64,000 nucleotides of DNA from Octopus vulgaris (lineage: Eukaryota): contig OX597817.1 in the NCBI GenBank assembly GCA_951406725.2, positions 20,894,001 to 20,958,000 on the forward strand, given 5' to 3'. The notes beneath the pieces were generated by a model that was not told the DNA's origin, did not search any database, and was given only the letters and a program-made list of their open reading frames with translations. Shown here piece by piece: positions 1 to 64,000 of this stretch. Positions within the stretch are counted from its first letter, which is position 1. Each line of letters starts with the position of its first letter. The position numbers and the translations under genes were made by a program.

Positions 1-215
1 ACTTTGATTAATTTGCAGTAAACAAGCAACTTCTTCGATTACCACTGGGCATTTTGAAACAACCATCTCTTGTGATTGTTGTACATTAACGTCAGTGGTA
101 TACATTGATCATCATCCTGCTCCTTCGTTATGCTCCATGCTTCTTATGCCACTTTTGAACTTCTTGATCCATTCATACACATTTCTACGCAGCACAGCAC
201 GGTCAGTGTATGGAA
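1..215 (-). pseudogene. Mariner transposase N-terminal (HTH) fragment, degraded, running off the window start
   Basis: Minus-strand translation DRAVLRRNVYEWIKKFKSGIRSMEHNEGAG**SMYTTDVNVQQSQEMV...IEEVACLLQINQS matches the mariner HTH pattern (VYEW..RFK.GR....E.RSGRP...T..N); contains stop codons. Confidence 0.7.
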
Positions 216-634
216 CCGAAAGCTGGAGCGGTCATAGTGAAAATCGGATACGTGACCACCCATGTCCCCCATCTTAAATATTTGAGCGTTGATGGCCATG
301 CTGGTAGTTAAGACAATGTCTTAGGGAAAGCACAAATGATTCTTGATTTCCCGTAATATATATACATATATTTATATAGGTTATGAGAGTTAATGGTGTC
401 AATAAGACCCAAAGTTGTCAGGTAGATACGTCAGGTGAGTAAGTGCTATGGATAAACCATATTTAAGCACCAGATTCGGTGATTACACGAATAAGCAATC
501 AAACGTAGGTCATATATCAGCATGTGTATATATAATGTTTTCTTCAGAATGAGATTAAACAAAAACAGGCTGTAAAGATTTTAGAACATTCATAAATGTT
601 CTAAAATCTACACAGCCTTGGTTTTTTCTCATTC

Positions 635-691
<57 letters not shown>

Positions 692-699
692 TTATATAT

Positions 700-782
<83 letters not shown>

Positions 783-2112
783 ATGTTACTATTTGTCTTA
801 CGTGCGTATTTGGGAGACTACTCTCGTGTAAGATTATATGTGTTACCTTAGAATGTCGTGAAAGCTAAGAACAAATCAATGATGTTGCATTGTTGGTAAG
901 CTGTGTGCAGTAAGTTTATCTACAAGCAGTAGCTTTAGACATTTATTTAACCAATTCTGTCGTAGAAATTCTTTAACAACGACGATAGCTCATTAAGACA
1001 AATATTGCCCATATATTATTAGGTTGACTAGTGATTATATTGAATATCATTTTCGACATTGCTGCTAGTAGAATCATTGAAGCGAAGCATCTGTGCTTAA
1101 AAAATAGCTTTGATTACATCCGTAGAGGACTAATTGATACGCGAAAATCTACTCTTAATATTACAGCAAATACTGAAGTTCAAGCGACATTAATACTTCT
1201 CTCGATTTAATGAGAGGTTGCAGCTCATTGCTAAGCAGTAATGGATAGTATGCTGTAAGAGAGTAGCATTTAATTGCCAAGAATTTCAAACGCATTAGCC
1301 GCATATAATTTCTCGTAAGTAACATTTTGATTGGTAACATCAGTGCATTATATTACCGCAAGTTATTGTATCAACTTAGCTGACCTTTGATCGGGTATGC
1401 GAATATGTTACTCGGTAATTTACGAACATTATATATACACATATATGTAAATTCTTGAGTGTTTGTATTCTGTACAAGACATTGTTCAGCTACAAAAGTT
1501 GTGTAATACTTCAAAATGGTTGGTGCTTCTTGAGCTTTCTGTGAGTTGACCTCAATTTCTCATTTATTTGATAAGATACGTGCTTGCATTAATGAACACA
1601 GGAGATCTTATTGCATAAGAACTGCAGGCGTACAAAAAATTATACTTTATTGTCGATTGAAAAGACTTTGATGCCGTAAATGTATTTATATTTCCTATAT
1701 TAGTCACTTCCTGCAAATGTAATTGTTTCGGTAAGCAATACATCAGTGTGTGTCTGTGTGTGTGTGTGTTAGTTCTCTCTTTGTTACTCTCTCTTATTTC
1801 CTCACTGCTATCCCTGTATTTCACATGTTGCATATATATATATAAAATACAGAGGAGATAGATAGACAGAAAGATAGATAGATATATGAATATATAGAAA
1901 AACATTCTGCAGGCAGAGAGCGGTTTCGGGTTAAACGCATTGTGTAGTAAGGGAACGTAGGTTTACTTAGGGGAAGGAATCACATTCTAATTTACCCATG
2001 AGTAAATCCTGGCTTCGCTTTACTGCATTATGAATATTTCTGGGAGTGTAAATTCAAAACAATTACAATGAATACGGAAACCGCTACATCTATATTTTTT
2101 TTTGTATTTTAA

Positions 2113-4301
2113 TATAGGATTTTGCAGTCATCTTCGTGCGTTTATCATTCAATTTGATAATCGGGTCATTGGAAGTCTCGAAAAAAATTAAGCGCCATGA
2201 ACGTAGTCATTCAAATACGTTTTTCGACCGTTCAATTCGCACTTCGGTCAAACACACGATGCAAATTAAAATGCCAGTCGAGAACAGTCAAATTAGTCGG
2301 AATGCGACGAAGCTTCTTTTCGAGCTTTCAAATTCGTTTCGGTACAATATGTTTAACACTTTGAGCAATCGATTAGCACAATAGCTGTTTTGGCTTTATC
2401 TCATGAACATTATCATAATCATATGTTTTCATTCATTGTTTACGATTCAAGCACTCTATCGTGACCATGTCTTTTCTATGTATTCTGTTATTTTTGTATA
2501 GGTACATTTATTGTTAAAGACTTCATGAAATCACATTCCAGACTTTTCAATCTTTTTTTAAAGGAACTCACAATAACAACAAATGTTGATTTCCTCTTTG
2601 ATTTTGAATACTTTATGTTTTCTTCCTTTGCATAATATGTCTTGATGGGAAAAGTATATATTTCTTTGATTTTGTATTTTTTCTTTCATCGGGGAATAGG
2701 TGCTATGGACACTAAGATAATTATTGATTTACGGTCTTAATAAGGAGAGTTCGTTTGAGATAATTTAGCCGTCTATTTACTGGCGGTCGAGACAACTTGA
2801 GAGATGAGACTAGGTTTCAATACCAACGAATACAATTTTCTGGAGTGATAGCGTCAATGTTACGCCTTGCGACCTGTTCTATGACATGTGCTCACCATTC
2901 TTCCTTAGTCATGCGGATTTCTTCTGCAGCTGTCCGGTTGCTAACCCTTTGCTGCAACTCAGGTCGAGCGAGGTCCCTCTTGACAGCCGCCTTAAGAGCA
3001 GAGTGTGCCATTTCTGCGAAACGGTGAGTAGAGAGGTAGAAGTTTCAGCTTGATCTGCTGGGAGCTCGGAAGTGTAGAACAAGTAAGAGGATTAATCCAC
3101 TGGGTATATGTCGGCATATTCTCGAACTGTTTCTGCCAAGAGCTCCTCGAAAGAGTTTCATGTAACGGTATCGTTCGCAATGGATAGATGAACCAGGCCG
3201 ATTTCTCCCGACACCGCGAAAGTTACGTTGCAGTTTTCGCCAGGCTGACAACTGCGCGAACAGGAACGACTCGAGGAGATCATCCAAAAGAGCGCCTGGT
3301 ACAAATTTTGTACCTAGATTCATCAATGAATACGCAATGGCGGACGACTCTCTCTTTAGCGAACCAATGCGCATAATCATAATGCTTTTCTAGAGTTTGG
3401 GGGACAATTCTGGATCGTCATCGGTCAACTTCATTGTTATGAATATCCCAACTAGAGCCAGTGAGATTGTAGACACGGAAACAGGCGGATTTCTGAGCAA
3501 CACTGCCTCTATATTTCTCTTCATCTGTTAAAGCATGACGAGTGGGCTGCCATGAATAATAACCTGAAGCCTGGCTCGCATTTCCTCATCAACCTTAACA
3601 TGGAGGGCACCTACTCTGGGCAACTTGTGGCGCAACCCAGACCGTAAGTAGGTCGCTACTGTGGACCGAGCAATACTCTTTTTGATAACAAATGTGTCTA
3701 CCAGATGCAGGTAAACGGTCTGATGCCTCTCGAAGGCACCAACCAACCTTTCCCTATCTTTGTCTGATATACGCATGTACCTTAAGCGTGGCTCCATGAT
3801 TACAATCTGGTGCAATAGAAAGGGATATAAAACTCAACTGATACCGACCGGTTACGAATGTTGCAATGGAAAAGACTCATAATTTATAAAAGTATCTCAT
3901 AATTTATTTCTTCCTTCTAGCTATAACAACATAATACAATTTACATGAGAAAATATGCCATTTAAAATTGTGATTTCTAATATTCACTCTTTGAATGTGA
4001 GTGAAAACAGACATGTAATTTTTGTGTTAAATCGAATAAACTTATATTGAACTCGAATGCTCAAGTGCGAATTTGAATTCTCGAAATGACGCTTCCTCAC
4101 ATTCCAACTAATTTTAATGCTCTCGACGGGCATTTAATTTGAATGATGTAAATGCTAAATTCTTTGACCGAAGTGCGAAAATGAGTGATCGAAAAACGAA
4201 TTTGAATGACTCACTTCATGCCGCTAATTTTTTCGCGACTTTGAATGAACCAATTATCAAATTAAATGACAAACGTACGAAAATGACTGTAAAAACCTAT
4301 A
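2113..4301 (-). mobile_element. Tc1/IS630-like DNA transposon with ~230 bp terminal inverted repeats and a decayed transposase
   Basis: 2113-~2337 (tataggattttgcagtcatcttcgtgcgtttatc...) is the imperfect reverse complement of ~4066-4301 (...aaacgtacgaaaatgactgtaaaaacctata); TA at both ends. The internal minus strand carries transposase motifs. Confidence 0.85.
2990..3815 (-). pseudogene. DDE_3-type (Tc1/IS630) transposase pseudogene
   Basis: HTH-like ORF 3528-3815 (ISDKDRERLVGAFE...STVATYLRSG...KVDEEMR); CVFIDESRYKICTRRSFG near 3290-3338 (first catalytic D, FIDES motif); LLPLYSPF near 3020-3045 (LPPYSP motif). Frameshifted. Confidence 0.8.
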
Positions 4302-4339
4302 TTTAAAGTTAATTATGCAGCATTATTGGTTTAGACACG

Positions 4340-4640
4340 ACCGACAGAGAATCAACGGTTGCATTTACAATCAGCTATTATCAACTACGCAGCTTTATCC
4401 AAGGTCTGCCCACAAATTTGATTTGAAGTGAACACGGCCTAACGTTTATAGCCATATGAAAGTTCTAAATGACACTTTCACTTTATCTTTCGTATCAAAA
4501 ACCATAGTAATCTAGCAAAATGTTTAGCAACGTATAAATAAACTCAGTTCGCTTCGACTACCACATATGGTCAGACCTTGAATAAAGTTGTGTAGCTGAA
4601 AATAATTGGTTCCAAATGCAACTGTTAATTTTCTATGCAG
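4340..4640. mobile_element. MITE-like element with diverged ~75 bp inverted repeats
   Basis: ...caacggttgcatttacaatcagctattatcaactacgcagctttatccaaggtctgccca (about 4354-4411) pairs with tggtcagaccttgaataaagttgtgtagctgaaaataattggttccaaatgcaactgtt (about 4568-4626); no coding capacity. Confidence 0.55.
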
Positions 4641-4879
4641 CAGAAGTACACGCTGTATAATTAACTCTAAAAATTAAAATAAAAGATATGCAGATATGCA
4701 AGTCTCCGAATTCATTGTAAAAAAATATCATTCTTGCTTCGCATGTTTCAACCAAGTTCACTGGAAAACTTTACCTAATGTTTTCCTAAATCTAATCAAT
4801 ATCACCGTAAATTCGTCCTCCGCTAACTCTTCTAATATAAGGCAGCTTATTCACCGCAGAAATAATAGTAAATTATGAC

Positions 4880-5450
4880 AAGAGTTCAATAACCCACCTA
4901 CTGGATCTAGCGAACGTACATATCTAAATACCAACAAAGGAGATGCAAACTGCAATGAAAAGCACCAATTATTGCTAAATCGTAATAGTTGAAATGCTTA
5001 TGATATTGTTAACTTGGTAACAAAACCAGAAAAATGAAGTCGGAACTGCCCTATATACAAATAGATATGATAAATACTCATGTGGAGAAAAATCAAAATG
5101 CCTATATCTGTTCACGGTACAAGATTTGTACCGTGAACAAAAGAGCAGGACCTTAAGTTTACATTGGGCAGATACTTGATTCATTTAAGAATCGTTATAG
5201 CAACTATGTCGTCAGCTTGAAGAGAATCAAGAAGAGATATTCAACATTTTTGGCCGATTTTGTATGACTGAAGGGTGATTAAATTAAGTAGAATATAACT
5301 TGGTGCATAGTAAGGCACGCAAGTCTATAAACTACCATTTCCCGGTGATGCCGACTCTGCTCCAAAGAATTCCTATTTAGTCTGTGGACAAAAGAGAAGA
5401 TCATTAATATATTTTTCTAAAAGACTCTCAAGATGCCTAGTGATATAAAT
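4880..5450 (+). pseudogene. Penelope-like element GIY-YIG endonuclease remnant (highly decayed)
   Basis: From 5160 the frame reads YIGQILDSFKNRYSNYVVSLKRIKKRYSTFLADFV*LKGD*IK*NITWCIVRHASL*TTISR*CRLCSKEFLF, collinear with the PLE C-terminus (YIG.T..FK.R..NH..SF......T.L.......YNI.W.I.......C.LC..E) also seen at 49050-49400. Confidence 0.65.
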
Positions 5451-6090
5451 GTACGTTCGCACAATGCAGTGGGAATGAATTTGCGTAAATGTTACCATAA
5501 TATATTTTCAGGTATGGATGAATTAAGTTCAGTTTTAACATACCCGTTCTTATAAACACCAAGTAGCTATTTAACTAACTCTGTGATCGTGAGTGCACCA
5601 AACCACACGTGTACGCATGCTTACATTTTTGCGATGCTTGTAAGAGCGAGTGGTCATGCGCCATGTAACTTGCGCGAGGGCGTTGATACATCCATATCTG
5701 TTAACGGTTATTTAGAATATTTTCTCGTTGTATTGCTTGTTCTTTTGTTTTTTTTTTTTTTGGCCGTCTATGTTTTTATGTTTACCTTCTATATAAATGA
5801 AGATTTTCCATAGTTTTGATGTTTTTCAGTCTACGAAATTCGAAGATACGTTGCGGAACTGTTATTTTAACGAGTTGCATCGATTTATCACATGATGAGG
5901 CATATCTGCACCACTGGATGCTCCTGAACCAGCTGTTAAGTGACCCACCCATGAGGGATTCAGGTGGTATGTGTCGAAATAATTGTTGTGATTGATAATA
6001 AAAACTTTCGTATATTACATCTTCCCTAATTTAGTTACCATATATATATATATATATATATATACAATTATAAGTGTGTGTGTATGTATG

Positions 6091-6121
<31 letters not shown>

Positions 6122-6134
6122 ATATATATATGTA

Positions 6135-6420
6135 TCACCGTGATCACCGTGACCGCCCAGGCTATCAGATGTTGCTACACATCGCTGGTCACAATGCGTT
6201 TCGCATTGTTTTAGCCTTTAAATGACGCCAGGCCGACAGAAGAAAGACTGAGAGAAAGTTGCGGCGAAAGAGTACAGCACGTATCGCCCCCCTGCCGGAG
6301 GCTCATGGAGCTGTAGGTGTTTTCGCCCAATAAACACTCACAATGCCTAGTCTAGGAATCGAAACCGTGATCCTATGACCGCGAGTCCGCTGCCCTAACC
6401 ACTGGGCCATTGCGCCTCCA
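6135..6420 (-). mobile_element. tRNA-derived SINE (family A)
   Basis: Minus-strand head ggaggcgcaatggcccagtggttagggcagcggactcgcggtcataggatcacggtttcgattcc with A box (TGGCCCAGTGG) and B box (GGTTTCGATTCC); (CACGGTGAT)-type tail; second copy at 22076-22386. Confidence 0.85.
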
Positions 6421-6421
6421 C

Positions 6422-6536
<115 letters not shown>

Positions 6537-6622
6537 GAAATGAAGAAAATGCTGACAAATAATTGAAGTAATTTAAGTAATTTAATTAGGTGAATGTTCC
6601 GTTCATTTGTTATGCTTATCAA

Positions 6623-7690
6623 AATATAAAAGAGAGATTAGAGTCTGTCTCTTATATGTGGAAAAAAGAGCTCAGAGTTGTTTTGGATTTGCTTGGTTTC
6701 GCGCCTAAAATTTTGATTGGTCATTATAGGGGTCACGTGAATGTTTGAATGGAAGTTGGTGCTGGGTAAGAAAAAGGCTCCAGAGAAGTTAAAATTTAGT
6801 GTCCCGCCTAAAATTTCTTATTGGCCATAATAAAGAGGTCACGTGAATGTTTAGAATTTTCGAAAATAGTGTTGTTGAAACTTCTTATTGTTCAGGCTGG
6901 TCAGTAGACGTCATGGATATTTTAAATAGCTTTTAGCGCGTAGTTATATACTGGATAGTATAGAACAGGAGAGCTGTATGTATATGTGTGGCGCGCGCGC
7001 GCGTGTGTGTGTTTATATGTATGTTGGGCGCGCGCGTGTATATATACAATTTTCAATATTTATAGTTCTGCTGGCCTTGTGCCTGTATCGGAAGCAATAT
7101 TTGTGTGAAGTCAATATTTACAGCCATTTCCAAAAATATGTTGATGTTTTGCACCCGTATTCAAAACCGTATGCAAAACATCCACACTATTTGCTTGCCT
7201 GTATCGGAAGCAAATTGTGTGAAGTCAATTTACAGCCATTTCAAAAATAGTGTTGGATGTTTTACCCGTATTCAAAACCGTATGCGCATACACCGGAACT
7301 ATAAATATTGAAAATTGAACATATACACGCGCGCGCCCCAACATACATATAAACACACACACGCGCGCGCGCGCACACATACATATACAGCTCTCCCTGT
7401 TTAAACGAACTTATCAGTCAGCGAAAATACACTTACTACGCGCTCTATTTAAAATATCCACATGACGTCTACTGACCAGCCTGAACAATAAGAAGTTTCA
7501 ACAACACTATTTTCGAAAATTCTAAACATTTCCTTTATTATGGCCAATAAGAAATTTTTAGCCAAATTTTATATACCCCAGCACCAACATTCACATTCAC
7601 GTGACCCCTTCATAATGACCAATCAAAATTTTCGCAAATCCAAAACAATCTCTCTTTTTTTTATAAGAGACAGACTCTAATCTCTTTTAT
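6623..7690. repeat. Large fold-back inverted repeat (arms about 6623-7068 and 7296-7690) with an internal ~95 bp direct duplication
   Basis: Shared blocks such as gaattttcgaaaatagtgttgttgaaacttcttattgttcaggctggtcagtagacgtcatg (about 6854-6915) and its reverse complement (about 7460-7522); the spacer repeats tgcctgtatcggaagc...aaaaccgtatgc at about 7080-7174 and 7196-7285. Confidence 0.9.
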
Positions 7691-7909
7691 ATATATATAT
7701 ATATATAAATTATATATATATATATTTCCTTTTTATATATATATATCGACATCTCCATATATTTATATATATATATTTATATTATATAGAGGGCATTATT
7801 ACACATAAATGCCACACGCTAGGAGGGACTTTCAAGGTCATTATTACCAAAAATAAACGAATCGTACCGAATACAGCTCTTGAAGCAAGACATTTAGAAA
7901 AAGAATTTA

Positions 7910-7973
7910 GTTCCAGATCACTTGTGATTTCGCAATTAACGTATTATCTACGTCTTTTGTTCATCAGTGAAAC
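7910..7973 (-). ncRNA. Type I hammerhead ribozyme motif
   Basis: Minus strand: gtttca-CTGATGA-acaaaagacgta gataa tacgttaattgc-GAAA-tcac aa gtga-TC-tggaac. Intact core, stem I gtttca/tggaac, stem III tcac/gtga, AUC cleavage triplet; the base pair closing stem II is mismatched (A-C). Confidence 0.7.
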
Positions 7974-8088
7974 ATATTAAGAACACATCAAAAATAAACA
8001 AAACCAAACATACCTATCGGGACCGAACCGACAACCCGCGCCTCTACCGTAGCACATGGAAGTGTTTATTCATCATACATTCTTGTAA

Positions 8089-8122
<34 letters not shown>

Positions 8123-10952
8123 CTAGGTGCATTTGTTTGAGTGCGTATGTATGTAAAATTGAAAAATATGCTTATGGAGTGGTAATATAATAACAGACGA
8201 ATTAATATGTTTCTAAATGAATTTTGGTACAACCATGTAATTAAGTGCATCGTCCAAGTTTAAACTAATTCATCCGTCCTATCTGTATACAGTAATTCAT
8301 TGGAAATAATGGATAGACACTCTTACAGAATACAGCTGTAAAATGTACCAAGTCATCTGGAAACGACATTAAATAAACTCCGAATAATAATTTAGTGTAT
8401 TGTGATGCATAGAATGTAGTACGTGGAGTCGATAAGATAAATGTAGATGTTATTATGCTGATGCGAGAAATGTAAGTAAAAATTGAAATATTTTAGGTTT
8501 ATCAGTGCATTATCTATGGTGTGGATTGTAGTTTACTGTTAAGTGTGGAGGTTTATTATACTATTTTCTAACCTCGTCACACGGTTTTGTAATATGTTAT
8601 TAACATTTTGACAAGTACTTACTAACTTAGTTAAATCTGTAACAAAAATAAAAGAAAAAAGAGGAATAGGGAAAAAATAACGACGGTCTGAAAAATATTT
8701 GCAACTTGATATGTGTCGGTATATAACTGAGATGAAGTCACGTCATTAATTTGTAATCTTTTGAAAACGCATTTCTCATATGTTTAGTTGAGTAAAGAAA
8801 CAATTAACTTCCAGGAGTTGTTTTGTATGTCATAGACACCACATGGGTGTATTTGATTTACTCCACGCTGTATAGTGGTCTCTTTACGTTTTCCATGCAC
8901 CCTTGCGCGCGCACAAACACACACATGCACGCGCACGCACACACAGACACACGCACTAATGGATTCACGCACAAATTTATACACGCACAACCCTAATGCT
9001 CAGCTGGTACTTATTTCATCGCCCCCGAAATGGCGTTTGAACTCTGAACTTATATTCAGAAGAAATGCCGCTAAGCCGTTTGAAGTAACGATTCAGACAG
9101 CTTGCCGCTTTATACATATATTATTATGCATTTGTGACGTTCAAATTTGTGTAGGTTTTATTAAAGAATTGAATGTACATTTGCAACACAGTCGTTCACT
9201 AAATGTTCAGTTTGCATATCTATCATCACTCTCATTATGGATGGTACATTTCAATTGTGATAATTTATCCTGGTAATTGAAAATTATTCTACACGCGCCT
9301 GAAATTATTTTCCAAGTGCAAAACAATGTTTCTTGTACTACTTTGCCGTAGGATACGTAATAATCAGAGATAAAATCTATCCCGATAATTAATTGCGAAT
9401 GTATGCATATTCTGCACTATAAGTGCAGATGTTTGAATTTGTTTCCTATTTCTCTAAAACACAAATAACATAAAGTTAGTTAGCAGTATAGATAAAATTT
9501 AAATGTTTTTTACAGTCACGCTTAAATATTCATTTTAATAAATCCGTATAAGCTATACAAAGATAGGTTAGTAATTGTTGTCTGCGTTGGGTTGGTCATA
9601 TCAATTTTGTGTATCAAAATTCTAAATTATTCCTGAAATTATTATTTGAAAAGAAAACTTTCGTAAAAAATCAAATTCAATAAAACACAATTCTGTAGTC
9701 GTTTGTACCGTATGATAAATAATTTGTGTACAAACTGACATGAACATGGCCGCTAAATTCTTTGACATTTTCCTCTAAGAACTATAGTATGAATATATGT
9801 ATATATTTTATTTTTAGATCGAAATCAAAAGAGAATATGAATCGCATGAAAGTTTGTTTTTTTCTTTCTTTATCATAGATTTCTGAGAAAATATGCAGTT
9901 TTACGTGATAGATCGATAAATTTCCAAGCCAGTGTCATGTTTGCTAAGTGTGATTGGTAAAAGCGTAACCGGTCTTTAGCATTCAAAAACAGGTAAACGT
10001 CTAATATTCTTCCACACTGCTTTGAGTTCAAATCAATTTATTGAATTTATAAAATTATTCTGCTAAGAAATGCAGGTCAAGCGTGCCTTGCAAATTTACA
10101 TTCTATTAAAAGTATAATGTGTTTCAATGAGCATTAAACATTACAATAGAAATGTTTTCTGTCATACATATGTATACAGTGAACAATCATTACATAAGAA
10201 GATTTAATATTTCAGGAAAAATGTGATGTAACAGATACTTCATAGGAATGATATGCACAGAGTTACACTAATACTTCTTCGGAAAAGAAAAGTATTAGTG
10301 AAGTATTTATACTTCTTCACAAAGGAAGATGTATTAGTATTACGAATACCTCTTCAAAAATGTCATTCTGTGGATTTTGTGCATAGAAGCGAAAATTACA
10401 GAGCTTTATAACAGAATAAGGACAATGGAAAATTTCATTATTTATGATTCTCTCCAGCTCAGTATTTGTTTATTTACTATAAGCGCCTTATAATTACATA
10501 TATAGAAGTCAATGTTGGATTTGGTAATTCAGCTATTCATCGACACCTGCGTGCCATCGGAAAAGACAGCAAAGTGGGTCAATGGGTTCTCACTAACTTT
10601 CCGAGCCTAATCGCACGCAGAGATTGAATGCGTGCTCTTCTTTGCTGTCACGTCTCACGAATGAATCATTTTTGGACCGACGATATGTTACTTTCAAGAA
10701 GACAATCCAGGTTTACATTATTATCGAAACAAATCATTTGTAATTGATATGATTTAAATTGAAACAAAAAATACAGTGTTCAGTAGGCTCAAATTATTTA
10801 TATTGTATTAATTTCAGAAGAAATAAGAAAGCTAATATTCTAGACATACAGGGTGATGATTGATCATATATACTCAGCATTACTAAGTAGAAATATATAT
10901 ATATATGCGTATATATATATATGTATATATAAATACATACATATTTATATGC

Positions 10953-10985
<33 letters not shown>

Positions 10986-10992
10986 CATACAC

Positions 10993-11108
<116 letters not shown>

Positions 11109-11683
11109 CATGGATTCACATTCATATATATACACATATGTAATGATATCTGATCTACCATTTGTATGAATCAGAGCGAAGTTCACATATACATTGATAG
11201 TGGTTGCTGAAATGCAGACACGAATATATTTATATATTATGCCGCAATTTCGTATGAAAATACGATTAAATTTGATTCGATATAATTTATTTTGTTAGTT
11301 TCCCTGAGCACGTGCTTAGTGCTCTGCTCCCTATGAATATAATTCAAGTAACTGAATGACGCCGCAGAAATATGATTGAAAACTACTTAAAATATTGCCT
11401 TCAGTTCTGTTTTCAGATAATACTAGTGATGATGATGCGTTAACTCAGACCATGGACAGATGCGACTTTTTGCTTACAAATTCCTCGTTACTTTTCATTT
11501 TTATCATCTGTTTAACTATTTCATAGGCGATTTTTTTTTCAAATTTAATAATTCAAGCAGAAATAAAACGCATTGGCAAAATACACTTTGTTATTTTAAA
11601 GAATTTTCTTTGCTCTACAAGATACTGTGTTTTGATTCTTTTAATTTTATTGATGTTTGTGTATTTTTAGAACATGTAAAAGG

Positions 11684-12325
11684 GAATGACAGTTGGACAA
11701 ATCTGAGTATTTTCGACTCAATTTGCCTTTTGCATTTAGTCGAGGTGTTAAGGCCGCCGAAGCTACTCGTAAATTTTATGCTGTGTATGGAGAAGGATCA
11801 AGGTCTTGAAGTACCGCTCGGCATTGATTTTCGCGCATCAAAAATGGTTATCTTAACCTCCAGAACGTATCACACATCGGTCGACCAATTCAGTTCGATG
11901 AAAAGTGATTAAGACAACTTCTTCACAAAATTTCCGTCAAATGCCCAGAGAACTTGCGGAGCAGATGGAATGTAAGTAAAAAGAATGTTGTGAACCACCT
12001 TCGTTCAATAGGCAAGGTTGAGAAAATCAGCTCCTAGGTGCCACGCATTTTGATCGTAAACAAGAAAAATCAACGCTCGAATGGGAAGTGCTACTACATC
12101 CTACACACCCTCTAGACTTGGCGCCGTCAGGTTTCATCTGTTTCGAACGCTTTCGATTACTTTCGAGCGGTGTATTGCTCTATATTGACGTGAAATTTAG
12201 AGCTTGGCTGGACGAATTCTTTGAGTAAAAACAGCGAGATTTCTATCGCGGGGGCATCAAAAAACTTATTGAATGATGGGAGGAAGTCGTAAACAACAAC
12301 GGAGAGTATATAATTGATGAATTTG
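11684..12325 (+). pseudogene. Mos1-like mariner transposase pseudogene with internal deletion
   Basis: FRLNLPFAFSRGVKAAEATRKFYAVYGEG...FSRIKNG...GRPIQFDE...; *VPRIL (WVPHEL-like); EWEVLLHPTHPLDLAPS (YSPDLAPSD-like); ...WEEVVNNNGEYIID terminus. Most of the catalytic core between the two motifs is missing. Confidence 0.85.
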
Positions 12326-13529
12326 TTGTAGACGTTTTCTTTAAAATAAAATTGAAAAAGAAATCAAAATGATTATAAATGATTCCTGAATCCAACAGAT
12401 GAATATGTTGATTTATTCTTATAATTATCCTTATCTAAAGATGTTTTTCATATTTCTCAGACATCAGGAAATATTGAACCTTAATTGAAAAGAAAACTTT
12501 GAATTGTCTTTGCGAGTTCTGATAATTTACCCACCCGTCCAATTAGGAATAACAGTAGAAAATAATTGTGAATATGATATATTACAGGAATATTCAGAAG
12601 TAATTGCTTTCTTTTTTGCTTACTTAAAACATCCATAAATGTGCAACCGACTTCACTAGGGCTTAAATAGCATACATAATAGCAAACATGGCTGAATTTA
12701 TTCCTCGTCAACCAAAGGATCATTATCTCTTTGAATCGGATGGCCATGTGCAAGTATGAAAGAAAAGCTATGTCACAAAATCTTTTCTTTTATAAGAAGT
12801 GTTAAGAGTAGGACGTTTAGGACGTTTTAGAGAATTCAACCCTCTATTAAGCTTCTGATTGACAAAAAGGAAACCTCTAAATCTTACGAAGAAACAGAAG
12901 GTAAGTGTCTTCTTGCTATCATATATAGTGTTTCCTTTTCTCTCTCACACAAACGTTATACACTACAAGAAATGCCAAACGCAACGATATTTTCATGATG
13001 AAATTTAGTTTGTATTATAGATGAAAATGAAAAGAAATCGCTCTAAGCTGAAAAATAATATAGATAGTCGCATATGTTTGAGAAAGTACATAATACTGGC
13101 TCTACGCTGTTAATAATGCAACTCATATATTAATTCAATTACTTTCCTCAGTCATTATCACCCGCCACAAAAAAAAGAGCTAGCATCACTCATTTTGACA
13201 GACGTAAAACGAGTAAATATACATAATTTAATATTTTTATACGTTTTTTTTTACATTCAAAACATTCCTGCTGTATAATGATATTGTAGATAAGGTGTGG
13301 TTTAAAATATTTTTGTTTACATAGTCGGCTGTGATTCTTTTAATTTCGAAACAAAGTTAATTAATTTCCAATGCAAGTTCCATTAAATATATATTATTTA
13401 ATTATTCTGAGTATTTCATGAAAGTTTGATGTATGTGCGTGTGTGACACACACACATTCATAAACGCACGCACGCACACACACATATATATTCCTACACA
13501 TGCATTTATTTCCATTTATATATATATAC

Positions 13530-13573
<44 letters not shown>

Positions 13574-14082
13574 GTAATTTATACACACATACACACACAC
13601 AGAGATATATATATGCATACAAACACACACACAAACACATATGCACACATATGTATTAAGACATACATAAGTATGTATATATACATTTATATATGACTAC
13701 ATATATACATAAAAATATGTGTATCTTTATGTGTATATATTTATATATATATTTTTTCCTATGCAGAAACTCCCGTACACACACATATATACAGATACAT
13801 ATATGCGCCTACATAATTGTGTGCTAGTGTGTACTGTTATACTGTAAGTGTCTGCACGTGTATTATAGCTGTACTATTATATAACCTGTTTCCGAGAGGA
13901 TGAGATATCAATCTGTGATACGATAACAAATTGATAAACAAGCTGCAGACATAACTGCTGTTTTATCTACCCGTTTATCAACAACCTGTAACGATAAATA
14001 ATAAAGCTAAATTTCTCAATGTTCGTACATAGATGTTAACAATTCACAGAGCCAACAACATATAATTATATATATATATACG

Positions 14083-14126
<44 letters not shown>

Positions 14127-14137
14127 AGTGTGTGATG

Positions 14138-14188
<51 letters not shown>

Positions 14189-14214
14189 GAGAGAGATTGA
14201 AAAATAGATATATG

Positions 14215-14254
<40 letters not shown>

Positions 14255-15003
14255 CATGTATAAGTATAGAATATCATAGAATGATTTGCAGCACAAAGCT
14301 GAAAATTTTACCTTCTGAAATTACTCTATAATTATTGTAGAAATTTTGATGTTTTATATATATAATTGCAAAATGATATCAACTGAATATTAAGAAGGAA
14401 CAAAACAAAAGAAAAATGCATAGATACAGGTTAGGAATTTCAGAAATATTACACGTGAACTTGAAAATGTTGGTTATTAAATCTCACCGACCAGGCTGGT
14501 GAAAACGGCATATTTATCTTCCTTAACATGTTGAATGTAGACCTTAGCAATTATTAAAACACAGAAGTCTGAAGGTGCTAACATAATATGTGAGAAGTGA
14601 AAAGTAATGAAAAAAGTTAGTTAAAGAAATATGGAAAATGAAGCCTGTTGCTTTCACTGTCAGGGAGGGGAATTATATGCAACCAGTGTTCAAGATGGAT
14701 CCTGCCATCACAGGACAGACAAATATTGTGTAGTAAAACTGACATATGAGACAAAAAGATATAGAGAGAAAGGACGAAAGTAAGAGTGAACGGAAAAGAG
14801 GGAAAAAGACTAAAAGATAGAAAGAGAGAGAGAGAGAGAGAGAAAGAAAGAGAGAGAGAGCAAGAGAGAAAAATAGAAACACAATTGACAGCGAAAAAGG
14901 GGTGACAGCATATGAAGAACAGAAACCGTGAATGGGAGTAATTAAATCACGATAATTTGAGTAACACATCGGTATTTCGAAGGAATCAGACTTGGTGATA
15001 CAT

Positions 15004-15046
<43 letters not shown>

Positions 15047-15051
<5 letters not shown>

Positions 15052-15158
15052 ACATGTATGTTTGCATGCACGTATATATATGTATATGCATACATATTCA
15101 TGTATATGCATACAAAATTTTGAGTTGGTTCAAAATATATAAATACATATATATACAT

Positions 15159-15235
<77 letters not shown>

Positions 15236-15330
15236 ACATGTATGTCTGTATGCACGTATATATATCTATGTGTATGCATATGCATGTATATGCATACAAA
15301 ATTTTGAGTTGGTTCAAAATATATAAATAC

Positions 15331-15340
<10 letters not shown>
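15047..15340 (+). repeat. Local tandem duplication (~110 bp unit separated by a (TA)n tract)
   Basis: gtatacatgtatg...atgcatacaaaattttgagttggttcaaaatatataaatacatatatat occurs at about 15047-15155 and 15232-15340. Confidence 0.8.
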
Positions 15341-15394
<54 letters not shown>

Positions 15395-15574
15395 TGGCGC
15401 AGAGAGGATGGACGTTTTTGAAAGTACCTTAAATCAACCAAAGCCAAAGATACCCAGAGTGAGAGAGACAACTTGTGACCTCGGTTCAAATTATAACTGA
15501 CCAATTGTAGAGAACGCTGGATTTAGACTTGCCACATTGTTGACCATAGGTTGGATTCTCGGTAATATTTCTAA

Positions 15575-15803
15575 TTTCTTTATTGCCCGCAAGGGAATAA
15601 ACATAGAGGGGACGAACAAGAACAGACAAACGGATTAAGTCAATTATATCGACCGCAGTGCGTAACTGGTACTTATTTAATCGACCCCGATGGATGAAAG
15701 GCAAAGTCGACCTCGGCGGAATTCGAATTCAGAACGTAGCGGCAGACGAAATACGGCTAAGCATTTCGCCAGGCGTGCTAACAATTCTGCCAGGTCGCCG
15801 CCT
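15575..15803 (-). mobile_element. tRNA-derived SINE (family B, MetaSINE-like core)
   Basis: Minus-strand head ggcggcgacctggcagaattgttagcacgcc...gttctgaattcgaattccgccgaggtcgactttgcctttcatccatcggggtcgattaaataagtaccag; the core resembles the MetaSINE domain (recalled, not searched); further copies at 40150-40550 and 42345-42475. Confidence 0.8.
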
Positions 15804-17626
15804 TAATATTTCTGTGAGTACACTTTCTTAAGCACCTTAGGGTAATATTGTGGATACATTTTACTTGAGTTGACTTCGTTAGCACAGGTACTTCCCTTTG
15901 ATAATCATGTTAGTAAGTTTCCTTGTACAATTTTTTTTGGTAACTCCTTTTCATAAATTTAAAATCACCTAGCCCCCACTTATATTGAAACTACCCGTGA
16001 ATAAATTTTAGTATTCCCTAGAACATTACTAGTGCACTCCTTTATCTACAGACCTCGTAGACCCGAGGTGTAGTTTTTATTAATACATTGGTCTTCTTGA
16101 CTTCTATTCTAGGCAATGTTTTCTTTCCTATTTCTTCTTCCCTTTGTTCATATTGCATGTCTTTGTCTTTTAATCTGATGAAGCTCCGTGTCTTAATTCG
16201 AATGTCCTACGCAGATGAAGAACTTTTTTTCACAATTATTTATAGACAGTGTTTGCAACGGTTACAGAAACGGCCGTATGATTTGTTATATTACCTATTT
16301 GTTATGCAATGATTTGTATAAAAAAGCTATAAATGTGGGTCCGATCAATGTGTTTGTTATCCTGAGAGATCTTCTCCATTTTCGAATTTATGCATATATA
16401 TAATATGTTCTCATGTACTTTTATCAAAAGTTTTTTTTTTTTAAATGAGATGTCAGTGTTATTTTCATTTATTCGTAATTTAGACAATAGTTTTTTCACC
16501 GCACCCTGTATATGTGTGTGCGTGTGGGGAGAGACAGAATGAGAGAGGGAGACACACAGACATACGGACAGGTAGACATACAGAGATAGATTGTTATATA
16601 GAGCGATAAACACGGTGTAGATAGTAATATATATTGATATAATGATGAAAGAACGATTCTTATATTGCACAAAGGGGAGAACACGCTCAAGTTTTTTTAT
16701 AGCTGGAGACATAAATGTGAGAATATTCTAAAATTCAACAGTGTTTCACACGTATAGCTGCACACAAGCGACTTCTTAAAATATGTGTGTATATTAAAAT
16801 GTCATTATGCATACGTGTATATATATATATGTGTGTGTGTATGTGTGTGTGTGTGTGTGTGTGTTTGTGTATACATATGTACATGTGTATGTATACGTAT
16901 GTACATGTTTGTATATATATATATATATATATATGTGTGTATTTAAGTATATATATATATATATATATATAAATGTATAATACATATATGGATATACACA
17001 TATATGTATGTGTGCGTGTGTGTGTGTGAATGTGGGTGTGAGATTGTTTGCACTAGAGAACGAGACATAGAGAGTCAGTTAGAGAGATTAAAAGAAAGTG
17101 AGATGCAGATAGCAGATTTATTGATATCTTAAATGGAAATATTTTGTAGGCTGGAGGTGGAACTATACTTTTCATTATAGAATGATGCACTTAATGAACT
17201 ACTCAAAATCTAACACGTTATACATTAGCAAAGTCTTTTCTTCCTGATTCAAACCACTGCAGATGCTGTGCGGGCGATTGTAAAAAGAATATTTTGTAAA
17301 CCATATGCATGCACGCAGTTTCGCACGCATGCTTTTAGAAGCATACACATAAACACACGTTTAGTGAACTTGATCATCATAATCATCTTTCTAAGCTTTA
17401 TCATGATCATCATCGTCACCACAATTAGAATCAACATTATTGTAATCGAAAACTACAAGATCAACAATAATATCAGCTGCAATTAATCTCGCAAAATATT
17501 CCCAAGGCTTTCTGAATATTTTTTTTTTTTTACACATTTTCTATAACTGTATGTCATATATGAATATGTTTTCGTGATTGCTTCATTGCTAGCTAATAAA
17601 CAAATTTACACTCACAAATACGGAAG

Positions 17627-17687
<61 letters not shown>

Positions 17688-17698
17688 CATATATATAC

Positions 17699-17731
<33 letters not shown>

Positions 17732-17736
17732 CATAA

Positions 17737-17782
<46 letters not shown>

Positions 17783-17862
17783 TTATATTTATATGAACAT
17801 ATATATGTGTACATACACATGTGTGTGTATATATATATATGTATGTATATATAACTGTGCAG

Positions 17863-17918
<56 letters not shown>

Positions 17919-18404
17919 CATACATATATATGTTTATATTTATATGTACATATATATATATGTATACGCACATATATATATATATGTGTATGTATAAATA
18001 ATTGTACACATTTATGCACACATGAAGTGTTTTATGTATTTATTTTATATAATTTCATATTAGTTTACAAATGTGTAAGTATTGTACATCGTGTGTGTTG
18101 TATATATTTGGAATATTTGAAGATACTACTTATTGATATTAATATAATTTTCCCATTAAAAATTCTTTCAAAACTAAGAATTCATGGAGAGATTTTTTAA
18201 TATATCTTATAAATACGAGAGCAAATAAAACTTTGTGAGAACTAGAGATAGCAAATATGAATATGTCATGACAGAAAAGAAAGGGGAGTGCAGGAGACTT
18301 GAACAAAAGCCAAATGTTAATAAGCACATACCTTTTTACACGCACACAAACATACACACACACTCACATAGAAACTAGAAGCACCCACACTCACACATAT
18401 ACAA

Positions 18405-18447
<43 letters not shown>

Positions 18448-18473
18448 TATGTGTATATGTGTGCATGTGTGTT

Positions 18474-18624
<151 letters not shown>

Positions 18625-18663
18625 ATATAGATATGAATATATACATACACATACACACACACA

Positions 18664-18920
18664 TATTGGGTTATCCCATATATGATGCAGTTTTTTATAC
18701 TTCTATTTTTCAAAGTTAAGATAAACAACGATTTAAAAAAATCTAAGCTATACTCTCCTTCATGTTCTACAATGCTCTTCCATCTATCTTGCAAGGTTCC
18801 AGTTCCAAAATTCATATATCCGTGATGAAAACTACACCTCCAGCACTGTTCTAACCTTGTATACGAATTTCATATTTTTCCGTCCAAATGATTTGGAGAC
18901 TGCGAAATAAATGATAACAC
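18664..18920 (-). mobile_element. Mariner 3' end fragment with TIR
   Basis: Minus strand YHLFRSLQ...[16 protein letters not shown] (mariner C-terminus), followed by a TIR-like end (plus strand tattgggttatcccata at 18664). Confidence 0.75.
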
Positions 18921-19249
18921 TGGTCAACACACTTTTTGCTGACTTCGTTTTTGTAATTACTGTAATTAACTTTGAAACGCTTAGTTCAAATGTGTTATCC
19001 ATTTTTCCCTAACACATCAGATCTTCATTCTATAGAATACCTCTATTTTATGATGTACTGTATAAATTATTTACTTGGATAGATTACTACGTCTTATAGC
19101 TTACAACCATGTTATAAATGTCAATACAATATGAAATATAACATGGCATCAATTTTACTAAATACACACTGTTTTTCTAATATGAAGTTTAAAGCACGAA
19201 CTGTCATATATGGAACAAAATTTCGCTTGCGAAAATGTGGAGTATTTCA

Positions 19250-20780
19250 TATCTACACAGAGTCTTTGAATTCTCGAACATTAGTCTGTCGTCATGTATG
19301 TGTTCCATAGGCCTGTATATCTCTCCTCCATAATCCTGATTGTTTGATAAAAGCTCTCACCATGCTCATCTCTGACGTCTCCGAGATTAGGAAATTCCTC
19401 GAGAAGGCTATTGAAAAAAATGAAACTTTATGCTTATGTTGCAGCCTAAATCATGAAAGCTATAAAGTAATGTCTCCCAAAATCTTTGTAATTTGCAGCC
19501 TTTCTACTCTCCGCAAAATCCTTTTACAACAGTCACAGATGAATCCCATGTTCTTTTTTCTATGTCAGTCATCATGTTCGAGACATTCTGGCACCTTGTT
19601 AACTTTCTGATTTGTGGCCCATAAAAAAAACACCAGCCGTTATTTTACCATAACTTACGCCATAAAATGTTGTACATAAGAATATGAAACAGTTGCCTTC
19701 CACATTGAGAGCTTTGACAAATTACATCATTAGTCCTAGTTTAATATGAAGGTAGGGGAAAATGATTTTCTCTCGCTCAATACGTGATTGGTATATGATA
19801 TTCTTCTCCTCAACAGTCAAACATTTCCTAAATGATCAGAGTTTCTCTTCCGAATGTTTGTCTCTTGCCTGGCTATTCCATAAACATAGGAAACACGGAT
19901 ATTTTGTATACACAGTTTGTGGGCCAAGTAAAATGTGCCCGTTTTTACATCCACACATATGACCCATTTGTGTTCATCATACTTAAGTAATTCTAGTACG
20001 ACTTTCTATATGCTCATAATTCTATTTGAAGTGCACAGACTGACCAATAGGAAATGCACCAAATATGTTTCCATTACGGAATAATACACATTTTTCTTTG
20101 AATTATCTATAAAGAATCTCCATTCACTAAGATCTTACTGTTTAACACCCATCACGTTTAACATTCGGGCCACGGCTCAACTGTAAACAAAATCTTTTCC
20201 TGTTCTAAAGAATGTCAAGAGAACAGTTCTGATTACTCTTTTGACAGACCAAGGTCTTCACGCATGCAAAATGTTGTTATCTGTTTGGTTCTGCTTGGTT
20301 GAAGTTTTCATGTTCTTTGGTTGCTGTTTCTCCAAAGTCTATATCACTGTCATTCTCAGATCTAGTTTTGTTTTGAAAACATACATCTACCCAATGTAGT
20401 TCTCTCAGGCTTCCTAATTTCGAAATATATCATGTGCACATCTGTGTCTTCAACCTACCTTAACATATTGTCTGAGTGTTATAAAGGCTGTACCAAGCTG
20501 CTTGTACCAGGCCAAAAGTTGTGATGGGTGTCACACAGCTAGTCCTTTTACTCAAGGAATGCAATGAGTTTCCGTTGGCCTATTCGTTCCATGACTTTGC
20601 AGATGTGTGATGTCAAAGAAATGGTATATCCGCTGCTTCCTCCAAATAAATAGGACATATTGATCTCTTGTTTAATCTTTCTGGGAAGTCACCACTTGCA
20701 AGAAAACTCTGAAAAGGAACCTGCTCTGCTTTTCCGAGGGCACATTTAAAAGTTGCTGATTAATGCAAAGCAAGACATAA
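19250..20780 (-). pseudogene. Old CR1-like LINE reverse transcriptase remnant
   Basis: Minus strand near 20490-20700: LASGDFPERL...ISLTSHICKVMERIGQRKLIAFLE*KD*LCDTHHNFWPGTSSLVQ, homologous to the 54544-54735 ORF; the lower boundary is approximate. Confidence 0.6.
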
Positions 20781-21043
20781 CATAGCTAATAGCTGTTTCT
20801 AATCAAAATTCCCAGAATGCAATATAAACATAAAAGCGAAAATAAAATTCTTCATCTTCATAGGGCATTTGAATTAAGGCAACCGATCTGAATCAGAATG
20901 CAAAACAAGAGCATACAATATAAACAAAAGGGAGAAGGAAGAGGTAAGAAAACATGGTTTAGACAAATAGTATAAAATCCCACTATGTTAAGTGCGCATA
21001 AGTATTTACCATCCGAGCTCAAAGAACGTAGATAAGGGAATGA

Positions 21044-21081
<38 letters not shown>

Positions 21082-21129
21082 GCATACGTATACACACACA
21101 TACATACGCACATACATACACACACACAC

Positions 21130-21272
21130 AAAACTACTTTCAGTTTCTGTTTATCACATGCGTTCATAAAGCTTTGCTCAAGCCGAGTCTATAGTAGAAG
21201 ACACTTGCACAATGTGAGACTGAATCCGTAACGATGTAGTTACCAAACATGCTTATTTCCACACAGTCGCGT
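21130..21272 (-). mobile_element. SINE family C (CORE-like) 5' fragment
   Basis: ctatagtagaagacacttgcacaatgtg...taccaaacatgcttatttccacacagtcgcg is the reverse complement of the 43502 SINE head. Confidence 0.65.
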
Positions 21273-22045
21273 CTGCCGATTTCGCTGTCTTTTATTTTAG
21301 CTAAGAAAGAGATAAATGAATTGCAGTCATGACCTGCTATTAGTTGTAGCCTTATTACTTGCAATATTCAATTAATGATGATAATTACGATATGCGTTTG
21401 CGACAACACGGTGGTATTTATTATATTTCACAGAGATTAACATCTATCTATAAACACGGAGCTGCATTGCAGTTATATTGAATTCGTACTCTCTGAAACT
21501 CAACGGGTGACAATCAAAACTATCACCTTTATAGGATGTTTGTGACCTGCTTACGAGACGTGTGCTGTGAGAGGTTAGCAGTTAATAAATACTTTGACGA
21601 TGATAAATCCTAGAGAAATCTTTTTCTCCTCAATGGCGCCTATCTTTCCTCGGCTGCGTGTTTCTGTATTGCAGCCAGAAATCCAATCTCTTTAGAACCG
21701 CCTAAACAATGGCCAGCACAGCTACTTTTCTTTTCAAGTCTTACTTTTTTTAGCTTTGTCCTTCTCGATTCGGTGTAGTACGGCATAGGAAAATTATTCA
21801 TTCATCTCCTAGTCTACTGTTAAGAAACGAGCAAGTCACTTTATATATTCAATATAGAGTAGCACTGCTTCTTTTACCGTCTCACAAAATTGTATCTTCA
21901 CAATATTGCCAGATAGCCATTGACCCCATTGAAATAAAATGTCCTGCATTACATATAACTTGTTGAACTCTCTGTTAATTGGACTAGTTATTTAGATTTC
22001 AGCGAAACGCTAGATTATGTGCTGAGTATAGAAGAAGCATCAAGC

Positions 22046-22075
<30 letters not shown>

Positions 22076-22079
<4 letters not shown>

Positions 22080-22383
22080 CGTCATCACCGTGACCGAATA
22101 GGCTATCAGATGGTGCTACACATCGCTGGTCACAACGCGTTGCGCATTGATTTAGCCTTCAAATGACGCCACCCCGCTGGCTAAGTGAGCAGGCCAACAG
22201 AAGAAAGAGTGGGAGAAAGTTGCGGCGAAAGAGTATAGCAGGAATCGCCACCACCCACTGCCGGAGCCTCGTGGAGCTTTAGGTATTTTCGCTCAATAAA
22301 CACTCGCAACGCCCGGTCTGGGAATCGAAACCGCGATCCTACAACCGCGAGTCCGATGACCTAACCACCGGGCCATTGCGCCT

Positions 22384-22386
<3 letters not shown>
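22076..22386 (-). mobile_element. tRNA-derived SINE (family A), second copy
   Basis: Highly similar to 6135-6420 and includes a short segment (accccgctggctaagtgagc) absent there. Confidence 0.85.
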
Positions 22387-22462
<76 letters not shown>

Positions 22463-23299
22463 GATCAAAATAGAGATCTCTTGACATGTTCAACAAATTA
22501 TGACGCCTAAACCAATCACCAATCAACTTGAGTAATTTGGTAAAGCTACACACTGATTGGACAGAACAGAGTTTGCAAAAATTGACGTTCTGGAGCCTAT
22601 GATAATTTATATAGGGCAAATAGTTGAGCCATCTTACTAGAGTTGTAAATTCTAAAACAGAACTGTCATTACTGCAACATGAACCTGACGTGTGCATAGT
22701 TTGTATGAATGTACAAATGGACATTTACTATTCTATCATTTCATTATATTATTATAAGATTGTAAATAAAATGTGAAAAATCAAGCAAAATTTGAATTTC
22801 ATTGTGTAATATATATAAATAAGAAGTATTTAAGATGATTCGGTTGAATTAGGTAGGTAAGTGGAAGAACGAAGTCGAAATCTTTATATTAATATAATTT
22901 ACCTGTTAATGTTCATTAAGTTTTATGCAGCTAAATATACTGTTGCATTTAAATTGATATAATTATTGCATAAAATGGAGCCACTGGAATAGTCGTACTG
23001 CATTACTACTTGCAATCCTGTTCCTTACTTTCATTATATATATGTATATATATGTGTATGCATTAATATAAGGCATCCCATGAGAAAATATGTACTCCTT
23101 TACATAGCAATCCATTCATAAAGTAGTTCGTTTTAAAGTGAATCCACATGAGATGATTTACTTACGAATCTACCCAAATTACATAGAAAACTAACTAACA
23201 ATTGCATTTCAGTAGAGTTTTTCTTAATGTATAGTACATTAAACATATTAACGCTAACTTAAGTTTTTCCGATTCAGATGGGATCCCTGAGTCAACATA

Positions 23300-23445
23300 T
23301 ATAAGACGGACTTCTTTCAGTTTCCGCATACTAAATTCACGCATAATGCTTTGGTCGACTCGAGGATATGGTTGAAGGCATTTGCCCAATGTGCTGCGCA
23401 GTAGAACTGAACCCAGAAACCTGTGGTTAAGAAGCAAACTTCTTA
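23300..23445 (-). mobile_element. SINE family C fragment
   Basis: cttctttcagtttccg...ctttggtcgactcgagg...tttgcccaatgtgctgcgcagtagaactgaacccagaaacctgtggtt matches the 43502 SINE in reverse orientation. Confidence 0.7.
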
Positions 23446-23557
23446 TCACGTCCATTTTTTATATATATATATGTATATATGTACATGTATGTATATACGC
23501 ACACTCATATATACACACACACACATATATGGCATATACACACACGTGCAGACCCAG

Positions 23558-23606
<49 letters not shown>

Positions 23607-23990
23607 GATAGACATAGATAAAGATATGTATGTGTCTATGTTTGTGTATACATGCAAATTATTGTAATAGATTAATGCTACTGACAGTGACGTCCAAGTC
23701 AAAAACATTCTTGTATGACCAAAATGAATTTGTACGTAACAAATTTGCAAAGCAAACCATCAGGTTAATTCAAAATTCTTCAATTGTAACTGAAAATAAA
23801 AACAAACATTGATATATGTGAACGTTGTCCTTGTAATGTGACCCTCATTGGTTTTATTAAATGCCTATGTATGAAGTCGATAACATCACTAGGTTTTAAT
23901 ACGTACATCAGTATAGTTAACCTAGATTTTTAGTGGAATAACGTGTCAAGGGCAGATTTATCATATTCATATTTTCAGATTAATATCATT

Positions 23991-24051
<61 letters not shown>

Positions 24052-24839
24052 ATGTGTGTGTGTATGTGTGTGTTTGTGTGTGTGTATGTATGTGTGTGTG
24101 TGCGCGTGCGTGTTTTATATGAGTGTGTATTTGCATGTACGCGTTCTGTAATCATAGGAGTGCGTAAAGTTCCTCTCTTAATATTTCCAACATGCATTCT
24201 GCCTACGGAAAATTAGTTATTATATTTAGCAAACATCCTTTGTTTGTTTCATTCTCTCTTGTACTCTGATTCATTCTATCCCTCTCGTTCACTCTCTCTC
24301 CCTCTCTTCTTCTTCATCTTCCACCTTCTTGTCTCCCTCTCCATCTTCTTCAACTCCCTCCTCCTCATCTTCTTTTCTGTGTCTCTCTGTCTGCCTGTCT
24401 GTCTCTTTGTACCTCCCTTCCCACCTCACGTACACACAAGAACTAGAGCATGATTGTGCAAGAACAACTTCTGTGTTCAGAAAATATGTTGCTGGCATAT
24501 ATACTAAGGTTTACATGAACGAAATGGTGAGTCAATAACTGAGAATATCAAATATCTTAAATTTCTTTAGCGATATTGTGTCATCACTTCGTATGAAGTG
24601 AAGTATGAGAGTTCTAGACAGGGGAAAGTAATCAGGGAGTTTTTCGGTATGAGGGAGATAACCAAAAATGTTGGGAATGACTAGGTTTTATTAAGTTAAC
24701 ATGATTTGGTTTAGAAAGAATAGAATGTTAGAAGGGTTTGTTTTGCTTTTTTTTTTCAAATAGGTATGTTTCCTTATTCAAAATTGCTAGAAATGGTTAA
24801 ATTTTGACGTATATTTTTCAGTGAAGTAGATTGCATTAC

Positions 24840-25008
<169 letters not shown>

Positions 25009-27454
25009 GTACCTATACAAATATGTATGTTTAGGAGCTTTTTAGAGTAATTTTGAAAGCTTCATAAAACGGATCCTGTTTTAGTTCCTCAACGATTTTA
25101 TATTCGATTGAATATGATACAGTTCTCAATAGCGATATATTAAACGCGGTTAAAATTCCTAAGAATGTGAATACTGCATTATATATATACAGATACATTT
25201 CAAATTCTAAACAACTCACACACATATACGAATATATAAGCATTCTAATATATAAAGTATTATTATTATTTTTTTTTTAGTATATTTCCTTTTAGAAATT
25301 GCAAACAAATTTATCGATGAAAATATCTATTGATTAAGAAGCAGAAAGAAACAAAAGTCATGAGTGTGTGTGATAGAGATATTATGTGTAAAAGAATTGT
25401 TATAGTAAGTAGTATAGACTTGGTAGCTTCTAACTCTCAAACTATTATGCAATGCATAATTGACTCGTCGGAAATTCTGCTTGCATTAAATATAGTCGAC
25501 ATTAAAATTATCGATCTAATTTTACTGAAGCAAAGAAAATGTGGAAAGGTAGAAAGTAGAGACAAGTACATAAGTTAATATAAATGTATAGTACATATAT
25601 TAGATACTATATAGAACCGTGTCATCATTTATTGCAGCATTTGCAGTTTTATAACTTATATTACTTGTAGGCTTTCATTATTTTGTAATATTTTATTTAT
25701 TTCAGACAGCTTTTAAGAAACTAAATTATATGTAGTACTACTACAAAAATCGCAATGCTGATTGTACCTAGCTTTATAGAATTTTAACTTCCTTGAAAGT
25801 ATTTACATACAACGAGATTTCAGTTGGACGTACACAATATTTTTTTTCTCAGAAAGTTTTAGATATGTCACTTACGAAAACGTCTATTTTGTGAAAAGAA
25901 AATCAAGAAATTAAAGGGATTCCCTGAAATTGTCATTAATAATTGATCGTTTTGAACTTATCTTGACATGTTATAAATACAATACTACCGCAGATGATGT
26001 TAAATAATATAGTACATCAAAAGGAGAAATGTTAAATTGTAAACCATATAGACAAGGAGGATTTGCGCTGGTTGTTAAATGAAAAGGATTAAATCGATAC
26101 GATTATATATTTGCGAGATAAGGAATTTATATCATGTATACTGTTTGCCACAGTCGAACTTGTGCTCTCATCTTAAATGCCGATTTCACTATGCTACGGC
26201 TGTTCTACACTCCAGCTTTCATCAGGTGTCTTGTGTTGTACTCCGTTGTTGCTTCAGAATTGCTAATATCACCATTTACTTGATTCACAGATGTACACTG
26301 TTCTCATTCTTTACACTGCGTTTCGAGAAATTTTTGCTTCAGTGTATTTTCTGTGAATTACCTTAGTGTTATGACTGGGACTGTACTCAGAACTTCTAGT
26401 GATGTTGGTTAATGCAGTGCATGAGATTGAACTCAGGTTCTGAGTTCAAGATTTGAACCCCGTGATTCAAATATAGGATCAGGTTAGAAATTCCGATATA
26501 ATGAAAGATTTTAACACAAAACGCCTAAAGAATATACACTATACATGAGTATAAAATATACAAGAACATACAATATTCAAGAATATACAATATACATATT
26601 TATACAAATATTTGCATAACTCACAATAGTTTTTTACTTTTTGCGTATTCGCTAAAATAGAGGTGGGTTATTGTCTGTTGTCTTCATAAGTTGGATACGG
26701 CTATGCTATGGATGGATACCATATTAATAATGATGCTGAAGTTAGTTAATATTGCGTATCAAAAAGTCAGGAAAGGAATACTAAGGTATTCTTTCTGACG
26801 CACAGGGCATAATTTCATCCTGTGCAATTATTCCTTATTTATCTTTTCTCTGTCTATTATCACGTGCTATTAAACAAAGCAAGTCTTCCTGACATTTTTA
26901 CTGAAATAATAAAAAGAGAGCCTCTTACCAGGATCGCATTCTTTAAGATCTTCAACTGATGTTGTCAATTTACCTTAAGGAGTTATCGTATTCATCATGA
27001 TTAAAAAGTAACATATATTTCGCCATATATCAGCTTTCAAAAATATCCATGCACACGAAGGAAATAGATTATTAAACAACATAAAATCTTCAAATTCAGC
27101 ATTGTGTTTAGAGATAGGACAACGATTATCAATGCTAATTTAAAACCGGGTATTAATTGAAATGTTACTTGTGTTATTGCTCGACATTAGGGAACTTAAT
27201 TACAACACGTCATGCTATCCAAATGTTTATATTTTCTCTGTGCTAAATCCAGAATGCAAATCCTTCGCGTATAACGCTTTCATATAAGGATTCTAAATTT
27301 ATAAATTATCAACTGAAATATATTCAAGTTCATACAGTGTACGTCAAAATTACTAATCTCTGACATTCGATTTAAATGAAAATATATTATTTGTCGTAAT
27401 AAATACTACAAATATTTTGAAACTTGCATCACAAATTCTGGCTGTCAAGTTACA

Positions 27455-27476
27455 AAATAATGATAACAATGAAAAC

Positions 27477-27514
<38 letters not shown>

Positions 27515-27585
27515 TAATAGTAATGATAATAATAATAATGATAATAATAATAATACTAATAATAATATTAATAATAATAATAATA
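27455..27585 (+). repeat. Imperfect (AAT)n microsatellite, insertion target of the adjacent LINE
   Basis: Read directly; translates as poly-Asn in ORF 27417. Confidence 0.9.
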
Positions 27586-29947
27586 AAACAACTGAAGAGG
27601 TCACCCAGGCACTGCAAAGACTAAGCAACTGGAAGGCACCTGGGCATGACAAGATCCCCAACTTCTGGTTGAAATATCTAACAGGAATGCACAAAAAGCT
27701 GCCTGAATGGCTCACGAAGTGGAAAACCATCTTAATTATCAAATCAAATGAAACAGAAAAACCAGAAAACTACAGACCAATAACCTGCCTCCCTACTATG
27801 TTCAAGGCATTTACTGCAGTGATATCACAAAGGCTGAACAAGCACCTGGACGAAAACAAACTGTTCCCAGAAGAGCAGAAAGGATGCCGCAAAGGCTCAT
27901 ATGGCTGTAAAGATCAACTAATGATTAATAAAGCCATAACTGAAGACAGCCAAAGATAGAAGAAAGGCCTCAGTATGGCCTGGATTGACTACAAAAAGGC
28001 GTTTGATAGCATCCCCCACACATGGATCCTCGAAACACTAGCCATTAACAAAGTAGCACCAACAATCATAAAATTCATAGAGCACTCTATGAATAAATGG
28101 CAAACAGTCCTACACCTCCAAACAAAAGAGGGACTCATGAAAACCAAAGACATCCCCATTAGAAGAGGAATATTCCAGGGAGACATACTCTCTCCACTCC
28201 TTTTCTGCTTGGCACTGTCACCTCTATCTGATATGCTAAATAGAACTGGATGCGGATATAAATGTTACGGCAAAACGATCAGCCACCTTTTATATATGGA
28301 TGACCTAAAACTATACGCTGCAAATGACAAACAGCTGGAAACACTATTAAAGACAGTTCATGGATTTACCAAATAAATAGATATGAAATTTGCATTAGAA
28401 AAATGCACAAAGTAACCATGAAAAGAGGAAAACTAGTTAAGAGTAACAACATCACACTAGATAAAACCAATGAAATAAAAGAATTAGACCAAAGCCAAAC
28501 TTACAAATACTTAGGAATCCATGAACTAGATAAGACACAACACACACAAATGAAAGAGAAAATAAAAAAAGAATATTATAGACGAGTTAGATCAATACTA
28601 AACACAGAGCTCAATGCTAAAAACAAGATAATAGGTATCAACACTTTAGCTGTCCCAGTTATAAGTTATAGCTACAATATCCTTAACTGGACACGAAATG
28701 AACTGACCAAAATAGATAGGAAATCAAGAAAAATAATGACAGGATCTAGGATGCATCACCCAAAATCTGACATAGAAAGATTATATATACAACGTATAGA
28801 AGGTGGTAGAGGCCTTATACAGCTGGAAAACTACTATAAAATAACCACCATAGGACTGCAAAAATATCTACTTCAGAAGGAAGGAAAACTGATCCAGATA
28901 GCGGCAAAACACGAGCAAAACAAAAAACTGTTCTCAGTATTTAAGGAAGCTGACAAATACAAACAAGGAATCATACCACCTAATAAACATGAAGAAGAAG
29001 AAGAAGAAGATGAAGAAACAACAAAAGCTATAAAACAAATGAAATCCAAACTAAAAATAGAACAGCAACGAACCATGATAAAACGATGGCAAGAAAAGCC
29101 CCTTCATGGTAAATACTGGACTAAACTAAACGCAAAAGAAATAGACAAAGAAAAATCCCAGCAATGGTTGAGAAGCTCAGGACTCAAAACAAAAACAGAG
29201 GGATTTTTAATTGCAGCACAAGACCAAAGCCTCCCCACCAGAAATTACCAAAAACATGTAATGAAAAGAAATATTACAAGTAACTGCAGAATATGTGGAG
29301 ATGGACAAGAAACAATAAATCATATTATCTCTAGCTGCCCAGTCCTGGCTAAGAAGGAATATATTCACAGACATGACAGAGTTGGAACCTACATACATTG
29401 GAAGCTATGCCAACATTATGGAATAACAACAGAAAAAAGATGGTATAGGCACACACCAGAAAAGGTCACAGAAAACGAGAAAGCAATCATACTCTGGGAT
29501 ATGCCAATACACACAGATAGAGAAATTAAGGCCAACAGACCAGATATAGTTGTCAGAGACCATGAAGAAAAAAATGCTTTGTAATTGATGTATCAATACC
29601 GGCTGATGACAACGTGTCTCTAAAAGAAATGGAGAAACTCTCAAAATACAAAGATCTGGAAATAGAGGTAACTAGAATGTGGAATCTGAAAACAGAAACA
29701 ATTCCTATCATAGTAGGTGCATTAGGCATGATAAAAAAATATTCAGACAAATACATAACAAAAACACCAGGACTTACAAACACATATAATATACAGAAAA
29801 TTGCACTACTAGGCACTTCACACATCCTACGCAGAACACTTTCCATACAATAACAATCAGAGCATCACAACAAATCACAGCACATACCCAAGGCACACAG
29901 AGCTGCGCTCGGTAGTGAAGTGAAAGCACGCTATAAAAATAAAACTA

Positions 29948-30032
<85 letters not shown>
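27586..30032 (+). mobile_element. 5'-truncated R4/Dong-type non-LTR retrotransposon (RT, CCHC zinc finger, restriction-like endonuclease) with (AAT)n tail
   Basis: RT motifs WKAPGHDKI, NYRPITCL, WIDYKKAFDS, GIFQGDILSPLLF, HLLYMDDLKLY, YKYLG; CRICGDGQETINHIISSC; RHD; RPDIVV...D...E..K..KY (RLE). 3' UTR to about 29950, then (AAT)n to about 30032. Confidence 0.95.
27588..29853 (+). pseudogene. RT-RLE ORF of the LINE, disrupted
   Basis: ORF pieces 27417-27959, 27975-28376, 28403-29584 and 29614-29853 are separated by stops at 27957 and 28374 and by frameshifts near 28400 and 29575. Confidence 0.9.
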
Positions 30033-30035
<3 letters not shown>

Positions 30036-30696
30036 CCCAGATGTCCGCAATTAAAGATCAAGAGAAAGCTCAAAGCTTTCTCAGAATGAATATTTTACCA
30101 GTATTTAGGAAGATGTAAGGATTATATCCACAGATATCGAAGAAGACATGCAGAAATTCTAAAGCAAAAATGCTCACCATTTGTCAAAACACTACAACAT
30201 TGTGCTTTTCCCGTCTTGCTTCAGTTACACTTCACTGGGCTTCACTGCGAAGATGGCTGATGTCATGTCACCTAAACTCATCTCCTTCCCGGCTAACGCA
30301 AACCTCTGCTCATGTTTCGCTCACCCTCACTAAGATGTCCTTTTCAAGGTTTTGCGATTAACATTCACCTTCTCGTAAATTCACGTATTTTGAATTCTCA
30401 TGTCGAAAATTGAAGAGTGAAGATCACATGCGTCACTATCATTTGACTACCGGGTCATGTGAAAGCGTTGAGAATATACCGTTAGGAATATCTAACATTC
30501 AAACAACTAATATCCTATATTTCCCAAACAATTCGAACAACTGATCATAGCTGCACAATTTACATGATAACGTACCATCCAGACTCCCAAAAGTTCTTTG
30601 GTCTCTGGTTGACAATCTTTCAGATAATTTGAAAGGTGAAATAATTGCGATATATTTATCACGTTACAATTTTTCCAAAAAAATTTTCCCCAAAAA

Positions 30697-30905
30697 AGCC
30701 ATAATTTGTGATTTCGGCACCGCTAGGTTTCCATACTTTGTGATTTTGCACCGCTGTATTTCCATACATTTTGATTTTGGCACCGCTGGCTTTCCATACT
30801 TTGTGATTTTGGCACCGCTGCCTTTCCATACTTTGTGATTTTTGCCCAGTTCGCCTTCCGTACTTTGTTATTTTGGCACCGATGGCCTTCCATACTTTAT
30901 GATTT
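30697..30905 (+). repeat. 32-bp minisatellite, ~6 units (block 1)
   Basis: Unit gattttggcaccgctggctttccatactttgt repeated head to tail. Confidence 0.92.
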
Positions 30906-31058
30906 TTCGGTAATTTTCCCCCAAAATTTTTCGAAACTGTTCATCGAAAATTTTACCCAAAAATAGATATATGTTATTGCGAGAAATAGAACTTTATGTG
31001 GCTGCTGCTGCTTTCTGTGTATATATAGAGTGAAATCTGGTTTACTACTGCACTGAAG

Positions 31059-31166
31059 ATGCCTCACCATCTACGATACACCAGATTCTGCTTTACACTT
31101 AACAACTATGACGATGTCGACGTTTATAGACTTCAGCATATGGAGTGTATTCGTTATATAGTTTTT
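31059..31166 (+). pseudogene. HUH Rep N-terminal fragment (RCR motif I, FTLNN), first of six copies; probable endogenous CRESS-DNA virus or HUH-element relic
   Basis: RFCFTLNNY followed 15 residues later by YIVF matches the circovirus/CRESS Rep start (RWCFTLNNY...Y.I.G.E...GTPHLQG); homology stops before motif II. Confidence 0.6.
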
Positions 31167-32693
31167 CGAAAATTTTTGCCGAAAATCTTCCCCAAAATTT
31201 TTTCGAAAATTTTCACAAGTAATTTTTCGAAAATTTTCAATAAAATTTTTCCGAAAATTTTCACTAAAGTTTTATCCAAAAATTTTCCGAAAATTTTCAC
31301 CAAAAATTTTCAGAAAAGTATCCCAGAAAATATTTTTCAAAAATTTTCCGAAAATTTTCACCGACAACGATGTCGAGGTTTATAGACTGCAGTATATGGA
31401 GCATATTCGTTAAATGGTTTTTCAAAAATTTTAACCGAAAACTTTAGCCAAATCTTTATCAAAAATTTTCACAAAAAATTTTTCGAAAATTTTACCGAAA
31501 AATACATTTATGTTATTGCTAAAAATAGATCTCTATGTAGCTGCTGCTACTGCTTTCTGTGTGTATATAGAGTGAATTCTTGTTTACTAATACAGTCAAG
31601 ACGCCTCACCATCCACAATACACCAGAGACTGCTTTACACTTAACATCTATGACGATGTCGACGTTTATAGAATTCAGCATATGGAGCATATTCGTTATA
31701 TGGTTTTTCTAAAATTATCACCGAAAATTTTACCCAAAAATTTTTCCGAAATTTCCAGCGAAATTTTCCCAAAAAATTTCTCGAAAATTTTACGCAAAAG
31801 TTTTTCGAAAATTTTCCCCAGTGATTTTTCGAAAATTTTCATCGAAAATTTTTCCTCAAAACTTTTTCGAAAATTTTCGCCAAAAATTTTACCCAACAAT
31901 TTTTCGAAAATTTTAACCAAAAATTTTACCCGAAAATTTTTGGAAAATTTCTCCCGAAAATCTTTCTAAATAATTGTTCGAAAATTTTCCCCGAGCTAAA
32001 AATAGATGTTATGGCTAAAAATAGATTTCCAGTTGGCTGCTGCTGCTGCTTTCTGTGTATATATCAAGTGAATTCTGGTTTACTACTACTGTCAAGATGC
32101 CTCACCATCCACGATACAACAGATTCTGCTTTACACTTAACAACTATGATGATATAGACGTTTATAGACTTCAGCATACGGAGCATATGTGTTATATGGG
32201 TTTTCGACAATTTTCACCAAAAATTTTTCGAAAATTTTCGGAAAATTTTCGCGAAAAATAGATTTCCAGTTGGCTGCTGTTGCTGCTTTCTGTGTGTATG
32301 TAATATGAATTCTGGTTTACTACTACTGTCATGATGCCTCACCATCCACAATACAGCAGATTCTGCTTTACACTTAACAACTATGACGATATAGACGTTT
32401 ATAGACATCAGCATATGGAGCATATTCGTTATATGGGTTTTCGAAGATTTTCAGAGAAAATTTCAACCAAAAGTTTTTCGAAAATTTTTGCCGATAATTT
32501 TCCTCAAAATTCTTTCGAGAATTTTAACCAAAAATTTCTCGATAATTTTCACCGAAAATTTTCCCCCGAAATTTTTAGAAAATTTTCACAAGAATTTTTC
32601 GAAAATTTTACCCAAAAGTTTTTCCAAAATTTTCACCGAAAATTTTCCACAAAAATTTTCACAAAAAATTTTCCGAAAATTTTCCCCGAACGA

Positions 32694-32905
32694 GCCATAA
32701 TTTGTGATTTCGGCACCGCTAGGTTTCCATACTTTGTGATTTTGGCACCGCTGGATTTCCACACATTTTGATTTTGGCACCGCTGGCTTTCCATACTTTG
32801 TGATTTTGGCACCGCTGCCTTTCCATACTTTGTGATTTTTGCCCAGTTCGCCTTCCGTACTTTGTTATTTTGGCACCGATGGCCTTCCATACTTTATGAT
32901 TTTTC
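32694..32905 (+). repeat. 32-bp minisatellite, ~6 units (block 2)
   Basis: Near-identical to block 1, including the same divergent fifth unit (gatttttgcccagttcgccttccgtactttgt); offset about 2.0 kb. Confidence 0.92.
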
Positions 32906-33777
32906 GGTAATTTTCCCCAAAAATTTTTCGAAAATGTTCACCGAAAATTTTACCCGAAAATACATTTATGTTATTGGTAAAAATAGCTCTCTATGTAGCT
33001 GCTGCTACTGCTTTCTGTGTATATATAGAGTGAATTCTTGTTTACTAATACAGTCAAGACGCCTCACCATCCACGATACACCAGAGACTGCTTTACACTT
33101 AACAACTATGAAGATATAGACGTTTATAGACTTCAGCATATGGAGCATATTAGTTATATGGGTTTTCGAAAATTTTCACCGAAAGTTTCAACCAAAAGTT
33201 TTTTGAAAATTTTTGCCGATAATTTTCCCCAAAAATATTTCGAAAATTTTAACCGAAATTTTTACCCGAAAATATTTGGAAAATTTGTCCCGAAAATCTT
33301 TCCAAATAATTGTTCGAAAATTTTCCCCGAGCTAAAAATAGATGTTATGGTTAAAAATTTCCAGTTGGGTGCTGCTGCTGCTTTCTGTGTATATATCAAG
33401 TGATTTCTGGTTTACTACTACTGTCAAGATGCCTCACCATCCACGATACACCAGATTCTGCTTTACACTTAACAACTATGACGATATAGACGTTTATAGA
33501 CTTCAGCATACGGAGCATATGCGTTATATGGGTTTTCGAAAATTTTCATGGAATATTTTCACCAAAAGTTTTTTTAAAATTTTAACCGAAAATTTTACCC
33601 AAATAACTATATTGCAATTGAAAGTAGATTGAGATCTCCCGTCTTGTCAGGAATTGATCTTGTCTCCGCAAATTTCTTGCAGGACACACCATAAGGTAAG
33701 TGCTGTCGTGTGATAGTTTGGTGAACGAAAATATGATTAGTAACAAGATATAAAGTTTGTAGATATATATATATATA

Positions 33778-34623
33778 CTAGCAGAATTGCCCGGCGTTGC
33801 TCGGGGCTGAATTGCTTGAAAGTACTGTTAATGATTGCACTGAATTATGATGATTATTCAGGCAAATATTGATATAAGCTTACGCTGGGAGATAAGGACT
33901 TAACGATCAAACGTGTGCCATTGCATTGTTTTGGGGGAACCAAATTTCTGATGAGCATTATAGGGACACCAACTTTAAGTTTGAGAATGTGTGGTGTTAG
34001 TCCGGGGTGCTCAAAGGAATTGAGTATCTCTATTGGATAGTTGATGACGTCCTGTGGGTCAGGAGTTGTATTGATAGACTGATATACATAGACTTCCCCA
34101 GGAATGAGTTTTAGCATTTCATCATTAATATGGTGAACAGTTTTATTCCTCGGGGCCAGTATAGCCTTTTGGCCAATCCAATCCATATTCTGATAATTAG
34201 CTTGTAGATCTTGGAACACTGCATCTCTGAGATCAGAAGGCGTCTTAACAATGGTACTAATCGAATCGATGGCAATATTACCATTTTCATCCCCTGGTAT
34301 TTTGCCTACGCCAAGTGCAAGGAGGGTTTGAGGAAATGCTGCTGATGTGATATTACGTCGCATATGAGCACGCATATTGGTGTGAAGTTTGAGAGTTACT
34401 TCCCTTTATCAAAAAAATATGCATTAAAATGGGAGAAAATGATGGTAAATTATTTGTAAAATCGTAGACTCATCGTAGACGCGCGCTAATACACAGAAGG
34501 GCTCGATATGAATCACCACTATAAGATACTCGGTTTTGGTTAAACTGCATCGCAAAATGTGGGAGTAGTTAGGAATCTAAATCGGAGTAGACAGACACAC
34601 AACCTTTCTTTTATATATGAAGA
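33778..34623 (-). mobile_element. Internally deleted Helitron (846 bp) with both termini
   Basis: On the minus strand it starts TC (tcttcatatataaaagaaagg, 34623) after an A and ends ccccgagcaacgccgggcaattctg-CTAG (33778) before a T: a canonical A|T target, GC hairpin and CTAG end. Confidence 0.88.
33854..34375 (-). pseudogene. Pif1-family helicase fragment of Helitron RepHel
   Basis: KAILAPRNKTVHHIN...P.EILNSFEHPGLTPHILKLKVGVPIMLIRNL...CNGTRLIV are typical Helitron Pif1 motifs; the ORF is open but partial. Confidence 0.9.
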
Positions 34624-34652
34624 TTTTCGTCCGTCCTAAAAAACTTTGTGCG

Positions 34653-34930
34653 GAGTTAATGGTTACCTCTATGGAAATATATACACACACATCATACATA
34701 CATGTGTGTATAGATGAATATATAAATACATTTAAATATCTATATACACTTTTGGGCGATCTTTCTGCTACTTGGATATACTTTAGATCTTATATTCGTC
34801 CAATTCGTCCTAAATAACTTGTATGGAGTGAATGGTTACCTCTATGGAAATATATACACACACATTATACATACATGTGTGTGTCTATATACACTTTTGG
34901 GCGACTGCTACTTAGAGATAACTTTAGATG
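34653..34930 (+). repeat. Local tandem duplication
   Basis: aatggttacctctatggaaatatatacacacaca...catacatgtgtgt...ctatatacacttttgggcga...tgctactt at about 34658-34790 and 34831-34930. Confidence 0.8.
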
Positions 34931-35726
34931 TGAGGTGATCTAGCAAAAAGGATGACCAGTTTGACATGCTCATCCCTGTCACACACTCACACACACGCAC
35001 ACACACAGACACACACGCACACTCACACACACACACGCACACACACACACTCACACACACGCACACACACACACACGTTAGCTTACAATTTTATTTATAT
35101 ATTTGCGTGTCTATGTGTGTAAAGAGGAAGTGGGAGTAATATGCAGAGTGAAATAGTAAAATATTGAGTTTTCTTGAATGTTTTCTGAAATGGGGGGGAA
35201 ATTGAAAGAAATTTTGTATGCTATGACCGAATGGAAGTACTTTGAAAAATCATAGGTAAACTCTAATTGAAGAAATTGTGTTTTTAGTAAATCGTTATGT
35301 ATTTATTTGTTTCTGTCTGCTGTGTTGTTTTTTTTTTTGAGTACTGGTTTAAGGTACACTTCTCTCGTTTTATATAAATACTTTCATTTTAATCGTTGCA
35401 CACTTGCAAAGAGAAAGGAGGAGAAATTAGGGTGATAGCATCAGTGAAGCAGATGGCTCCGTTTTTGCGTGTGTGCGTGTGTGTGTGCTGTAGCCCACAC
35501 TAAGAAAAGCACTTCACTTACACACCACAATGTGAGTTTTCTCTAAATTTTGCTTAATTGGGGTTGAAATTTGAAAAACTGGACCTGGCACGACCCGATG
35601 CATTCTACTCTTAAAAATGCTAAGTAGATTGTAATTGAAGAAATCCTATATTGTAGATTTCCATAAGAGACAAAGGGAGGCAGATAAAATCTGCCTTTTA
35701 TAATATATATATATATATATATATAG

Positions 35727-35762
<36 letters not shown>

Positions 35763-35959
35763 ATGTGTATTGCTTCATTGTTTTTCTCTTTGCCTTCGTA
35801 AAAATGTATGCTACCGTCATGGAGATTCTTATAGTAGTAGAAAAGGAATTTTCACTCTTATTTCTAAATTCGGTATGTAATGAAGCAATTAGCTGAACCC
35901 TAATTATAATTATGTTTATAATTATAAAATATCTGTATATATATATATATATATATATA

Positions 35960-36830
35960 AGTAGTGTTTATCGCCGCTTGAAAATGGCTGTTTCGTAGTA
36001 ACCGAGTTTGCTTCCGTTTTTTACGCTAAGAAGACGCTTCCTACAGCTAGATATCGAAGCTATATACACCCGATATATATTGTGAGCAGGGTAGCGAAAA
36101 CCTATCCCCTTAAAGCGACGGCAGGACCATCAGACTTCTGCTTTCGATCTATCTGTCCGTATCCTTAGCGTTGGACATACGTCTACTAGCGATAGCAATA
36201 GTTCACTCCAGCTCGCAATAATAGAAACTTTATTGCCAACCAGTCAGTGATTTTGCAACAAGCAAAGTAGCTACATAGGAAATCTGTATAAAAGATGAAA
36301 GTACTAAATATACTGCGAAGTAATGGTTATTACCATTTCAACATGGCTGTTCCGTAGGAATTGACTTTACAATCGTTTTTAACCCCAGGAGGACACCTCT
36401 TACAGCTGGTTATCGATGCCGTCTGCACCTGATATATATTGAAAGCAGGTTGGGGAGGGGACTTCCCTCTTCCAGCAACCACGGGATCATCGGACCGTCC
36501 GGTTTCGAGCTATTTTGCTCTTTTTCATTGGTAGACACCCGTCGGTTAGAGATAGCAGATAAGTGGTTGCAAACTCAGTGATGGTTGTCACTCACTTATT
36601 TTTCTATATATAGTGAATTGGAGCAAATTTCTGAGATCGCTGGTGGACTGGTGTCACCTATAGAGGATGAGCACAAATAGCTTGACACAGGATGGTCTGG
36701 TTGTCCTGTCCTCAATAGAAGTGGCGGGGGTTCGCTCCCCAGCTTAAAATACATATCGGATGCAGTCTGCATCAATAACCAGCTGCATGAAGGGGCGTCC
36801 TCTGGCGGCTATAAACGATAGTATATTTAA
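35960..36830. repeat. Three diverged ~220 bp repeats (two direct, one inverted), possibly Penelope pseudo-LTR relics
   Basis: Shared motifs atggctgt..cgtag, tacagct.g.tatcga, gatatatattg..agcagg in 35960-36200 and 36325-36560; an inverted third copy at about 36625-36830 (catcaataaccagctg vs catcgataaccagctg). Confidence 0.65.
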
Positions 36831-37527
36831 AGTGGTGATAAACATTACTTCTCGTCTGTGTGTGTCTGTGTGGTTATATATTAATATATATATATACATA
36901 TTTGTACTTACACTTACCCATAAATTTATATACACGTATATATATGGCGTTTACAACACTCTTCAATAATTCATACACAAAAATAGTAAAGTATAATTTG
37001 AAAAAAAATTATGAATATATAAGAAACCATATTAAGTAGCTATACTCATGTCTCCTCGAAATTGCAATAGCGCGGAACTTAACCTTGTTTAACAGAACAT
37101 ATTTGATTATGATGATGATGAGGAGGAGGAGGCTGGGTGGGTGGGGGATTATGTCGATATATATATATATATATATATAAGTACATGTATGTAGGCCCAG
37201 AATTATCGGTGAAGAATGCAATATTTCTATATCCAAATAAGTGAGTACAAAAACTATATTTAAGTCAATAAAACAAATACTTCATTTACTGAAAAGATAG
37301 ATATTAAATAAAAAAGATACGTCTCTTTTCACGCAAGTGGAGATTCCGGATATCTATTGAAAATTCCTACACTTTCTCGCCGAGTTAAACCAGTGCAGTT
37401 GTTGAAGTTTCGAATAAATTGGTTTTTATGATAATCATAGAGGATAGTCCATTCCCATACTCATTCTTTTGCTACATGCACATTGATGCACTCACACACC
37501 CGCACTAATAAAGAGACATACATACAT

Positions 37528-37622
<95 letters not shown>

Positions 37623-37862
37623 CTTATACATACGAACATACACAAGCACCATCTCTGTGTATGTATAAATGTTTATGCGTATTTGTGTATGTGTTAGATG
37701 CGCAAAATGCTGTGCTTTCGATGATTTTAATGAAATTACTCTGGTGCACTCAATGTAGATTACATGGTTCATTCTCTCAAGAAGGAGATCTTTATTTCGC
37801 CAATAATTTCCTATACTCATCAAACCCAGTTTTATCTGTTCTGTGTGTGTGTACATATATAC

Positions 37863-37906
<44 letters not shown>

Positions 37907-38471
37907 ACACACATATATATATGCACAAACACACACATATGTATACTTATATATGTGCATATATATCTATATACATATGTTTTTGTACATATACTTATAT
38001 ATATGTACTTATAAATATGCACGTATATATGTAAGTATATTAGTGTGTGTGTGTGTGTGTGTGTGTGTGAGTGTGCTTGTGTTTTTCTGTCTGTCTATCT
38101 GACTGTCTGCCTGTCTGCTTACAAAGGAGATGTATGCATTTTTCTGATGTATATAGGTACATATATGCTAACGTGAAATTAGAGTCAAAGTTGATAAACA
38201 GTACTTGAAAATTTCTTCACGTACACTTGTAAAATCGTTTTGAAATTGGTTACAAAATCAGTCATTTATATATTAAATGGCATATGTAAATTTCTTATTT
38301 TTTTCTTCTTTATCCTTTCTGATTCTACTTCCTAACGTCACCTTTACGCCTATATAGAGAGTTTATGGGTAGGACACGTTCTCTCAGCACTAGCGCTCGC
38401 ACACACATAAACATATATATATGTAAATATAAATATTTACAAGCGCACTTATCTGCCTTATACGAATGATG

Positions 38472-38515
<44 letters not shown>

Positions 38516-40149
38516 TATATGTATATGTATATAAAAGCGTGCTTGTGTCTTACACACTGATATGCAATATGTATCAGTTTTTTTTTCTATATTACTGCCT
38601 ATATTATATTCTCTCTGGAATCAAAATTATCTGAAGTAATGTTAAACTCTGCCCTACTCTCATTCGCCTGGCACACCCAAACCAACGTTCAAGGCTACGG
38701 AATTAAACATGTGAGTGAATGTTAAATAAGTGTACAGCACGATTTTAGCGAAGGAGAATGAGTATGCATTGAAAGATAGAGATTCGTATGCAGTTGCTGA
38801 CGGAATGCCTCACTGTCAAACATAACACTATGTTATATCGACGTACCAATAGCTCCTATTAGCTGTCATTCGAGTTACTATGAATATTAACCACTTTCGC
38901 TCTGACTCCATCAGACTGTTTCTTAAAAAGATATTTTGTAGATATAGCGAAGTATATAATATTCACAAAATTAATAAATGGCCATTGCTAAGATATCTCT
39001 GATCATACGCTCATTATTTCCTGGCTTGCGGATAAACAATAAGATCTATATTTGTATCCACATAGTTTTTTTATAAATACTTTGATAGACATTATGCTGT
39101 AGATCTTGTTAATCTCTGTAACAATATTATGCACTTATATACACAAAAACATTAATAGCGGAAAGTGCTCAACATGTAATTGTCAATAGAAGACTATTAG
39201 CCAGAAAAATTTAATCAATGTCGGACTACTAGACAGGAGCTTGTCATTTGGACAAAGAGGGGCAAATTTCAAAAGATTCGAAAATATTAATAGAAATGCT
39301 CCATATAATTTGTATTATTGTCATTAAACATAACTCCATTAAAGATGACTTATCTTTTATGTTTTACTTGCGTCAGTCTGTAGATTGTGAATATACTGCA
39401 GCACCACTTTGAAGGGCTATAGTCAGACGGATCGACCTCAGTAATTAGATAAATCTGTTCTTCATGAAAAAATAAACCTGCTCTTCATGAAACAAAAGAA
39501 TTCCATGTCTTTGAACATATAAATTTAGTAGACGAAGTTTCTGAGGTGGTTGACCCTAAAAGTAAGTTTAAAACGGTAAACAATGAGTTACTATTGAATG
39601 ACAGAAAATTACGTCTCAAATAATTTACCTACATGTCACTATGGTCAATAAGTTCAGTGGTATACCTACATTTCTGACTTTAAAAAATAGTTAACACGAA
39701 ATGGCAATTGCAATCGCTATAAATAGTATAGCTGTGTATGATGCTAAATTGACGGCCCTGCGTTTTGTGGCGAACAATGCCTATTATTTTACGTTAAAGA
39801 TTTTACTCTATAAGTCTGCTTTACAATAAATAATACCTGTACATATTAGCTCAAACTGACAGGAAATTAATATGCTTTTGTTTAACCTAGATTTTACAAA
39901 CTATTTTATAATTTATTAACAAGCAAATAATTAACATGAAAGAAATTTAATAAAACATCCTACACATAAGGAGTTAGTGGCTTCCCTACCGATATGTCTG
40001 GCAGGCTTTTCATAATACATGTCTTTCAAGATATATCAATAACTTGGAATTGCACATCACTAAAAAAAAAGAGGGGAAGCAACTCATTCGAAAGGTGGGC
40101 AAATTCTTAAATTTGCAACCACAAATACCAAATAGCCTTCAAGCAATCA

Positions 40150-40550
40150 ATAATTCTTTTGTATTCTACGTACATGGCCCGATATTATTAGGGAAGTAGT
40201 CAGTAAATTAGATCGCCCTCAGTACGCAAATGTTATTCAATTTATCGACCTCGAAAGGATGAAAGGGAAATCGACCTCAGCGGAATTTGAAATCAGAACG
40301 TAAAAACAGACGAAATACCTATTTCTTTACTACCCACAAGGGGCTAAACACAGAGAGGACAAACAAGGTAGGCAGACGGATTAAGTAGATTATATCGACC
40401 CCAGTGCGTAACTGGTACTTAATTTTTCGAACCCGAAAGGATGAAAGGCAAAGTCGACCTCGGCGGAATTTGAACTCAGAACGTAACGGCAAACGAAATA
40501 CTGATAAGCATTTCGCACTGCGTGCTAACGTTTCTGCCAGCTCACCGCCT
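40150..40550 (-). mobile_element. SINE family B, two tandem/nested copies
   Basis: atcgacc..gaaaggatgaaagg..aa.tcgacctc.gcggaatttgaa.tcagaacgta occurs twice (about 40245-40320 and 40430-40550). Confidence 0.85.
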
Positions 40551-41933
40551 TACAAGCAAGCAATAATAGGATACTATTATGAAATCTTTGGAAAGCAATA
40601 TTTTCCATGTAGTTAGTGCAAATGATCCTAGAATATCATAAATTTTTCTACGTGATCCTGACTACAAACGAAGTTCGTGCCAAATATAAAGATACTTAAA
40701 AAAATAAACACTGAAATGTTTCAGATTTTTTTAGTAAAACTTAAAAGTCATGCAAACTGAAAAAAGAAATTTTAGACACAAACATAAATTTATTTTACTG
40801 AAACGAGATATACAGATGTATTAGAAATTTGTTAAAGTATCAAACAAGCACTATACTCTACCTATGTTGATCAACATTAATTATGTTAAAACGTTTGCTT
40901 ATATTGAAGTATGGTGGATAAAGAACACATGTAGCTATAACGCAGCACCTATCAAATTCTATTAATGGTATATGTAATAATTATTGATTACACATATAGG
41001 CATTCAATAAACTATCTGCGCAAGATAATTCGAAAACTGAAAAGTTGAACATCGTAATGGAAGATATCGTATGCGTGATAAAAACAAGTGTCATTAATGC
41101 GCCGGTAAAGGTATAAACTTTCGCTCTATAATGCTCCAAAAGGTTGACACAAATAGATAAACACAAAATGTACAAAAGGGCAAATTGAATGGGTGATATT
41201 CGAAACAATGATGCAAATTGAATATTGCCTCTATATAGTAACAAGTTATGAAATAGACTCTCTGGAGATAATAAGTAAATAGTTATGGCAAATACATGGG
41301 AAGATAACAATACTCTTGATGGCGGAATTTCTACAGATGCTACGGCCAATACTAGTTAGTAAAAACTTTATAGGAAGAGTTTAAAGACAATTAAAACAAT
41401 TAAATCAACGCAGCAAGCACGCAGATTCATTTGACTCTTTCAACTGTGACACATATATCACAAAAGTTGAAAACATATGCGACAGAAAAATCACACGCCA
41501 ACTGCAAAATACCAAATAAACCAGCACTATAAAGTGTCAAGTAGTAACAGCTTGGAGTAACAATATTATTATATGTGAACGATTCAGTTAGCATTTGAAT
41601 ATATTGAAATAGAAGCGGCTTCCATTTGAACTAACATATACGGCGTAAATATTATTGCTCAATCAGTGAACTCAGTTTCCTTAACATGACTATATAATCC
41701 TATTATATAATGCTTAATAAAGAACAAGATAATTCTGCATATGTAATGAATGTAAAACATTAGTTCAAATGATGCAAAATCAATGCAACATACTCAAGAC
41801 ATGCATCTCTTCCTCCCCAAATTATTTTTACATTTATGTTCTTCTATATTTAAATATGCACATGTACGCATTATTTTATATGCATTTACATATATATATA
41901 TGTAGTCCACGCGAGTAAATGCATGTATGCATG

Positions 41934-41977
<44 letters not shown>

Positions 41978-42344
41978 AATATATATATATATATACATAC
42001 ATACATACACGCATACATACACATATGTAAATGTTACTATATATGTTATATTCTTAACTATGGAGATTTTATCAATTGCATCTGTAAATAACATTCACTT
42101 CCCTAGCGCCGTTTTTAAAAGATGCGATTAAAACAAAATCTGCTAGGCTAGAATCTAATTTCTTCCAATGAGAAGATACATAGAAAAATATATAAAATTT
42201 TATATAAACTTAATGAACAATTTACCCATTCTTTGATAGCCACAGGTGTGATGTAAAATAGGTAACAGATAACAAAACATCGACAGAAAAAGAAAAAAAC
42301 AACATTAGAAATATAACAAATGTTTCTCATTTGTGCGCAAAACC

Positions 42345-42475
42345 AATAATTTAGAGAGGTGTGGTTAGATTAAACTTTCAACCCAAATACTGTACGTTAT
42401 CTTATCGATACTGGTAGCATGAAAGACGAAGTTGATCTCGACGAGATTTGAACTTAGACAGCAACGATCCGGAAT
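42345..42475 (-). mobile_element. SINE family B, degraded fragment
   Basis: ttatcgatactggtagcatgaaagacgaagttgatctcgacgagatttgaactt resembles the family B core. Confidence 0.5.
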
Positions 42476-43501
42476 GCGATAATAAAATAATATGCAAATC
42501 TTTATAAAATAAGAAACAATGGAATCTACAAATGGCTAACAATGCCCGGTGTCAAGACATAAATTAACTTGAGAGCACAATCACTTGTCCATAGCTTCAA
42601 CAAAAATAAATCAATAAAAGAACGTGTCTTATAAACTTTGCAGTATAATTGCAGATACTTGCAGTAAAGCTGTGCAAGCTATAAAGTGAACAATAATGTT
42701 TGGTGGTATTGTTCTAGTTCTTAATATGTTTTTTAGCTCTATATCAATTCTCACTGTCAGAATTGTTACAAAAGGCATTTAAACCATGCACAACTAATAC
42801 TTCTTTTAGAGTGTAATACGTAAAAAGTTTAATGTCAAGGATAATTGGTCACTATTTCGAGCCTGTCAAATGACAGCTAAGCGTAAAGTTGCTGGCTTCT
42901 TGATGCAGTCTTTGACATTGAAATTTTTATCATTCTCGACGCTCTCGGCATGAAAGAATTAAAGTCCCTGCCACCATCAATAAATAAAGAAATTATTAGA
43001 TAAATAAATACACTTAAAACCGCAAAATGCAAGTCAGACAAGGTTTATGTTAGAAATATTTGTTACACTGGGAAAACTGTACTTCGCTTCTATCAAAGCT
43101 TCAGCTGCAAGGGAGAAAATGTAAAATTTGTCGTTTATTCGTTCACTGTTTTCTGTATTTCTGCAGTTTACCTTGAGGCATAAACAATATTCAAAATTTA
43201 GGAAATTGTATAAGAATAATCAGTGTACTAATTCTAAACGTCTCTTGTAGTGACTGCAATACGCACAGCCATATTTTATTTTGTGCTATCAAAATTGAAG
43301 ATCTAATTATATACAGACAACGGTAGAAATGTACCAATACTCAGAAATACCCGCACACATACATACACACACACACACACACACAAACACACTCACACAT
43401 GCACACACACACACATATATGTTGAAAGCAAAGGATGTTTTAACTCGTGTAATCACGCTTGAAATTGAAAGGCAATATATGGAACTCTGAAAATTTGTTC
43501 A

Positions 43502-43920
43502 GGCGCAGGAATGGCTGTGTGGTAAGTAGCTTGTTTACCAACCTCATGGTACCGGGTTCAGTCCCACTGCGTGGAACTTTGGGCAAGTGTCTTCTACTAT
43601 AGCCTCGGGCCGACCAACGCCTTGTGAGTGGATTTGGTAGACGGACAACTGAAAGAAGCCCGTCGTATATATGTATATATATATATATATATATGCGTGG
43701 GTGTATTTCTGTGTCTGTGTGTGTCCCCCTAGCATTGCTTGACAACCGATGCTGGTGTGTTTACGTCCCCGTTACTTAGCGGTTCGGCAAAAGAGACTGA
43801 TAGAATAAGTACTGGGCTTACAAAAGAATAAGTCCAGGGGGCCAGGTTGCTCGATTAAAGGCGGTGCTCCAGCATGGCCGCAGCCAAAAGACTGAAACAA
43901 GTAAAAGAGTAAAAGAGTAA
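43502..43920 (+). mobile_element. tRNA-derived SINE family C (CORE-like), full length
   Basis: Head ggcgcaggaatggctgtgtggtaag...gggttcagtccc (A/B boxes), CORE-like ttgggcaagtgtctt, internal microsatellite, tail (gtaaaaga)n. Confidence 0.85.
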
Positions 43921-44905
43921 ATGCTTCCTCTTATAAGTATAATAGTTCACACTCCACCACAGTATTTGTTACCTTATTTCCCAACAACAGCTTCTTTTCG
44001 TGGGACACTTGAAGGCTTGAAATTAATAGGCATGGATCCTTATAGTAATATAAAAAATTTGAAAATATGTGTCTGCGGGTCTGTCTAATTATGTGTGTGT
44101 TTGTGCGTGTGCATGTGTGCATTGTTTGTATATGTATGTGTGTTTGCATGTGTATTTGTGTGTGTGTTTCTATATGTATTTGTGTGTGTGCTTATATGTG
44201 TGATTGCGTGTGTGTGTGTATGTGCGCTTTTTGTATGTGTGTATGTATGCTTGTATCAACGTATTAGCTCTAACAATTTGAATTTTAAATATTTTTTCCC
44301 ATCATTTTCCACGTAATGATACGATTATTTGTATCTTTCGATTACTTCACTCCTACTTTTAATTCATTTTGTTTTGGCTATTAATCAATGCTGTGATTAT
44401 AAGAAACTGAAGTAAACTTCAAAACTATTAAATTTTAATATAATTACAGTGCATAAATCTAAACTTCAATCTAACCATTAGACTCCAAGCCTAGCAGATG
44501 ATATTAAAAGTCTATTCTAAGAAAATCAACGTTTTTAAACGTATTTTATTTTTGTTTAAATTGACCTGACACTTGATACTTCATCGTAACTTATTTTTAA
44601 TATAACTTACTCCTATGAGACCAATTGAACTCACAATCGTGAAATATAGCTGTGAAATTGTTCAGTCATGTAAAGTTTCTTATTTCTCATTGCAGAGAAT
44701 TTTATCAAATATCTAAATTTTCCGGAATATTTGAAGTTTTGAGCATATCTTATCCTTTTTTTTTTTATATTATACTGTGACTGTGCATTCAGTTTCAATT
44801 AAGTTGTTATTACTTTTTATATGTATTTGTATGTATGTAAGAGTACATAGCTATAGTTGTGTATATGGATTTTTTCGTTTTTACCTATATATACGTATGT
44901 ATATA

Positions 44906-44956
<51 letters not shown>

Positions 44957-44957
<1 letters not shown>

Positions 44958-45328
44958 GCCTGTGGCATGTAGGATGCACCATTCGAGCAAGATCGTTACC
45001 AGCATCGCCATACTGGGACCTGTGCCGTTGGCATCTGTCAAAAAAATTGAGCGAGGTCGTTGACTATACCGCCTGACTGGCCCCCGTGCCGGTGGAAAGT
45101 AAAAGCACCCACTACACTCTCGGAGGGGTTGGCGTTAGGAAGGGCATTCAGCTGTAGAAACTCTGCCAGATCAAGACTTGGGCCTAGTGCAGCCATCTGG
45201 TACGCCAGCCCACAGTCAAACCGTCCAACCCATGCTAGCATGGAAAGCGGACGTTAAATGACGACGACGACGACGACGATGATGATGATCATGATGATGA
45301 TGATGATATATGATGATGATGATGATGA

Positions 45329-45335
<7 letters not shown>
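44957..45335 (+). mobile_element. Retroposon 3' end (RTE-like tail) with (GAC/GAT)n tail
   Basis: ttggcgttaggaagggcattcagctgtagaaac...aacccatgctagcatggaaagcggacgttaaa followed by a (gat)n tail; family assignment is from recall. Confidence 0.6.
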
Positions 45336-45391
<56 letters not shown>

Positions 45392-46217
45392 CATAAATAT
45401 ATATGGAGACCGAATATATATATATTTTTTGTCTTCACGAGTTTGTAAACGAACGCTAGCGCTAATAAAGGATTATCCAAATATCCAAAGTGCTGGCTGC
45501 CTCTTCTTTTTCAATATACAGTATCTATACACAGACGCGCACACACAAATACACACACATATACTTACATAGATCTATGTGTATGCGCGTATATGTGTGT
45601 ACGCATGTGTGCATGTGATTTAAATATTCGTATTTGCCTTACTAAGTTACAATCCTGCAACAATGTGCATTTGCCTTCCATAGAACGAACAATTTATTCA
45701 TCACAATAGTAATATTAAACAGAAAAATTATTTACATACATACATTTATTCGTAAACAAACATTTTTGCTCATCTCATAACAAAAAGTTGGCTTTTCCTG
45801 AATACTTTGATCAATATACGTTAGAAATATGAAAACCTCTTCTCGCTTGAAACAATGCAAAAGTTTCATTATGTGTACGTTTGTTATTTAAATGCGAGTG
45901 CATATGAACAGAAATTTAAATGTTTTGTATTTTTTCCTAAATACACTATTGTTTTATCAATGATATGTCTTTCAGGTGTATATAACTGAGACACATAAAA
46001 TATAAAATATTGAATGTGTTAATTAAATTTCAAATACATTCACTGAAATATATTTCGTTATGAACTGAGATTCATAAATTTCTAACTCAATATGTTCCGT
46101 GTCGGTTATTCAATTCCTGCACTTACGCGCATATTCTGAATATATCGCATATGTGTGCGCGCGTGAGTCTGTGTGTGTGTGCATTTGTGTCTGTGCGTGT
46201 GTACGTGAGTGTAAACC

Positions 46218-46257
<40 letters not shown>

Positions 46258-46379
46258 CTGTGTGTGAGTGTGAGTGTGTGTGTCTGTGTGTGTACGTATA
46301 CGTGCAAACACAGACATGTACACACGTTTCTAGAATTAATAATTTATTCATAATCGATATTTTCTAAATATCGACCAAA

Positions 46380-46810
46380 TATTACGCAATTTACAGCCAA
46401 TAATTATGAATGAAGTGCTAATTGCTCAATGGAGTTCTCATTGCAAAATATTACTTGACACACTATGGCATTACTTCCATCAAAGAACATTGTGTACCCA
46501 TGCACCGGCCCGTAGCCTACTATCTCATAGCTATTCGTCCTCTGCGCTGGTTCGGACATGTAAACTTTCTCCGCTGGATTATTTTGCCAGGGCTATATTT
46601 TCATTCGATGTAGCAGCAGCAAGCTGAAAGAGGCCACGTGACAGTCCCCCAACCATATGGCTGGACACGATCGGGGAAGATTTCCAGAGAGTCGACGTCA
46701 TCTGGAAGGAGGAATGGAGACTCGCTGTGGTGGACATCTGTAGGCTATACTATGAAACGCAATCCGGATGAAACGCAACCGCATCAATCAAGACCAAGAA
46801 GTGAAGCAAT
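46380..46810 (+). pseudogene. RTE-type LINE C-terminal fragment
   Basis: AIRPLRWFGHV...RAIF...*KRPRDSPPTIWLDTIGEDFQR matches the RTE-clade RRLRW.GHV...KRPRGRP..RW.D.I..DL motif. Confidence 0.7.
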
Positions 46811-46948
46811 ATATATATATATACTCTTTATCTTAATACGTTTTGATAGTTTATAAAAAATAGATAAATAAATATAAAAATATGAAAAAAAAATAAAATA
46901 TAAAAAAAAAATAATAATACAAAAAATAAATAATAAAATAAAATAATA

Positions 46949-46987
<39 letters not shown>

Positions 46988-47171
46988 ATTTATAACTTAA
47001 ATGATTAATTTAAATAATTTGTTTTAATTTTTAACTTTAATTTAAATATTTTAATTGGATTTTTATATTTTATATTTTATATTTTTTATATATTTTTAAA
47101 TTAATTTTATTTCTATGTATTGGCTTATGATTTTCACTGTTTGATTTGCCTAGTAGTGGTTTTATCTCTAA

Positions 47172-47242
<71 letters not shown>

Positions 47243-48381
47243 CATATACATACATACACACATACAAATACGCAAACACACACGCGCACACACATAATTA
47301 TCATAGTATAAAAGAGGTTATACCTTTCGAGATAACATTATGAAGAATCATCAATATTACTAATTACAATTGTTGACGCGATAATGTCTCACACAGTCTG
47401 GTCAGATATATAACCAGTGACATCGAAGGTAACGTCCACAACCTTATATAACATAATCTGCACGATTACTGCTCGCCTGTGTAAATTCATGACTACAATA
47501 TATTTCATATAAAAAGTGATTTGTTGTGATGCATGGATAACTAACTTATTATCTTTTACGCTTACATTCTCCAGAAATGTATTACCATAAGTCACAAACG
47601 TGTATGTGCTTCACTGTGGATTCTGCAACTCTTCGTTTCTAAATAATCACGGTAACACTAGCAGTATATTCTCTTTGCGGACGTGGAATTATATTAATTC
47701 CGTTACCCAACCAAGATCATATTCATGCTACCTAATTATCTTTACAGAAGAATGCACGTAACGTGCATGAGATTAAACGCCATTTTACTATGATCCAGTA
47801 GCTCAACCTCAGATTTCTACATAAACAACTCTAAATCTACCTATCTATCTAAACGTTGCCAACCCAAAATCAAGAAAAACTGGATGCCCTCGACTCAGGC
47901 CATATAGGTCTCGTCGCCAAACTGAAAAGCTCGTCTGTCTAAATTGCTATGCATCTAGCCGCAAAAATATATTCGTATGTAATTGAAAGCTACCAAAAGA
48001 GAAACAAGACTTTATAATGAACGGCATTTGAATGTCAGGGAAAAATAAAAGCCGTATATTATGTCGCAGAAATGGAGTCATCGAAAACCAAAGGAGGATA
48101 CACATACAGAGATATATTCGGGCAATGAAGGGATCCTTCAACCCGATGTTAAATAATCACAGATAATATTTTCGAACCGAAAGGGGGTGCGATATTTCAG
48201 AGTTTCAAAATGAGGACACAATGCGATAGTAAGTGAACTGAGGGAAGTGAGCATTGCAAGATCTGCTTCAAAGAAAATACACAAAATTGGTGTGGTCTCT
48301 TGAAATCTAAAATCGAAATATTTGGACGTTGCTCTAATGAGCGCAAATCCGTGGCTTTATTCAGATGGGGGCAAGAGAAAG

Positions 48382-48433
<52 letters not shown>

Positions 48434-48569
48434 ACACACACAACATCCACCACCTCCACCACAACTGACGAGTTCCAAACACGGCTAACGTAAAGTTTTC
48501 CATCAAGGAAAATTCTATAAAATTTCAGTGTTTCCTTCCGGGTGTTTGTTAGGACAACGACATACGCAG

Positions 48570-48639
<70 letters not shown>

Positions 48640-48711
48640 AAATAAAACGGTAATTTAACAAAAGAAAGAAAGAGACCTCAATATTATGTAAATAGAGGAA
48701 ATTTATCTATA

Positions 48712-49756
48712 AAATAATATGTTACATTACTCGGTAGTCAAGATAAAACTCTGAGTTTCAGATGCCGAAGTGGAAATCCGCAACATCATCTCTTCGGTTA
48801 TCTGGCTATTTTAAAACGCTATGAAAAAATACCGTTAAATAAAGGGAAATTACTGTGTTATAACACTGCTTGCCTGCGTACTTATACATCGCTCGCATTT
48901 TTCGTCATAAAAATTATATAAAAATACATAAAAAATATACAAAAATATATAAAAATATATAAATTCTTCTTGGGACATAACATAGAAAGCATGTTCTATC
49001 TGTTTTCTTTAGGGGACCAAAAACGTAACAGAAATTTAGTCACATGTGGGCATGATCAAAAGCTCTGTCCTTGTATTTAGACATGTAGTAGGGTCTAAGC
49101 TGCTTTTCCAGATAAGCCATCTCTCCATGTTGCATAGACCGCACCTTCCGCTGCCGTTGGTATAGGGCTTACATCTGGCCAAAATCTTCCATTGTATGTT
49201 ATAATTGACATCTTTATCTCTTAAAGAACAAATATAATTAAATAATTTGTCGCTTTTCTTTTGTTCCAGTGCCTAAAGCTCAAAGTGTGGTTATTGAACC
49301 TGGCCTTGAAATTACCCCTCTGTAAGGCCCACGTATTTCTTCGTCGAAACGGTGTCTTTAGTGGTTATAGAGTTTACGGTAGCTTCATATATGATGGTGT
49401 TGGACATGCAAGCTCCATTTAGTGGGCACAATTCTTTATTCCTGCATGAACAGCTGTTTTCTTGTGTTTTTTGTATGTTATGTTTGATTATGTTCTTAAA
49501 ATTGGTAGTTGAACTAAAACTAATTTTTAAATTGTGTCTATTGAAGAGTTTCCTATAAGTATGGTTAACTGGAAAATGTCTATCTATCAGTGCTAGGAAA
49601 TATTTACCTATATTGAAGGCCACCTCGGGTGAGTAAGGTATTTTTTCATAGCGTTTTCAAATAGCCATATAACTGAAGAGATGGTGTTGTGGATTTCCAC
49701 TTCGGCATCTGAAACTCAGAGTTTTATCTTGACTACCGAGTAATGTAACATATTAT

Positions 49757-49757
<1 letters not shown>
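48712..49757 (-). mobile_element. 5'-truncated Penelope-like element with GIY-YIG domain, flanked by ~120 bp inverted repeats
   Basis: ORF 49312-49623 (NIGKYFLALIDRHFP...KLFNRHNLKISFS...CSCRNKELCPLNGAC...IIYEATV...YVGLTEG) continues after a frameshift as FKARFNNHTLSFRH...YNIQWKILARCKPY...CGLC; 48712-48834 is the reverse complement of 49637-49757. Confidence 0.88.
49665..49733 (+). ncRNA. Minimal type I hammerhead ribozyme motif in the Penelope inverted repeat
   Basis: ataa-CTGAAGA-gatg...catc-t-GAAA-ctcagag-TT-ttat; palindromic stem III (aactc-a-gagtt); predicted GUU cleavage after 49723. The minus-strand copy at about 48735-48805 has a CCGAAGA core variant. Confidence 0.6.
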
Positions 49758-49803
<46 letters not shown>

Positions 49804-49834
49804 TATATACATGCATACATACATACATACATAC

Positions 49835-49900
<66 letters not shown>

Positions 49901-52699
49901 CTTGTATATATACATGCGAACTGAGGTTTACTTATTTTTGCGACACATTTTATCTACTAAAAGGCAAATTCACTAATGCTACCTCGGAGAATACGAGTAA
50001 TATTTGTATATACATTACTTGCTATAGCATATACGGTGTATTATTGATGAAAATGTTTCGCTCGGTTTGGAGGGTAACTTTTTGCAACTTTTGCAGTAGG
50101 TAATGTAAAGTATTCTTCAGATATTCTGTCTCGAAGAGCTGAAGAAATTTTATCCAGGCGACATGTATGCATACATAGAAACACACGTGACTTGTATTCT
50201 CGACCAGAAGGAAACCTGTGAAAAGTTATAACACTTTTGCGGCTGGAAGGAATGATTTCAACTGAGTCTGGACCTCATCAGTTGTGTGTATGTGTGTTTG
50301 TGTGGGGTGCATGTATGGCTTTGTCTTGTGCAAATTCTGTATAAGGCTACGGATAACTGCTTAGGAGAGCAGAGGCCGAATAGTTCAATTCTATATATCC
50401 TCCACACACGCAAACACACATACACATGCAGACACAAACAGCGGTACACACAGACACACACTAACAGACACATACACACATACACACATATATGTATTGT
50501 GATCCTATATACGTCAAGCATATATATATACATATCCTATATGCGTTGAGCAAAACTTTTCTTTATATCTATTACATATTGATTATAAAGATGAAGTTTA
50601 AACTCGTTTAATCTTCATATAAGAAAATGGGAAATTTTTCTTTGAATCATTTTTAGATTTCATATTAAAAAATATATATAACATATAGAAATAAAAACGA
50701 TAACAAAAACAATATAGAAATAAAGGGAAAACTTATTAAATTGGAAATGATAAATTCATACTATTGCAATATTTTAGAATTATGTGATAAGAAAATAATA
50801 AAAATGAAAGATGTATATATAGGCAGACATATATAACATATCGTCCGCCTATGCTAGCAACCGCATGTTCATTGGTAAAACAAACAATTAAAATGCGAAT
50901 AAACGTTAACTGTGAAATCCTTATTATGTTGTACAGCTTTAAAATTTAGTTCTTTTTCTGTTTATTATTTTGTATATTTAAAAAAAAAATTAATGGAGAT
51001 GGCTATATATTGGATAGGAATTAATTGAATTGCGATGCATATAAAGATATCTGTGATCGGGAAAATGAAATTATAAAAATGTAATCCCAAATATTTCTCG
51101 ACATTTATTGCCAAAGGTTTCAATCCCAGAATTCTCATATCTTTTTCTTCTATTTCCTTTGTTTTTTCAACGCAATTTTTTTATTGATTGCAACAAAAGC
51201 TATTTAACTTGTCTTACGACAGTTTATAGCTATAAACATGATAGATGAAATTGCCATATGTATGTGTGTGTATGTGTGCGAGTCTTACAATACCAGATGG
51301 GGCTCTTGGTCTTGTATTTACGTTCACATCAATTCATATCAAGCACATGCATGATCAAAGACATTCTCCACATAACAACCCAATCTAGTCTTTCTAGAAT
51401 TACATTTAGGGCAAAGCATTTATTTAAGCCGTAGCTATATGAAACATTTGTCGGTCATTTGTAGTAAGCTGAGAGACGTGCAAGGTATATAACGTTACAT
51501 TACAGCATTTATAGTGGTTAATATATGTCTGACATATTGCAGTCATATCTACACATCTCGGCTAAGTAACAAATATAAATCACGGAAAATGATGCACGGT
51601 GACATTAGATAATATGTATGTAGATACATACACACACTGACACATGTACAGACAAATGCACACATATACATACAAACATACATTCATACATACACATACA
51701 TATATACACAAGCACACACATTGCATACTTAATTCTAGATGTCTTTCGTGCCTACTCGACCCTGATATGTAAATAAAGTCCATAGGATCAGTGGAGAAAA
51801 TCTCGTAAGTGATTGATAGGGGAATGAATGCACTTCCTCCACTGACAATGGAGAATAAATCTGTATTATTCCACCTTGAAGTAGTTATTTCTTGATACTT
51901 CACTAAGATGTATGCCAAGTGCATTTCAGAATGTCTGTTTATCATAATTTCTACTGCAAACTAATTATTTAATAAGACGAGCAATACTGCGTGCATTCTT
52001 CTTTCATAATAGATTAAATAAAGCTAACGCTAATAATTCATTTACCCTGAAATGTTATACAGAACCCATCGCATAATCATTCTTTTGATAAATTTAAAAC
52101 CGATATTTAGGAGATGTAATTCAACGTTAAATTATCTAGATTTGCTAGAGCCAACCAAAAAAGAATTAAATTTAACTGTTCTTCAAATCCACAGGAAAAC
52201 CTACCTAAACTTAGGATATGTTCGCCAGTGACAATACGGATTTTTACTTATCTATCTCTCAGCTCGAATCAAACAAAGGAAAACCATCTTGAATCCACAC
52301 CTGTGTCATCGAAGAAAATATTGTTGTATATTCCAGCATTAATCCGCGTGCAACGCCGATTCTATAAAAGATTTGACAACTTCCTCTTCATAATATTGCA
52401 TGTTATATGTATATTTAGAAACGCTTTAACCAAAGAAAGTTTATGTAATTGACGTACTTCTTATATATTAGCATACCTGAAACAAACGTATTAACATATT
52501 TCAAAATATCAGTATTTGGTTTGACTTCTTTGCAACAACTAATACGACGCGATGCCAGTACAAACAATCTTGCCTTGACTCCACTCATACAGATGCCCTA
52601 ACAATGAGTTGCAGTAGTGGGTTATATTAGGCTGAAGTCAAAAATTGTATAATCGTGCACCTCTTTTCATTATAACACGAAATGTATATAGGCTTCTTA

Positions 52700-53082
52700 A
52701 TCTTTCACTGGTTTCAGTCACTTGACTGTAGCTATGCTGCAGCACCGCATTAAAGTGTTTTAGTCCGGCAAATCGACATTATTGTTAAAAAGCCTAGTAC
52801 ATAAGCCATCGGTTTCGGTTGTCGAGCCACTACGTTACGGGGACGTAAACACACCAACACAGACTCTCAAGCGGTGATGTGGGGAGACTCAGAGAAATAA
52901 AGGCGTGCACACAGGTATACACATACATATTTAAGACGGGTTCATTACATTTTCCGTTTGCAAAATCCACTGACAAGGATTTTGTTGCCCCGAGGCTATA
53001 TTACGTGATGCTTGACCAAGGTACCACGCAGTGTGACTGAAACCGGAAGGAACCATGTGGTTGGAAAACAAGCTTCCTACCT
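52700..53082 (-). mobile_element. SINE family C, diverged full-length copy
   Basis: gtttcagtc...gctgcagcaccgc...tacggggacgtaaacacacca...aaatccactgacaagg...ccgaggctata...ccacgcagtg.gactgaa matches 43502-43920 reversed. Confidence 0.8.
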
Positions 53083-53114
53083 CATACACATGTGCGCGTG
53101 CAGATATGTGTGTG

Positions 53115-53160
<46 letters not shown>

Positions 53161-53244
53161 GGGCAAACAAAAATGACCATCCCAAAATACAAGAATATAT
53201 ATACATACATACATAAATACAAATATACATATATACATATATAT

Positions 53245-53305
<61 letters not shown>

Positions 53306-53319
53306 TAAACAAATAAGTA

Positions 53320-54750
53320 CCTACACTATCACCCCTTCAGCATGGACTACCATTTCCCTTTCACGGTCTCCAGTTTGTCACGAATAAACGAATCCCTTTG
53401 ATTTGATCTAGTTTCCACTCATAATCTGTGAACATGACAGGGCTCCACCATTTGGTGTTTCTACATCATTTTACTGCACTAATTCTTTTTAGAAATTAAC
53501 ATTTGTGGCACGAGGGTGTTTGATACCGCTGCCCTCATCTGCACTTCCTGCTGTGTAGTTGGTTCATTTTGGACACTTGACAGGAAGAGGTCCACTTTCA
53601 TTTTGAAAACACCTACATGCACCCCATGTAGGTCTCTGAGATCCTTCGGGAGGATATTGAAGCACCGTGGTCCCCTAAAGCCTACGCTCTTTCAATAACT
53701 TGCACTATATATTGATAGCGAAATTGTAGTCCTTGGCACTATGCAGTGGCGCCCTGTTCTAGCATTAGTGTAACTCTCTAGGGTCTTCTAGGCATATATG
53801 TTTGCATATCTTTCTCGCCTATGCTCTAAAGTATAAAGTCTTAATCTCTTGAGTCTTTCGCAGTAGCTTATATGCTGCATAGAGGCTATCTTCTTTCTGT
53901 AGCCTCGTTGAATTGCCTCACGTTCTGCAATTAATTTTTCACTGGTTGGTGATCATAGCTGAGAGCAGTTGTCAAATGGGCTTACGACCAGCGTCCTCTA
54001 GAGAACCATCATGGTTTCCTGATTTCTTGTTCTAAAAGTTCTAAGAATCGATCCGGTTTACCACCTGCATTTCATTGCTAGCTTTGCAACATGCACACAG
54101 AAGAATGCATCATTACTCATGTGATTGCCCAGGTCCCGCACTGAATGTGTCCCTGGAACTGCAATCCCTCCGGGCCCAGTGTAATGCATATAGTTTTCAT
54201 GCTGATAGTACAAGTCTTGAAGCTTTTCAGCATTAAACTGCATGCAATTCTTCTCAGGCCACTTCTATATTTCATCCATCTTACATTGCAGCTGCATATT
54301 GTCTTCATAGTTCTGCAGCATCTGCATAACTTGTGATCGTGGTTCTTTATGTGGCTGAGAACATATCTGAGAGGGCCATATGAACAGTAGTGGTCCCAAA
54401 ACAGTGTTTTGCAGAACACTGCTCACTATTTGCGTGTCATTGGAAGTGGCCTCATTGGCTACTACCACCTGCACCCTATCCTTCAGAAAGTCATATAGCC
54501 ATTCTACCAATTGCCCGACTAAGCTGAGATCACGCAGTTTGTGTCATTCCCTGATCGACATTATCGAAGGCATTTGCACATTTGAGTGGTTACACAGCTG
54601 TTTCAACACCCAGTGATAGCATTGTAAGAGCTGAATGAAGCAGCTTCTTCCCGGACGGAAACAATTTTGGGCGTCAGTCAGCAAGTCATTTTCTTCAAGG
54701 AAGGTGATTAGTTTTCTTCTGGTTATTCGTTCCATGACTTTGCTGATGTT
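53320..54750 (-). pseudogene. CR1-like LINE RT and 3' region, fragmented
   Basis: MERITRRKLITFLEENDLLTDAQNCFRPGRSC; WLYDFLKDRVQVVVAN...SSVLQNTVLGPLLF (SGVPQGTVLGPLLF-like); MQFNAEK...VRDLG; ERLKRLRLYTLEHRRERY near 53810-53860. Confidence 0.88.
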
Positions 54751-55751
54751 CGAGGTATTTCACTATGTTTTTTTTTTATCCTTCTGCCTCGCTATCCCCT
54801 TTCATGTTTCCTTTTCCACCATTCCAATTTCGACGGGATTTTTTCTAGTATCCAAAGAATGATCATTCCAAAGTATAATACACTTTAGATTTCCAGTCTT
54901 CCATAAACTTCAAAATAATGACATTTCTTTTAACATCTCTTGTTAACAGTGTTGTGTATTGTAATTCGTCTTCAGTATTTGCTTTTTCTCTCTCTCATTC
55001 TCTTTCTTTGCGCGCGCGCACACACACACACACGGGCGCACTTTCATCTGGTAGTTGGTTTTGATCATTGGATTCCAGCCACGCTGGTGCATCGCCGTGA
55101 AGGATCCAGTGAAACAAATCGCAAATCGATGCTTATATGCTTTATATATTGAGATATTGTTCTACAGGTATAAATCACCGAACCGTTCAATTAAGATTAC
55201 ATAAACAAATAAAATCTTGTTTCAAAGCGATGGTACTTGACAAACACTCGTATGCATGCGCACGCACACACTTGCACGTTCACACACACATACGACAGGA
55301 TTCTTTAAGTGCCCGCCAAGCAAGTTCATGTGCAAGCGGATGTACAAGAATCCATTCGACCATGTACCTATGAGTGCATATATGTGAATTTTAGAACTGT
55401 ATGTAAGAACAGTGGAGTACTTTGATTCCGAAACACAAGTTCCCAGATACATTTAGCCACATGTCATTGTCATTTTCTATAGCTACGGGTCGTCAGAAAT
55501 ATTTTACTGTAACAGTAAATGGTGAGGCATTCTTGTGCTAGAGTGTCCATGTCGCTCATATTAACAGAAAATCATACCGATGGTTGTTGCCATACATTGG
55601 TGAAGGACAAACACAGGCACACAAACAAAAACACAACATGCACACACGCTACATACACACATACACACACACATGCACACACACACACCACACAAACACA
55701 CACCACACACACACAAACACACAAACACACAAACATATTTCTTTCGTTCTT

Positions 55752-55784
<33 letters not shown>

Positions 55785-55893
55785 TTCTCTCTCTCGTTCT
55801 ATTATTATATATATGAGTTATGTCATATATAAAATATTTAAATTGAGTTGAATTTATAATTGTTCAATTTATTGTGTTGTTTTTCCATTTCTG

Positions 55894-55941
<48 letters not shown>

Positions 55942-56829
55942 CAGGATAAGATCATGTTAATAGTAATATCAAGTGGCAAGCATGAGATAAAACCTTGTGG
56001 GTAATTATACACTAACGTAAATAAATAAATAAATAAATATATATATATATATATATATCAATTATATAACTATATTAAAAGGATCATGAAATAACCTCCT
56101 CCAACATGCTATAAGAAGACAACAAAAGGCACTGTATTCTATGAAGAATAAATAATAAAATATTTTAGGTCCTGATCGAAATCGCGTTCCATGCTAGACT
56201 ATTTCGTTTGAAAATACGCGGCTGAAATGAAAAGTAAAAATTTGATTTTACTTTGATGCCTATATTTGCACTTGAACGTGCGCTTTGCTTCATATGGGTA
56301 TGTATAAATATCTCTGATTATGTGTCTTTGAATATTGGGCTGAGCATGGGAAATAAGCTATTTTTATTGCTTTAATCCCGAAATTAGACCCAATTCACGA
56401 TTTAGTATAAAGCTTTTCGTTTTCTCGCTAACAACCCGTGTTTTTGTAGGAGTTAACTGGCTTATACAGCCAGTATTATAGCATGTTGGAGCAGGTTTAT
56501 TTCCTGATCCTTTTAATATACTTACATAATTTATATATGTATATATATAATTATTAATTTTAGTATACATGTATGTATATATAGAAGTATATGTCAATAT
56601 ATAACGTACATATGTATTATTATTTCCTTTTTTTTCTTCTTATTCCTTCCTGTCAAAGAGCGTAGGGTCGAAACGTAATAGACGTTTCCAATTTACCCGA
56701 GCGTTAAACTAATACACTCTCGTGTTGTTCCTACATCTGGTATGTTTTTTTTTTAGGAAATTTGAACCACACACACACAGACACACTTATATATATATAT
56801 GTATGTATATATATATATATATATATATA

Positions 56830-56975
56830 TACGACGGTTTTTTCTTACCGTTTCCGTCTACCAAAACCACTGACAAGGCGTTGGCCGTTGCGAGGCAATA
56901 GTAGAAGATATTTTCCCGAAGAGCCACAACCGAGTGGTGGAGAAGCAAGATTTTTACCACACAGCTACGACTGCA
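56830..56975 (-). mobile_element. SINE family C fragment
   Basis: acgacgg...tttccgtctaccaaaaccactgacaaggcgttggcc...gaggcaatagtagaaga...ttaccacacagc. Confidence 0.7.
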
Positions 56976-57142
56976 CCTATGTATATACTTTCAAGCAAAG
57001 GAAATAATGAGAAGTGGCCAGTGGCATGAATTTGAAGAACATACAAAAATACCGTCATGTCAAATACCTTACAAGAGCTCTTGATTTATTGAAGTTATTT
57101 TCGCCTCAAGAAATTTTGTTCTGTTGTATCTGACATACCATT

Positions 57143-57257
57143 ATGTATGTATGTATGTATGTATGTATGTATGTATGTATGTATGTATGTATGTATGTAT
57201 GTATGTATGTATGTATGTATGTATGTATGTATGTATGTATGTATGTATATATGTATG

Positions 57258-57288
<31 letters not shown>

Positions 57289-57315
57289 CTATGTTTGTAT
57301 GTATGTATGTATGTA
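57143..57315. repeat. (GTAT)n tetranucleotide microsatellite
   Basis: Read directly. Confidence 0.97.
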
Positions 57316-57319
57316 GCTA

Positions 57320-57390
<71 letters not shown>

Positions 57391-57523
57391 GTCTGTCTAT
57401 CCATCTATATATATATCTATCTCTCTATCTATCTATTTATCTATTAATCTAGCTATCCATCTTTCTATATATCTACCTGCCTATCTATCTATATTTAGAT
57501 ATATACGTATGTGTAGGCATGGG

Positions 57524-57607
<84 letters not shown>

Positions 57608-60600
57608 TACATATAAGAGAGAGAGAGAGAGAGAGCAAGAGCTGCAAAAGTATGTTCACTCATATATATATATGTGTATGTATATTTAGCTGTGCGTCTG
57701 TATGTATATGTGAACTTGTATGTGTGTAAGTATGTACTTGTGCGTGCATGTGCGTGTTCCTGAATATCTGAAATATAATAGAAACCCCGCTTCAAAAACA
57801 GTGATCTTGTACAGATGCTTATCTCTTATTTATTTATATTTACGTCCAGTTCGTGATCGTCTTTCTATATTATGATATTGGATAAAATAGGTACTAAGGA
57901 AAACATGATTGGTCACTTTATTTTGTTCATGCATGAGCGTTTATTGCCATCCACTGCTGAGATTCACTTGTTGCATACAGAAATGTGCAATGGATCTAAT
58001 TCCTTATGTGGGAACACCATATCAGGTGTAGCAGCTATTTGAGTTGATATTTGAACACGGTTTACATCCACGAAACACACAATACATTTCGTAGAATATA
58101 GTACCTGAATTACCCATTAAGCTTCAATGTATTTCCGCAACAGTATATCTTGTTCTGCTAATAAATACTTTCAATCAATACCAAGAGTTAGAAGCCAGTC
58201 TACCCCAAATTACTACCTATCATTAAAAATAAATATTTGTCTGAACAAATATATAAGCTAAAGTATGGAATGACCTCGATCACAAGTCTTCTGGTTCATG
58301 GCTTAGTTATAACACTCAACAGTATTCAGAAATAATGTTTGCTACACTGTATTCGCCATTTTGTTCATGTTGATTTCAACATTTCAGCTGGCCTCTACTA
58401 ATTTTTAATACGTCAGCTACCAAATAGATGCTCCCTGTTTGGTACATATTATCTCACTTTTAAAAAGTTGGTAATAGATCTATTTTGCAAACACGAATAT
58501 TTTGAGATCATTGGGAAAAAAAATACGAGAAATTTCCGGATGAAATGATTGCCCAATCAAACATTTTCTAAGTGGGAAAGATTAATTGCCGTAAAGAAAT
58601 ATTGCAATGAAAGTATTGAACTGAATGTCTGTAGTAATAATTTCTTTACATAATATCAAACATTGCATTTCAGCAGTTACATTAAGAAGTAAGCATCAAA
58701 ACAAGACAATAGAATTTGAGCTGCAGCTTGCCATTAAACTGAAATCATTACTTGTATTAATATGGATTATTTGAAAGGAATTACCGTTAATGTGTTTTTT
58801 AATGGATGATATTTATGAAATAGATTTTTGTTAAAATCTTAAATGATTATATATATTTACAATAGAAATATATACATTTTTTAGTATGTATTAGAATATT
58901 TTGCTGTATCGCGTGGGGTAAGCGTTATATTTAAGATTTTATTGTATGTTTATTATACCAGAACAGCAATATATATATATCAGTAAAATATAATTCTTTT
59001 CGCGTGTATATTCTGCTATTTTTTGTGGTATACATGTAATGTTAAAATAGTATATATTCTCGATCAATAAGGTGTTAGACAAAATATCACATGGTTTTTA
59101 GTTACGTTTATTAATCACCAGAATTAAATGTTTTCTCTTATAAAATGTTCTTTTGCGATAGCTAAAATTGCTCCAGACGGCAGCACAGACAGACACACAC
59201 ACACACACACACAGACACACACATAGACACACACACACACACACATACACACACACATGACAGTATTATTATCATCAAATGCACATTTTAGTATACCAGC
59301 GAAAGACTTGTACAAGAAGGGAGCAAGTGGGTTTCTGCATTAACCGACTGCCTACAGAATTTGACTAATATCGTACTCCTCTGAAATAAAACCTGGTTTC
59401 AATTTTTCAATTAAGCACCAAAACGCTTCCACAAACACACACAGAGCACACATATACACGCATGCTGCTATACCCGTGCTTACACGAATAGGTAAGCGCA
59501 TATGCATATAGAAGTATATACATACACGCTTACACGAAGAAATATATACGCACAAATATTTATTTGCATACACACATATATACGCGTAGAAACCATGTTG
59601 ACGTTAAACCAAATAAACTTTACAGGGAGCAATGCAATGATAAACAGATATTACATGCTATCCCAGACCAATAAGTGCCATGGATGATAAAGTAACGACA
59701 GAAAAGAAATAAATATTGATGCACTATTAAACTGCAGCGATAGGTGTTTTTAAATTTCGTGCTGCAAATCCAGATGCACTTGTAAAACAAAACATTGCGT
59801 GTATAATTTTCATTTCACGAAACTGTACTCAAATCGCTGCATGTCTACACCAAAATTATTTTTATCGCCGTCATTAATACTATCATTATCATTCCCATTA
59901 TCATATCACCAAATGCGTTAGCGGTAGCATCATCATAATCACCATCACCATCATTCTCGTAATCGTCATTATTATTTTATTGCGCTATCACCCAGGATTT
60001 CAAATGTTGCGCGCAGAGGGACGAAGCTGTTCTGCACACTCTTATCGTGCACTAGAGTATTTCTAACTAGAGTGTTTATGTTGAACACCTGCTGTCAAGT
60101 GTGAACGAAACTGGCTATCAGCTTAGTCCATTGGGAAAATAGCCCCGCCGTCTTTTGTGCCGGTAAGGACAGGATGCATTACTTTTCCTGATAGCTTTAG
60201 CGAAAGAGGTTGTGTACTGGGCATAACTGAAAATATTGCAGATAGACAGTTTCCTCTTTGGCCAATCCCTCATCAACTGTTTCAAGTTTCACTTAAAAAG
60301 GAAAGTGAGAGGGAATTTCTTCCCTAGACCATCAATTTTTTAAAAGGTGGGACAATGTCCCAAGTGTAGACAAAGTTGGACAGGATTATTGGGGATTTGT
60401 GGGGTTTCCACGACCATTCCTATGATGTATACCTCTTTTGGAGAATATTGTTGTTATAATAGATAATTTTCCATTGTTTATACGACTTGCATGTAACTCT
60501 ACATTCTATTCACCTGTGCTGCCCACCAAGAATTTTTTGATGTAAAAACTTTGTGGTTAACTCGATATTGGCACAACGCAAACACAAAAAGATGCCATGA

Positions 60601-60769
60601 CAATGTGGCAAGAATAATCCATTGGCTATGTGGAAATCACCGCCTACGAAAAGCAAAGTCGTAGTATGAGCAAACTCCAGACATAGGGAAACCAAAACAC
60701 CAAACAATCTTAAAACCAGAAAAAAGAACAGATATTATCTGACTAGTAGGGGAAGGCATTGCATGGTAG

Positions 60770-61560
60770 ATTGCTTCACCTTATTTTGTAGTCTCTTTTC
60801 CACATTAGCTCTTTTCTCAACTTTCGCTCTTGGATAACTAATCTTCTGGTGACCACTACTCTTCCTGCATAAATTAATAAGTGTGTGTCTTCTCTATATT
60901 TACTCTCTTTCCTCCTGATAATAGAATCTACTTTCATAGTGATTTTTAGCAGCTTCCTTCTGTTGTTGATTTTTAATGCTGGCAGTCTTCTTCTTATTTT
61001 TTTACTCATTACTTCCTGCAACACATCGAAACTCTTCTGATCTTCCGCATTTAAATCACTTAAGTCTCTGATGCCAATTTTCCCTTTTGTATTTTAAAAA
61101 TATTATTAATTCGTCCTTTAGGTTCTTCTTTGGTTTAAGCTGTTTCTCTTATGTTGGTGTCTGTATTTTCTACTGATTCGTCTTACTTTTCCAGCTCTTT
61201 TGTGATCTACTTCCAATTTTGTCATCTGTGTTCTTCTCCTAATAAAAATTATCTTGATCAACTAATCTGTGCTCAGTCACTTTAAACATAACCTTCTCTA
61301 CTCAAAGAGCATACACCTGTTTTCTATAGCCCCTTCTTTTAGATTCACTTTCAAAGTAGCACTACATCATTATCCTCTACTCTTCTCTAGCCCATTTCCT
61401 CCTGTATTAGGATGAGAACTTTGGTCAGACTGCATCCCTACATATTAAGAGAACGTCTCGCGCTCGGCAGTGATCCCTACTGAATCACTGCCGAGCGCGA
61501 GACGTTCTCTTAATATTCTAGCTTTATTTTTGTTACAACCATAGTTTCATCGAAAACTCA
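60770..61560 (-). pseudogene. N-terminal fragment of an older RLE-type (R4/Dong-like) LINE ORF
   Basis: Minus strand RRKWAREE*RIMM*CYFES...GYRKQVYAL*VEKVMFKVTEHRLVDQ (about 61255-61405) and ORF 60776-61024 (RRRLPALK...THLLIYAGRVVVTRRL...WKR) resemble the N-terminus of RLE LINE proteins. Confidence 0.65.
61442..61516. repeat. Perfect 33-bp inverted repeat with 9-nt loop
   Basis: atattaagagaacgtctcgcgctcggcagtgat-ccctactga-atcactgccgagcgcgagacgttctcttaatat. Confidence 0.97.
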
Positions 61561-61945
61561 GGTTTCTCACAAACGAAGGTAGGTAACGTTCGTCACCATC
61601 GTTATCACCTCTATTGTTTTTCGACATCTGAAAGATTCAGGCAACATTCTCTTCTGTCCTTTGTTGTACCTGTGCGCTGGCTGGGTGGTGTGTGCTAGAT
61701 TTTTTGGTGGTGATGGTGGTTGTTACATTGTATTGTATCAATATGTTTTGTTATGGCGCTTGCTTTGAATCTGTATTAGTTTTTGTATTGATTATTCTTT
61801 GTGTAACTCAGGTTATGTTCTTCTGTCATGTATCGGCCTTCTATGGACCATGTTGTGGGTGCTGTTCATTTTGTCATGTATTTAGAGTATAAGATTATTC
61901 TTGCATATTTCTGGGACATGTTGTATAGTAGCGTGTGTAAATGAT

Positions 61946-62262
61946 AAATCAACTATTTCATAGAATTTATGATTATCTGCCTGCCGATCTTTTTCTTTTG
62001 GTTAGTTTTCCTATGGTTTCCGTGTTTCCAGAGTTTCCATTTTTAACCGAACACCGCCTATGGACATGTATTGATGTTTCTTTCGTACTTATAAATACTA
62101 TTATTATTATTATTATTGATGTTTCGTCAATCAACTATTTCATAGGAGTTAGGATTATTTGCCGCTAGTCTTTCTCCTTTGGTTAGTTTTGTTATGGGCT
62201 CGGTTTTAACAGCGTTTACATTTTTAACTGTATACTGCCCATGGATATATGCTGATGTTTCT
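61946..62262 (+). repeat. Diverged ~135 bp direct duplication
   Basis: aatcaactattt..catag...gattat...tttggttagtttt..tatgg...catttttaac...atgga...tgatgtttct at about 61946-62082 and 62128-62262. Confidence 0.75.
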
Positions 62263-62619
62263 TATGATTACAATTATTATTGACGCATGAGCGAGAGACT
62301 GGAAAGAAACAGTAGTGTGTATATATATAGAGAAAGATCTTTTATAGATATGAATGTATATATAATTAAAATATAACATTTAGAAGTTTACTCATAGGTT
62401 TGCAGTTTTCGTATAGACATGTTTTTACATTTTTCCGGACATCTTGCTGTAACGCATTTTCTGAGGGAAGCTACTTTCTCATCTGGAGGAAGATATTTCC
62501 ATGTACTCCATATAAGAAAAAAATTCTTCAGATGGCTTACATTTAGATATGCTTGTCTTTCATTTCTTTTACGGATACCGAATTTCTGCTTCGTTATGGT
62601 TTCAGATTTCATTTATATC

Positions 62620-62643
62620 CTTCTTCTTCTTCTTCTTCTTCTT

Positions 62644-62710
<67 letters not shown>

Positions 62711-62737
62711 CACTACCACCACCACCACCACTACTAT

Positions 62738-62809
<72 letters not shown>

Positions 62810-62901
62810 CTCTTCTTCGTCTTCTTCTCCTGCTTTATCTTGTTCTTGTTCTTTTTGTTGTTGTTATTATTTTTCTTCTTCTTCCTCCTCTTCTTCTTCT
62901 T

Positions 62902-62982
<81 letters not shown>
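62620..62982. repeat. Compound trinucleotide microsatellite (TTC)n-(CTA)n-(CCA)n-(TTC)n-(TTA)n
   Basis: Read directly; the terminal (TTA)n is the tail of the adjacent LINE. Confidence 0.95.
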
Positions 62983-62983
<1 letters not shown>

Positions 62984-64000
62984 GGTAGTTTTATTTTTAT
63001 AGCGTGCTTTCACTTCACTACCGAGCGCAGCTCTGTGTGCCTTGGGTATGTGCTGTGATTTGTTGTGATGCTCTGATTGTTATTGTATGGAAAGTGTTCT
63101 GCGTAGGATATGTGCAGTGCCTAGTAGTGCAATTTTCTGTATGTTATATGTGTTTGTAAGTCCTGGTGTTTTTGTTATGTATTTGTCTGAATATTTTTTT
63201 ATCATGCCTAATGCACCTACTATGATAGGAATTGTTTCTGTTTTCAGATTCCACATTCTAGTTACCTCTATTTCCAGGTCTTTGTATTTTGAGAGTTTCT
63301 CCATTTCTTTTAGAGACACGTTGTCATCAGCCGGTATTGATACATCAATTAGAAAGCATTTTTTTCTTCATGATCTCTGACAACTATATCTGGTCTGTTG
63401 GCCTTAATTTCTCTATCTGTGTGTATCGGCATATCCCAGAGTATGGTTGCTTTCTCGTTTTCTGTGACCTTTTCTGGTGTGTGCCTATACCATCTTTTTT
63501 CTGTTGTTATTCCATAATGTTGGCATAGCTTCCAATGTATGTAGGTTCCAACTCTGTCATGTCTGTGAATATATTCCTTCTTAGCCAAGACTGGGCAGCT
63601 AGAGATAATATGATTTATTGTTTCTTGTCCATCTCCACATATTCTGCAGTTACTTGTAATATTTCTTTTCATTACATGTTTTTGGTAATTTCTGGTGGGG
63701 AGGCTTTGGTCTTGTGCTGCAATTAAAAATCCCTCTGTTTTTGTTTTGAGTCCTGAGCTTCTCAACCATTGCTGGAGTTTTTCTTTGTCTATTTCTTTTG
63801 CGTTTAGTTTAGTGCAGTATTTACCATGAAGGGGCTTTTCTTGCCATCGTTCTATCATGGTTCGTTGCTGTTCTATTTTTAGTTTGGATTTCATTTGTTT
63901 TATAGCTTTTGTTGTTTCTTCATCTTCTTCTTCTTCTTCATGTTTATTAGGTGGTATGATTTCTTGTTTGTATTTGTCAGCTTCCTTAAATACTGAGAAC
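62930..64000 (-). mobile_element. Second R4/Dong-type RLE LINE copy (3' part; continues past the window end)
   Basis: ORFs 63349-63894 and 63080-63319 are nearly identical to 29039-29853; same 3' UTR and (TAA)n tail. Confidence 0.95.

Follow-up and report, generated by a model that had tools for sequence, protein, structure and literature searches.

The 64-kb stretch of DNA analysed here (the window) contains a composite array of about 2.9 kb (30669..33605, plus strand; the left edge is approximate, as read from the sequence) that has neither terminal repeats nor a target duplication. The array is a mosaic of three modules: a cassette resembling the start of a viral rep gene, a palindromic AT-rich repeat (AAAATTTTCGAAAATTTT) and a 32-bp repeat present as two blocks. 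All six gap-free cassettes described in an earlier note on this DNA, with starts at 31059, 31601, 32097, 32334, 33059 and 33429 (four ATG and two ACG), were found again, as were the partial cassette near 31367 and the changes between copies given there (F>D, N>I and V/G). No further copy was present in the whole 64 kb.

The cassettes all lie on the plus strand. Cassette 1 (30961..31163, leader start approximate) consists of a leader with a TATA-like box and 35 rep codons beginning with the ATG at 31059, and is followed by the partial cassette (31367..31420, or to 31431 in another reading), which retains only the 3' half and contains an in-frame stop. Cassette 2 (31510..31705) starts with the ACG at 31601 and cassette 3 (31995..32201) with the ATG at 32097; cassette 4 (32255..32438, ATG 32334) is placed 237 bp past cassette 3. 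The last two are cassette 5 (32968..33163, ACG 33059) and cassette 6 (33331..33533, ATG 33429), the latter with a TATA-like box at 33390.

The blocks of palindromic AT-rich repeat, to which no strand is assigned, occupy 31162..31503, 31711..31994, 32438..32690, 33164..33330 and 33534..33605. The first block, which is split by the partial cassette, is built from units roughly 12-13 and 24 bp long around the palindrome; the third folds as single-stranded DNA better than 200 of 200 shuffles (z -3.2), and the last includes the right junction of the array. The 32-bp minisatellite forms one block of 6.5 copies (30699..30906) and a second at 32695..32903, both on the plus strand, and the segment 30668-31310 recurs at 32666-33300 with 87% identity. 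Contigs of three public DNA runs bridge the right junction, two of the runs coming from one organism and one from a second organism (3 differences in 270 bases), indicating that the array is not an assembly artefact and is common to two species labels.

Outside the array, the window contains microsatellites and the debris of retroelements and Helitrons. A non-LTR retroelement with reverse transcriptase and zinc-binding domains lies at 27357-30033 and bears an (AAT)n tail, and an inverted copy of its final 1 kb, 98% identical, is present at 62900-63939. On the other side, 170 bp from the array, is a short element (33778-34620) with a fragment of a Pif1 helicase (33854-34405, minus strand), which is probably derived from a Helitron or Helentron. 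Comparison of window positions 30000-35000 with Rfam gave nine weak matches, all far under the gathering scores.

Homology to viral Rep proteins

The earlier note attributed the cassette to the rep gene of a CRESS-DNA virus, and this attribution held: an ORF on contig C14 shares 61% identity with cassette 6 across 36 aa (E 3.6e-8 genome-wide). The local score against the C14 ORF was 136, compared with a mean of 24 and a maximum of 59 for 5000 shuffles. All six window copies contain CFTLN, corresponding to motif I (UUTU, as defined in the sections of PMC6668415 available to us). The profile comparison with Pfam Viral_Rep (PF02407) that had been proposed as a check gave a mixed outcome, since two of the six copies matched at E 0.04-0.07, under the cut-off, and the family was reached only via the C14 ORF; a PDB search with the 36 aa found no match. 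The earlier note had regarded FTLNNY as a possible chance match if no homologue continued beyond it; the C14 ORF does so, with motifs I-III. When 301 Rep-like sequences were compared with the cassette, the best four were the C14 ORF and three proteins from sequencing runs (57-71% identity). On these comparisons, the cassette is almost certainly of viral origin. Its DNA is about 70% identical to that of the C14 ORF, and 24, 30-31 and 18-20 of 35 bases are retained at codon positions 1, 2 and 3, respectively, a pattern suggesting that coding constraint acted in the virus before capture.

The cassette unit comprises 35 rep codons preceded by a leader of about 100 nt, about 200 bases in all, and 70 of 122 copies have a TATA-like box exactly 40 nt 5' of the start. 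The 36-aa cassette of the earlier note is thus viral over 35 codons, its 36th residue (F) being contributed where the cassette joins the AT-rich repeat, and the G-x-E part of the strand that had been described after motif I (Y-hydrophobic-hydrophobic-G-x-E) is absent from it. The shared break point described there was confirmed, yet it lies about 14 codons ahead of motif II rather than just before it. Among 143 copies that extend to codon 33, the 25 commonest continuations account for 98 copies, 97 of which enter the AT-rich repeat; the other 45 continuations are singletons and stand outside these 98. The same junction was found in sixteen additional stretches, and a second, 5'-shortened class of copies, beginning near coding base 52-54, makes up 30 among 182 matches. 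A single capture event would be the simplest reading of one shared junction.

No cassette runs on into motif II (HUH/HUQ) or motif III (YxxK), and no SF3 helicase adjoins any of them. A copy continuing into HLQG, YCxK and an SF3 helicase, as the earlier note had envisaged, was not found among the cassettes genome-wide, and Rep sequence past residue 36 matched only C14 and contig C15 in the genome search. Because motifs II and III are absent, the cassette is unable to nick or replicate DNA. The unit was also found to contain no nonanucleotide stem-loop origin: NANTATTAC, present in 78 of 80 viral contigs, occurs upstream of only 5 of 122 cassettes, and the leaders of the two copies that were folded formed no stable hairpin and did no better than shuffles. 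A resemblance to the nonanucleotide at six of nine positions, about 87 nt 5' of the ATG where the C15 origin aligns, was within chance by a rough estimate and was dropped.

Divergence among copies

The 107 full-span copies in 44 stretches include 13 with frameshifts, three with in-frame indels and 91 that are gap-free. Stops interrupt 24 of these 91, and the ATG is kept in 82. Copies diverge by 5.7, 4.7 and 5.1% at the three codon positions, and pN/pS is 0.93 (0.96 by distinct variants), in agreement with the view of the earlier note that strong protein-level selection is lacking. Coding constraint thus operated in the virus and ceased on capture; despite neutral drift of the coding sequence, the cassette may have a role as RNA or promoter. 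Pairwise likeness of copies is 93% within stretches and 90% between them.

Distribution of the array in the genome

The genome searched comprises 2.8 Gb in 227 contigs. A 23-mer of the cassette has 70 exact matches genome-wide, compared with none for the reversed control, indicating that the window array is not a local oddity. The satellite-like amplification postulated in the earlier note was borne out, in that the cassette occurs within composite satellite at no fewer than 34 sites across 13 contigs, a lower bound obtained by grouping matches by hand. Of 60 stretches examined, 42 carry a total of 212 whole or partial copies, and eight of these 42 contain cassettes in both orientations. Probing the genome with a 28-mer from the 32-bp repeat gave 321 exact matches, and all 14 stretches chosen by this repeat away from known cassette sites show the same mosaic without the cassette; the wider composite satellite family is mostly free of it. 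The 32-bp units differ by 3.3 changes per unit beside cassettes versus 2.2 in cassette-free arrays, which would fit a younger age of the latter, although those were picked by exact match.

For 49 array segments both ends were visible, a set that includes local duplicates and is therefore not independent. These segments begin and end in any module, and 13 contain both orientations. Matches between their flanks did not exceed the control (median 5 versus 5), so that no target duplication was detected; except for local and segmental duplicates they have no terminal sequence or flank in common, and neither terminal inverted repeats (TIRs) nor fixed ends were found on the arrays. No empty site was seen, and the route of dispersal is thus deduced from absences. 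The nearest relative of a copy lies in the same stretch for 46 of the 92 copies in multi-copy arrays, indicating that copies are duplicated locally and also exchanged between sites.

Sites on contigs C1, C3 and C7 have in common a 375-bp inverted-repeat element beside the cassette. This element (L036:4681-5055, and in L038 and L028) has long terminal inverted repeats, lies beside (TA)n and is inserted just 5' of the cassette. A 22-bp satellite of several kilobases repeatedly adjoins the AT-rich arrays (L036:5346-10000, L038, L028, L087, L194 and L195). The presence of the 375-bp element on three contigs, with the 22-bp satellite near, suggests that chunks moved together with adjoining DNA. A few arrays adjoin the (AAT)n tails of retroelements.

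Related viral sequences

A search of the genome with Viral_Rep yielded one ORF, that on C14, which is 104 aa long, contains FTLNN, HLQG and YCQK, and matches Pfam Viral_Rep at 5e-23 and solved Rep nucleases at 2e-14. It encodes a nuclease-only Rep with a TATA-like leader (L021:1385-1791, C14 64.338 Mb) and is located between the two halves of an ISXO2-like transposase, which we take to be of Merlin type; the second half is in frame with it, a stop lying between them. Likewise, only C14 was recovered when the genome was searched with a full-length viral Rep.

Contig C15 carries a genome-length endogenous CRESS virus of the same lineage as the cassette (L197:4305-6623, about 38.112-38.114 Mb). 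It contains TAGTATTAC within a 9-bp stem, and its intergenic region recurs 2.1 kb further on as a terminal repeat, giving two nonanucleotide origins; this copy with true origins was found once. The nuclease part of its rep is broken, with motif I and motif III in separate frames and motif II not found. The helicase region is open, resembles Cressdnaviricota clusters (0.97) and is 34% identical to P0001, and an Arg-rich ORF on the opposite strand is similar to capsid clusters of circovirus type (0.90), which is no more than a lead. Used as a query, the C15 helicase gave 10 matches at eight loci. Besides C15 itself, seven loci (L212-L220, on C11, C3, C30, C1, C17 and C15) contain helicase pieces 33-74% identical to the query, with a capsid-like piece beside the helicase piece at L212. 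These pieces had been missed by the full-length Rep query and by PF00910, for which 0 of 24 candidates in the genome were positive. Pieces of related viruses are thus present at nine loci in total besides the cassette sites. The AT-rich and 32-bp repeats have no match at the viral loci, and the parent integration of the cassette was not found in the genome searches. Since the relatives possess an origin, a helicase and a capsid-like ORF, the source was a CRESS virus and not a Replitron, contrary to one suggestion of the earlier note.

Four unnamed proteins of the same Rep lineage (P0006, P0156, P0034 and P0160) are encoded on sequencing-run contigs of 0.9-1.8 kb, and three sequencing-run proteins have the N-terminus of the cassette at 57-71% identity. 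No longer relatives of P0034 were found, and the P0160 tail was not found in the genome with the query used. A close free virus was not encountered among 80 viral contigs, 14 metagenome contigs or the results of a degenerate 5' pattern search, which gave two matches, in contigs of 55 kb and 194 kb. The C14 ORF is matched at 31-55% identity by the nearest viral contigs, and one distant match (46%) carries the name Anthevirus, Mahapunaviridae. In one run, presumed to be RNA, contigs cover the cassette and not the unique flank, a pattern that says nothing on transcription. Summed contig depth over the cassette is hundreds of times that of the flank, a figure that is not a copy number.

Discussion

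We favor, at a probability of roughly 0.65, the explanation that a single capture of one CRESS rep stub was followed by its passive spread with a composite satellite, through copying at the DNA level and without protein-level selection. It is supported by the Rep homology, the single junction, the dispersal, the neutral substitutions and the absence of an origin, fixed ends and target duplications. A virus of the cassette's lineage would have entered the germline, as its relatives did at nine other loci, and the 5' end of its rep may have been joined to the AT-rich repeat at a short T run, via a break and short homology. Slippage and unequal exchange could then have multiplied the cassette inside arrays, and chunks with arbitrary ends may have been copied between chromosomes by break repair, by template switching at hairpins or by re-insertion of circular DNA. 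The hairpins would favor such repair-type copying or circular intermediates between chromosomes.

A carrier of another kind, namely a non-autonomous transposon (Helitron/Helentron-type or retro-copied) that holds the stub and whose ends are masked by decay, seems to us rather doubtful. Tandem arrays of bivalves reportedly ride in non-autonomous transposons, which would be a precedent for a hidden carrier. Another is the circoviral rep associated with carnivore LINE-1 in the available sections of PMC6372831, and the dispersal to at least 34 sites with unrelated flanks and the proximity of some arrays to (AAT)n tails or SINE-like DNA are in its favor. Nevertheless, the arrays have no terminal sequence in common and no target duplication above control, the Helitron-derived element by the window array is absent from 23 other stretches, and the 375-bp element lies inside an array and not at array ends. 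We also consider it unlikely that the arrays are maintained because they supply virus-derived small RNAs, with the stub transcribed from its TATA-like box and inverted copies folding back to silence viruses of the lineage. The TATA-like box at 40 nt in 70 of 122 copies, the presence of both cassette orientations in eight of 42 stretches and the pieces left by the viral lineage at nine other loci are consistent with it, and small RNAs derived from endogenous viral elements (EVEs) are already known (PMC5014472, in the sections available). On the other hand, copies at different sites differ by 10% with no conserved core, the C14 relative, at only about 70% DNA identity, is too far for silencing, and the same satellite also spreads without the cassette. 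An extension of this proposal is that satellite spread turned a viral promoter-rep stub into a multi-chromosome, partly fold-back small-RNA array, a heritable memory against an undescribed CRESS lineage; the claim, which includes that the memory was built without retroelements or piRNA-cluster trapping and that the lineage entered the germline about ten times, is as a whole improbable.

The earlier note had also raised a defective rolling-circle replicon; in the form considered here, the arrays would be amplified with Rep supplied in trans by a virus, either infecting or endogenous. The genome does contain, on C14, an ORF whose nuclease domain is intact and, on C15, a two-origin viral copy, and hairpin-forming repeats flank the cassette, yet the reading is very unlikely: the nonanucleotide is nearly absent upstream of cassettes and typical of viral contigs, the unit has no stem-loop, with leaders of two copies folding like shuffles, there is no unit-length head-to-tail repeat, and the C15 copy, which bears the true origins, was found once. 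The lack of an origin, fixed ends, TIRs and target duplications argues against both a defective replicon and a Replitron. Least credible is a selected short peptide, such as an origin-binding decoy, or a chance motif in an ordinary satellite. The retention of the ATG in 82 of 91 gap-free copies, frames that extend for 118-155 codons in four window copies, and a 36-aa match under the Pfam cut-off and without a PDB hit could be cited for one or the other, but pN/pS of about 0.95, stops in 24 of 91 copies and frameshifts in 13 of 107 speak against a functional peptide, which the earlier note had considered, and homology far beyond shuffles against chance. Neutral drift and shuffle scores largely refute both.

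Capture of one stub and its spread as a satellite passenger has precedents in kind (GRD and the carnivore circoviral elements), and what sets it apart from them is its carrier, copy number and host; the comparisons that follow refer to the sections of each paper available to us. The Nicotiana elements GRD2, GRD3 and GRD5 (PMC5014472) comprise a truncated CRESS rep and an origin-like sequence in multiple direct repeats that drift neutrally. The cassette is likewise a degenerate, truncated CRESS rep in multiple neutrally drifting copies; unlike GRD, which keeps its origin-like sequence and occupies one or two plant chromosomes, it lacks an origin, is much shorter, has become fused into a composite satellite of the host and is found on 13 contigs of an animal. 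CVe-Carnivora-4 (PMC6372831), a single rep integration raised with LINE-1 to 10-20 copies per lineage, resembles it in that a host repeat passively amplified one rep integration in the germline of an animal, whereas the carrier here is a palindromic minisatellite mosaic without marks of retroposition and copies exceed 200. Among invertebrates, about 60 CRESS Rep-like integrations have been described in salmon louse and Varroa, as has one TIR repeat carrying Rep together with transposase ORFs (PMC3198968, in whose main text the string "mollus" occurs 0 times). These too include multiple rep copies per genome and one case of amplification inside a repeat, but they consist for the most part of independent integrations, or of a TIR element, in contrast to the one junction of the cassette, which has no TIR or transposase. 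Replitrons (PMC10288648) of plants, algae and protists are likewise repeats in eukaryotic genomes that are related to HUH endonucleases of the CRESS Rep type; they encode a whole helicase-less transposase with SUTU, HUQ and GYxxK motifs between terminal direct repeats, whereas the cassette has only motif I (FTLNN), no fixed ends, and relatives with a helicase and a capsid-like ORF. We found no report of the element itself or of cephalopod CRESS elements in the literature searched, and a repeat-library entry for the satellite may exist.

A CRESS lineage with repeated germline entry is thus recorded in this genome, which judging by its size and repeats is probably that of an octopod; our literature searches gave no paper on such a lineage. 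If the explanation favored here is correct, a fragment of a viral gene has become a building block of a host satellite and reached hundreds of copies without a transposase, and the cassette would be a single-origin marker with which the movement of short dispersed satellite arrays can be followed. Should the arrays yield small RNAs, they would represent a new route to inherited antiviral defence.
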